IMG/VR virus record: IMGVR_UViG_3300036394_000004
Coordinates: 1 to 42,696 of that record
Strand: one strand, 5' to 3'
From: a virus
Lineage: Duplodnaviria; Caudoviricetes
DNA: 42,696 nucleotides
Part shown: in pieces, positions 1 to 42,696 of the stretch
Numbering within the stretch: the first letter of the stretch is position 1
How the letters are laid out: every line of letters starts with the position of its first letter
Made by a program: the position numbers and the translations under genes
Notes under the pieces: generated by a model
Told to the model about the DNA's origin: nothing
Database searches by the model: none
What the model saw: only the letters and a program-made list of their open reading frames with translations

Positions 1-345
1 TTACTTGATCTCGTAATCGGAAAGCGACTTGCCGGCAGCCAATGCTTCCGTCACCCAACGCGGCTTGCGGCCACGGCCACCCGACCAGGTTTCGCCCGTC
101 GGGCCGCGGTATTTGGCGGCAGCCTTGACCGGAGCGGCGCCGGCACTGCGCTTGACTGCGCTGGCGCGGCCAGTCAGTTTCAGGTCAGTGGCGGTCAAAC
201 CGTATTCGGCGATCTTCTTGCGCAACTCCTCGATCACGCCCGAGCGTTCCTGGTTACGCAGGTCTTCCGCCTGCTTGCGCAATTGCGCAATCTGCTCGTC
301 ATGCTTCTTGATCTGGGAATTGATATCGGCGAGGGTCGAAGCCAT
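1..345 (-). CDS. hns: H-NS family nucleoid protein (probably host, outside att)
   Basis: 114 aa; N-terminal coiled coil, C-terminal KYRGPTGETWSGGRGRKPRW H-NS DNA-binding motif. Confidence 0.92.
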   Translation of the reverse strand: MASTLADINSQIKKHDEQIAQLRKQAEDLRNQERSGVIEELRKKIAEYGLTATDLKLTGRASAVKRSAGAAPVKAAAKYRGPTGETWSGGRGRKPRWVTEALAAGKSLSDYEIK

Positions 346-618
346 TGTTGGACTCCTGAAATTGAAAACGGGTGGATTTTAATTCAGTTTACATTTGTCA
401 CGCACGCGTCTACCGGCGGAAAAACCGTCGATCCATTGCTTTAATGCAACAACTCGCAACGTAAAGTCCACCCGCACGCGTGGCAGATATGCGAATCAGA
501 AGAGGAAAAAGGTCTTCGGCTTACTGTCGGAAGCGGAGCCGGAAATGACAACGCCAGGACAAGCCTGGCGGTGTGTTCCTTTGAAATGCTATTTGGCAAT
601 AGCGCAAAGGAGATATTT

Positions 619-667
619 TGGGGTGGCTGATGGGACTCGAACCCACGACGACCAGAATCACAATCTG
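619..667 (-). tRNA. Truncated tRNA-His(GTG), 3' half only; probable prophage att site
   Basis: Minus strand CAGATTGTGATTCTGGTCGTCGTGGGTTCGAGTCCCATCAGCCACCCCA has anticodon arm, T arm and CCA end; no D arm or 5' acceptor strand upstream. Confidence 0.88.
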
Positions 668-776
668 TGGCGTCGAGCCAACAACGGCGCGGGCTGCAGC
701 GGTGTTGATGGGAAGTATACCAACATCAAGGGGCACCGCCCCATGCGACTTGCCAGACCGTCGTTCCCGTGGAAAA

Positions 777-792
777 CTGTATGTTCATACAG
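777..792. promoter_or_regulatory. LexA (SOS) box
   Basis: CTGTATGTTCATACAG = CTGT-N8-ACAG; overlaps weak -10 of TTGCCA(750-755)-N17-AAAACT, 18 nt before ATG 811. Confidence 0.85.
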
Positions 793-810
793 TGTTTTAT
801 TGGGCTAAAA

Positions 811-1227
811 ATGTTTTGCGAGGTGGTGCTTCTACGCTCTAACGGGTGGTGGGTTTCGCGTGCCGCCGCCGAGAACGGACCTCGCTTTACGGGATGGCTC
901 GAATACAGGAAGGCAGAGAAGGAACGATGGGGGCCGAGCATGCAAGCCCGCCTTCTACGCTGGCCCGACCTGAAAGACGATCTGCTGCCCCCGCTGCAAT
1001 TTGCCAAGGTGCAGATCAAATTCGGCGGCGTTCTCGCCGAGGGCAAAACCTACTCCTTTCGCGCCACGAAAAGCAAGGCCGAAGAACGCGTGCAGACCTG
1101 GTGGTGCATGGTTCACCTCGAGCAGGCGCTCGCCGCACTCGCCCGCATGCGCGTTCCATGCTCAACCGGTTTTCATCCCGACGACGACGAAGAGCCAGGC
1201 CACCTGCCATTTTTCTACCCGCGCTGA
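811..1227 (+). CDS. Hypothetical protein, probably SOS-induced
   Basis: 138 aa from ATG 811 downstream of LexA box; LLPPL and QTWWC segments. Confidence 0.7.
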   Translation: MFCEVVLLRSNGWWVSRAAAENGPRFTGWLEYRKAEKERWGPSMQARLLRWPDLKDDLLPPLQFAKVQIKFGGVLAEGKTYSFRATKSKAEERVQTWWCMVHLEQALAALARMRVPCSTGFHPDDDEEPGHLPFFYPR

Positions 1228-1253
1228 TCGCGCTTCACACCCGCCCACGACCC

Positions 1254-1538
1254 ATGACCTACGCTGTCCACCTCATCGACTATCCGCACTCCACACCCGA
1301 CGTTCTAAAGCTGTCGGTACAGCGCTTCACGCGCGAACTCGAGAAGAAGCTCGGCGACCGCACCGAACAGGCATTCAAAGCATTTCAGAACGCGAGCGAA
1401 TCGAGCGCCGAGGACCTCACTGCAGATGAAATCGGCCTGGCCGCAGACTGGGCCAAGGCCTATGACGCCGCAAAGACGGCCGGCTTCCGCGATCTCGGCG
1501 ACACCGACGAAGCCTATTTCGAGGTCCGCCTAGATTGA
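1254..1538 (+). CDS. Hypothetical acidic helical protein
   Basis: 94 aa MTYAVHLIDYP...; protein-like 3' part of ORF 846..1538. Confidence 0.7.
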   Translation: MTYAVHLIDYPHSTPDVLKLSVQRFTRELEKKLGDRTEQAFKAFQNASESSAEDLTADEIGLAADWAKAYDAAKTAGFRDLGDTDEAYFEVRLD

Positions 1539-1622
1539 TCGCACGCAGAGTCGAATTACCATCGCCTACGCGAAGCACCTCGGCCCAAGACCCGCCGCTC
1601 GCACAGGCAACAGGAGGATGAT

Positions 1623-2225
1623 TTGCAGATCAACGATTTGATCGAGATTGGACCGCTGCTCGGCGCGGCGATTGGGGCCACCGCCACACTCCTCGGCGTC
1701 TCGGCCAACAGCTTGTTCAACCTCTGGTTGGCAAAACTCAACATCGAAGCACAGAGCCGTCAGAAAGAAAGAGAACTGACGCTGCAAAAGCTTGAAGAAC
1801 TGTTCTTCCTGTTTGCAAAATGGCATATCCAGCTCTCAACCATCTACCTCACCCATCTGCGCTGCTACAGGGGTCAGCTCCGCTATGAGGACGTGCTCGA
1901 CCTCACCAAGAGCCAAGGCGTGTTGGCGCCCGGGGAAGCACAGAAGTACATGATGCTGATCAACATTTACTTTCCCCTGCTACAGGTCGCCTATACGCCC
2001 GTGGAGGCCGCGAGAAAGAACCTGTCGCCATTCCTCTCTGACCCGAAAGTGAACAGGCGGAGTTATCAAGATTTCGAAGCTCACCAAGTCGCATTCGAGC
2101 GCGCTTGTGAGGACTTCAAGAAATCCATCAGCTCCACGGCGCAAGGACTAGCCCCGCCGCAACGAGCACAGCGCCGCTTTCCATGGATTCGGCGAGGAAA
2201 GCCACAGCAGGCCGTAGACAAGTAG
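1623..2225 (+). CDS. Membrane-anchored hypothetical accessory protein
   Basis: AGGAGG before TTG start; N-terminal hydrophobic helix then helical soluble domain. Confidence 0.75.
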   Translation: MQINDLIEIGPLLGAAIGATATLLGVSANSLFNLWLAKLNIEAQSRQKERELTLQKLEELFFLFAKWHIQLSTIYLTHLRCYRGQLRYEDVLDLTKSQGVLAPGEAQKYMMLINIYFPLLQVAYTPVEAARKNLSPFLSDPKVNRRSYQDFEAHQVAFERACEDFKKSISSTAQGLAPPQRAQRRFPWIRRGKPQQAVDK

Positions 2226-2305
2226 CATCGCGCCGCGAATGGCCCAGCCTCTCGCGTGGCAAAAATGCGACAGCACAACAGGGGCTAACAGCGAACAGCG
2301 AAACA

Positions 2306-2321
2306 CTGTGAATAAAAACAG
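2306..2321. promoter_or_regulatory. Second LexA (SOS) box
   Basis: CTGTGAATAAAAACAG = CTGT-N8-ACAG with AT-rich spacer, intergenic. Confidence 0.7.
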
Positions 2322-2338
2322 AAAAACCCGTCCCACGC

Positions 2339-2368
2339 TTGCGTCGGACGGGCGATAACCCGCATAAT
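2339..2368 (+). promoter_or_regulatory. Putative sigma70 promoter
   Basis: TTGCGT-N18-CATAAT, immediately followed by a hairpin at 2375-2394. Confidence 0.55.
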
Positions 2369-2374
2369 GCGAAA

Positions 2375-2527
2375 GTCTGCGCTCCAACGCAGGCGACCAC
2401 AGGATTTGCGAGAAGAAGAGCTAGTGAACTGTTTTGCTGTCTAGCCTTGTAGTTTACGTCGGTTCTCCGGTTTCGCAAGTGGTCTTGACTAAACCTTATG
2501 GCCTTTGTGCCGGAAAGAACCGAAGTA
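2375..2527 (+). ncRNA. Structured 5' leader / candidate cis-regulatory RNA
   Basis: Stems 2375-2381/2388-2394, 2395-2413/2471-2484, 2420-2424/2441-2445; competing stem 2455-2470/2510-2527. Confidence 0.45.
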
Positions 2528-2931
2528 TGCAAGAAGTAAGCAACCTGCCTCCAATGTCCGTCGTCAGCGCGGAAACCATCGGCGGCGCATCCAAGGAATG
2601 GGTGATGTTCCGCGCAAACCGCGCGATCAACACCCGCTTCGTGATGGTCAGCGACACGACCTACACGGGCGACGGGAAAATCTCGAACAAGCTGCGGCAT
2701 GTGTTCTGGCTCCCCGACATCGATTTGAACGCCGGCGACTTTTTCGCAATGTCCACCATGACGGGCAAGCCGTCGTTCTCAGCGCTGCCGGGAGGCGCGC
2801 GGATGTATCACCACTACCTCAACCTGGATGAGCCGATCTGGAACGATCTGGGCGACCGCGTCACCCTGTTCTTCCTGGACGAGTGGGAGACCAGCGCGGT
2901 TCATGGCCGGCGGCTGCGCCTCGCCGCGTAA
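2527..2931 (+). CDS. Small beta-rich protein, lamin-tail-domain-like
   Basis: 134 aa; EWVMF, LNAGD and IWNDLGDRVTL match the LTD-like pattern; followed by terminator. Confidence 0.65.
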   Translation: MQEVSNLPPMSVVSAETIGGASKEWVMFRANRAINTRFVMVSDTTYTGDGKISNKLRHVFWLPDIDLNAGDFFAMSTMTGKPSFSALPGGARMYHHYLNLDEPIWNDLGDRVTLFFLDEWETSAVHGRRLRLAA

Positions 2932-2950
2932 GCGACCACGCTAGTTGACG

Positions 2951-2975
2951 AGGGCGGCTTCGGCCGCCCTTTTTT
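2951..2975 (+). terminator. Rho-independent terminator
   Basis: AGGGCGGC-TTCG-GCCGCCCT followed by T run. Confidence 0.9.
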
Positions 2976-3015
2976 ATGTCAAGACAGCGGCCTGCTCAAA
3001 GAACAACGCTACAGA

Positions 3016-3285
3016 TCACATTGGCCTCGCGCACTGCTCGAGCGTCGTCCGCAACTCACCCTCGTAGCCCTCGCGCACCTCGATTTCTGCCTGGGCCGCA
3101 GCAACGAATCGGTCCGGATCAACTCCAGACTCGAGCGCCTCGGTCGGCATAACAGGCCGCACTGGAATAGCCACTCGGCATTCCAAGGGCACAGGCACCT
3201 TGACGGTATGCGTCGGCGCCACACCGCAGCCGGCCAGGAAGGCAGCGTGAAGCAGCAGAAGCCGCATAGAGGCCCCTCTGATCAT
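3016..3285 (-). CDS. o-spanin (Rz1-like lipoprotein)
   Basis: Lipobox LAGC after hydrophobic signal, Pro-rich; ATGA overlap with upstream spanin. Confidence 0.78.
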   Translation of the reverse strand: MIRGASMRLLLLHAAFLAGCGVAPTHTVKVPVPLECRVAIPVRPVMPTEALESGVDPDRFVAAAQAEIEVREGYEGELRTTLEQCARPM

Positions 3286-3644
3286 TGCGGCGCCCTCCCC
3301 TTCAACCATCCGTCGATACGCACCTGCGCGCTCGCGCAGGTGTCGCCCGGCACCGCCGCCGGCGTCGACAAGATCGTGTTCGCGCGCTGCTGATGCCCGG
3401 AGGCTGCCGCGCGCGCTAGGGCCTGCGCCCTCCGCGCCTCAATGGCTCGCTTGTCGGCCAGCTCTCGCAGCGCCTCGGTCGCGTCACTGCAGGCGGTGGC
3501 GTCGGCTCGAGCATCGTCGCGCTCGATAATGGTCGCTGTCGCCCGGTCGCGCGCGTCGAGCCACGCCCAGCCGAGCAAACCATTGCCTGCCAAGCTGAGC
3601 ACCAGCATCCACGCCCATGTCGGCACCGCGGTGAGGCCCATCAC
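3282..3644 (-). CDS. i-spanin (Rz-like)
   Basis: N-terminal TM, Ala/Arg coiled coil, directly after endolysin. Confidence 0.78.
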   Translation of the reverse strand: MMGLTAVPTWAWMLVLSLAGNGLLGWAWLDARDRATATIIERDDARADATACSDATEALRELADKRAIEARRAQALARAAASGHQQRANTILSTPAAVPGDTCASAQVRIDGWLKGRAPQ

Positions 3645-4120
3645 GAAAGCACCCCGCCGGCGCTTTCATATGCCGCCCGCAGCTTCTCGATGCGGTGCTC
3701 AGGCTGCCCGTACCCAGCGCCCGGCAGGCTCGCCCACAGGTTCCGCACCCTCGCCACTGCCTCATCGAAGCGGCCAGCATCGATAAGCGCCAACGCGCCG
3801 CGTTCGCGAATGAGTTGCAGCGCCCAGAGGTCTTGCGACCGCGGGCCGAAGTCAGGCAATTTCAACAGATCGCGATAGTGGGCCCAGTCCTTGAGCATGT
3901 GCTGATAGCGGCCTGAGGCAGTCGAATACAAGCCCTTGGCGTTGATCTGCTTCGGTCGACGGCCGCGAGCGAAAGGATGTGTGCTGTAGTCGCTGAAAAT
4001 CTCGGGCAAGCGGTCGATGCCGGTGACGATCACGTCATAGCCTCGGTTTCTTGTGGCCGGGCTCGTGCTGGTGCCTTCAGAGATAGAAAGCATGTCGAGA
4101 AAGGCAGATTGGTTACTCAT
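3641..4120 (-). CDS. Endolysin, lambda R-type lytic transglycosylase
   Basis: AFLDMLSISEGT, STASGRYQ, LPDFGPRSQD, WASLPGAGYGQ motifs. Confidence 0.93.
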   Translation of the reverse strand: MSNQSAFLDMLSISEGTSTSPATRNRGYDVIVTGIDRLPEIFSDYSTHPFARGRRPKQINAKGLYSTASGRYQHMLKDWAHYRDLLKLPDFGPRSQDLWALQLIRERGALALIDAGRFDEAVARVRNLWASLPGAGYGQPEHRIEKLRAAYESAGGVLS

Positions 4121-4605
4121 GGCTGTGGTGCTCCTGCGTTGGGACGCCCGGGCATGTACCGCTCGAGCATGGTTTCGATGAACTTGGCATTTGCGAAGCT
4201 GGCCGTGAGCACGAAGCCCAAGGTGGTCCAGACCTCGAAAGACGCTTGCCGGCTAACGATGAAGGCCAGCGTGCCGGCCAGCCAGGCGCCAGCCATGTGC
4301 GACGCGCACATCAGCCAGGGACGCAGCAGCGGCTTGTCAGGAGCGGCCGAAAGCTCGCGGTCGATGCGCATCAGTAGCGCCGTGGCGCCGGCCAGGCTGG
4401 AGATGACCAGCGCGAGCACCATGAGCACCGGCGGAATGTTCAGCGGGTCGGAGAGACCGGCCTCCCCTGCAGCGGCAAACGCGGGCAGCGCCAGCAGCGG
4501 CAACCAAATCGCGGCGATCAGCCCCCAGATGATCCGGCGCAGCTTCGGTGCCGTGAGCTGCTGGCTCGGCTGAGTGGCGATGCGGTCGTGTAGTTCTTTC
4601 ATCAT
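4117..4605 (-). CDS. Putative holin (multi-TM)
   Basis: 3-4 hydrophobic segments; ATGA-coupled to endolysin. Confidence 0.65.
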   Translation of the reverse strand: MMKELHDRIATQPSQQLTAPKLRRIIWGLIAAIWLPLLALPAFAAAGEAGLSDPLNIPPVLMVLALVISSLAGATALLMRIDRELSAAPDKPLLRPWLMCASHMAGAWLAGTLAFIVSRQASFEVWTTLGFVLTASFANAKFIETMLERYMPGRPNAGAPQP

Positions 4606-5081
4606 GTGCGTAGGCGGTGGCGCTGAAAAAGGTCGAGGAATGCAACGAGAGCGGCGAACACGGCGTCAATCCAGAACGGCATCGCCAGCGCGCGCCACCA
4701 GCCACCACCGCCGGCGATGAAGACGTAGGTAAGGCACATGAGGCCCATCGAGAGCGCGACGTAGATCAGGTGGCGTGAGCGTTTCGCGCAGCGCAGGTGG
4801 AACCTATCGGGGAGCATGTCGTTCACCACCACGTCAACGATGCCCACGGCGGCCACCACTGCAAGGAATCCGACCAGCCACCAGCCGGGCGGGCCGCTTT
4901 GCGTGATGAGCCGATGCGTGAGCGCCTCGGGCTCCCACGCGATCACGGCGATGCTTGTGAGCGAGGACAGTGCCACATATAGCCGCGTGATCCAGTAGCG
5001 CGGCAGGGTGCTGATATGGTGCCGACCGAGGGCCTGCAGATCACCCCAGTTTGAATTTGCACGGCTGAATTGCATCGTCAA
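4602..5081 (-). CDS. Multi-TM lysis-cassette protein (holin/antiholin-like)
   Basis: About 4 hydrophobic segments; coupled to neighbours. Confidence 0.6.
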   Translation of the reverse strand: MTMQFSRANSNWGDLQALGRHHISTLPRYWITRLYVALSSLTSIAVIAWEPEALTHRLITQSGPPGWWLVGFLAVVAAVGIVDVVVNDMLPDRFHLRCAKRSRHLIYVALSMGLMCLTYVFIAGGGGWWRALAMPFWIDAVFAALVAFLDLFQRHRLRT

Positions 5082-5311
5082 ATCTCCACAGAGACAAACG
5101 GCATTGACGGCGCCTGGCCTTCAATGACGCCATCGCGCACAAAGACCTGATCGCCCACCGCGCCGGTGCCGCGGGCCGTAAGCACGCCGCCGCCGGGCAG
5201 CTCCAGCCGAGCGACCTCGCCATCAATGGCGGTGATGGTTGCGAGCTGCAGCGGATAGCTCGGCAGCAGCTCGATGAAGGCGGTGAAGAGGTTGGTCGAG
5301 GCCATGCTCAT
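5078..5311 (-). CDS. Small tail-tip protein
   Basis: 77 aa MSMASTNLF...VGDQVFVRDG; ATGA overlaps both sides; real 3' part of ORF 5078..6928. Confidence 0.7.
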   Translation of the reverse strand: MSMASTNLFTAFIELLPSYPLQLATITAIDGEVARLELPGGGVLTARGTGAVGDQVFVRDGVIEGQAPSMPFVSVEI

Positions 5312-7200
5312 GCCTCCACATGCGTTTCGAGGGTGATCGACTGGCGCAGCACGGGCCGTTGCCAGTTCACCGACGTGGCCCGCACAAGGCCGAGGTGCGT
5401 CTCGGCGCCGTCCTCGTACTGCACGAACGCGCCGGGCAGGATCACGCCGGTTTCCGGGCGCACCTGCAGGCTCAGGCTCACGCTCGCCTGTGCGCCCGTG
5501 TCGGACAGCACAGCGAGGCCGCGCTGCGCCACGGCGTTGACATCGGTCGTCAGCGCATGCGTGAGCATCGGTGCCACGCTGTCGCCGGCGGTGCCGCTGC
5601 GCGTGACCTGTCCGAGCACGCCGGCGCCGTTGGTGCCCGCCACAAAAACCCGGTTGTAGTCCGGCCGCGTCAGCAACTGGATGCCCTCGACGGACATTGC
5701 AGCAGCGGGCAAGACGAAATCCGGCGCGAGCGTGTTCCAGTACCACGGCGCGGCCGGATAGCGCGGCATGACGCGCAGCGTCGCGTCCGTGGCGTGCGGC
5801 TGCACGATGGCGCCGGCCGCGCTGGCGATGTCGAGCACCGCGCCGATGTAGCTCCCCTGAAAGTCCCACGTCCCGCCGGGCACGGTCCAGTCCATGAGGC
5901 CGAAGTCCACGCCCCACCCGATGCTCACGCCGTTGTACGTCAGCGCCAGGTTGAGCAACTGCTCGACGCTGCGCGTTGCGGCTGAAGCATGGTTGAGCGT
6001 GGGCGCATACGGCGCATCGAGCATGGCGCCGCGGCCCTTGCCTTCCACCTGCACCTTCGTGGAAGGAAAGCGCCGGTCGCGGTTGCAGTTGGTCGCGCTC
6101 AGCCGGTAAGGCACGCCGTTGACGGTGGCGAGGATGTCCACCGGCGCCGCATGAATGCCGCGGCGGATGACCGGCCACGCCGACCCCGGCAGCGTGGCAT
6201 TCCAGCGCCAGGTCCACGAGTCGGCATCGAGGCTCATGGAAAAGGCCAAGGCCTCGATTTCCTCGCCGCTGTCCAAGCGCACGAGGGTGATGCTGTTCTG
6301 CACGGTGTAGGCCTCCAAGACGGGCACCACGACGGTTTCGCCGGTGCCGGGCGAGGGCTGGTGCCGCTCGCAAACAAAAATCAGCGTGGTGCTGTAGCGC
6401 TGGCGCTCGCTGAAAACGAGCGTGGTCGAGGGGACATAGCAAGGGTCCACCACGGGCGGGACGATGACCGAGAGGCCCGGCAGCGGATACATGGCCGCTT
6501 GCCACCGCGACACGCGGCCCACGTCGAGCTGCAGGGCGGCGCCGAAGCGGTCGCGGTGCTGCGCTTGGGCGCTCGCCGCTTCCTGCCACCGGGCGCGCAC
6601 CGCGTTGCGCATGCGCTCGGCCTCCTGATACCGAATGCCCACAGGCGCCGGCGCCAGGCGCTGCGCTTCCTGCCAACGCACTGCAGCGGTGGAGCGTGCG
6701 CGGGTCGCCTCTTGATGCCGCATGCCCGTGGCGCGCTCCAGCTCTTGCGCAGCCTGATAGCGAAGTGCCGCAGCGGCGCGCGCATGGCGCACGTCCTGCC
6801 AGACCGTGGAGAACCCCGTCGCACGCGGCGCCGCCGATTGCCACGAACTGACCCTGCCGACTCGAGCCGGTGCGGCCACCTGGTGCTTTGCCACGGCGCC
6901 GCCCTCGATCTGAGCGGCAACCTGCCAACCTGAAGAGACCGCGCCCACAAGCGGGCGCGACACCGCGCTCGTGTATCGGGCAGCGCCTTGCACCATGAAG
7001 GCCGGCAGCGGCAAAGCGCCTGCGGCCGTCGCATGTGGCGGCATCGTGGCGATGGCCGCGCCTGCGGCCATGAACAGCGGCAGCGCGATGCGACCCAGTG
7101 CATAGGCGGCCCCACTGCTCTGCTCTTCGGGCTCGCCGAAGACGAGGACGTTCGGCGGCCCGCCGAGCGGCAGCTTGCGGAAGATGAGGTCTTCAACCAC
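5308..7200 (-). CDS. Tail tip/hub structural protein
   Basis: 630 aa in tail module; repeated W/Y-Q-x-A units then hub-like C-terminal half. Confidence 0.7.
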   Translation of the reverse strand: MVEDLIFRKLPLGGPPNVLVFGEPEEQSSGAAYALGRIALPLFMAAGAAIATMPPHATAAGALPLPAFMVQGAARYTSAVSRPLVGAVSSGWQVAAQIEGGAVAKHQVAAPARVGRVSSWQSAAPRATGFSTVWQDVRHARAAAALRYQAAQELERATGMRHQEATRARSTAAVRWQEAQRLAPAPVGIRYQEAERMRNAVRARWQEAASAQAQHRDRFGAALQLDVGRVSRWQAAMYPLPGLSVIVPPVVDPCYVPSTTLVFSERQRYSTTLIFVCERHQPSPGTGETVVVPVLEAYTVQNSITLVRLDSGEEIEALAFSMSLDADSWTWRWNATLPGSAWPVIRRGIHAAPVDILATVNGVPYRLSATNCNRDRRFPSTKVQVEGKGRGAMLDAPYAPTLNHASAATRSVEQLLNLALTYNGVSIGWGVDFGLMDWTVPGGTWDFQGSYIGAVLDIASAAGAIVQPHATDATLRVMPRYPAAPWYWNTLAPDFVLPAAAMSVEGIQLLTRPDYNRVFVAGTNGAGVLGQVTRSGTAGDSVAPMLTHALTTDVNAVAQRGLAVLSDTGAQASVSLSLQVRPETGVILPGAFVQYEDGAETHLGLVRATSVNWQRPVLRQSITLETHVEA

Positions 7201-7597
7201 CGATGACCACCGCGCCGATGAAGAAGGTTCCGCCCTGATAGAGCTTCGCCTCGGGATCGCCTTCGGGCGGGTTCTGCACCACGAGCTTGACCTGCCCCAA
7301 ACCCGATGGGCCGCTCATGCTGAAGTCAGCCACCCATGTGCCGTCCGACAGCTCCACACGGCCCCACGTCGCAATCCCGGTCGCCACGGCCAAGTCGCCG
7401 CCCGTGTCTGCCTGCGCAAGCGTCAGCTTCCCATCCGCAACAGCACCCGCGGGAAGCGCAAGCACGGCGGCGGCGAGCAACGTGGTGGGCGCTCCACCTT
7501 CTCCCGGCTGCACACCGCCGTAGACCATGAACCGCGCGCCGCTACCCAGATAGCTCACGAGGCCGGCCAACATGGCATTAATGGCAAGCACGTTCAT
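7193..7597 (-). CDS. Virion structural protein
   Basis: 134 aa, TGIATWGRV motif, coupled within tail module. Confidence 0.65.
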   Translation of the reverse strand: MNVLAINAMLAGLVSYLGSGARFMVYGGVQPGEGGAPTTLLAAAVLALPAGAVADGKLTLAQADTGGDLAVATGIATWGRVELSDGTWVADFSMSGPSGLGQVKLVVQNPPEGDPEAKLYQGGTFFIGAVVIGG

Positions 7598-8634
7598 GCC
7601 ATCAGCTCCACCTTGCCATTGGCAAGCGTCAGGCCGTCCGCAACCACGGCGCGTTTCGCATGATCGGCATAGAACGCAAGCACTGAATAGCTCTGCAGCT
7701 CATCGACATACTGAAAGTCGTAGCTGCCATCTGCTGCGGTCCACTGCTCGCGAACAGGCATCACGTCGCGCTCGCGCAGCAACACCACACGGCACCGATA
7801 GGGCCTGTTGATTGGCGCCACATAGTCGAGCGTCGAACCTCGCACCCGGCCGATGCTCTGCCCCAGGTCTCCCAGCAGGTAATTTTTGCGGCTGGCTCGG
7901 CCGTCGCCGAACAGGCGCACCGCAACAGGCGTGCCGGTCCACGCGAGCGAGTTCACGACCTTCAGGTCATCGAGACGCGCCGCGCTCAGCGCTGCGGCGG
8001 CATAGCTGACTGTCGCCGTAATCTCTCTGGTGGTGCCAGCCGCCACCGTGTCCATGAGCGCACCCGCCAAGTTGACCGTGCCGTCCATGACGTACAGCGG
8101 GACGGGCGTGTCCCCGACGGGCGCAGAAACGATAAGCACGATGCCGGCGTTTCCATTGAGCCGCATCGCAAAATCCGCGACGTTGATCGGCGTCGCCGTG
8201 CTCTGGTACTGCTGCACCCGGCCACCGATGATTGTGGTTGTGCCCGCGCGCTGCAGCTTCAGGCCGACGCTCTTCAAATCGGCCTGCGGGTGGAACGTGA
8301 ACAGCACGTCAGGCCTGTCCGTCAGCAGGTTCATGCGGCTCACGTTCGGGATGGTCGTGATAGTGACTGCACCGGTATTGATCGGCGCCTTCTTGTAGAA
8401 CCCGACGCCGCCCTCTGAAGAGACCATCCCGACAATGACCGGAGAGTTGACCACCGGCGACGCAGCGAGATTGACGGGCCACGAGCCATCGTCAGCATCC
8501 ATCGCATAGAGGGTGGCCGTAGGCGAGACGCCCAGTTCCGCGGCCCAGTTGGCATAGGCCACGGCAGGCGCGGTAGCTCCCGCGGCGGCCGAGTAGTCAA
8601 CCGAAACCAGATTGCCAAGATCGACTGTTGTCAT
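7594..8634 (-). CDS. Putative receptor-binding/tail fibre protein
   Basis: 346 aa beta-rich; C-terminal TAADGSYDF prealbumin-like segment. Confidence 0.55.
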   Translation of the reverse strand: MTTVDLGNLVSVDYSAAAGATAPAVAYANWAAELGVSPTATLYAMDADDGSWPVNLAASPVVNSPVIVGMVSSEGGVGFYKKAPINTGAVTITTIPNVSRMNLLTDRPDVLFTFHPQADLKSVGLKLQRAGTTTIIGGRVQQYQSTATPINVADFAMRLNGNAGIVLIVSAPVGDTPVPLYVMDGTVNLAGALMDTVAAGTTREITATVSYAAAALSAARLDDLKVVNSLAWTGTPVAVRLFGDGRASRKNYLLGDLGQSIGRVRGSTLDYVAPINRPYRCRVVLLRERDVMPVREQWTAADGSYDFQYVDELQSYSVLAFYADHAKRAVVADGLTLANGKVELMA

Positions 8635-8637
8635 GTC

Positions 8638-9849
8638 TTAGCGCCACGGCCCCGTGACATCGATCGGAACAGCACCGAACGCAGCGGATGCCACCGTGTC
8701 TATCGACGCATTCGCGGTCAGCATCAAGATGAACTTTCTGCCATCTGTCGCCGTGAACTTGTCGAAGTTGTTGAACGACCCTGCGAGTCGGTCCTGCGGG
8801 ATGTGATACACGCCCGGGACGAACGCACGGATACCCGCAAAACCAACCTGCACAATCGCGCGCCGACTGAGCCGAATGGCCCCATCCACGCACTCGTTCG
8901 GAAACACACCCAGCGTGCTGTCTTGACCAGACACCATCGCGCCGGAGCCAGTCATGGTTCGCGCAAACTGAGCCACTGCGGAACCGAGCCCGGTGTGCGT
9001 TCGTGGTGAGAAGGTCTGATTGTTGGTGCCGTCCCATCGACGGTCAAAGGCACCGTCAATGCTCGTCCCTGTGCCTGACAACAGGCTGCAGTTCAAGAAG
9101 CACCCGTAGGGATCGCCGCCAGGCTTTTGCGTGATCGGATCACCGAAGCCACGGGTCACGGTCCCTTGATAGCTGGCGCTGGTCGGGAGCGAAACCGCAT
9201 TCGTGAAGAAGAACGCCTTGCTGTCACCGGAGAGCACCCATTGCGTGGGCGCCGCGCTTGCCACCGAACTCTTCGCCCAGTAGCCGCCGCCCGCGATCTG
9301 AGTCGCAGACGGAAACGGGCCGACACCGCTATCGACATCGGTCATCGACTCGTAGCCAATGACTCTCGCGGTCGTGGTGCCGCTGTCATCGACGCGCAGA
9401 TAGCACCCCGAGCTGGTCGGGTCCGCGCTCTTGTAAACAGCCTTGTTCGCGCCCGTGTAGACCTTCGTCCAACCCAAGGGTGCCATCTTCATGGTGATGG
9501 TGCCGGTGTAGGTGCCATCCGGGAGTGCCGTCGCAAAGGTCACGCTGTTGCCAGCCGCGGCCTTCGTCGTGATCTTCTGTTCGCCGTTGAGGCCAGCGAA
9601 GCCAGCAGGCCCACCCGTCACCCCGGCAATCAACACCACCGAATCGGCCAATGCCGAGTGCGCGCCCGTGTAGGCCGCCGTCGCGACACCGCCGGCAACG
9701 ACCAACGAGGAAAGCGTCTTGGTGTCAAAGCCATCCTTCAGGCACGCATCGAGAAGCGCGATCAAAGAGCCCTGCGTGCCCGAGACCGCAGTCGCGGCCA
9801 CCATCTGGCTGGTGAAGTGCTTCACGCTCGTATCGACAACTGAAGTCAT
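8638..9849 (-). CDS. Tail fibre-associated protein
   Basis: 403 aa Gly/Thr/Ser-rich; GSLIALLDACLKDGF N-terminus. Confidence 0.6.
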   Translation of the reverse strand: MTSVVDTSVKHFTSQMVAATAVSGTQGSLIALLDACLKDGFDTKTLSSLVVAGGVATAAYTGAHSALADSVVLIAGVTGGPAGFAGLNGEQKITTKAAAGNSVTFATALPDGTYTGTITMKMAPLGWTKVYTGANKAVYKSADPTSSGCYLRVDDSGTTTARVIGYESMTDVDSGVGPFPSATQIAGGGYWAKSSVASAAPTQWVLSGDSKAFFFTNAVSLPTSASYQGTVTRGFGDPITQKPGGDPYGCFLNCSLLSGTGTSIDGAFDRRWDGTNNQTFSPRTHTGLGSAVAQFARTMTGSGAMVSGQDSTLGVFPNECVDGAIRLSRRAIVQVGFAGIRAFVPGVYHIPQDRLAGSFNNFDKFTATDGRKFILMLTANASIDTVASAAFGAVPIDVTGPWR

Positions 9850-9870
9850 GTTCTTTCTTTCACTCTCTCG

Positions 9871-12800
9871 TTAGGGGCGGTCCACGCCGATGAGGACCGA
9901 GATTTCGAAGCTGTCATCGAGCACGGTTTCGGCGCCCATCTGCACGGTGCGGATGGGCACGAAGGGAAACGTCGCCGCGATGGTGTTGAAGCGGATGAGC
10001 TGGCCGGCGGCCCAGCCCGAGCCGAAGCCGGCGGCGCGGATGGTCATGTAGGGCACGCCCGAGGGACCGACAGGCGAGCAATCCGCCGTCATGCTCTGAC
10101 CGGTCACGATCTGCCCGACGTGCTCGCCAATGAGGTTGTAGGTCGTGCCGCCGCCGTTGATCTGGATGCGCCAGCGCTCCGTAACCGCGCCCTTGTTCGT
10201 GACCAGAATCGGATAGTCGATGTCGTTGTAAGACGGGTCCGCGGCGCTGCCGATGAGGCTGTCTGACCAGACACCGGTCCACGCCAGCTGATCGAACAGC
10301 AGCGCTACGCGCGCCTTCACATCGCCCATCGGGAGCGCGCTGCTCACGTAGGTGTCGCCAGCGGTGTAGTCGTGCGTGACGCGGCCTGCGAAGGTCAGGC
10401 GCCCGTCGATGCCGACATCGGAGACCGTCAGCAAGTCCTCGATACGGTGCTCATAGACCACGGGCTGCACGTAGCCCGACACGTCGGTGAAGGTGACCGT
10501 GCCGGCATCGAGGTTGCGCGTGTAGCCGGTCTCAATGGTCACGCCATCGCCGCCGATCATCTTCGCGCGCGCCAGGCGCTCGCGGCCAGCGCTCAACGTC
10601 ATACCGTTGGACACCACCGCCGGCGGCAGGCGCTTGGTGTTGTGGATCACGACGAGCTCACCCTTGCGGAAGATCGGCACGCGGCCATCGGAAGGCAGAC
10701 GCACCGGGTCGAGACCGAGCAGCGTCGCATCGACGGGCAGCGTCGTGTAGGCCACGGCGTTGTATCGGATGGTGCTGGCGAACACCGGGACCGGCTTCCA
10801 AATCTTGCCGTCGCTGCCCACGGCATCGGCCGAATACCAGATGGCGCCTTCGTTGCCTGCCGCGTTCACCCAGTCGCCAAAGCGCACCTTGCCCACGCCC
10901 GTGGCCGCGTCGAACGTGCCGTGCACATTGGCGCCATTGATGAAGCCCGAGGCGTCGGCGGTGACGTTGACCGTGCCGCCGTTGAGCTTCGTCGCCAGGA
11001 GCTGCAGCGTGCCCGGGCTGACCGGCGCCACCGGCGTACGGAAGACGACGTACTCCACCGGCTGGCTGTCGAGCGAGGTCAACAGGCTGTTGACGACAAC
11101 CGAGGTCGAGCCAGCCGCAGGCCAGACCGTGAGCGCGGCCACGTTCGTGGCGTAGTCGTAGGTGCCGGCCAGCGTCGCCGCGCCGGTGGCCGGGTCGAGG
11201 TCGGTATACAGGCTCCCCGCCCGGTCGAAGTAGGTCTTCCCGCCCATCGTGAAGTTGACCGAGCCAGGCACGCCGGCCTCGCTGAAGGCGGGCAGTAGCT
11301 TGATGGAGAGCTTGGGCTGGTTAAAGGTCTGGCTCTTCGTAGTGCCAGCGCCCACCACCCGGAAATTCGCGTTCACGAGCGCCGTCGAGTCGGCCGGCAA
11401 GGACGCATTCAGCACGGCGTAGGTGTAGCCCGTGAGCGTGTTGCGATAGAAGCCCGGCAGGTTCGGGGAAAGCACCGTGCCCAGCACGCCGAGCGGGCTC
11501 ACCGCCCACTGCGGCACGGCCACGCTCACCACGGCCTCGGGATACAGCTTCGCCACGCCCGTGGCGTAGACGATGGTCCCGAACTCCACGCCCACACCAT
11601 CCACCAGCTTGCCGGCGCCGTTGTCGATCACGGTCTTGGTGGCCGCGAAATTCTGCGGCACCCACTGGTCGGCCGGCACGCCGCCGGTGGACTGCAATAC
11701 GAGGTTCCAGTCGAGGGACAGCGAACGCGGCGCGATGTTGGTCTTACCGAGGTTCAGGGTGATCGCACCATCCACATCGCGCGCCGGCGCCGGGAAGGTC
11801 TTCGAGGACGGCTCGCCGTGGCTGTAGCCCACCGTGAAGGCCACGGCCGATGCGGGGAGCACGTTGGGCCTCACCTCGATGGTGCTCGATGCATAGGACA
11901 CCGGGCCGGTGGCGTCGCCCGTGAGTGCGCCACTGCCGTTGTCGGTGGCATGACGCGCGGCACCGTCGTTCCAGTCCACCGACACCGTGCCGGACTGCGC
12001 GGCCTGGTTGTCGAGCGCCAACATGATGGACACGGCCGCCGTGAGGGTGCCGCTGCGGTCTTTGTAGTTGGACTTCGCCGCCCAGGTGAAGATGACTTCA
12101 CTTCCCACGTCGGGCAGAGTCCCCAGCGTGGGCAAGGCCGTGCCCGTCACAAAGTCCACGGTGCCGCTACCGATGCTGGAGCTGGTGCCCGACAGGCGCC
12201 CGCCCCCGTCGTCGGCCAGCTCGTACCAGCTGCCGCCCGCACGGTAGGCCACGCGCAGCGAGCCAGGTGCCGGCGGCGGAAGGATGGTCAGCGGGTAGTT
12301 GATCCGGCGGCTTTCCGCGGTCACCACGATGGACGCGGAATCGGCCAGCTCGATGGGTGCGCCGGCGGGCCGGAAGGTGATCGTCTTGTTTCCCGCGATG
12401 GCCGGCGCATCGCTCGCGAAGGTCATCGAGCCGCTCGGATAGTTCACGCTGCCCACGGTCAGCGCGCCGAGCTTCAGCCGCCCGCCGTCGTCGGTCAGGG
12501 CGCCCGCCGAGGTCGCCACCGACAGCGAGCCCGGATAGGCGGGGTTGCCAAAGACGATGACCGAATTCGGGCCGAACGCAACGCCCGTGGTCAGCGACAC
12601 CGTGCCGGCGCCCGAGGCAACGAGCGTGGTCGCCGAGCCGGCGGCCGACATATCCGTCAGCGGGATTTCGGTGGTCGCGCTCGGCACGAGCTGGGTATCG
12701 ATCTTGTCCACCTTGGCGGACAGATCGCCGATGGTCACCGGGGCCGCGAGCTTCGCGATGCCATAGAACTTCGAGGCGTTGGCCACAAGCATCTTGTTCA

Positions 12801-13452
12801 CCGCGGCCGAGGTCGAGGTGCGCTCGAAGAGGCGATTCGCCGGCGTGCCGGTGTAGTCGTTCTTGAGGCCGTCGAGGATTTCGCAAACGCACACCTGCGC
12901 GGCATAGTCCACGAAAGAGCCGCCCGTGCTGTAGCTGTAGGTGCGCTGTTCCACGGCCACATCGGAGATGCGCACGTACTCCGTCTTGCCCCCGCCGCTG
13001 ATCTGCAGCGTGCTGTTGATCGCCGGTGGTGTCGCGCCAGGTCGTTGGAAGATCTGCAGCGAGCGCTGTCCCTGCACATGGTTGGACAGCAGGTAACCGC
13101 CGAACTCTTCGCCCGGGGAGGTATAGGCCTCGATCCGGTTCTGGATACTCGCGCGCCGGTCGAAGAAGTCGGCGGTGTAGAACAAGGCCGAGGTCACCTT
13201 GGGGTCGGCCGGCGGGCGCGTGATGATGACCAAGCCGCCGAGCGCGGTGTCGGTGTTCAAGGTCTGGATCGTGGCCGCGATCTTCATGATGGACACGTCA
13301 CCGCGCGCGCGGTCCACCGCGGAAACGTCCTTGAAGACGCCATTGCTCTTGCCGTCCTCGATGACGTTGGAAGTCGGGGCGCCGCCGCCCTCGGGAACGT
13401 CATCCATCACCTGTGTGGTGACGAGCTTGATATCGGATTCAGAAATGGTCAT
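9871..13452 (-). CDS. Large tail tip protein
   Basis: 1193 aa; repeated D.G.G.L and G.V.Y..G beta motifs; two genes after tape measure. Confidence 0.72.
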   Translation of the reverse strand: MTISESDIKLVTTQVMDDVPEGGGAPTSNVIEDGKSNGVFKDVSAVDRARGDVSIMKIAATIQTLNTDTALGGLVIITRPPADPKVTSALFYTADFFDRRASIQNRIEAYTSPGEEFGGYLLSNHVQGQRSLQIFQRPGATPPAINSTLQISGGGKTEYVRISDVAVEQRTYSYSTGGSFVDYAAQVCVCEILDGLKNDYTGTPANRLFERTSTSAAVNKMLVANASKFYGIAKLAAPVTIGDLSAKVDKIDTQLVPSATTEIPLTDMSAAGSATTLVASGAGTVSLTTGVAFGPNSVIVFGNPAYPGSLSVATSAGALTDDGGRLKLGALTVGSVNYPSGSMTFASDAPAIAGNKTITFRPAGAPIELADSASIVVTAESRRINYPLTILPPPAPGSLRVAYRAGGSWYELADDGGGRLSGTSSSIGSGTVDFVTGTALPTLGTLPDVGSEVIFTWAAKSNYKDRSGTLTAAVSIMLALDNQAAQSGTVSVDWNDGAARHATDNGSGALTGDATGPVSYASSTIEVRPNVLPASAVAFTVGYSHGEPSSKTFPAPARDVDGAITLNLGKTNIAPRSLSLDWNLVLQSTGGVPADQWVPQNFAATKTVIDNGAGKLVDGVGVEFGTIVYATGVAKLYPEAVVSVAVPQWAVSPLGVLGTVLSPNLPGFYRNTLTGYTYAVLNASLPADSTALVNANFRVVGAGTTKSQTFNQPKLSIKLLPAFSEAGVPGSVNFTMGGKTYFDRAGSLYTDLDPATGAATLAGTYDYATNVAALTVWPAAGSTSVVVNSLLTSLDSQPVEYVVFRTPVAPVSPGTLQLLATKLNGGTVNVTADASGFINGANVHGTFDAATGVGKVRFGDWVNAAGNEGAIWYSADAVGSDGKIWKPVPVFASTIRYNAVAYTTLPVDATLLGLDPVRLPSDGRVPIFRKGELVVIHNTKRLPPAVVSNGMTLSAGRERLARAKMIGGDGVTIETGYTRNLDAGTVTFTDVSGYVQPVVYEHRIEDLLTVSDVGIDGRLTFAGRVTHDYTAGDTYVSSALPMGDVKARVALLFDQLAWTGVWSDSLIGSAADPSYNDIDYPILVTNKGAVTERWRIQINGGGTTYNLIGEHVGQIVTGQSMTADCSPVGPSGVPYMTIRAAGFGSGWAAGQLIRFNTIAATFPFVPIRTVQMGAETVLDDSFEISVLIGVDRP

Positions 13453-13455
13453 TGG

Positions 13456-13851
13456 TCAAACGGTGATGAGCCGCACGGTGGCGATATAGGGGTAGTCCTC
13501 GGCGGGCAGCTCGGGGCGCGCGAGCGGCTTGCCCTCGACAGCCAGGCCGGGCGCGAACTGGACGGTGAAGCTGCGGCCATCGGCCAGCACGAGGACGTGC
13601 TCGCCCACCGGGTCGGCGGCGTTGAGCGCCTGCAGCGCGACGAGACCACCGCGCTTGATCCAACCCGCATCGGCCTCGCCCTGCAGGGTGATCGGCTGGC
13701 CCGCCAGGCGCACGCCCGCATCGATGAGCGCGGCGCCTGTCAGCGAATACTCGAGGCTCTTCTCGACGGGGTTCCACCCGAACTCGTCGGACCAAACCAT
13801 GCCGCGCGGAATCTGCAGGGCGCCCAGGACGTGAAACTTCGGTGCTGTCAT
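13456..13851 (-). CDS. Distal-tail-like protein
   Basis: 131 aa directly after tape measure; WSDEFGW, SLTGA, GQPITL. Confidence 0.65.
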   Translation of the reverse strand: MTAPKFHVLGALQIPRGMVWSDEFGWNPVEKSLEYSLTGAALIDAGVRLAGQPITLQGEADAGWIKRGGLVALQALNAADPVGEHVLVLADGRSFTVQFAPGLAVEGKPLARPELPAEDYPYIATVRLITV

Positions 13852-13853
13852 GT

Positions 13854-16571
13854 TCAGTTGCCCGGACGTGCGGAAGAGGTGCCACGCGCCGCACCGAGCT
13901 GCGCGAGCAAGCCCTCAATGACATCGGCGCCGGCCGCATCGGTGTTCACGGCGCCGTAATCGCGCCCGTTGAGGTTCAGGTGCAGATTGACCGTGCGGTT
14001 CGATTCAGGCTTGGGGATGGTGGTGGGCGTGCCGCCGTCGCCGAAGAAAGTCACCTTCTCGGCCGCCTTCATCAGCGCATAGCTCAGCGTATCGCCGCCG
14101 TACTTCTTCTGGCCGGGGTTGTTGAAGAACTGAACGTTGCCCTTCTCGTCGGCGAACTCGCGCGCGATACGTCGTGCGGTCTCGTCATCCTTGACACCGG
14201 CGTTTTTCAGGAATGCGGCGATGCCGGTCAACGTCCCGAGGTCGCTCCCGGCAACGACGGTCTTCCCGTTCTTGTCGGTCGAGAAGCCGCTCGCGTCGCG
14301 GCCGAGGCGCTTGTTTTCGAGGGCGGTCTCGCGCTCCTTCAAGGCGTTGGCCTTTTCGCGCGCCTCGATGTCTTTCTCGCGGGCGCTCGTCACGTCGCGC
14401 AGCGCGCCGGCCAGGCCGTTGGCGGCCTGTGTGGCGTCGGTCTGCGCATCCTTGAGCTTCAGCGTCGAGCGTCCCGCACTGTCGAGCACGACCTCGAAGC
14501 CGCGCATGGCGGCCTGCGCCTGCACCCAGCCGGGAGCAACGCCGTTGGCTGCAGAGATAGACGCCTCGGCGGCGCGCTTCCACGCTTCGCCCAGGCCGAT
14601 GGCTGTCGCCTGCCCGCTGTCGCGAATCAGCTCGAAGTCGCGCAGCGCGGTCTTGGCGATGGTTTCGAGCTGCGCCTTCGTCTGTACGCCGGCGCGCTGG
14701 AAAGCCGCATCGATTTCCGCCGCCGCATCGGCTTGCGCCTTCTTGTTGGTCACGGCCGCATCGGCCGCCGCGAGATTGGCCTTCTTCAGCTCTTCGAGCT
14801 TCTGCACCGCGAGCTGAAGGTTCCCGGTCGCAATGGCTTGGTCGTATTCGCCGCGCAGACGCAAGATGGAGGCGCGGGCTTCCTCTGCCTTTGCCCTCTG
14901 CGCCTCGGATGCGCTGGCGGCCTTCTGGCCCGATACCTGTGCGCTGTCGCCTGCGGCCTTCATCTCCGCCGCCATGGTCGTGAAGGCTGCCGCGCCGCTG
15001 GTCGTCGCCGCGGTCGTGGTCTCGGCAGCGCCGGTCAGGCCCGCCCAGCCGGCGCGCGCTTCCTCGGCGCCCTTGGTGGCGCGTTCGAAGGCTTCCGCCG
15101 ACTTCTCGCCGAAAGCGTCCGTCACGCCTTCCATGCCGGCGGCAGACTCGCGCACCTCTGCAGCGGCTTGTTTGAACGCCGCAGACACGCCGCCGAAGCT
15201 GATCTTCGACAGCCCTTCCAGCATGACGCCGACGCCGGTCAGGATGTCCCGCGCAACGCCGGCGAAGGCTTCGCCCACGCGGAAGACGACGGCAATCAGC
15301 AGGTTGGCGCCACCGCTCGCAACACCCCACACCGTTTGTACGATGTTGCCGGTGTTCTGCGCCTTCTGGCCGAAGCTGTCGAGCAGCGTCCCCACCCGGT
15401 CGGCCAGCGCCTGCGCCTTCGCAACGAGGGCCGGCACATCGACGCTCGCGACGAAGGCTTGCACCCACTTGATGCCGTTCTGAAATGCCGTTGCAATCGC
15501 GGCGCCAAAGCGCCCCACGGAGCCGTCGGCCACCGCCGAGCGCAGCGCGCCGGCCAGTTGCTCGACGCCTTGTTTCAGCACCGGCAGAACGGGCGTCGTC
15601 AGGGCGTTGACGGTCGAGTCCCAAGCGGTACGCAAGCTGTTGAGCGCGCCATTGAGATTCGCCTGCATGACAGCGGCGGTATCGGCCGCGCTGCCGGTGG
15701 CACCCTGCAGTGCCTTCTTCAGCTCGTCGAGCTTGTCCACGCCCTGATTCAGCAGCGCGCGCAACGCCGGGCCGGCTTCCTGCCCCACCGCCGCAATCGC
15801 GCGCTGTCCGGCTGGGCCGGCCGCGGCCAGCTCGTGCAGCATCTTCTCGAAGTTGCCCGTCGTGACACCAGCCGCTGCCAGCTCTGTGCGGAACTTGCTC
15901 GCCGGGTCGGAGAACTGCGCCAGGATGCTGTTCAACGCCGTGCCGGCGCGGCTCGCATCGATACCTGCATCCGCGAACTTGCCGATGATGGCAACAGTGG
16001 TTTCGAGGCTCAGCCCGAGGGTGTTCGCCAGAGGCGCGGCGTAGCTCAGCGCTTGCGCCAGGCCGGTGACGCTGGTGTTCGTCGCGTTGGCGCCCTTGGC
16101 GAGCACGTCGGCCACGCGACCCGAGTCGGTGAAGGCCAAGCCCAGGCCGTTGACGATCTTCGTCAGGTACTCGGCCGAGGTGCCCAGCTCGATGTCGCCC
16201 GCACGCGCGAGCTGCATCGCAGCCGGCAGCGTGGCGATGGCGTCGCGGGTGTTGAGGCCGGCCTTCGCCAGGTTCTCCAGCGCGCCGGCGGCCTGCAGCT
16301 CTGTGAAGCCGTACCGGACATCTGCCGCGGCTTCCTGTGCCGCCTTGCGCAGCAGGCGCATCTCGGCCGCGCTGGCGCCCGTGGCGGCCTGCACGCGGCT
16401 CATGGCCTGCTCGAAGTCGGCGCCGCCCTTGATCCAGCCCGCAAAGACCTGAATGCCGAAGTAGCCGGCCACGAGGGCGGCGAACGCGATCACGCGCGAC
16501 TGCAGGCGGTCGAACACCTTGGACGCATCGTCCTTGGCGTTGATGACAATTTGGATCGGCTTAAAGGCCAC
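13854..16571 (-). CDS. Tail tape measure protein
   Basis: 905 aa Ala-rich helical; FEQAMSRVQA, LAKAG, AGTALNS tape-measure core motifs. Confidence 0.92.
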   Translation of the reverse strand: MAFKPIQIVINAKDDASKVFDRLQSRVIAFAALVAGYFGIQVFAGWIKGGADFEQAMSRVQAATGASAAEMRLLRKAAQEAAADVRYGFTELQAAGALENLAKAGLNTRDAIATLPAAMQLARAGDIELGTSAEYLTKIVNGLGLAFTDSGRVADVLAKGANATNTSVTGLAQALSYAAPLANTLGLSLETTVAIIGKFADAGIDASRAGTALNSILAQFSDPASKFRTELAAAGVTTGNFEKMLHELAAAGPAGQRAIAAVGQEAGPALRALLNQGVDKLDELKKALQGATGSAADTAAVMQANLNGALNSLRTAWDSTVNALTTPVLPVLKQGVEQLAGALRSAVADGSVGRFGAAIATAFQNGIKWVQAFVASVDVPALVAKAQALADRVGTLLDSFGQKAQNTGNIVQTVWGVASGGANLLIAVVFRVGEAFAGVARDILTGVGVMLEGLSKISFGGVSAAFKQAAAEVRESAAGMEGVTDAFGEKSAEAFERATKGAEEARAGWAGLTGAAETTTAATTSGAAAFTTMAAEMKAAGDSAQVSGQKAASASEAQRAKAEEARASILRLRGEYDQAIATGNLQLAVQKLEELKKANLAAADAAVTNKKAQADAAAEIDAAFQRAGVQTKAQLETIAKTALRDFELIRDSGQATAIGLGEAWKRAAEASISAANGVAPGWVQAQAAMRGFEVVLDSAGRSTLKLKDAQTDATQAANGLAGALRDVTSAREKDIEAREKANALKERETALENKRLGRDASGFSTDKNGKTVVAGSDLGTLTGIAAFLKNAGVKDDETARRIAREFADEKGNVQFFNNPGQKKYGGDTLSYALMKAAEKVTFFGDGGTPTTIPKPESNRTVNLHLNLNGRDYGAVNTDAAGADVIEGLLAQLGAARGTSSARPGN

Positions 16572-16676
16572 GGGGAGGATGAATCAGGTGAAGGACGATG
16601 GCGGCGCATGAGGCCTCTGTGCAAAGCCGCATGCGTCACCACGCCCCGCGGCCAGCCGCGGGACGGGTATCAAAGG

Positions 16677-17462
16677 TCAGGCGACCGGGCGACCCCCGAC
16701 GTAGATCGCTTCAGCGTTGGCGGACTTGAGGATGTCCACATCGAACTCGACGGTCACGAACTCGACCTCGTTCGACACGATGGGAAGGTCACCGGAAGGC
16801 GTGAGGCTGCAACGCGGCATGTACCAGTCCTTGTTGCTGCCCGCGGCGTTGTCTGCCATCACGCGAATGGCCGAGAGGAACGAGGTATTACCGCCGGTCT
16901 TCAGGCGCGTGTAGGAACCGGCAACGGGCGTATAGCCAAATTGCACGTTACCCGCCGTGATGCCACCGCCGGCGATGATCTGCACGGCGCCGGTTTCGGG
17001 ATCGACATTGAAGTCGGTTCCAGCCACATAGGGCGTGGCCCCATCTTCGGTCTTGACGCTCACCGCAGTGACATTGCGCACGCCGATGGGATTGGCGGCG
17101 GTCTGGCCGAGCTGATAGATCTTGCCCGGCACAACCTTGCGAATCTCATCGGTCACCGCTGTGGCCGACTGCACCACGACTTCGCTCGTAGCAGCGAGGA
17201 AGCGCTGATAGGTCGCCATGCTCATGTTGTTGCAGGTGATCTTTGCGGTGCGCTTGACCTTGCCGGTCAGCGTGCCGATGAGTTCGCTAGCCGAGGTCTC
17301 GGCCGAGAATTCCTCGGCCTTCTCCGAATCGACCGTAACGACGAAGCTCGGGCAGTTGCCCATTTCTTCCTCGCCCGTGAGCTCTTCGAGGGCGTTCATG
17401 ATGTCCAGACGCAGGCGGCCGCGCGGGGCCGACAGTTCGGTTTTGGTATGCACGATAGGCAT
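16677..17462 (-). CDS. Major tail (tube) protein
   Basis: 261 aa; MGNCP and SLTPSGDL motifs; between terminator and tape measure; no sheath gene. Confidence 0.78.
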   Translation of the reverse strand: MPIVHTKTELSAPRGRLRLDIMNALEELTGEEEMGNCPSFVVTVDSEKAEEFSAETSASELIGTLTGKVKRTAKITCNNMSMATYQRFLAATSEVVVQSATAVTDEIRKVVPGKIYQLGQTAANPIGVRNVTAVSVKTEDGATPYVAGTDFNVDPETGAVQIIAGGGITAGNVQFGYTPVAGSYTRLKTGGNTSFLSAIRVMADNAAGSNKDWYMPRCSLTPSGDLPIVSNEVEFVTVEFDVDILKSANAEAIYVGGRPVA

Positions 17463-17472
17463 GGGGATTCCT

Positions 17473-17886
17473 TTAGGGTTGGCCGTCGAAGCGGGCCGAA
17501 GTGGAGAAAACGAGTTCGACGCCGACGAGGCCGTTGTCGGGATACGGGGGCGGCTTCACGCTCGCCAGTTGCAGCCGCTCCCAGCGCCGGCCGGCTACCT
17601 GCCCCGGCGCCCAGCCTTGCAGTGCTTCGACGACGAGCGCGAAAGCGGTATCGAGATGCGCCAGGGCGTCGGCATCACTGCGCTTCGCCATGAGCGTGAC
17701 GGCCCAGAACGGGCGCACCAACGCGCCAGGCACATCACTGGCCGGCACGTTGGCGTCGATGAAGAGAACGGATGCCAGCAGGTCGGGCTCGCGCTTGCCG
17801 GTGTCGGAGAAGATGCCCTTGACGGCCCACGTCCCGGGCAGTTCGCCGCGCAGGCGGGTCACGATGGCAGGTTCAAGTGCGAGCAT
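17473..17886 (-). CDS. Tail terminator-like protein
   Basis: 137 aa, ALQGWAP motif, just before tube gene. Confidence 0.65.
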   Translation of the reverse strand: MLALEPAIVTRLRGELPGTWAVKGIFSDTGKREPDLLASVLFIDANVPASDVPGALVRPFWAVTLMAKRSDADALAHLDTAFALVVEALQGWAPGQVAGRRWERLQLASVKPPPYPDNGLVGVELVFSTSARFDGQP

Positions 17887-17888
17887 GG

Positions 17889-18185
17889 TCAGGCCACCCG
17901 CAGGACGACACGCACAAATCCAAGGCCGTCCGGCTGTGCCGTCTCGACCTCATAGGCAACGCCGCCGATGGACAACGCGTCATCGCGTTCAAGCGCACCA
18001 AGGCCCCATGCAGGACCCGTGCACTCGGGCGCCACGGCATCCGCTTCGCCACCGAAGGCGCCCGCATAGGGCGTATCGAACATCACCGGCACGTCAACGC
18101 CGTTCACCAGCGCCACGGCGTTGGAAAGGCGATTGACCACCACGACGTTTGTGCGGGCCTCTAGGGCAGCGAATGGTGCGAGCAT
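17889..18185 (-). CDS. Head-tail joining protein (FII-like)
   Basis: 98 aa, PDGLG C-terminal motif, position. Confidence 0.7.
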   Translation of the reverse strand: MLAPFAALEARTNVVVVNRLSNAVALVNGVDVPVMFDTPYAGAFGGEADAVAPECTGPAWGLGALERDDALSIGGVAYEVETAQPDGLGFVRVVLRVA

Positions 18186-18189
18186 GGGC

Positions 18190-18513
18190 TCAGGCGTTGA
18201 GGTGGAGCCATACGGTGGTTGCGCCCGCGCCTGCGGCCTTGGCGGCGTAGCCGGCGAGGGTGTTGCCCGATGCCGTCGTGGTCAGCCGACTGTTCGCCGC
18301 GTCCCAGTACAGGAGCGCGCCTTGTGCCGGCGCGTCGGCCGCGAGCTTCGCCAGCTCCACCACGCCCTTGACGCGCAGTGCACCCGTGGCGCCCACCGCG
18401 ATGTCGGCAACAGCGATGCCCACCCGCGCACCGATGACCACGACCGCGCCGGACGCAACGGCTGCGCCCGGCGTGTAGTCGAGCACATGGCCTTCTTGAA
18501 CAAAATTCTTCAT
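18190..18513 (-). CDS. DUF2190-family capsid decoration protein
   Basis: MKNFVQEG start, GVVEL, LYWD motifs; follows capsid gene. Confidence 0.85.
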   Translation of the reverse strand: MKNFVQEGHVLDYTPGAAVASGAVVVIGARVGIAVADIAVGATGALRVKGVVELAKLAADAPAQGALLYWDAANSRLTTTASGNTLAGYAAKAAGAGATTVWLHLNA

Positions 18514-18548
18514 GAGGTTTCCTTGGGGAAGTTGAGATGTGCTGTGCC

Positions 18549-18570
18549 GGCAGGGCCGCGAGGCCCTGCC
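18549..18570 (-). other. GC-rich hairpin after capsid gene (stabiliser or weak terminator)
   Basis: GGCAGGGCC-GCGA-GGCCCTGCC; no U tract. Confidence 0.55.
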
Positions 18571-18577
18571 TCGGGCA

Positions 18578-20671
18578 TCAGGCGCCGGCGTTCTTCGCCA
18601 GGGTGCGGAAGTCGAGCGGCGACACGCCGGCGTCGATGCGCACCTTGAATTCGGTGCCGTCCACATTCCAGCCCGCCTTCTGTTCGAGATAGGGCTGGTC
18701 GTTGCCGTCGAGGTAGCTCACTTCGATGGTGTCGGTGGCGTTCTGGTCGGCGGCGCCATACCAGCCCGTCGCGGACGCCGCGTCGAGGCGCGCATCCGAA
18801 ATCACCTCGAAGGTGTCGCGAACCGAGTTCGGCACGGTGTTGTTCTTGCTGTTGGCGCCGACTTCGAACTCGCTCGCCTTGACCACGTTGGCAACACCGC
18901 GCAGCGCGCGAGGCACGAGCAGGTACTTCAGCCCGATGTTCAGCACCGCCTTGCCTTGCTTCTGCACGGCCATGCTCGCGCCCATAGCGTCAACGCTGGC
19001 CGTGGTGATCGCACCGGCCGCCATCAGGTTGGCGTGGTCGGCATGGAACAGCGGCACGCCGTCACTCATCGCAGGGTTGCCGGTCAGCACGGCATACACG
19101 AGGTCGCCCACCGTGCGGATGGCGGCGCGGCCCATCAGGCGGGGAACGCGCGTGAAGGCGTCCATGTCGTCATTGATGACGGATTGGCGCGTGATGCTGA
19201 ACAGTTCGCCGAACGTTGCCAGCATCACGGTTTCGCCGCGCTCGCCGATGGTCGCGTACTTGTATTCCGCACCCTCGGCGACCTTGCGCAGGCTCGGGAA
19301 CGCGTTGAGGTCCACGCGCTTGCCCGGCTTGAAGTCGCCGAGCGAACCGGCACGAGTCCACAGCTGGAACGTCTCGTCGGCCTCGCTGTAGCCGCGCAGC
19401 AGCGACTTGTTCGCCACGTTCGCCAGCAGGCCGGGGAAGTCACTGGTGCTGTGCGTGAAGGCCGCGCCGATGAACTGCATCTTGTCCATGCCATCGGTCT
19501 TGAAGCCGGCGCGCGCCAGGCTGGAGCGCGCCAGCTCGGAGAGCGTGTAGCCACGGTACGGATTGGCGCCCTGCGGCTTTTCGAGGCCGGCGCGGGCGAG
19601 CAGCGCCTGCGTGGCAGCGCCGCGCTGCTTGTCGGATTCGTCTTCCACGGTGGTGACATGGGCACCGGCAACGGGCGTTGCCCCGACAGCCAGGTGAGCA
19701 AGCAGACGCGCGCCTGCCGCTTCGACAGTGACGACGTGATCGTCTTCGCAGGCGCGCTGGATGTCAGCAACGCCAGGCTGCGCGGCAAAACGCGCGAAGC
19801 TCGCACGGATGCCCGAGCGGCGCGCTTGGTCGGCAGCCAGCACCGCAGCGGCGTCGGGCGCCGCGACGGGTGCGGCAGGTTGAGCGGGTACGGCGGCGTT
19901 TCCGCCGCCGGCCGCAGCTGCGCCGGCAGCGCCGAGGGCGGCCAGCAGCACATGGGAACGGAATTTCATAGGGTCCTCTTCAGCGGAATGTGCGGCGGAT
20001 GCCGCGGGTGTGCTCCCTGCCAGCAATGCGGCCGGCAAGGTGCGATAACGGTTGATAGGGAGGTCGCGCGCTGCGCTGGCGGCAACGGGCATCGCGTCAG
20101 TGATGGCGTCGATGAACTTCGAGGCCAGCGCTTCGGCTGCGGTGTAGTAGTGGTCCTTGCCATCCGTCAGCAGGGCCAACATGCCGGGCTGGTCGCCCGT
20201 GCGCACGGCGTAGCTGGTGGACATGGCCGCCGCCCAGGTGTCGAGCTGGTCGGCGAGTTCGCGCAGTTCGGCGCTGTTGCCGGCCGCGTAGGTCCACGGC
20301 GCATGAATCATCAGCATGGCGTTGTCCGCCATGTGCACCTTGTCGCCGGCCATCGCAATGAGGCTGGCAATCGAGAAGGCCATGCCGTCAACTTCGGTCG
20401 TCACCGTGGCCTTGTGGCGGCGCAGCGCATTGAAGATCGCGAGGCCATCGGGCACGCTGCCACCGATGCTGTTGATGCGAACCGTGATGAGTTCGGCGTC
20501 CACCTCCTGCAGCTCACGCACGAACGACGCGGCGCTGACGGTCTCTTCCCACCAGCTTTCGCCGATGTCGCCGTAGATGTAGATTTCGGCGGCTGCTGCC
20601 ACACCCAGCGCGGCTGCGGCGAGGGCTGTGCGGCGGCGAATTGCGTACCAGGTGTTTTGCGGTTTGCTCAT
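18578..20671 (-). CDS. ClpP-like prohead protease / major capsid fusion
   Basis: INSIGGSV, AFSIASLI, MIHAP protease motifs; Ala/Pro linker; capsid part HSTSDFP, ITRQSVINDD. Confidence 0.92.
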   Translation of the reverse strand: MSKPQNTWYAIRRRTALAAAALGVAAAAEIYIYGDIGESWWEETVSAASFVRELQEVDAELITVRINSIGGSVPDGLAIFNALRRHKATVTTEVDGMAFSIASLIAMAGDKVHMADNAMLMIHAPWTYAAGNSAELRELADQLDTWAAAMSTSYAVRTGDQPGMLALLTDGKDHYYTAAEALASKFIDAITDAMPVAASAARDLPINRYRTLPAALLAGSTPAASAAHSAEEDPMKFRSHVLLAALGAAGAAAAGGGNAAVPAQPAAPVAAPDAAAVLAADQARRSGIRASFARFAAQPGVADIQRACEDDHVVTVEAAGARLLAHLAVGATPVAGAHVTTVEDESDKQRGAATQALLARAGLEKPQGANPYRGYTLSELARSSLARAGFKTDGMDKMQFIGAAFTHSTSDFPGLLANVANKSLLRGYSEADETFQLWTRAGSLGDFKPGKRVDLNAFPSLRKVAEGAEYKYATIGERGETVMLATFGELFSITRQSVINDDMDAFTRVPRLMGRAAIRTVGDLVYAVLTGNPAMSDGVPLFHADHANLMAAGAITTASVDAMGASMAVQKQGKAVLNIGLKYLLVPRALRGVANVVKASEFEVGANSKNNTVPNSVRDTFEVISDARLDAASATGWYGAADQNATDTIEVSYLDGNDQPYLEQKAGWNVDGTEFKVRIDAGVSPLDFRTLAKNAGA

Positions 20672-20717
20672 GAACTGAGGGCCTCTGTGTTGAGACCCTC
20701 AGTGTCAAAAAACCAGC

Positions 20718-20744
20718 GTCCGGTTTTTAGGGGAGAAACCGGAT
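20718..20744 (-). promoter_or_regulatory. Late-promoter dyad, copy 1 (before capsid gene)
   Basis: GTCCGGTTTTTAGGGGAGAAACCGGAT; near-identical to 22547-22573. Confidence 0.65.
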
Positions 20745-22291
20745 TATTTTTGCCGCCGGCCTGGCTCTTCGAGCGGCTCGGGCGCTTCGTTCGCCGCGAC
20801 AGCGCCGCTCATCGTTGCCGCGTTGCTGGAGAACACCAGCGCGCGTTTGGCCGCGTCCTTGCGGAACGCATCCACTTGCTCCACCACATCGCGCGGGTTG
20901 CCGCCTCGCCGGCGAATGACCTCTACCTCGCTCGCAAAGCCCGCCTGCACCAACTTCTCCCACGCGTTGGCTTCCTTCATCGGGTCAATCCACGGCATGC
21001 TCTGGCCGACGAAGAGCGCATCGTCTTCCGTGCCCGGCATCACGTCGGCCGGGATCGGGACAACGCGACTCAGGTGCGCGACCTGCACGAACGTCTCCCA
21101 CGTCGGCTGCACGAACATTCCCACGAACTCATCGGTCAGCACGGCATAGTGAACCCACTGCTCGACCAGCTCCTGCCGCTGGGCGCTGTAGCTGCCGTCA
21201 TAGTCGCGGCTGACGCTGGAATAGCTCGCACCGATGCCGGCAGCGAACGCGCGCAGCTGCCCCGAGCGCCAGGTGATGAGGTTGGGATTCGGCCGGTTGC
21301 TGTCGATCATGCCGACCTCTTCGCCCACGGACAGGCTGTCGATGATCATGCCCGGCTGCATGCGCAAGTCGCGCGGCAAGACGTTGCCCTCCTGATCGCG
21401 TGGCGGCGCCGGGTTGTTCTCGGGGTTGAAACCGTTCTGTTCATTGCGCTTGACGTAGGCCGTCAGCGATGCCGCCACCTTCGCGGCCACCCGCTCGCTC
21501 TCTTCGTAGTCCTTGAGGTCCTCGATGCGGGTGATGACGCTGGCGAACTCCGAGACCCCTCGGCGCTGGTGCAGCCGGTCAAGCGTTGCCACCTGCAGCA
21601 TGCGCTCGGCCGGAATGAACTTCAGGCCGCTCTCGCTCATGAACGTGATGCCGTCCCGGGGGTCTCCCTTGTAGACCCAGTAGCCGGTCGCCTCACCCCA
21701 TGCGTTCGACTGGATGCCTTGCCGCACACCCTTGCCCAAGTCGTCGTAGTCCAGCGGCACAAAGTCCGGCTCGAAGATTTCGAGCGAGTACGGCACCTTG
21801 GTGCCATGGTTGAGATACGGCACCGGCCCGATGAGCTGCTGCGCGAACGCCTCGCCATCTCGCAGCCAGGTGTATGCGGCCAGCCGCTGGGCCAACGGCC
21901 AACGGTACTTGCCGGTGACCTCGGGCCGGCGCTGCCAGTCGCGATGCGCTTCTCTCAGCGCTGCGGCATATTCCGTGTGGATGGTCCCGTCCGCGCGGCG
22001 GGGCTGCGGCTCGACGCCGATCCCGGTGGGACCCACGACGTTGTTCACCAGCACGCGCAGTGCACCGCGCGAGAGGTCATGGTTCCGCTCAAGGTATCGC
22101 GCATGCGCACGAAGGGCCGGGGCGCCGGCGCCCACCAGCGTGTCGGGTGAGCTGTTGTCCGTGCGGCGCATGCGCTGCTTGGTGGGCTTCGCTCCCTCGT
22201 AGTGCGCGAGGGCGCGGCGATATTGCGCGCGGCGAAGGCCAGCCGAGGGACTCACGATGCCGACGAGACGGTCGATGATGTTCATGGGCAT
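20744..22291 (-). CDS. Portal protein, lambda family
   Basis: LRAHARYLERN, WLRDGEAF, QRRGVSEFA, YSAQRQELVE, PWIDPMKE; start 22291 or 22285. Confidence 0.93.
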   Translation of the reverse strand: MPMNIIDRLVGIVSPSAGLRRAQYRRALAHYEGAKPTKQRMRRTDNSSPDTLVGAGAPALRAHARYLERNHDLSRGALRVLVNNVVGPTGIGVEPQPRRADGTIHTEYAAALREAHRDWQRRPEVTGKYRWPLAQRLAAYTWLRDGEAFAQQLIGPVPYLNHGTKVPYSLEIFEPDFVPLDYDDLGKGVRQGIQSNAWGEATGYWVYKGDPRDGITFMSESGLKFIPAERMLQVATLDRLHQRRGVSEFASVITRIEDLKDYEESERVAAKVAASLTAYVKRNEQNGFNPENNPAPPRDQEGNVLPRDLRMQPGMIIDSLSVGEEVGMIDSNRPNPNLITWRSGQLRAFAAGIGASYSSVSRDYDGSYSAQRQELVEQWVHYAVLTDEFVGMFVQPTWETFVQVAHLSRVVPIPADVMPGTEDDALFVGQSMPWIDPMKEANAWEKLVQAGFASEVEVIRRRGGNPRDVVEQVDAFRKDAAKRALVFSSNAATMSGAVAANEAPEPLEEPGRRQK

Positions 22292-22292
22292 G

Positions 22293-22523
22293 TCAGCTCC
22301 CCTCACGGTCGAACCGCGCCACCGAGAACGACAGGCCGCCGATGGTCGGGCCTCGGGCACCCGATTCGCTGGCAACGCGGCGCTCCCATTCGGCGCGCCC
22401 CTTGCGAATCTCCGCAAGGTCTTCGTGCGTGTGGGTACGGCCGTTGAACTGCACGGTCTTACCCGTGAGCACTGCGGCCTCGGCGGCCAGGTAACTGGCG
22501 AGCATGTCTGTTGCGATGGTCAT
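22293..22523 (-). CDS. gpW-like head completion protein
   Basis: 76 aa YLAAEAAVLTGKTVQFNGR...DLAEIRKGR; just upstream of portal. Confidence 0.75.
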   Translation of the reverse strand: MTIATDMLASYLAAEAAVLTGKTVQFNGRTHTHEDLAEIRKGRAEWERRVASESGARGPTIGGLSFSVARFDREGS

Positions 22524-22532
22524 GAGGTGAAG

Positions 22533-22904
22533 CTAGCTGTTTGCCTGTCCGGTTTTTAGGGGCGAATCCGGACTTTTTGCGATGCCCGGCCGTGGTGCGC
22601 GCTGGCCGACGATTTCATAGATGCGTGTGCGGCTCAGACCGTGCCGGCGCATCAGCTCATCGACGTTGGTTCCGGTGAAGTCACGACGGATCGACGCATC
22701 ACGCACCGACCTGTCCGGCGCGGGGATGTAGAGGTCCTGGCCGCCGAGGCGTCGGCGCAGGCCGCGCACCATCGCTGCTGCGATCACGCCAGCCAGGCCC
22801 TCATGCATGCCGATCTCTTCGCGCACGATGGCGGTGATTTCGTGCTCAAGCTGCACCGCGGCGTCTTCGGATTGCCCAAGGGTGAGCGAGGTAGGTTCGG
22901 TCAA
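22533..22904 (-). CDS. Mor/C-family transcription activator
   Basis: GGQDLYIP...RDASIRRDFTGTNVDELMRRHGLSRTRIYEIV Mor-type signature and HTH. Confidence 0.88.
   Translation of the reverse strand: MTEPTSLTLGQSEDAAVQLEHEITAIVREEIGMHEGLAGVIAAAMVRGLRRRLGGQDLYIPAPDRSVRDASIRRDFTGTNVDELMRRHGLSRTRIYEIVGQRAPRPGIAKSPDSPLKTGQANS
22547..22573 (-). promoter_or_regulatory. Late-promoter dyad, copy 2 (inside 3' end of mor-like gene)
   Basis: GTCCGGTTTTTAGGGGCGAATCCGGAC with perfect 6-bp arms. Confidence 0.65.
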
Positions 22905-24958
22905 AGGCGGTCACTCCAGTCATCAGATGCAAACGAGCGCGGCGCAGCGACAGCGCGCGGCGCGGGGCGAGGTACAGGGGGCGCAGACGCGCGCAAGGGT
23001 GCGGCCGGCGCAGGCGTCACGACGACGGCAACGGGCTGCGCGAAGAGGTCGAGCGGCGGCTGCACAGAGGCTTCAAGGTCGCTCCATCGCTTGTCGGTGT
23101 AGTTGTGCAGGCCGAGGCCGAAGGCGGCGTGCAACGCATAGTTGCGGTTGTCGAGCACCTCGTTGCGCGGCCGGCGCTTGACCCAGCGGTAGACCTCTTT
23201 GCCATTTACCTTCACGAGGATGCGCTGCTCGGCCGTGAGCTGTTCGAACCACTCCTGCGGCAACTCGCTGCTGAAGTGCACGAAGCCGGGCCCGGGATTT
23301 TCGATGGCGAGCTGGCCGAGCAGCAAGTCCTTGGCCGAGTCCACGCCCACATTCCATAGCTTGATGCCGTTCGGAATCTTCTTGCCGTTCCAACGCACTT
23401 CCTGCGGGCTGCTGGGGCCGAGGACGGGCACGTTCTCTTCGCCCCGCCCCTTGACGGCGCGCAGCTTCGGAAGCTGGTGTTGCAGCTTGCGCACCCAGTT
23501 GTAGACCGCCTGAGTCTGGTCGCTGGAGTCGATGGAGATGGCGCTCAGGCCCATCGAGCCGCCGTGCCAAGCCTGCACGTAGCGGCTCGACAGATACGCC
23601 GCCACCGGCGCCCAGTCGTCTTCGGAAGCGGGATTGCCGTGGATGACGTGGTGCTCGACGTGCCAGGATTCCAAGCCGCGGCCCCACGCCCACACATCGA
23701 TTTCCCAGCGGTCGCGCTGCACATCGACGCCGGCCGTCAGCATCAGGCCGCCCGCAGGAACCGTCTTCAAGGCGTAGGCTTCTGCACGGGACTGCAGCGC
23801 GTGCTCGTCGGTGCGTTCGCCGACGACTTCCCACGTTTCACCGAGCGTCTCGTTGACGAAGAGCTGCATCGGACCGGCATCGCCGCGGGCTTGCGCGTCG
23901 AGTGCTTCCTCGAATTCCTTCGCGATGCTTTCCCAGGTGCGCTGCGGGCTGTACGCCGCCCAGACGTGAAGGCCCAGCGTCTTCGGCGGGCGCGTGGGCA
24001 TGCCGGCGCCGTCGCGCCAAACCCGGTCCGGCCCGAACCTCTTGCCCGTCTTCTCGCACACCCAGGTGCCAGGCATGGGAAGCCCGCCCTGCAGAAAGTC
24101 GCTTTGCCGAATCGACTGGCGGCAGTGCGGGCATACGTGGCGCACGCTGGCCGGGTTGCCGCGCTCCCACTTGAAGCCGTGCAGCATCTCCTTGCCGCCC
24201 CACTTCAGCGGATGCTCAAGGCCGCAGTGCTTGCAATCGACATAGAAGCGGACGAAGCCCTCCGCCTTGAGCGCAGCGCGCTCGACATGGCACAGGCCCT
24301 TCACGCCAGGCGTCGAGCCGCCAACGAACTTCGGATAGGGGGCGCCTTCGAGCCGCCCCTTCGCGAGGCCGCCCGGGTCGCCGGACTTCTCAATGGTCTG
24401 ATCGAAGGCGGACCACTCATCGAGGATGGATATCGCGACAGTGATCCGCCGATAGGCCCGCTTCGCCTTCCCGCCCAGCAGATGCAGCACGCTGTCGCGA
24501 AACTTCTTCATCTTGATGGTGTCATCGCCGCCGCCGCCCTTGCGACGTGCGGCCTGCACAGCAGGCACGCCGTCGCGCGCATCGAGGATGGGGTCGATTT
24601 CGCTCTTGACGTAGCTGTCCCGGTCGTCGTCTGTCGGCTGCCAGAGCGCCTGTTTGCGCCGGCGGTGCGCGATGTTGTAGGCGACGAAGGCGGTGATCAT
24701 CTTCGTGTAACCGACGCGCTTGGACTTCATCACATCGAGTTCTTCGATGCGGTCGTCACTCATGAAGTCGAGCACACCCGTCTGGAAGGACCATGCAATC
24801 CATCCGCCCTTCTGGTGTGAGCTTTCGCCGGCCAGCTTGAAGTTATCGGGCGCCCACTCGCTCAGCGTTTGGAAAACTTCGGCGCGCAGGCTGCCCAGCC
24901 CGAGAGCGACCGCACGGCCCACGGCGCGCAATGTTTCACGCGAAACGCGTTCGGCCAC
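22901..24958 (-). CDS. Terminase large subunit, lambda GpA family
   Basis: KSKRVGYTK Walker A, ILDEW Walker B, GSTP, CxxC pairs, LTAGVDVQ, RNEVLD. Confidence 0.95.
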   Translation of the reverse strand: MAERVSRETLRAVGRAVALGLGSLRAEVFQTLSEWAPDNFKLAGESSHQKGGWIAWSFQTGVLDFMSDDRIEELDVMKSKRVGYTKMITAFVAYNIAHRRRKQALWQPTDDDRDSYVKSEIDPILDARDGVPAVQAARRKGGGGDDTIKMKKFRDSVLHLLGGKAKRAYRRITVAISILDEWSAFDQTIEKSGDPGGLAKGRLEGAPYPKFVGGSTPGVKGLCHVERAALKAEGFVRFYVDCKHCGLEHPLKWGGKEMLHGFKWERGNPASVRHVCPHCRQSIRQSDFLQGGLPMPGTWVCEKTGKRFGPDRVWRDGAGMPTRPPKTLGLHVWAAYSPQRTWESIAKEFEEALDAQARGDAGPMQLFVNETLGETWEVVGERTDEHALQSRAEAYALKTVPAGGLMLTAGVDVQRDRWEIDVWAWGRGLESWHVEHHVIHGNPASEDDWAPVAAYLSSRYVQAWHGGSMGLSAISIDSSDQTQAVYNWVRKLQHQLPKLRAVKGRGEENVPVLGPSSPQEVRWNGKKIPNGIKLWNVGVDSAKDLLLGQLAIENPGPGFVHFSSELPQEWFEQLTAEQRILVKVNGKEVYRWVKRRPRNEVLDNRNYALHAAFGLGLHNYTDKRWSDLEASVQPPLDLFAQPVAVVVTPAPAAPLRASAPPVPRPAPRAVAAPRSFASDDWSDRL

Positions 24959-24995
24959 TATCGTTCCCCCTCTTTGAATGTTTCACGCGAAACGC
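24930..24995. repeat. 19-bp direct repeat x2 with parS-like palindrome
   Basis: AATGTTTCACGCGAAACGC at 24930-24948 and 24977-24995. Confidence 0.85.
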
Positions 24996-25004
24996 AATCG
25001 GCCA

Positions 25005-25556
25005 TCACGCGCCGTCCTCGTCGCTCATTGCTTCCTCTGCGCTTGCGTCATCGTCGGAAGCCAGTCGGTCCATTTCCGCAACCACCAGCTTTTCAGTGGC
25101 GCGAATCCATTCATTGCGCGCGTTGGCAATGACCTGCTGCACAGTCGCCTTCGCCTCGTCGGGCAAGTCAGGGCAGGCTTTGCGCAGTGCGCCTTCGAGC
25201 TGCTCGAAGCGATCAACGACGGCGCTCGACGCCATGCCGAGGACATCGGCCAAGAGACCGATGGGCGCGAACTCACCACGCGCCACTGCGTTCTTGATGT
25301 CTTGTGCTTCGCGCTGGCTGCGTGCGAGCCGGGCGCGCTCCTGCACGAGGTCGAGGCCGCCGGCCTCGTCGGACGCGCGACCGGCGGCGACTTCACGCAG
25401 GCGCTCGACGTACGCGAGCAGCCAAGCGTGCGCAGTCTGGCCGCGCTCGATGACGCCCTCGCCGACCAGCTGGCTCACCTTCGCCTCGCTCACTCGGATC
25501 AACGCAGCGAACTCGGCCTGCGTGACCGGCACTCCTAACGCTTCAATCGTCTTCAC
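25005..25556 (-). CDS. Terminase small subunit (Nu1-like)
   Basis: N-terminal HTH TQAEFAALIRVSEAKVSQL, ERARLA coiled coil; upstream of terL. Confidence 0.85.
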   Translation of the reverse strand: MKTIEALGVPVTQAEFAALIRVSEAKVSQLVGEGVIERGQTAHAWLLAYVERLREVAAGRASDEAGGLDLVQERARLARSQREAQDIKNAVARGEFAPIGLLADVLGMASSAVVDRFEQLEGALRKACPDLPDEAKATVQQVIANARNEWIRATEKLVVAEMDRLASDDDASAEEAMSDEDGA

Positions 25557-25593
25557 TTAACCCCCTTAGGAAGGTCCGTGAACAGTCCGAGAA

Positions 25594-25636
25594 CGCGGTT
25601 CGAATTACCCGCACAGCACGCCTCGAAAAGGGACCC
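25594..25636 (-). other. Putative cos region
   Basis: Minus strand GGGTCCC (lambda cosQ is GGGTCCT), then after 17 nt partial dyad GCGGGTAATTCGAACCGCG, just upstream of terS. Confidence 0.5.
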
Positions 25637-25716
25637 GCGCCCTCGGTCGGCGGGTGTTGTTTTTGCGCACTCCCACGCATGCGCCCTGCCGCGGTGCATG
25701 CTTGCCTTGGCCTTCG

Positions 25717-26496
25717 TCATTCGCCCACCGCCTGCCTGATGCGGTAGCGCAGTCGCCGAGGCATGTACTCATCGATGTCAGCATGCTCTGCCACGGTCGC
25801 CATGCTGAGCAGCGGCACGTACTCACCTACCTGCACGAACAGCAGCACTGGACGCACATCAGAGCCATGCGTGCCCGCTGCCGCCCAGATGCCAGGTGCG
25901 AGGTGTGCGGTGGGCCCGCTGCGCAGGCGGCCATAGGCCACAAAGTAGCGACGGCCATCCACCTTCTTCGTGCCGGTGTGAACGCGCGCTCGACGCTTGT
26001 CAGTCATGTTGGCCCGGTAGCCCTGCTCGCCGAACGCACGGAAGTACGACAGCAGCTGTGCGAGGAACGAGCCACGCAGGTTGCCCCTGCCGTCATCGCT
26101 GCCAGGGTATGGGCTTGAGGGAATGACCGTTTGATAGCCAGCGGGCAGGATGCCCACGCGGCGCAGCGCCACCTCGCTGCGCTTATCCGTGCGGCGTCCA
26201 CCAAACTCCTGCGCCTGCAGAATCTTCTGCGGGTCGACACCTTTCCCACCGAAGTACGTGGGCTCAATGGCTACATCCTGCCGCTGCCGCGTGGCCTGCC
26301 TGACATACACGCTCTTGAGGATGTACGGCGTTGGCCTGTCGAAGACCGTCCGCATCTCCTTTTGCATCTCACGGCGAACGCGAAAGGCCGTGTCATTAAG
26401 AGCAGCAGCAAAAACATCACGCGCTTGGCTGCCGGTCAGCTTGCTTAGCGCCGCGCGCACGGGCTCGATGCCGTCAAGCTTCAGGTCGATTCGCAT
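25717..26496 (-). CDS. gpZ-like tail completion family protein
   Basis: AAALNDTA...VFDRPTPY N-terminal motif; basic 259 aa. Confidence 0.55.
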   Translation of the reverse strand: MRIDLKLDGIEPVRAALSKLTGSQARDVFAAALNDTAFRVRREMQKEMRTVFDRPTPYILKSVYVRQATRQRQDVAIEPTYFGGKGVDPQKILQAQEFGGRRTDKRSEVALRRVGILPAGYQTVIPSSPYPGSDDGRGNLRGSFLAQLLSYFRAFGEQGYRANMTDKRRARVHTGTKKVDGRRYFVAYGRLRSGPTAHLAPGIWAAAGTHGSDVRPVLLFVQVGEYVPLLSMATVAEHADIDEYMPRRLRYRIRQAVGE

Positions 26497-27374
26497 TCGG
26501 TCTCCTGTTCGACACGACGGCGCACGCGCTCGGTGTAGGCCTCAAACGTCTCGCGATTGACACGCAGGTCTGCCTCGTTCCAAGCTGCCATGCCAAGCGC
26601 TGCGGCCTTGGCCTCGATGGTGCTGCGGTTGGTGTCCCACGGCACCACCGGGCCGCGCGTGCTCACGTCATCGCGCCAACCCGCATTGCGCAGCCAGGTA
26701 TGGAACTCGGGCACGAACTGCCCGTTGTCCTTGGTCCACTTCACGCTGTGCCGCTGCATGGCGATGGCCGCGACCATGGCCTGCTGCATCGCGGCGTCGG
26801 GCCCAAGCCGGCGCCACCGCCGCTCTGCCTTCGCTCGGTTGGCATGGTTCGGGTATTCCGCAAAGACCTGATCGAAACCCATCGCCCCCCCCTCGGGGGG
26901 TAGGGGGGTTTGGTTCTTTGGCGGTTCTGAAGATTCGGGTGTCATAGCTGTGACACCCTTCTCGTCGCGGATGACACCCTTTCCGTTCTGGATGACACCC
27001 TTCTCAGCCGAAACAAGGGTGTCAATCTGACCTCCTTGTGGATAACTGGGCTCCACGTCTGTAACAAGCACGGGCGCAACCTGCGATGGCAGCAACTCGC
27101 CCCTGATCCACGCCGCCGAAATGCGGTACTCGTTGACGTAGCCGCGCCCTGTCTTCGAACCAATGCGCTCCAGCCATCCGATGGCGAGCATCTTTGCGAT
27201 CTGCCGTTGCACCGTGCTGCGGCTCTGCATCGTCTTGCTCGCCAGCGTGTCGATGGCCGGATAGATGTGCGTCCCGTCGTCGTGCGCATGGTCTGCGATG
27301 GCCAGGGCGAGCAGCCGCTCGCTGCCACCAACCGGGTAACGCTCAAAGACCATGGTCATCACCTTGATGCTCAT
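26481..27374 (-). CDS. Phage replication initiator (N-terminal HTH)
   Basis: LALAIADHAHDDG.IYPAIDTLA...SRSTVQR; FDQVFAEYP...TWLR C-domain; internal iterons. Confidence 0.85.
   Translation of the reverse strand: MSIKVMTMVFERYPVGGSERLLALAIADHAHDDGTHIYPAIDTLASKTMQSRSTVQRQIAKMLAIGWLERIGSKTGRGYVNEYRISAAWIRGELLPSQVAPVLVTDVEPSYPQGGQIDTLVSAEKGVIQNGKGVIRDEKGVTAMTPESSEPPKNQTPLPPEGGAMGFDQVFAEYPNHANRAKAERRWRRLGPDAAMQQAMVAAIAMQRHSVKWTKDNGQFVPEFHTWLRNAGWRDDVSTRGPVVPWDTNRSTIEAKAAALGMAAWNEADLRVNRETFEAYTERVRRRVEQETECEST
26937..27045. repeat. Replication origin: iterons plus DnaA box
   Basis: TGACACCCTT at 26951, 26972, 26993 (21-bp period); inverted copies 26937-26944 and 27015-27024; TGTGGATAA at 27037-27045. 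Confidence 0.82.
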
Positions 27375-27892
27375 TGCGGCCCACGCTCCCCGAGCCCAGC
27401 AAAGAGGCCGCCGTGCTGTGCCCACCGCACGCCGGTGCGGAGCTTCGACGCATACCCGCGTGAGAGCCCAAGCTGCACATCGATGACAACGGACGGCTCG
27501 GCGCTCGCGCACACGGCGCGCACCGCCTCGGGAGACAGCACTGAGCCAGCACGCTTCGCGAGCGCAATGCGCAGCCGATGGTCGACGGCCTTCGGCCTAC
27601 CCGCGCAGGCCTGTGAGCGTGTGCGCGCCGCCAGATGGTCAGGGTGGACACACAGCGTGGTGGTGCAGCTCACGCCCACCTGCAGCCCAGCATCAAGGTG
27701 CCCATGCACCAACAACCACAAGAGCCGCCGCACGTTCCACACCCGGCCGCCACGCCCACCAAGGCGCCATTGCGGGTGTTGACCGTCAAGCGCATAGCCG
27801 CGCCAGGTGAGGCAGTCGCCAAACTCATCCACTCGCTCGAGCAAGCCCGCCAACGTCACATCGGGCAGGTCCGCCAACTCGCACGCGCTCAT
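27371..27892 (-). CDS. HNH-like protein, probably degenerate
   Basis: DCLTWRG and SCTTTLCVHPDHL pattern. Confidence 0.6.
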   Translation of the reverse strand: MSACELADLPDVTLAGLLERVDEFGDCLTWRGYALDGQHPQWRLGGRGGRVWNVRRLLWLLVHGHLDAGLQVGVSCTTTLCVHPDHLAARTRSQACAGRPKAVDHRLRIALAKRAGSVLSPEAVRAVCASAEPSVVIDVQLGLSRGYASKLRTGVRWAQHGGLFAGLGERGPQ

Positions 27893-28419
27893 GTCTGCGG
27901 CACCTTTCTCATGCGTCCGCGCAGCAGTGCCATGACATGGCCCACGGCCGCTATGACCTCCTGGGCGGTGAAGTCTGCTCGGCGAACCTGATTGCCCGTG
28001 ACGGCACCGTCACCCTCGCGCACCGCGTCAGCCGTGGCTCGCACATAGTCGGCGAAGGCCGAGTGCAAGCGCATGAGCGCCTCGACCGGATCGCCGCCCG
28101 ATTGGTCCGGCGTCGCGAGCGAGCAGGTGTGACCCAGAGCCTCGGCCATCGCATGCAGCACGGCGAAATTGCCACTGAAGGCCTGCATCGCGATGAGTTC
28201 GCGCGGGTTGGGCTGGTGCGTGGTGGTGTTGGGATTGGCCTTGTGCGTCAGCGTGTTGACAGGAACGCCCATGCGCGCGGCCAGCGCCGACACGCCACCC
28301 GGATACCCGTGCACCGTGTTGTAGACCGCATCGAGGATGTCTTGTCCCGCGGCTCTGGAGGGAATGGGCTCATCGCCGCCATAGGCGAGATGGCCCGGAA
28401 TTGAGAAAGTTGCGTTCAT
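27889..28419 (-). CDS. Phage regulatory CII-family protein
   Basis: YPGGVSALAARMG...TLTHKANPNTTTH motif. Confidence 0.82.
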   Translation of the reverse strand: MNATFSIPGHLAYGGDEPIPSRAAGQDILDAVYNTVHGYPGGVSALAARMGVPVNTLTHKANPNTTTHQPNPRELIAMQAFSGNFAVLHAMAEALGHTCSLATPDQSGGDPVEALMRLHSAFADYVRATADAVREGDGAVTGNQVRRADFTAQEVIAAVGHVMALLRGRMRKVPQT

Positions 28420-28454
28420 GCAAACCTCAAGAGAAAGAGAGAGACCAGCCAGCC

Positions 28455-28712
28455 ATGGAAGCCTTCACTCCCACGCCCAGCGAGCGAATCGATGCCATCG
28501 AGCAATTCCTGCAGCAGCTCGTGCTGTTGCTCGAGGTGGAGCCCGACATCAACCGGGAAACCGTCTCGGCGTGGATCGCCATTTGCTCGGCGAGCGCGCT
28601 GGCGCATGGCGCGCGCACACCGCGGCAGACGATGACGCTCGAGGGCTTGTGCCGACGCGTGCTGACGCCTGCCGTCGACGTGGTGCGCCCGGCAGATGCA
28701 CGGCTCGCGTGA
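28455..28712 (+). CDS. Counter-oriented hypothetical protein
   Basis: 85 aa, ERIDAIEQFLQQLVLLLE amphipathic helix; purine-rich upstream. Confidence 0.55.
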   Translation: MEAFTPTPSERIDAIEQFLQQLVLLLEVEPDINRETVSAWIAICSASALAHGARTPRQTMTLEGLCRRVLTPAVDVVRPADARLA

Positions 28713-28880
28713 ACGCGCAGCAATGCAGCGCTGGTACCGTATGGCGAGCGCTTGCAGCGGGGGTTGTGCATGGGTCATCTGTGGCGGCGCACCCTCCCCT
28801 CAAACGCGTGGCGTCCGTGCGCGCCCTTGACCGCTCCCGTCTTGCACCATGCAGCAGAATCGCGGCAGGAGGAGCGAGCT

Positions 28881-29093
28881 ATGTCAGCACTGCCACACAT
28901 CAAGCACCCAAAGGTGTTCAAGATCGGCGCCATCCACATCGGCGTCATGTCATACCTGCCCTTGACCGACGACCAAGCCGCGAAGGTGGCGATGTACGCA
29001 TATCGCAGTCGCAAGTGGACGCGCAAGGACGAGAAGAAGGTTCATTTCCAGTACTGGACTGGAGATCGGGATGCCCTAGCACTGCTCGGATAA
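28881..29093 (+). CDS. Counter-oriented small basic protein
   Basis: 70 aa with AGGAGG SD; LTDDQAAKVA. Confidence 0.62.
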   Translation: MSALPHIKHPKVFKIGAIHIGVMSYLPLTDDQAAKVAMYAYRSRKWTRKDEKKVHFQYWTGDRDALALLG

Positions 29094-29194
29094 GCGGCAC
29101 TTCCGCTGCCGAAAGCCGAATCGCAGCCTTCCGACCTGGCAGCCGGATTTCCACGTCACCCTTCGGCGAGAAGCTAACGAGGGGGCCAAACTGC

Positions 29195-29452
29195 TCACGC
29201 ATGTGCGCCCTCAGTCGGCGCCTCGACACGCTCCAACAAGACCGACCACGCCACATCGGGGCGAAGGTCTTCACAACGCACCACGCCACCAGTCGCGCGC
29301 TCGATGAGCGGGCACCGCTCTGCCGGGACTTGGCGCCGGGTCTCCGGGTTTTCCGACGCCCAGGCGCTAAGCAGCGGCGCCGGCACTTCCAGCACCTTCG
29401 CTAACCGGGCTTGCGCGCCACGCTCAGCGGCAAAGTAATCAGAGAGGTTCAT
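29195..29452 (-). CDS. cro: Cro/YdaS-like repressor
   Basis: GAQARLAKVL HTH, RCPLIERATGGVVRCEDLRPD; divergent from cI. Confidence 0.85.
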   Translation of the reverse strand: MNLSDYFAAERGAQARLAKVLEVPAPLLSAWASENPETRRQVPAERCPLIERATGGVVRCEDLRPDVAWSVLLERVEAPTEGAHA

Positions 29453-29464
29453 TTCTCCGATTGT

Positions 29465-29527
29465 TTAGCGCAACGCTAATTCATGTCAAGAGCGTTGCGC
29501 GAATTCCAAAGGTTAGCGCATTGCTAA
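29465..29527. promoter_or_regulatory. Three operators (OR-like), 24-bp period
   Basis: TTAGCGCAACGCTAA 29465, AGAGCGTTGCGCGAA 29489, TTAGCGCATTGCTAA 29513; minus-strand TTGACA at 29484-29489. Confidence 0.85.
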
Positions 29528-29538
29528 ACACTACTCTG

Positions 29539-30252
29539 ATGCAGAAAATCGAGGAAATCTACAGATCACGGCTGAAGATGCTTGTTGAAGAGGTTGGGAC
29601 GCAACGCGCCCTAGCCGACATCATTCACAAGTCGCCCGCGCAGATCAGTCAATGGCTGAACGCATCGCCGGACTCGAGAACTGGAAAGCCTCGCTCGATG
29701 GACCGGAACACCGCTCGGGAAATCGAACGCCTGTTCCCCAAGCCAGACGGATGGATGGATCAAGCGCTGCCGGCCGCCGCAGACGAATCGGGCGAGAGCT
29801 TGGCGACATACGTGCCCGGCGCGGCACAGCTTGAGGTTCCACTGCTCGCCAACAGCGGCAGCATGGGTTTCGGATCAGAGCAGATCGATGAAGAGGTTGT
29901 CATCGGTCGCCTGACTGTATCGCCGGAGTGGGCAAGCCGGACATTGAAACCCCTTACCCAGTTACAGAACCTGCGGTTCATTCACGGCTATGGCGACTCG
30001 ATGGCGCCGACCTTCAGCGACGGGGACATCCTGCTCGTGGACATCGGGGTGACCGATCCCAAGATCGACGGCATCTACGTGCTCGAGGCGAATGACCGGG
30101 TCTACATCAAGCGAGTGCGCCAGCGCCTCGATGGCAATTTCGAGATCAGTAGCGACAACGCGAACGTAAAGACCGTCGACGTGCTCAATGGCACCCATTC
30201 GGTGAACGTGCGCGGCCGAGTTGTTTGGGCGTGGAACGGGAAAAAGATGTGA
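29539..30252 (+). CDS. cI: CI-like repressor with S24 autopeptidase
   Basis: N-terminal HTH; GDSMAPT serine, IKRV lysine, GRVVW end. Confidence 0.93.
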   Translation: MQKIEEIYRSRLKMLVEEVGTQRALADIIHKSPAQISQWLNASPDSRTGKPRSMDRNTAREIERLFPKPDGWMDQALPAAADESGESLATYVPGAAQLEVPLLANSGSMGFGSEQIDEEVVIGRLTVSPEWASRTLKPLTQLQNLRFIHGYGDSMAPTFSDGDILLVDIGVTDPKIDGIYVLEANDRVYIKRVRQRLDGNFEISSDNANVKTVDVLNGTHSVNVRGRVVWAWNGKKM

Positions 30253-30590
30253 CTCCAAAGACCATCGCGCTTGTCGGCGCTCTCTCACTTGCGCTCGCCG
30301 CACACGCAACCACGCTAAAAGTCTCCAAGGAAAGTTTTGGCAAGACATGGCCGCTCATGGTGGACAGCGGCACCCTGTCATGCGAGCGCGAACCCGGGAG
30401 CAGCCAAGACATGGTGACCTTCACCAACGCGACCGGAACGTATGCACTGAATGGCGCAGCACGAGCACGCGCCCAGCAAAAAGGATGGTTCGCGGTGCAA
30501 GGAATCTGGCGCCCAAATCCGGAAGTGCCTGGCACACGCATGGACATCAGCGTCCTCATCACCCCCGGCTTGAAACTCTGCGCTCGCTAG
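30249..30590 (+). CDS. Exported DUF2511/YebY-like protein
   Basis: Signal peptide; FGKTWPLMVDSGTLSC, YALNGAA, GLKLC; GTGA overlap with cI stop. Confidence 0.75.
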   Translation: MTPKTIALVGALSLALAAHATTLKVSKESFGKTWPLMVDSGTLSCEREPGSSQDMVTFTNATGTYALNGAARARAQQKGWFAVQGIWRPNPEVPGTRMDISVLITPGLKLCAR

Positions 30591-30647
30591 CACCCTGAGC
30601 CGAAATTCAGCGCATTCGGCCGGCCCGCTGCCCCGGGGAAATATAAT

Positions 30648-30691
30648 TTAGCGCAACGCTATTGACAGATAGTTTAGCGGTGCGCTAATCT
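30648..30691 (+). promoter_or_regulatory. PL-like promoter with two operators
   Basis: TTAGCGCAACGCTAT 30648 and TTAGCGGTGCGCTAA 30674 flank TTGACA 30662; TAATCT at 30686. Confidence 0.85.
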
Positions 30692-30712
30692 TCAGCCATC
30701 ACCTTAACGGAG

Positions 30713-30910
30713 ATGGACATGAAGAGATCTGCCCCCGCCGCGCCCACCACGCGCCCCTACCGCTGCTTTTACGAGCCAGCCCCCACCGACTGCGGCGTCC
30801 TGCCGCACGTCGACCTCGACGCCGAGGACGGTAGCGCTGCCCTCGAAGCCGCACACACGAAGACCGGGCACCCCATTGCCCGCGTCGAACGCCTCGAGCA
30901 CGCGAGCTAA
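30713..30910 (+). CDS. Early hypothetical protein
   Basis: First ORF after promoter; GGAG SD. Confidence 0.6.
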   Translation: MDMKRSAPAAPTTRPYRCFYEPAPTDCGVLPHVDLDAEDGSAALEAAHTKTGHPIARVERLEHAS

Positions 30911-30913
30911 GCG

Positions 30914-31264
30914 ATGCGCGGCGTCAAAGCTCACCACGCCACGAGCGCGGGCGCAGCCACCGGCTTCGTCCCAACCGGCTCGGCGCGCGTGGATATTTGG
31001 ATTCGCAAGGTCAGCACGCGCCGCCAGGCGTTCTATCGCTGCCCCGCAGTCGGCATCGCCGCATGGCAGCCCATGGGCCTGCCGCTGGCGGACAAGGCAC
31101 TGAAGGCCGGCAAGGTCTCGCTGCCCGGCGTCGCGGACGGCGTGGTCCGCGCCCACGTGGAGGAAGCTCCTGCACACCCCATGCGTGCGCAGTTCGCCAC
31201 GCAGGCGCAATCCCTCAACCGCCAAATCGATGCATTGAATGCGTCAGCAGGTGCAGCACGATGA
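30914..31264 (+). CDS. Early hypothetical protein
   Basis: 116 aa; tight packing, ATGA overlap with next gene. Confidence 0.6.
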   Translation: MRGVKAHHATSAGAATGFVPTGSARVDIWIRKVSTRRQAFYRCPAVGIAAWQPMGLPLADKALKAGKVSLPGVADGVVRAHVEEAPAHPMRAQFATQAQSLNRQIDALNASAGAAR

Positions 31265-31473
31265 CCGCCGCATCCAACATGACGGTTGCGCCTGCCGCAA
31301 CCCGTCACCTCGACCCGCAGGCCGAGGCCATCAACCTACAGCTGCTGCGCTCGGAAAAATCGTTGTACGACGCACTCCGCAGTGCGGAGGCAGCGAGCTA
31401 CGGCGACCAGATTCGCGCCGCAATCACTCAAGCCATCGAGCAGGTGTCGTTCGTTCGGAGGCAACTCGGATGA
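31261..31473 (+). CDS. Early hypothetical protein
   Basis: 70 aa helical; ATGA overlaps. Confidence 0.55.
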   Translation: MTAASNMTVAPAATRHLDPQAEAINLQLLRSEKSLYDALRSAEAASYGDQIRAAITQAIEQVSFVRRQLG

Positions 31474-31592
31474 GAACGTCGCCCGTACAGCCCGCACCTG
31501 GCCTGTTCAAGACCATCGCGATGCTCGCGGTGCCCATCGTCATGCCGGTCGTCGTCGCAGCGATGGCGGTCTACGGATGGAGCACGCCGTGA
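31470..31592 (+). CDS. Small single-TM protein
   Basis: 40 aa hydrophobic; GGAGG SD, coupled both sides. Confidence 0.55.
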   Translation: MRTSPVQPAPGLFKTIAMLAVPIVMPVVVAAMAVYGWSTP

Positions 31593-31762
31593 TTCAGCTC
31601 GCGCTTGAACCCCGCCGCCGGCGCCCCGCGCCGCTCCCGCCCACCGGCCCCGTGGGCGGCTTGCTCGACCCGCGCTTCAAGTACCAGCGCGCCTGCGAAA
31701 CCGACATCCGCAAGACCTTCCAGCGAGTGATCGCTGAGCAGAAGAAAGGACAACGCCTGTGA
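31589..31762 (+). CDS. Small basic hypothetical protein
   Basis: LLDPRFKY...TDIRKTF; GTGA overlaps. Confidence 0.6.
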   Translation: MIQLALEPRRRRPAPLPPTGPVGGLLDPRFKYQRACETDIRKTFQRVIAEQKKGQRL

Positions 31763-32100
31763 CCACCACCACTACCGGCGTCTTCTTCGTCGGCAAGGAC
31801 TACCCGAGCCGCCCCGCTGTCAGCGAGCACATCGATGACAACAAAGATTTCGTGCTGAAGATGCGCCTTATCGATAACCAAGGGCCCGGCCGCGTCGAGG
31901 GCTACGTCGTGCGCTGGCTCGGACCGAATGCGGAGGCGTGGCGCAAGACGCACCCCGGGCTCAAGGCCGGCGACGCGCTGCGCCTGGTGCTCATCAATCC
32001 GCGCTCCCTGCTGGGCCCGCGCGGCTCGCCCGAAACGACCGCGACCGTCAGCAGCTGCGAGCTGCTGCCCGCCCGCGCGCCCGCCGCTCAGCCCGCCTGA
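31759..32100 (+). CDS. Hypothetical protein, possible OB fold
   Basis: 113 aa beta-rich, LKAGDAL motif. Confidence 0.55.
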   Translation: MTTTTTGVFFVGKDYPSRPAVSEHIDDNKDFVLKMRLIDNQGPGRVEGYVVRWLGPNAEAWRKTHPGLKAGDALRLVLINPRSLLGPRGSPETTATVSSCELLPARAPAAQPA

Positions 32101-32152
32101 CGCGCGCCCACCACTGCCCTGCCCTTTCATCAACCACAGGAGAGCCACGCCC

Positions 32153-32500
32153 GTGAAAGCGTTTTCCCTTTTCATTGTCGAGCTCAACGAAGGCACTACG
32201 AATGCCGCGTTGAGTGCCGACCTCGCCGAGCTGCTGCGCACGGTGCAAACCACCGGCCGTGCCGGCTCGCTCACGCTGAAAGTGAAGGTGGCCCCGGCCA
32301 CTCGCACCAACAGCGGATCGGTCGACAAAGTGACCATCACCGCTGACCGAAAGCTCGAGCTGCCCAAGCCCGAGCAGGCCAGCGACTTCTTCTGGCTCAC
32401 CGAGGACGGTGAGACCTCCCGCAATCACCCGCGGCAGCAAGAGCTGCAGCTGCGTGATGTTTCCACCACCACCCCTCCCGCAACTCTCAAGGAAGCCTGA
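32153..32500 (+). CDS. Conserved phage protein preceding DUF2303
   Basis: AGGAG SD, GTG start; TGRAGSLTLKVKV, FFWLTEDG.TSR.HPRQ. Confidence 0.78.
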   Translation: MKAFSLFIVELNEGTTNAALSADLAELLRTVQTTGRAGSLTLKVKVAPATRTNSGSVDKVTITADRKLELPKPEQASDFFWLTEDGETSRNHPRQQELQLRDVSTTTPPATLKEA

Positions 32501-32503
32501 TCC

Positions 32504-33346
32504 ATGGACGCCCTCAACGCGCCTACCGCCCAACTCATCCGCGACATCACCACCATCGGCCTCGAGCCGAAGGCCATCGCCGGCACGACCCACCTCGTGG
32601 TACCGCCGCAGTTCCAGCACATCGACCTCACCAGCAAGATCGAGCAGGCGCAGTTCGCGCCGAACCGTCTGCGCGGCACCGTCGCGCTGGGCTCGCTCGA
32701 AAGCCTGCTCACCTACCTCGCCGACCAGCACGCCCAGGCATCGGGCTACGTGTACGCCGACTCCGAAGCTCGCACCATCACTGCCGTCTTCAACGACACG
32801 AAGTCGGGCCCGGGCTGGCGTGACCATCGCGCAGTGTTCGCGGCCGTGCTCACGCCGGAAGCGAAGCGCTGGCTCGACAAGGACGGCGAGACCTTCACGC
32901 AGACCGAGTTCGCCGAGTTCATCGAAGACAACATGGCCGACCTGCACGGCGATGACGCCGAGAAGCTGCTCACGGTCGCAACCACCATTGCCGCGGCGAC
33001 GGGCATTAACTTTTCGAGCGCGAAGCGCCTGCAGGATGGGCAGACCCAGCTCACCTACGTGGAGACCGTCAACGCCACGGCCGGCGCCGAGGGCGGCCTA
33101 TCGATTCCGAAGACCTTCACGCTCGGCCTGCGCCTGTTCAAGAACGGCGGCGGCTACAAGCTCACCGCGCGCCTGAAGTACCGCTTGCACAGCGGTGCCG
33201 TGAAGTTTTGGTACGAGCTGGAACGCCCCGAGAACGCCATTGAAGACGCGTTCACGGGCTACGTCGAACAGGTGCGCAATGCGACGGTGACGACGGTCGA
33301 AGGCCCCGCACCGCTGGGCTACACGGTCCTCATCGGCAAGGCGTAA
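32504..33346 (+). CDS. DUF2303 (YfdQ-like) protein
   Basis: GWRDHRA, QTEFAEFIEDN, ARLKYR motifs. Confidence 0.85.
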   Translation: MDALNAPTAQLIRDITTIGLEPKAIAGTTHLVVPPQFQHIDLTSKIEQAQFAPNRLRGTVALGSLESLLTYLADQHAQASGYVYADSEARTITAVFNDTKSGPGWRDHRAVFAAVLTPEAKRWLDKDGETFTQTEFAEFIEDNMADLHGDDAEKLLTVATTIAAATGINFSSAKRLQDGQTQLTYVETVNATAGAEGGLSIPKTFTLGLRLFKNGGGYKLTARLKYRLHSGAVKFWYELERPENAIEDAFTGYVEQVRNATVTTVEGPAPLGYTVLIGKA

Positions 33347-33370
33347 GCCTCACTCGCGAGCGGCCAGCAC

Positions 33371-33568
33371 ATGCCATTCCCCATTGTTTTGCTCGAGCGC
33401 ATCGAGCGCGAGGCCAAAGCTGCCGCCGCTCGCGGCGACAGCCTGAACGAGGCCTGTCCCTATTCCTTCTACGACCCGGCAGGCGAGACCTATCGGGAAA
33501 TCTTCAACCAGCACCGCGCCGCGCTCATCGCGCTCGGCCAGGCGCCCACCGCAAAGGCCGCCCCATGA
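33371..33568 (+). CDS. Small hypothetical protein
   Basis: 65 aa with ACPY motif; ATGA overlap. Confidence 0.6.
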   Translation: MPFPIVLLERIEREAKAAAARGDSLNEACPYSFYDPAGETYREIFNQHRAALIALGQAPTAKAAP

Positions 33569-34230
33569 CTTGGATGCTCACCAGCACCGGCATCGAATAC
33601 CACCTATCCGGCCCATCCGCTCTGGGCGCGAATGGCCGCTCGGTGACCATTGATGACATCGCGCACCACCTGGCGATCATCAACCGCTTCACCGGCGCGA
33701 CCTCGCGCCCGTATAGCGTCGCAGAGCACAGCCTTCTGTGCGCCGACATTGCCGCGCGCATCGGCGTCTCGCCCATCGTGCAAATGGCCGCGCTCATGCA
33801 TGACGCGCACGAGGCTTACGTCTCCGATCTGAGCAGCCCGGCAAAGACTGCCATCGACGGGTACGGCATGGCCCAGAGCGGCATCCCCGCTTGGAGTCTC
33901 TTCGAGGCGGAGCACGCAAAAGCATTGCGCGCTAAGTTCGGCCTGCTCACCGTGTTCTCCAACCATCGCGCATTTATCCGCGAGGTGGACCTTGAGGCCC
34001 TTGCCACCGAGCGACGCGACCTGACAGCCTTCAACGCCGCATCGCACAGCCCGTGGGCCGTCCTGCGCGATGACACCGAGTCACCCATCCCCGCGGCACC
34101 TTGGGTGGACCTGAACTCGCCTGAACGGGAATCGAAGACCTGGCGCGACTGGCGCGGCGAGTTCCGCGTGCGCTTCCAATCCCTGCGCGCCGCTGTCATG
34201 GCAGCCAATGCGAAGGCGTCCGCATGCTGA
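33565..34230 (+). CDS. HD-domain phosphohydrolase (YfdR-like)
   Basis: DIAHHLAIINRFTG, YSVAEHS, LMHDAHEAYVSD, ATERRDL. Confidence 0.9.
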   Translation: MTWMLTSTGIEYHLSGPSALGANGRSVTIDDIAHHLAIINRFTGATSRPYSVAEHSLLCADIAARIGVSPIVQMAALMHDAHEAYVSDLSSPAKTAIDGYGMAQSGIPAWSLFEAEHAKALRAKFGLLTVFSNHRAFIREVDLEALATERRDLTAFNAASHSPWAVLRDDTESPIPAAPWVDLNSPERESKTWRDWRGEFRVRFQSLRAAVMAANAKASAC

Positions 34231-36029
34231 CGCCTCAGTTCATCCTCAACCTCTCGGCGAAGCTGGTCATCGTGCTGTTCGCTGGCTCGGGCGGCAGTTG
34301 CACAGGCATCGAGCAGGCCATCGGCCGGCACGTCGACATTGCCGTCAACCACAACGAGAACGCCGTTTCGTGCCACCGGATCAACCATCCGCAGACGCGG
34401 CACTACCGCAAGGACGTGCGCGAGCTGTGCCCGCGTGAGCTGACCGGCGGCCAGTCCACCGGCTACTTCCATGCGAGCCCGGACTGCACGCACTTCAGCC
34501 AAGCGCTCGGCGGACAACCTCGCGACACCGAAATCCGCTCGCTGTCGTGGATCGTGGTCCGCTGGGCCGGCCAGGCGCTGCCCGATGTCATCACCCTTGA
34601 GAACGTCGAGCAGATTCGCAAATGGGGCCCGTTGATCGCGAAGCGCGACAAGGCCACCGGCCGGGTCATCAAGCTCGACGGTACGGTGGCCGGACCGGGC
34701 GAGTACGTGCCACGCCGCTTGCAACACCTTGTGCCGGACCCGAAGCGCATCGGCAAGACCTGGGAGCGCTTCCTCGCCCTGCTGCGCACGAAGGGCTATG
34801 TCATTGAGCACCGCCTGCTGCGCGCCGCCGACTACGGCGTGCCCACCACACGCCTGCGCCTGTTCATGGTCGCGCGTCGCGATGGCCTGCCGATCCAATG
34901 GCCGGAAGCCACACACGCGCAGAAGCCAGCGAAGGGCCTGAAGAAGTGGCGCAGCGCAGCCGAATGCATCGACTTCTCGCTGCCCACGCAAAGCATCTTC
35001 GACCGGAAGAAGCCGCTCGTTGACGCGACGTGCCGACGCATCGCCCACGGCCTGAAGCGGTACGTGCTGGACAACGCAGACCCCTTCATAGTTCCGGTGA
35101 CGCACTCGGGCAGCGTGCGGGTGCACGACATCCGAGAGCCTCTGCGCACAGTGACCACCGCCCAGCGCGGCGAGTTCATGCTCGCGACGCCCGTCATGAT
35201 TCAGGCCGGCCACGGCGAGGGCAAGGCCGGCGCCAGGCGCTGGAGCTACGGCGCCAAGGACATCCGCGATCCCGTAGGCACCATCACTGCCAGCGGTGGC
35301 GGCCAAGCCATGGCCATCGGCACGCTGGTGCAGACGGGTTACGGCGAACGCGCCGGCCAGGCGCCGCGCGCCCTCGACATCACGAAGCCGCTTGGCACCG
35401 TCGTGGCAGGCGCAGCGAAGCACGCGCTCGTGACGGCGTTCGTTGAACAGGCGAACGGCGGGCACAACACCACGCCAGCGCGCAGCGCGAACGATCCGCT
35501 TTCGACTGTGACCACCGCAGGCAGTCAGCAGCGGCTCGTGACTGCCCACCTCGCGCACCTGCGAGGCAACTGCGACGCGCGCCCGATGGATGAACCGCTG
35601 CGCACGGTCAGCGCCGGCGGCCAGCATCACGGCCTTGTCGAGTACCACCTCGCGCCCGAGGCGGAAGCCGGCGCGCTGCGCTGCGCCGCTTTCCTGATCC
35701 GCTACTACGGCGAGGGCGGCCAATGGGGCGATGTGCGCGACCCAATGCACACCATCACCACGAAGGACCGCCTTGCGCTGGTTACGGTGTGGCTACAGGG
35801 CGAGCCTTGGGTGATCGTGGACATCTGCCTACGCATGCTGGTGCCGCGCGAGCTGGCGAACGCCACAGGCTTCCCGCGCCAGTACGTCATCGACCGTGGA
35901 CATGACGGCCGCATGTTCACGAAGACCCAGCAAGTGGCAATGATCGGCAACGCGGTGCCACCCGGGCTGCAGCGCGCGGTGACGGCCGCGAACTACCGCG
36001 AAATGTGGCAAGAGAAAGCAGCAGCATGA
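34224..36029 (+). CDS. DNA cytosine-C5 methyltransferase (orphan)
   Basis: LFAGSGG, SPDCTHFS, ENV, YGVPTTRLR, IGNAVPP motifs. Confidence 0.93.
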   Translation: MLTPQFILNLSAKLVIVLFAGSGGSCTGIEQAIGRHVDIAVNHNENAVSCHRINHPQTRHYRKDVRELCPRELTGGQSTGYFHASPDCTHFSQALGGQPRDTEIRSLSWIVVRWAGQALPDVITLENVEQIRKWGPLIAKRDKATGRVIKLDGTVAGPGEYVPRRLQHLVPDPKRIGKTWERFLALLRTKGYVIEHRLLRAADYGVPTTRLRLFMVARRDGLPIQWPEATHAQKPAKGLKKWRSAAECIDFSLPTQSIFDRKKPLVDATCRRIAHGLKRYVLDNADPFIVPVTHSGSVRVHDIREPLRTVTTAQRGEFMLATPVMIQAGHGEGKAGARRWSYGAKDIRDPVGTITASGGGQAMAIGTLVQTGYGERAGQAPRALDITKPLGTVVAGAAKHALVTAFVEQANGGHNTTPARSANDPLSTVTTAGSQQRLVTAHLAHLRGNCDARPMDEPLRTVSAGGQHHGLVEYHLAPEAEAGALRCAAFLIRYYGEGGQWGDVRDPMHTITTKDRLALVTVWLQGEPWVIVDICLRMLVPRELANATGFPRQYVIDRGHDGRMFTKTQQVAMIGNAVPPGLQRAVTAANYREMWQEKAAA

Positions 36030-37003
36030 ACTGCGTGCCACAGCAAGCCGCCAACCCTATCCACCTGGTCTCGGTGTCAGGCGGCAAGGACAGCACCGCA
36101 ACCCTGCTTCTCGCGCTCGAGCTGCACGGCCACGAAAACGTGCGCGCCGTCTTCGCAGACACAGGCAACGAGCACAGAGCTACATACGACTACGTGGACT
36201 ACCTCGAGCACGCGCTCGACATTCCTATCGCACGACTTCGGCGCGACTTCACCGATATGTGGTGGCCGCGTCGCGACTATGTTCGCGACAAATGGCCTGA
36301 GAAAGGCGTGCCGCCGGAAACCGTTGCGAGAGCACTCGCGGTGTTCGAACGCGGACCAACGGGAAACCCATTTCTCGACCTCTGCATTATCAAAGCTCGC
36401 TTTCCGAGCCGCATGGCGCAGTTCTGCACCCAGTTCCTGAAGACTCAGCCTCTTACCGAACACGCGCTCGACATGATCGAGTCGACGGGGCGCTCGGTTT
36501 GGTCTTGGCAGGGCATTCGCATCGAGGAAAGCGAAAGCCGGCGCAAGCGATTTCGCGGAACCGGGTCATGCGTCGCCCACTTCGATGTTCTCGGCGGCGG
36601 CCTCTTCAACCATCGGCCAATCCTGCGCTGGACTGCTGCTGACGTGTTCGAGGCGCATCGGATCAAGGGCATCCGGCCCAATCCGCTGTACCTGCAGGGC
36701 CGCACCCGCGTCGGCTGCCTATGCGTCAACTCCGGCAAGGAAGAAGTCCGGCAATGGGACCTTCGCGACCGCGACCACATCGAGCGCCTCGATGAATGGG
36801 AGCAGATCGTCAGCGAGGTTTCCAAGCGCCGCAACGCGACATTTTTCCCCTCGCCCGGCGACAACGACACCGCACGCGAGCGAGGCGGCATCTGGCAGGT
36901 CGTGCAGTGGTCGAAGACTACGCGCGGCGGCAAGCAATTCAACCTTCTCGCCCAGTTGGACGAGTCCACATCCTGCAGTTCGGCCTACGGCCTTTGTGAA
37001 TGA
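36026..37003 (+). CDS. PAPS reductase-family protein
   Basis: SGGKDS PP-loop, ADTGNEH, GIRIEES..R, NPLY.QG..RVGC, C-terminal CSSAYGLCE. Confidence 0.9.
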   Translation: MNCVPQQAANPIHLVSVSGGKDSTATLLLALELHGHENVRAVFADTGNEHRATYDYVDYLEHALDIPIARLRRDFTDMWWPRRDYVRDKWPEKGVPPETVARALAVFERGPTGNPFLDLCIIKARFPSRMAQFCTQFLKTQPLTEHALDMIESTGRSVWSWQGIRIEESESRRKRFRGTGSCVAHFDVLGGGLFNHRPILRWTAADVFEAHRIKGIRPNPLYLQGRTRVGCLCVNSGKEEVRQWDLRDRDHIERLDEWEQIVSEVSKRRNATFFPSPGDNDTARERGGIWQVVQWSKTTRGGKQFNLLAQLDESTSCSSAYGLCE

Positions 37004-37467
37004 GCTCCACCATGAAACGCCGACTCCCCCGCTCCAACGTCAACCCCGCGACCTGGGCAATGCTCATCGCTGCACGCCAGGACACCCACTCGGGCACCGC
37101 CGATGAGGTCATGCTCAAGCTGCACGACGCCTTCAGCCAGCTCAAGGCCGGCACGACAGATGACGACATGTTCGACCGTCTCGCCTCCTGCATCAACGTC
37201 GGGCTCGTCCGGGCCGAGCAGATCGACCCGGTATGCGTTGCGCCGATGACGGCGGCCCGCGATGCGCTGATCCGGTGCGATGGCATTCGAGGGCGCCACG
37301 GACGCTATGGCTTCGACGGGCCCGGCCTGCACGCTATCGCCGCCGGCCTTGATGTCTACGAGGAAATGCTGCGCAACAGCACGCCGCAGCAGATGGCCGA
37401 AGCCGCAGCGACCTCCTACCACCTCACTCTGCGCCAGGCTGCAGCCGAGCAGGGCGCCCCGGCATGA
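37000..37467 (+). CDS. Hypothetical phage protein
   Basis: 155 aa helical; ATGA overlaps. Confidence 0.7.
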   Translation: MSSTMKRRLPRSNVNPATWAMLIAARQDTHSGTADEVMLKLHDAFSQLKAGTTDDDMFDRLASCINVGLVRAEQIDPVCVAPMTAARDALIRCDGIRGRHGRYGFDGPGLHAIAAGLDVYEEMLRNSTPQQMAEAAATSYHLTLRQAAAEQGAPA

Positions 37468-37904
37468 TGGCGCCCGAGTTCATCAGCGCGAAGCCCTTTC
37501 CTGGCGTGGTCGCGCCTGCGCCGCGCTGCAACCTCGCGACGGTGCGGAACTGGATGCTGGCGCTTCCTGAGGTGCAAGACCTCGCGACGCTGCCGCCCGA
37601 GGCCCGTGTCGCGCTCCGACGTGCGCTGCTGGCGGTAAGCGAGGCATGCCGCGCCAAAGGCAACGAGGCTTGGCGCAAGCACAAGCCGCCGATGGCGGCC
37701 TACTGGAAAGGGAATGCAGTGCATGCGAAACACCTCGCTCGCGCGATTCCCAAAGGGATGGCAACCACCGCGCCCGGGCACACAGAGGCCCCCTACACCG
37801 AGCCAATGCCGAGCGCGTCTCACCCCTTGGCCGGCGTGATCTACACCGCCGCAGCTAAGCCCACCGGCTGCAGGACGTTCGGCGCACCGAAAGGCTCCCA
37901 ATGA
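37464..37904 (+). CDS. Hypothetical phage protein
   Basis: AWRKHKPPMAAYWK motif; coupled. Confidence 0.7.
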   Translation: MMAPEFISAKPFPGVVAPAPRCNLATVRNWMLALPEVQDLATLPPEARVALRRALLAVSEACRAKGNEAWRKHKPPMAAYWKGNAVHAKHLARAIPKGMATTAPGHTEAPYTEPMPSASHPLAGVIYTAAAKPTGCRTFGAPKGSQ

Positions 37905-38479
37905 CCAAGACACTCACGGTGACCATCGATCCGACGACGCACACCGTCGTGCCGCTCGAGCCGACGCCTGAAATCATCGCCGGCGCCGCGCTGGCCGTGT
38001 GGCCAACTGCGAGCGCCGCGGATGTTGCCCTCGCGCGACAAGCCGCCCCGCTGGTGCTGATGAGCATGGACGGGGCGCAGGGAATGACCGCCGATATGCT
38101 CGCGGCCTCGCTGGCGACGATGGCACCGGCATACCGCGCGATGTTGGCCGCCGCACCGGCTCACAAGAGCAGCATGCCGAACTCCGCTCAGAGCATCGCA
38201 GCATGGATCGAACCGGGCGGGGCCGAAGTTGCACGCCAAGAGATGACCCGCGGTGCAGAGACGTGGAACATCTTCGCCCCAATGGTGTTGCGCGCTTTCG
38301 CCGACAGCCCGAGCGAGAACGCCCTCGCCCGAGCCTTCATCGGCTTCCTGTCGGCCATGGGTGGGGCGATCTGCGCCGAGCTAGGCAACCATCAGGCGCA
38401 GCTCGTGCTCGAGGCCGCAACGCGCGCCGTCGCGGCTTCGGCGGACACCATGCCCCAGCCGGGCCAGGGAGTGCACTGA
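37901..38479 (+). CDS. Hypothetical phage protein
   Basis: VVPLEPTPEI...YRAMLAAAP pattern; coupled. Confidence 0.65.
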   Translation: MTKTLTVTIDPTTHTVVPLEPTPEIIAGAALAVWPTASAADVALARQAAPLVLMSMDGAQGMTADMLAASLATMAPAYRAMLAAAPAHKSSMPNSAQSIAAWIEPGGAEVARQEMTRGAETWNIFAPMVLRAFADSPSENALARAFIGFLSAMGGAICAELGNHQAQLVLEAATRAVAASADTMPQPGQGVH

Positions 38480-39147
38480 TGGGCTGGGAAATCGGTTACG
38501 ACACCAACTGGCACCGGGACACCGGCTACGGCGTGCCGGCGATCTGCGACCAGCCAGGTTGCGGCGCGGAGATTCACCGCGGCCTCGCCTATGTCTGCGG
38601 TGGGGAACCCTACGGCGGCGACCGCGGCTGCGGCCTGTATTTCTGCGCTGCCCACCTGAAGGCCCACGAGCGCCTGCCGCAGCTCTGCTGCCGTTGCTCA
38701 CCGCGAGTGCGCATGCCCTTCTCGCCCACCGCTGATGTGCCGGCGTGGATCGAGCACAAGCTCACCGACGAAAGCTGGGCTGCCTGGCGCGCGGAACACC
38801 CCGAGTTCGCCGCCGAGCACGCGGCCCGGCGAGACGACCGCCTGACGGCTAAGCAGGCGGCAGACTGCCTGAAGCTCAACCCATTCGATATGGACTTCGG
38901 CAGCACGGGAGACCGGGTGCTGCGCGACAGGATCTGCACCGCGCGCATTACGGCTGAATGTCACATCTGCCCGGAGACCATCCAACCGGGCACCCAGCAG
39001 CGCCGCCAGGACGCGATCTATGACGATGCCATGCGGTCCTACCGCTGGTGTCGCACCTGCTGCGCGGCGATGGCGCTGTCATGGCGGGATGGAGGCAAGG
39101 CGCTCGATGCGCGCTATGCCCTGCACAGGAGGGAGGAACATGGTTGA
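38479..39147 (+). CDS. Cys-rich hypothetical protein
   Basis: GGAG SD; GYGVPAICDQPGC...GCGLYFC and CHIC...WCRTCC. Confidence 0.7.
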   Translation: MGWEIGYDTNWHRDTGYGVPAICDQPGCGAEIHRGLAYVCGGEPYGGDRGCGLYFCAAHLKAHERLPQLCCRCSPRVRMPFSPTADVPAWIEHKLTDESWAAWRAEHPEFAAEHAARRDDRLTAKQAADCLKLNPFDMDFGSTGDRVLRDRICTARITAECHICPETIQPGTQQRRQDAIYDDAMRSYRWCRTCCAAMALSWRDGGKALDARYALHRREEHG

Positions 39148-39370
39148 GGCCCTCACCCTTTCGGACAGCGAGATTCAGCAAATCACGCACCGGCAGCGCC
39201 CAGCCGCCCAAGCCCGGGCGCTGGACAAGCTGCAGGTGCCCTACACCCGTCGCATCGACGGCACGCTGCTTGTCGGCCGCGATGCCATGAAGCGCGCGCT
39301 CGGCGGGCCTGCAGAGAAAGAACCCGGCGGCGACGCCGCGAACGGATTGAACTGGAACAAGAAAGCATGA
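39140..39370 (+). CDS. DUF4224 protein, probable excisionase
   Basis: LSDSEIQQIT...AQARAL...RIDG; GGAGG SD; ATGA overlap with integrase. Confidence 0.78.
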   Translation: MVEALTLSDSEIQQITHRQRPAAQARALDKLQVPYTRRIDGTLLVGRDAMKRALGGPAEKEPGGDAANGLNWNKKA

Positions 39371-40395
39371 GACAGAGGGACCGTCAGTCACAAATGGGCC
39401 TGCTGCCCCGCATGGAGGCCCGTCCGCGCAAGGACGGGACATTCACCTACCGCTATCACCCCTTGGACAGCAAGCCGATCAACCTCGGCCAGGACAAGGG
39501 CCAGGCCATTCGCAAGGTACTCGACCTCACTAGCCGCGCTGGCGACGAGGGGCAGTTCTCTCGCCTATGGCGCCTGTATCAGGAGCGTCCGGAGTTCAAG
39601 CGCCTGGCCGACAGCACCAAGGACCAGTACCGCGACAACTGGAAGGAGTTGGAGAAGGTGTTCGCGCGCGGCGTGGTGGCCGCGATCAAACCGAAGGACA
39701 TCGCGCACTATCTTCGCGTGCACCGAACTAGCGCACCAGTGGTGGCGAACCGCGAGGTGGCCCTACTTTCGAACCTGTTCAACCTGGCCGTAGAGCTGGG
39801 CGACATCGATCGCAATCCATGCAAGGAAGTGCGCCGCAACCCCGAGGAAGCGCGCGACCGGCTGGTGGAAAAGAAAGAATTTGACCCGTTCGTTGCGTGG
39901 GCGCTACGTCAGGGGCCCAGCGCTATCGTGCTGGTCAGCATGGCTCAGTTCGCCGCCCTCACCGGAAACCGCCGCGCCGAGTTCCTGAAGCTGCATTGGC
40001 CCCAAGTCGATGAAGAGGTAGTGCAGCTACAGCGGGCCAAGCAGCGCGGCAAAAAATCGAAGCGCGAACTGGTCAGCGTGAGTTCGGCGCTACAGGAGGT
40101 GCTCGACCGGATGAAAGCCGTCGATGGTTATTCACCAATGGGCGCGGTATTTCGTGCGCCTCGCACCGGCAATGCATATTCGGACCGTGGTTTTAAGACG
40201 ATGTGGGCACGCCTTATGCAAAAAGCGCTCGACGCAAAAGTTATTGTGGAGCGCTTTACATTTCATGACCTTCGCGGCCATTACACAACCTATTTCAAAC
40301 TTCAGTTTGGTAAGTTGCCAGAACTACACAGTGACCCAAAAACCACTGCCTCAGTGTATGAACGTAGCCGAGAGGTGCGCCGAGAATCACTTTAA
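39367..40395 (+). CDS. int: Tyrosine integrase
   Basis: ANREVALLS, TGNRRAE (R), FHDLR (HxxR), LH, VYER (Y). Confidence 0.93.
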   Translation: MRQRDRQSQMGLLPRMEARPRKDGTFTYRYHPLDSKPINLGQDKGQAIRKVLDLTSRAGDEGQFSRLWRLYQERPEFKRLADSTKDQYRDNWKELEKVFARGVVAAIKPKDIAHYLRVHRTSAPVVANREVALLSNLFNLAVELGDIDRNPCKEVRRNPEEARDRLVEKKEFDPFVAWALRQGPSAIVLVSMAQFAALTGNRRAEFLKLHWPQVDEEVVQLQRAKQRGKKSKRELVSVSSALQEVLDRMKAVDGYSPMGAVFRAPRTGNAYSDRGFKTMWARLMQKALDAKVIVERFTFHDLRGHYTTYFKLQFGKLPELHSDPKTTASVYERSREVRRESL

Positions 40396-40410
40396 TCTAG
40401 ACAAAATGCA

Positions 40411-41223
40411 TCATGCCACCGGCTCTGCATCCCTGCCTCCATCGTCGTTTGCGCTTCCTCGGGTCTTAAGAGTGTTCTTTTCTATTGACTCCATAACTCG
40501 ATCAATCAAAGCGTGGGTATCCGCTTCGCGCGCCGCTATATTTTTTTGCAAACTGGCGGCCAAAAACCTACTCATTTTAGGATAGTTAATAGCAGCAATC
40601 TCACGCTCCGTCTTACCCTCCACAATAATAGCGGAACTCTCTAGATGCTGAATTCTCGAACTTAGGCCCCGGACACTTGCCAGGATTTCGGCAAGTACCT
40701 CATTAGAATCAGGCGGTGCTACCGGTGGCCCTTCTTCTGGATTTTCAGCAACTGCAGCAGCAAAATCGGCTTCAAAGGCGTTCCAATGGGCATCAAACGA
40801 CTTCTTCAATTGCGAATCAGTCAGCCTCATATCACCCAACGCAGAATTTATGGTTATGGCGAGCTTCCACATATCCACGTGATTTGGTAACGTGTGATTA
40901 AATTGCGATAGAGGCCCGAGTACATCTGTCGATTGCAAGTCGATTAATAACGTGCAAATCCTATTTGTATGAACGCCTTTAGCAATTGCCCCCGCCTCAA
41001 ACAATATCCAGGGTGCATTTTTATTTTTTTGTGTAAGACAGAAAATTCCCACTGTCGACTCTTGCAATTGTGTGCTCGTGTCGCCAAACCATTGCGCGCC
41101 ACGCTGGATATCTTCGGACGATAGCCAGGGGCGAGTGGCTTGTATCACCGCCATCAACCACTCGTAGACAACTAGAGCAACCGCATGGCTGCGCTCCCCC
41201 GACCAACTAAGAAAAACCTTCAT
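40411..41223 (-). CDS. TIR-domain protein with C-terminal extension
   Basis: KVFLSWSG, WLSSEDIQRG, PWILFEAGA (catalytic Glu), PLSQF; GGAGG SD; low GC. Confidence 0.9.
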   Translation of the reverse strand: MKVFLSWSGERSHAVALVVYEWLMAVIQATRPWLSSEDIQRGAQWFGDTSTQLQESTVGIFCLTQKNKNAPWILFEAGAIAKGVHTNRICTLLIDLQSTDVLGPLSQFNHTLPNHVDMWKLAITINSALGDMRLTDSQLKKSFDAHWNAFEADFAAAVAENPEEGPPVAPPDSNEVLAEILASVRGLSSRIQHLESSAIIVEGKTEREIAAINYPKMSRFLAASLQKNIAAREADTHALIDRVMESIEKNTLKTRGSANDDGGRDAEPVA

Positions 41224-41347
41224 ACGTCCTCCGTACTCTGCAGTCTACCCTGCAACTAAACGTATCCTTACTAGGGTTGATCCATGGTATCAACGGAAGC
41301 CTATCCTCGCTAGACTGCAACAATTCGCAACTGAGGATGGAACAGGT

Positions 41348-41719
41348 ATGACTGACAAAAAAGTGATTTTTGTGGCTTTCCCCATTGAGGATGAGCGTCA
41401 GCGCGACTTCTTGAAAGGTCAATCGCTACACACAAACTCCCCCTTTGAATACGTCGACATGTCAGTGAAGGAAGCTTACGAAACTGACTGGAAGGAAAAA
41501 GTTAGGACTCGAATCCGGCGCTCTCACGGTGTCATCGTTCTTGTGAGCAAGAACTCTCTGATGTCGACGGGGCAGAAATGGGAAATCGAGTGCGCGAAAG
41601 CGGAAGGCAAGAAAATCCTTGCGATCTGGGCTTACAGGGATGATCGCACCGCACTTCAGGGCGTTCAAACCGTGAATTGGACGTGGGATGCGATTTCCGG
41701 TTTTATTGACTCGCTCTAG
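41348..41719 (+). CDS. Short ThsB-like TIR protein
   Basis: [31 protein letters not shown] (catalytic Glu), WTWD. Confidence 0.9.
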
Positions 41720-41727
41720 GCCATATC

Positions 41728-42696
41728 ATGAGAAAAGCGGTTGTAATTGGCATTGACCATTACGAGCAAATCCCTGGCCTTCACGGCTGCGTTAACGATG
41801 CCTACAACGTGAAGAGCGCGCTAGAACGCAATATGGATGGCACGGTGAATTTTGGCGTTAAGCTTCTCACAGCAACTGGCGCGAGCGACCCAGTTTCACG
41901 GGCCGACATTCGCAATGCAGCCGAGTCGCTTTTCAAAGATGACAGCGATATTGCTCTGTTTTATTTCGCCGGTCACGGTCACATTGAAGCCACGGGAGGC
42001 TATCTTTGCGGAAGTGATTGCAAGAATGGGCATGATGGCTTGGCGTTGAATGAAATCGTGACATTGGCCAATAAATCCAAAGCACGAAATAAAATAATTA
42101 TTCTCGATAGTTGCCATTCAGGCGTAGCTGGCAATAGCACTGCAGCTGCACAAGCCGAATTGAGTGATGGTCTCACCATCCTTACGGCATCGACGGAACA
42201 CCAATATGCCTCGGAGGTCAACGGGTCAGGCGTATTTACCACCCTTCTCGTCGATGCCCTGAACGGCGCTGCGGGCAATCTACTCGGAAACGTGACACCT
42301 GGCAGCGTTTACGCCCATATCGACCAGTCGCTAGGTCCATGGGACCAGCGACCGGTCTTCAAAACGAACGTTACGAGCTTCGTTTCCCTAAGACAGGTTG
42401 TCGCACCTGTTTCTCTTGGAGACCTTCATCGGCTGACAGAATTTTTCCCTACTCCCGGGCATGTATTTCCATTAGACCCGTCGTTCGAACCCGATCCGAC
42501 CCGCCCCGCTGGAGCACCCACTCCTGACCCTGCCAACATGGCAGTCTTCAAAATTCTTCAACAATTCAATCGAGTAAATCTCGTCATTCCGGTTGATGCG
42601 CAACATATGTATTTCGCCGCAATGGAGAGCAAAGGCTGCAAATTGACCGTGCTCGGCGAGCATTACCGCCGGCTAGTGGAGCGCGATTTGATTTAG
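41728..42696 (+). CDS. Caspase-like (C14) protease, type IV Thoeris-like effector
   Basis: [22 protein letters not shown] (His), ILDSCHSG (Cys), GVFT; 8 nt after TIR gene. Confidence 0.93.

Follow-up and report, generated by a model that had tools for sequence, protein, structure and literature searches.

A predicted two-state leader, a putative facing antisense promoter and a LexA-type box ahead of a lamin-tail-like gene in a lambda-like prophage

INTRODUCTION

How can one and the same leader both expose and hide the translation start of a gene, and what would decide between the two states? This question is raised by a structured leader of about 150 nt, located ahead of a gene for a 134-aa protein in a window of 42,696 nt (42.7 kb), by which we mean the whole stretch of DNA analysed here. 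A first-pass annotation had proposed a module of promoter, RNA switch, effector and terminator, all parts of which are predicted at the locus. It had also taken the effector to be kept silent until triggered, and had pointed to the long inhibitory leaders of the LexA-controlled type I toxins tisB and dinQ. Two corrections are called for: in the folding models the open fold forms first, the likely trigger being a predicted cis-antisense RNA by which translation would be shut down, and the effector is a soluble, lamin-tail-like protein rather than a TisB/DinQ-type membrane peptide. In the account that we favor with moderate confidence, which draws on sequence comparison and structure modeling, the leader would be an antisense-gated two-state switch on a prophage cassette.

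THE PROPHAGE AND ITS HOMOLOGOUS LOCUS

The window as a whole is a lambda-like prophage with genes for lysis, tail, head, replication, repressor and integrase. The host H-NS gene is found at 1-345, beside a tRNA-His 3′ fragment (about 617-667) that is the likely attachment site; the same H-NS/tRNA-His order occurs in two genomes (G577 and G663). Among the matches listed, genomes having H-NS beside tRNA-His lead to a family in the same order as an Oxalobacteraceae genome, and thus the host is assigned to the Burkholderiales; we assume that it resembles Variovorax. The leader and the open reading frame at 2527-2931 lie just beyond the last lysis gene and on the strand opposite to it, the late (lysis) genes being transcribed on the minus strand toward the leader locus. 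In the early region, a DNA methyltransferase gene is followed by a PAPS-reductase-like gene (34224-37003).

Profile scans from a 14-sequence alignment of the protein encoded at 2527-2931, hereafter the cargo, led to loci in viral (7), genome (26) and metagenome (39) sequences, one of which (L152) is the window's own sequence. Apart from this, only the locus L153, with 58% protein identity, has a homologous leader, which is absent from all other loci of cargo relatives. Homology of the upstream neighbor open reading frames of the window and L153 was considered and rejected, as they do not align. A 200-aa gene of the window at 1623-2225, with lower GC (56%), a hydrophobic N-terminus and no family match, is missing at this place in L153 and is probably a separate moron.

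TWO PREDICTED, MUTUALLY EXCLUSIVE FOLDS OF THE LEADER

The following elements of the leader were predicted.

2375..2394, plus strand: 5′ hairpin of the leader (2375-2381 with 2388-2394, 7 bp)
2395-2400 with 2479-2484 (outer, 6 bp) and 2406-2413 with 2471-2478 (inner, 8 bp), plus strand: stem A
2455-2470 with 2510-2527, plus strand: stem B (15 bp), inside the "off" hairpin
2395..2484, plus strand: long "on" hairpin of 90 nt with stem A at its base, leaving the ribosome-binding site free
2446..2533, plus strand: long "off" hairpin, in which the 3′ arm of stem A is paired with the block 2491-2512 and the ribosome-binding site and start codon are hidden
2491..2512, plus strand: conserved block 3, alternative partner of the stem A 3′ arm, containing AUG 2498

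The 5′ hairpin and stems A and B had all been drawn by the first-pass annotation, and folding reproduces each of them; stem B indeed reaches the A of the ATG (2527), which pairs with U2455. Folding of the stems alone gives −14.1 kcal/mol for A and −17.4 kcal/mol for B. The two stems cross without a base in common, and they had been regarded as either alternatives or a pseudoknot. In the A fold, 2449-2466 additionally pairs with 2417-2432, while the B fold brings together 2475-2488 and 2496-2509 and has the remainder of the start codon covered by 2446-2451. As A and B draw on the same bases for these conserved extensions, the full folds are mutually exclusive. It is thus the alternatives, as two long exclusive hairpins, that stand, and not the pseudoknot.

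When the window leader is folded step by step, lengths ending at 2484-2524 have the A fold as their minimum, and from 2534 onward the B fold takes its place. The minimum-energy fold of the full leader is "off" in the window; in L153 it is "off" only once the 5′ part is blocked, and both leaders form the start-hiding hairpin after blocking of the 5′ 70 bases. The "on" hairpin forms in both homologues despite sequence turnover of its middle part, its energy being matched by 5 of 150 shuffles for the window and by 1 of 150 for L153. The fold signal of the single sequence is modest (z = −2.08; 9 of 200 shuffles fold equally well), and it is the conservation in the L153 homologue that lifts it above chance.

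AUG 2498 in block 3 opens a stretch coding for M-A-F/Y-V-P behind a weak Shine–Dalgarno (SD) sequence, with a counterpart at 558 in L153. This AUG is conserved; in L153 it shares the reading frame of the cargo, and in the window it starts a 13-codon open reading frame (2498-2539) overlapping the cargo start. It is a possible coupling element.

The suggestion that the element may be undescribed agrees with the Rfam searches. Rfam 15 gave no match at the gathering threshold over the whole window and none for the L153 leader; the best sub-threshold match over the element was anti-hemB (E 0.15; 18 vs 49.5 bits).

CONSERVATION OF THE LEADER

Four-fold codon sites, 20/44 of which are identical between the window and L153, served as the neutral yardstick. 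Far higher identity is found in the LexA box with its tail (21/24), an inverted repeat at 2327-2352 (22/26), the block 2443-2457, which is invariant (15/15), the 3′ arm of stem A (9/12) and block 3 (20/22), with spacers at 3/10, 11/29 and 7/15. Pairing is maintained as well. All seven pairs of the 5′ hairpin are kept in L153 (one compensatory, one one-sided), as are five of the six outer pairs of stem A, among them one compensatory change and one G-U/A-U exchange, the sixth requiring a one-base bulge; a terminal "compensatory" pair, 2395/2484, depends on gap placement and was left out of the count. The inner part of stem A keeps 6/8 pairs. Stem B as originally drawn is only half conserved (7/14 pairs in register, with six broken and one in a gap), and the inner extension of B, in which the stem A 3′ arm pairs with 2500-2508, keeps 8/9.

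Two partial copies of the locus were found in one sequencing run (X7, records 4 and 5), between which promoters, arms and terminator are kept. Record 4 (151 nt, low depth) has 10 differences, six of which are listed: its −10 agrees with the CATAAT of the window, the TG extension is lost, the closing pair of the 5′ hairpin is opened, and two G-U pairs of the "on" hairpin become A-U, their partner bases lying outside the covered part. Record 5 contains the gene, the stem A 3′ arm, block 3, the antisense −35 and the terminator, and its four bases preceding the ATG are as in the window. Runs X2 and X5 hold near-identical copies, whose sole leader variant is at 2385 in the loop of the 5′ hairpin. 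The G-U/A-U exchanges favor folding on the mRNA (plus) strand. Taken from these sequence comparisons, the leader is a real RNA element under selection. The first-pass annotation had looked to covariation; compensatory changes are seen in the 5′ hairpin and stem A, but two full-length leaders do not allow a real covariation statistic.

Searches for further leaders were samples and do not prove absence elsewhere. Pattern scans of viral contigs returned matches that were non-homologous by nhmmer or by eye, and one further scan was empty. By blastn the leader had no match in phages and 9 short matches in plasmids (E 3-10), and no further leader was present at 46 lysis-region loci of related prophages. 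The 148 genomes of the host-like genus gave two short matches (19-22 nt, chance level) in a DNA search and none (0/148) with a covariance model, and a pattern search of family genomes found 0/401 with a leader. A covariance model over 89 sequence sources recovered the two training sequences and one match at E 0.19 only. A search of 301 genomes, whose listed matches are mostly tRNA-His, says little on the leader.

PREDICTED FACING PROMOTERS, A LEXA-TYPE BOX AND A PREDICTED ANTISENSE RNA

The surroundings of the leader contain the following predicted signals.

2306..2321, either strand: LexA-type SOS box of the form CTGT-N8-ACAG, which precedes the sense −35 by 18 nt
2339..2368, plus strand: predicted sigma70-type sense promoter (TTGCGT, 18 nt, CATAAT), with transcription starting at about 2375
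2451..2478, minus strand: predicted antisense promoter (−35 TTGCGA at 2478-2473, 16 nt, −10 TAAACT at 2456-2451)
2313..2352, minus strand: predicted intrinsic terminator (inverted repeat 2327-2352, then a U-rich tail), over the sense −35
2313..2445, minus strand: predicted cis-antisense RNA of about 130 nt, inferred from the facing promoter and the terminator
2950..2978, plus strand: sense intrinsic terminator, called by the scan, with the same hairpin 3′ of the gene in L153 and in record 5 of run X7

The LexA box, the minus-strand promoter (2478-2451) and the minus-strand terminator (2352-2313) are additions to the first-pass annotation, which had made its switch depend on a transcription start upstream of about 2470; the predicted one lies near 2375. 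The sense promoter has 8/12 consensus positions, below the 9/12 bar of the strict scan, which called neither promoter (scores 7-8/12) nor the minus-strand terminator. A looser rule (TTG-led, at least 8/12) finds 5 plus-strand and 6 minus-strand sites in the 42.7-kb window, and the facing pair accounts for two of these 11. In L153, the only sites of at least 7/12 are one on each strand, again the facing pair. Promoter-like sites on both strands arose in 0.95% of 2000 shuffles. The antisense −10 lies within the invariant block 2443-2457 and its −35 in the 3′ arm of stem A; in L153 the block is identical at 15/15 positions and the spacer at 7/15, but the spacer length is constant. Both antisense hexamers, the −35 and the −10, take part in helices of the mRNA folds too, so that there is a second explanation for their conservation.

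The inverted repeat 2327-2352 keeps 10/10 pairs in L153, one of them compensatory, and forms a hairpin in both. Its pairing in L153 is slightly better on the plus strand (G-U vs A-C), which was counted against a minus-strand terminator. The facing promoter and the terminator together lead to the prediction of the cis-antisense RNA over the 5′ arm of stem A. It would be complementary to the leader over its first ~70 nt, with a 5′ end (~2445) opposite the apical loop that the "on" hairpin has in both homologues and about 80 nt short of the region that contains the start codon as well as the ribosome-binding site. The antisense RNA itself has a stable predicted fold. A U-turn motif in the apical loops, presumably common by chance, was not used as evidence, and none was found in the literature searched.

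A link to LexA had been suspected by analogy, and the box at 2306-2321, conserved in L153, supports it. It matches the consensus in the accessible part of PMC6595937, from which the definition was taken, and boxes of the same form are present in the lexA promoters of all three host-like genomes. Strict boxes number 3 in the 42.7-kb window against 0.47 expected. The box overlaps an A-rich tract and the U-tail of the minus-strand terminator. Related prophages have a strict LexA box at 17 of 46 lysis-region loci, directly ahead of short leaders; as the box of the window lies upstream of the −35, unlike theirs, its effect is uncertain. A second box at 777-792 precedes two unnamed genes (open reading frames 769-1227 and 1254-1538) at the prophage end, and L153 likewise has a second box, at 1393, ahead of an unnamed gene. 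By sequence, it seems to be common for these prophages to have SOS-controlled genes beyond their lysis cassette.

IN SILICO TEST OF THE SWITCH

What happens to the start region when the predicted antisense RNA occupies its target? Blocking the antisense-covered stretch, with the boundary set at the predicted antisense start and not tuned, makes the start region costlier to open: the energy required goes up from 5.6 to 18.4 kcal/mol for the window and, for L153, from 2.0 to 10.0 kcal/mol. A switch of this size (12.8 and 8.0 kcal/mol, respectively) is reached by 0/150 dinucleotide shuffles of the window and 1/150 of L153, and by none of 81 natural controls (0/55 upstream regions of distant relatives and 0/26 other genes of the window). 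In the window, an opening energy of 17-21 kcal/mol results for blocks ending anywhere from about 2424 to 2454. When folded together with the antisense RNA, both homologues yield the "off" hairpin.

Sliding 20-nt blocks have their strongest effect in the window at 2390-2420, corresponding to the 5′ arm, and the profile is flat in L153. Truncating the 5′ end from 2405 to 2455 in silico moves the opening energy of the window from 10 to 14-21 kcal/mol, with little change in L153. The blocked opening energy of L153 taken alone is matched by 11/150 shuffles; this and the flat profile of L153 were counted against the model. So was the outcome that without antisense "off" wins at equilibrium in the window (opening 5.6-7.3 kcal/mol), and hence "on" must be kinetic there. 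An RNA thermometer was considered and rejected: from 20 to 42 C the switch size stays at 11.3-13.4 kcal/mol in the window and 6.8-9.4 kcal/mol in L153, barely moving the balance.

PROPOSED MECHANISM AND ALTERNATIVE EXPLANATIONS

An outline of the process that we propose is as follows: the nascent mRNA would first fold into the "on" hairpin, with stem A at its base and the start free. The antisense RNA of ~130 nt (2445 to ~2313) would enter at the apical loop and unzip the 5′ arm. With the first ~70 nt occupied, the released 3′ half would refold as the "off" hairpin, which takes in the AUG and the ribosome-binding site, and the antisense RNA would thereby lock the "off" fold without contact to the ribosome-binding site. 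RNase III may cut the sense/antisense duplex. The sense promoter might in addition be dampened by LexA, a weaker part of the proposal; if so, the ratio would be tipped by DNA damage, or once the antisense RNA is lost, and the protein would be made.

In our ranking this antisense-gated leader is the most likely explanation, and a leader that switches by itself comes next, as a possible reading of distinctly lower probability. In the latter, "on" would be a short-lived co-transcriptional fold that decays to "off", or would be held by a protein, by a ribosome at AUG 2498 or by processing, and the minus-strand hairpin would merely stop read-through from the late operon. The appearance of "on" before "off" in the window fits this idea, as do the pairing of all invariant blocks in one or both folds, the conservation of AUG 2498 and the course of the late minus-strand genes, which run toward a locus whose sense terminator has no U-tail on the minus strand; according to the accessible part of PMC13000454, timP is switched by structure alone. 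What a self-contained switch leaves unexplained is why minus-strand promoter-like hexamers should be present at a constant 16-nt spacing and why one strand of a helix should be invariant while its partner changes. Nor does the near-indifference to temperature speak for it, and AUG 2498, besides its weak SD, differs in frame between the homologues. The idea that the antisense region overlies a conserved leader peptide was rejected, since no conserved open reading frame lies there.

The remaining readings are considerably less probable. That the minus-strand small RNA is itself the functional product, acting in trans or by transcriptional interference, with the two-state fold as a by-product of overlapping promoters, is unlikely; it would account for the promoter and terminator elements being the best conserved and for the stable fold of the antisense RNA, but the G-U/A-U exchanges work only on the plus strand, block 3 is conserved and pairs with the stem A 3′ arm although it lies outside the antisense gene, and both homologues have an extreme switch statistic. 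We consider it very improbable that stems A and B coexist as an active or ligand-sensing pseudoknot. They do cross without sharing bases, and a leader pseudoknot activates timP in what is accessible of PMC13000454, yet stem B is kept at only half of its pairs in L153 and the conserved extensions of A and B compete for the same bases. An ordinary long 5′ UTR with chance folds is just as improbable: the modest single-sequence z and the lack of the leader in distant relatives of the protein would suit it, but block conservation far above that of neutral sites, the compensatory changes and the control sets argue against it.

THE CARGO PROTEIN AND ITS RELATIVES

The gene downstream of the leader is as follows.

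2527..2931, plus strand: cargo gene, encoding a stand-alone lamin-tail-domain-like protein of 134 aa without a transmembrane stretch

An alternative start at 2554 was ruled out, because the N-terminal L-P-P-M stretch is conserved in L153 and in another relative (P0003). The AlphaFold model is all-beta (pLDDT 90.7), the top 11 PDB matches are lamin Ig folds (E 0.003-0.013, TM about 0.5), and the Atlas neighbors are lamin-tail clusters. PF00932 is found in many relatives; the cargo itself has no direct Pfam, PHROG or PADLOC match. The highest 19-residue hydropathy window is 0.62. These scores, modest but consistent, predict a soluble lamin Ig-like beta-sandwich, with conserved SNKLRH and WND motifs of its own. 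Among 5.8 billion proteins there are two close relatives, and 288 distant clusters at 50% identity; a single-protein scan of viral contigs and a tblastn search of phages found nothing.

What might such a protein do? Neighbors were surveyed by calling 177 open reading frames in 27 loci of distant relatives, of which 119 from 26 loci were scanned. Clear defense genes lie within 4 kb at 12 of the 26 loci, a count that has no background control and leaves out four weak or unspecific loci. They include CBASS, TIR, AbiD, restriction-modification, RosmerTA and PDC systems. PADLOC 2.0 matched no system for the cargo or for any of four relatives. In L165 (374-3570) and L169, a lamin-tail-like gene directly follows a CBASS SAVED effector with a gap of about 20 nt, and in L142 (3995-6885) one abuts a CBASS operon tail to tail.

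At no fewer than 13 of 58 loci, a lamin-tail-like gene is coupled, with stop and start overlapping or abutting, to the gene for an unnamed membrane protein of ~143 aa with a coiled coil and two membrane helices (e.g., L129:3573-3995, L132:3567-3998 and L138:3540-3968). Those partners that were scanned had no Pfam or PADLOC match, and the partner is missing at the window locus. The pair is a candidate two-gene defense system. The defense neighbors and the two-helix partner of the relatives make a conflict role of the cargo plausible, and by guilt by association from sequence a part in phage–phage or phage–host conflict seems most likely. No description of the lamin-tail fold in phage defense was found in the freely accessible literature searched, nor one of a prophage module that combines LexA and antisense control in this way.

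COMPARISON WITH KNOWN SYSTEMS

The closest parallel in mode of action is dinQ/AgrB. As described in the accessible part of PMC5066626, dinQ is under LexA control and has a long 5′ UTR with mutually exclusive helices, and AgrB closes the SD sequence by binding upstream of it, freeing a strand for the SD hairpin. The locus resembles it in the LexA box and in exclusive leader folds that gate the SD sequence, here in silico in both homologues, and it may do so in an antisense RNA, which is predicted to bind upstream of the ribosome-binding site. The differences are that AgrB is a separate gene, whereas the predicted antisense RNA of the window is fully cis-encoded with its promoter inside the leader; that the +1 dinQ transcript is inert until 5′ processing, whereas the start in the window becomes less accessible on truncation up to about 2455; and that DinQ is a 27-aa membrane peptide. 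Rfam shows no sequence match of dinQ/AgrB to the leader.

In gene layout, symE/SymR (PMC1891008 and PMC4147584, in their accessible parts) is similar, with a LexA-controlled soluble protein of more than 100 aa and a cis-antisense promoter embedded in the sense unit. SymR, however, covers the ribosome-binding site and start codon, unlike the predicted RNA, which ends ~80 nt before them and would exert its effect through refolding, and SymE is a MazE-like ribonuclease. As far as PMC4147584 is accessible, hok/Sok and ldr/Rdl have a long structured leader whose 5′ part is covered by a cis-antisense RNA, far from the toxin start, as is predicted for the window. They act through a leader open reading frame that lies under the antisense RNA and, in hok/Sok, is coupled to the toxin, whereas the only conserved upstream AUG of the window, at 2498, is outside the antisense region and shifts in frame; moreover, they have no SOS box and their toxins are membrane peptides. 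In timP/TimR and tisB/IstR-1, long-range alternative leader pairings likewise decide SD access (PMC13000454 and PMC4147584, accessible parts), but the antitoxins are encoded separately, a pseudoknot or standby site is required and the toxins are small membrane proteins. PF00932 proteins have the fold predicted for the cargo, which differs from them in being stand-alone and cytoplasmic-looking. By these analogies and the folding models, the locus would act like dinQ/AgrB and be laid out like symE/SymR or hok/Sok, and by its cargo and the position of its antisense RNA it would belong to none of them.

IMPLICATIONS

A bolder and rather doubtful proposal is that the locus is a new prophage defense module, in which the leader is kept off by an antisense RNA of short life until the supply of this RNA is cut, and LexA lifted, by DNA damage or an invading phage, so that an anti-phage protein of the lamin-tail fold is made. 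If the antisense-gated switch is real, the logic of LexA control, antisense RNA and refolding known from membrane-peptide toxins such as DinQ would extend to a folded soluble prophage protein, within a compact switch of fewer than 300 bases. Such tight control would mark the uncharacterized stand-alone lamin-tail-like family, with its 288 clusters, as a candidate conflict effector.
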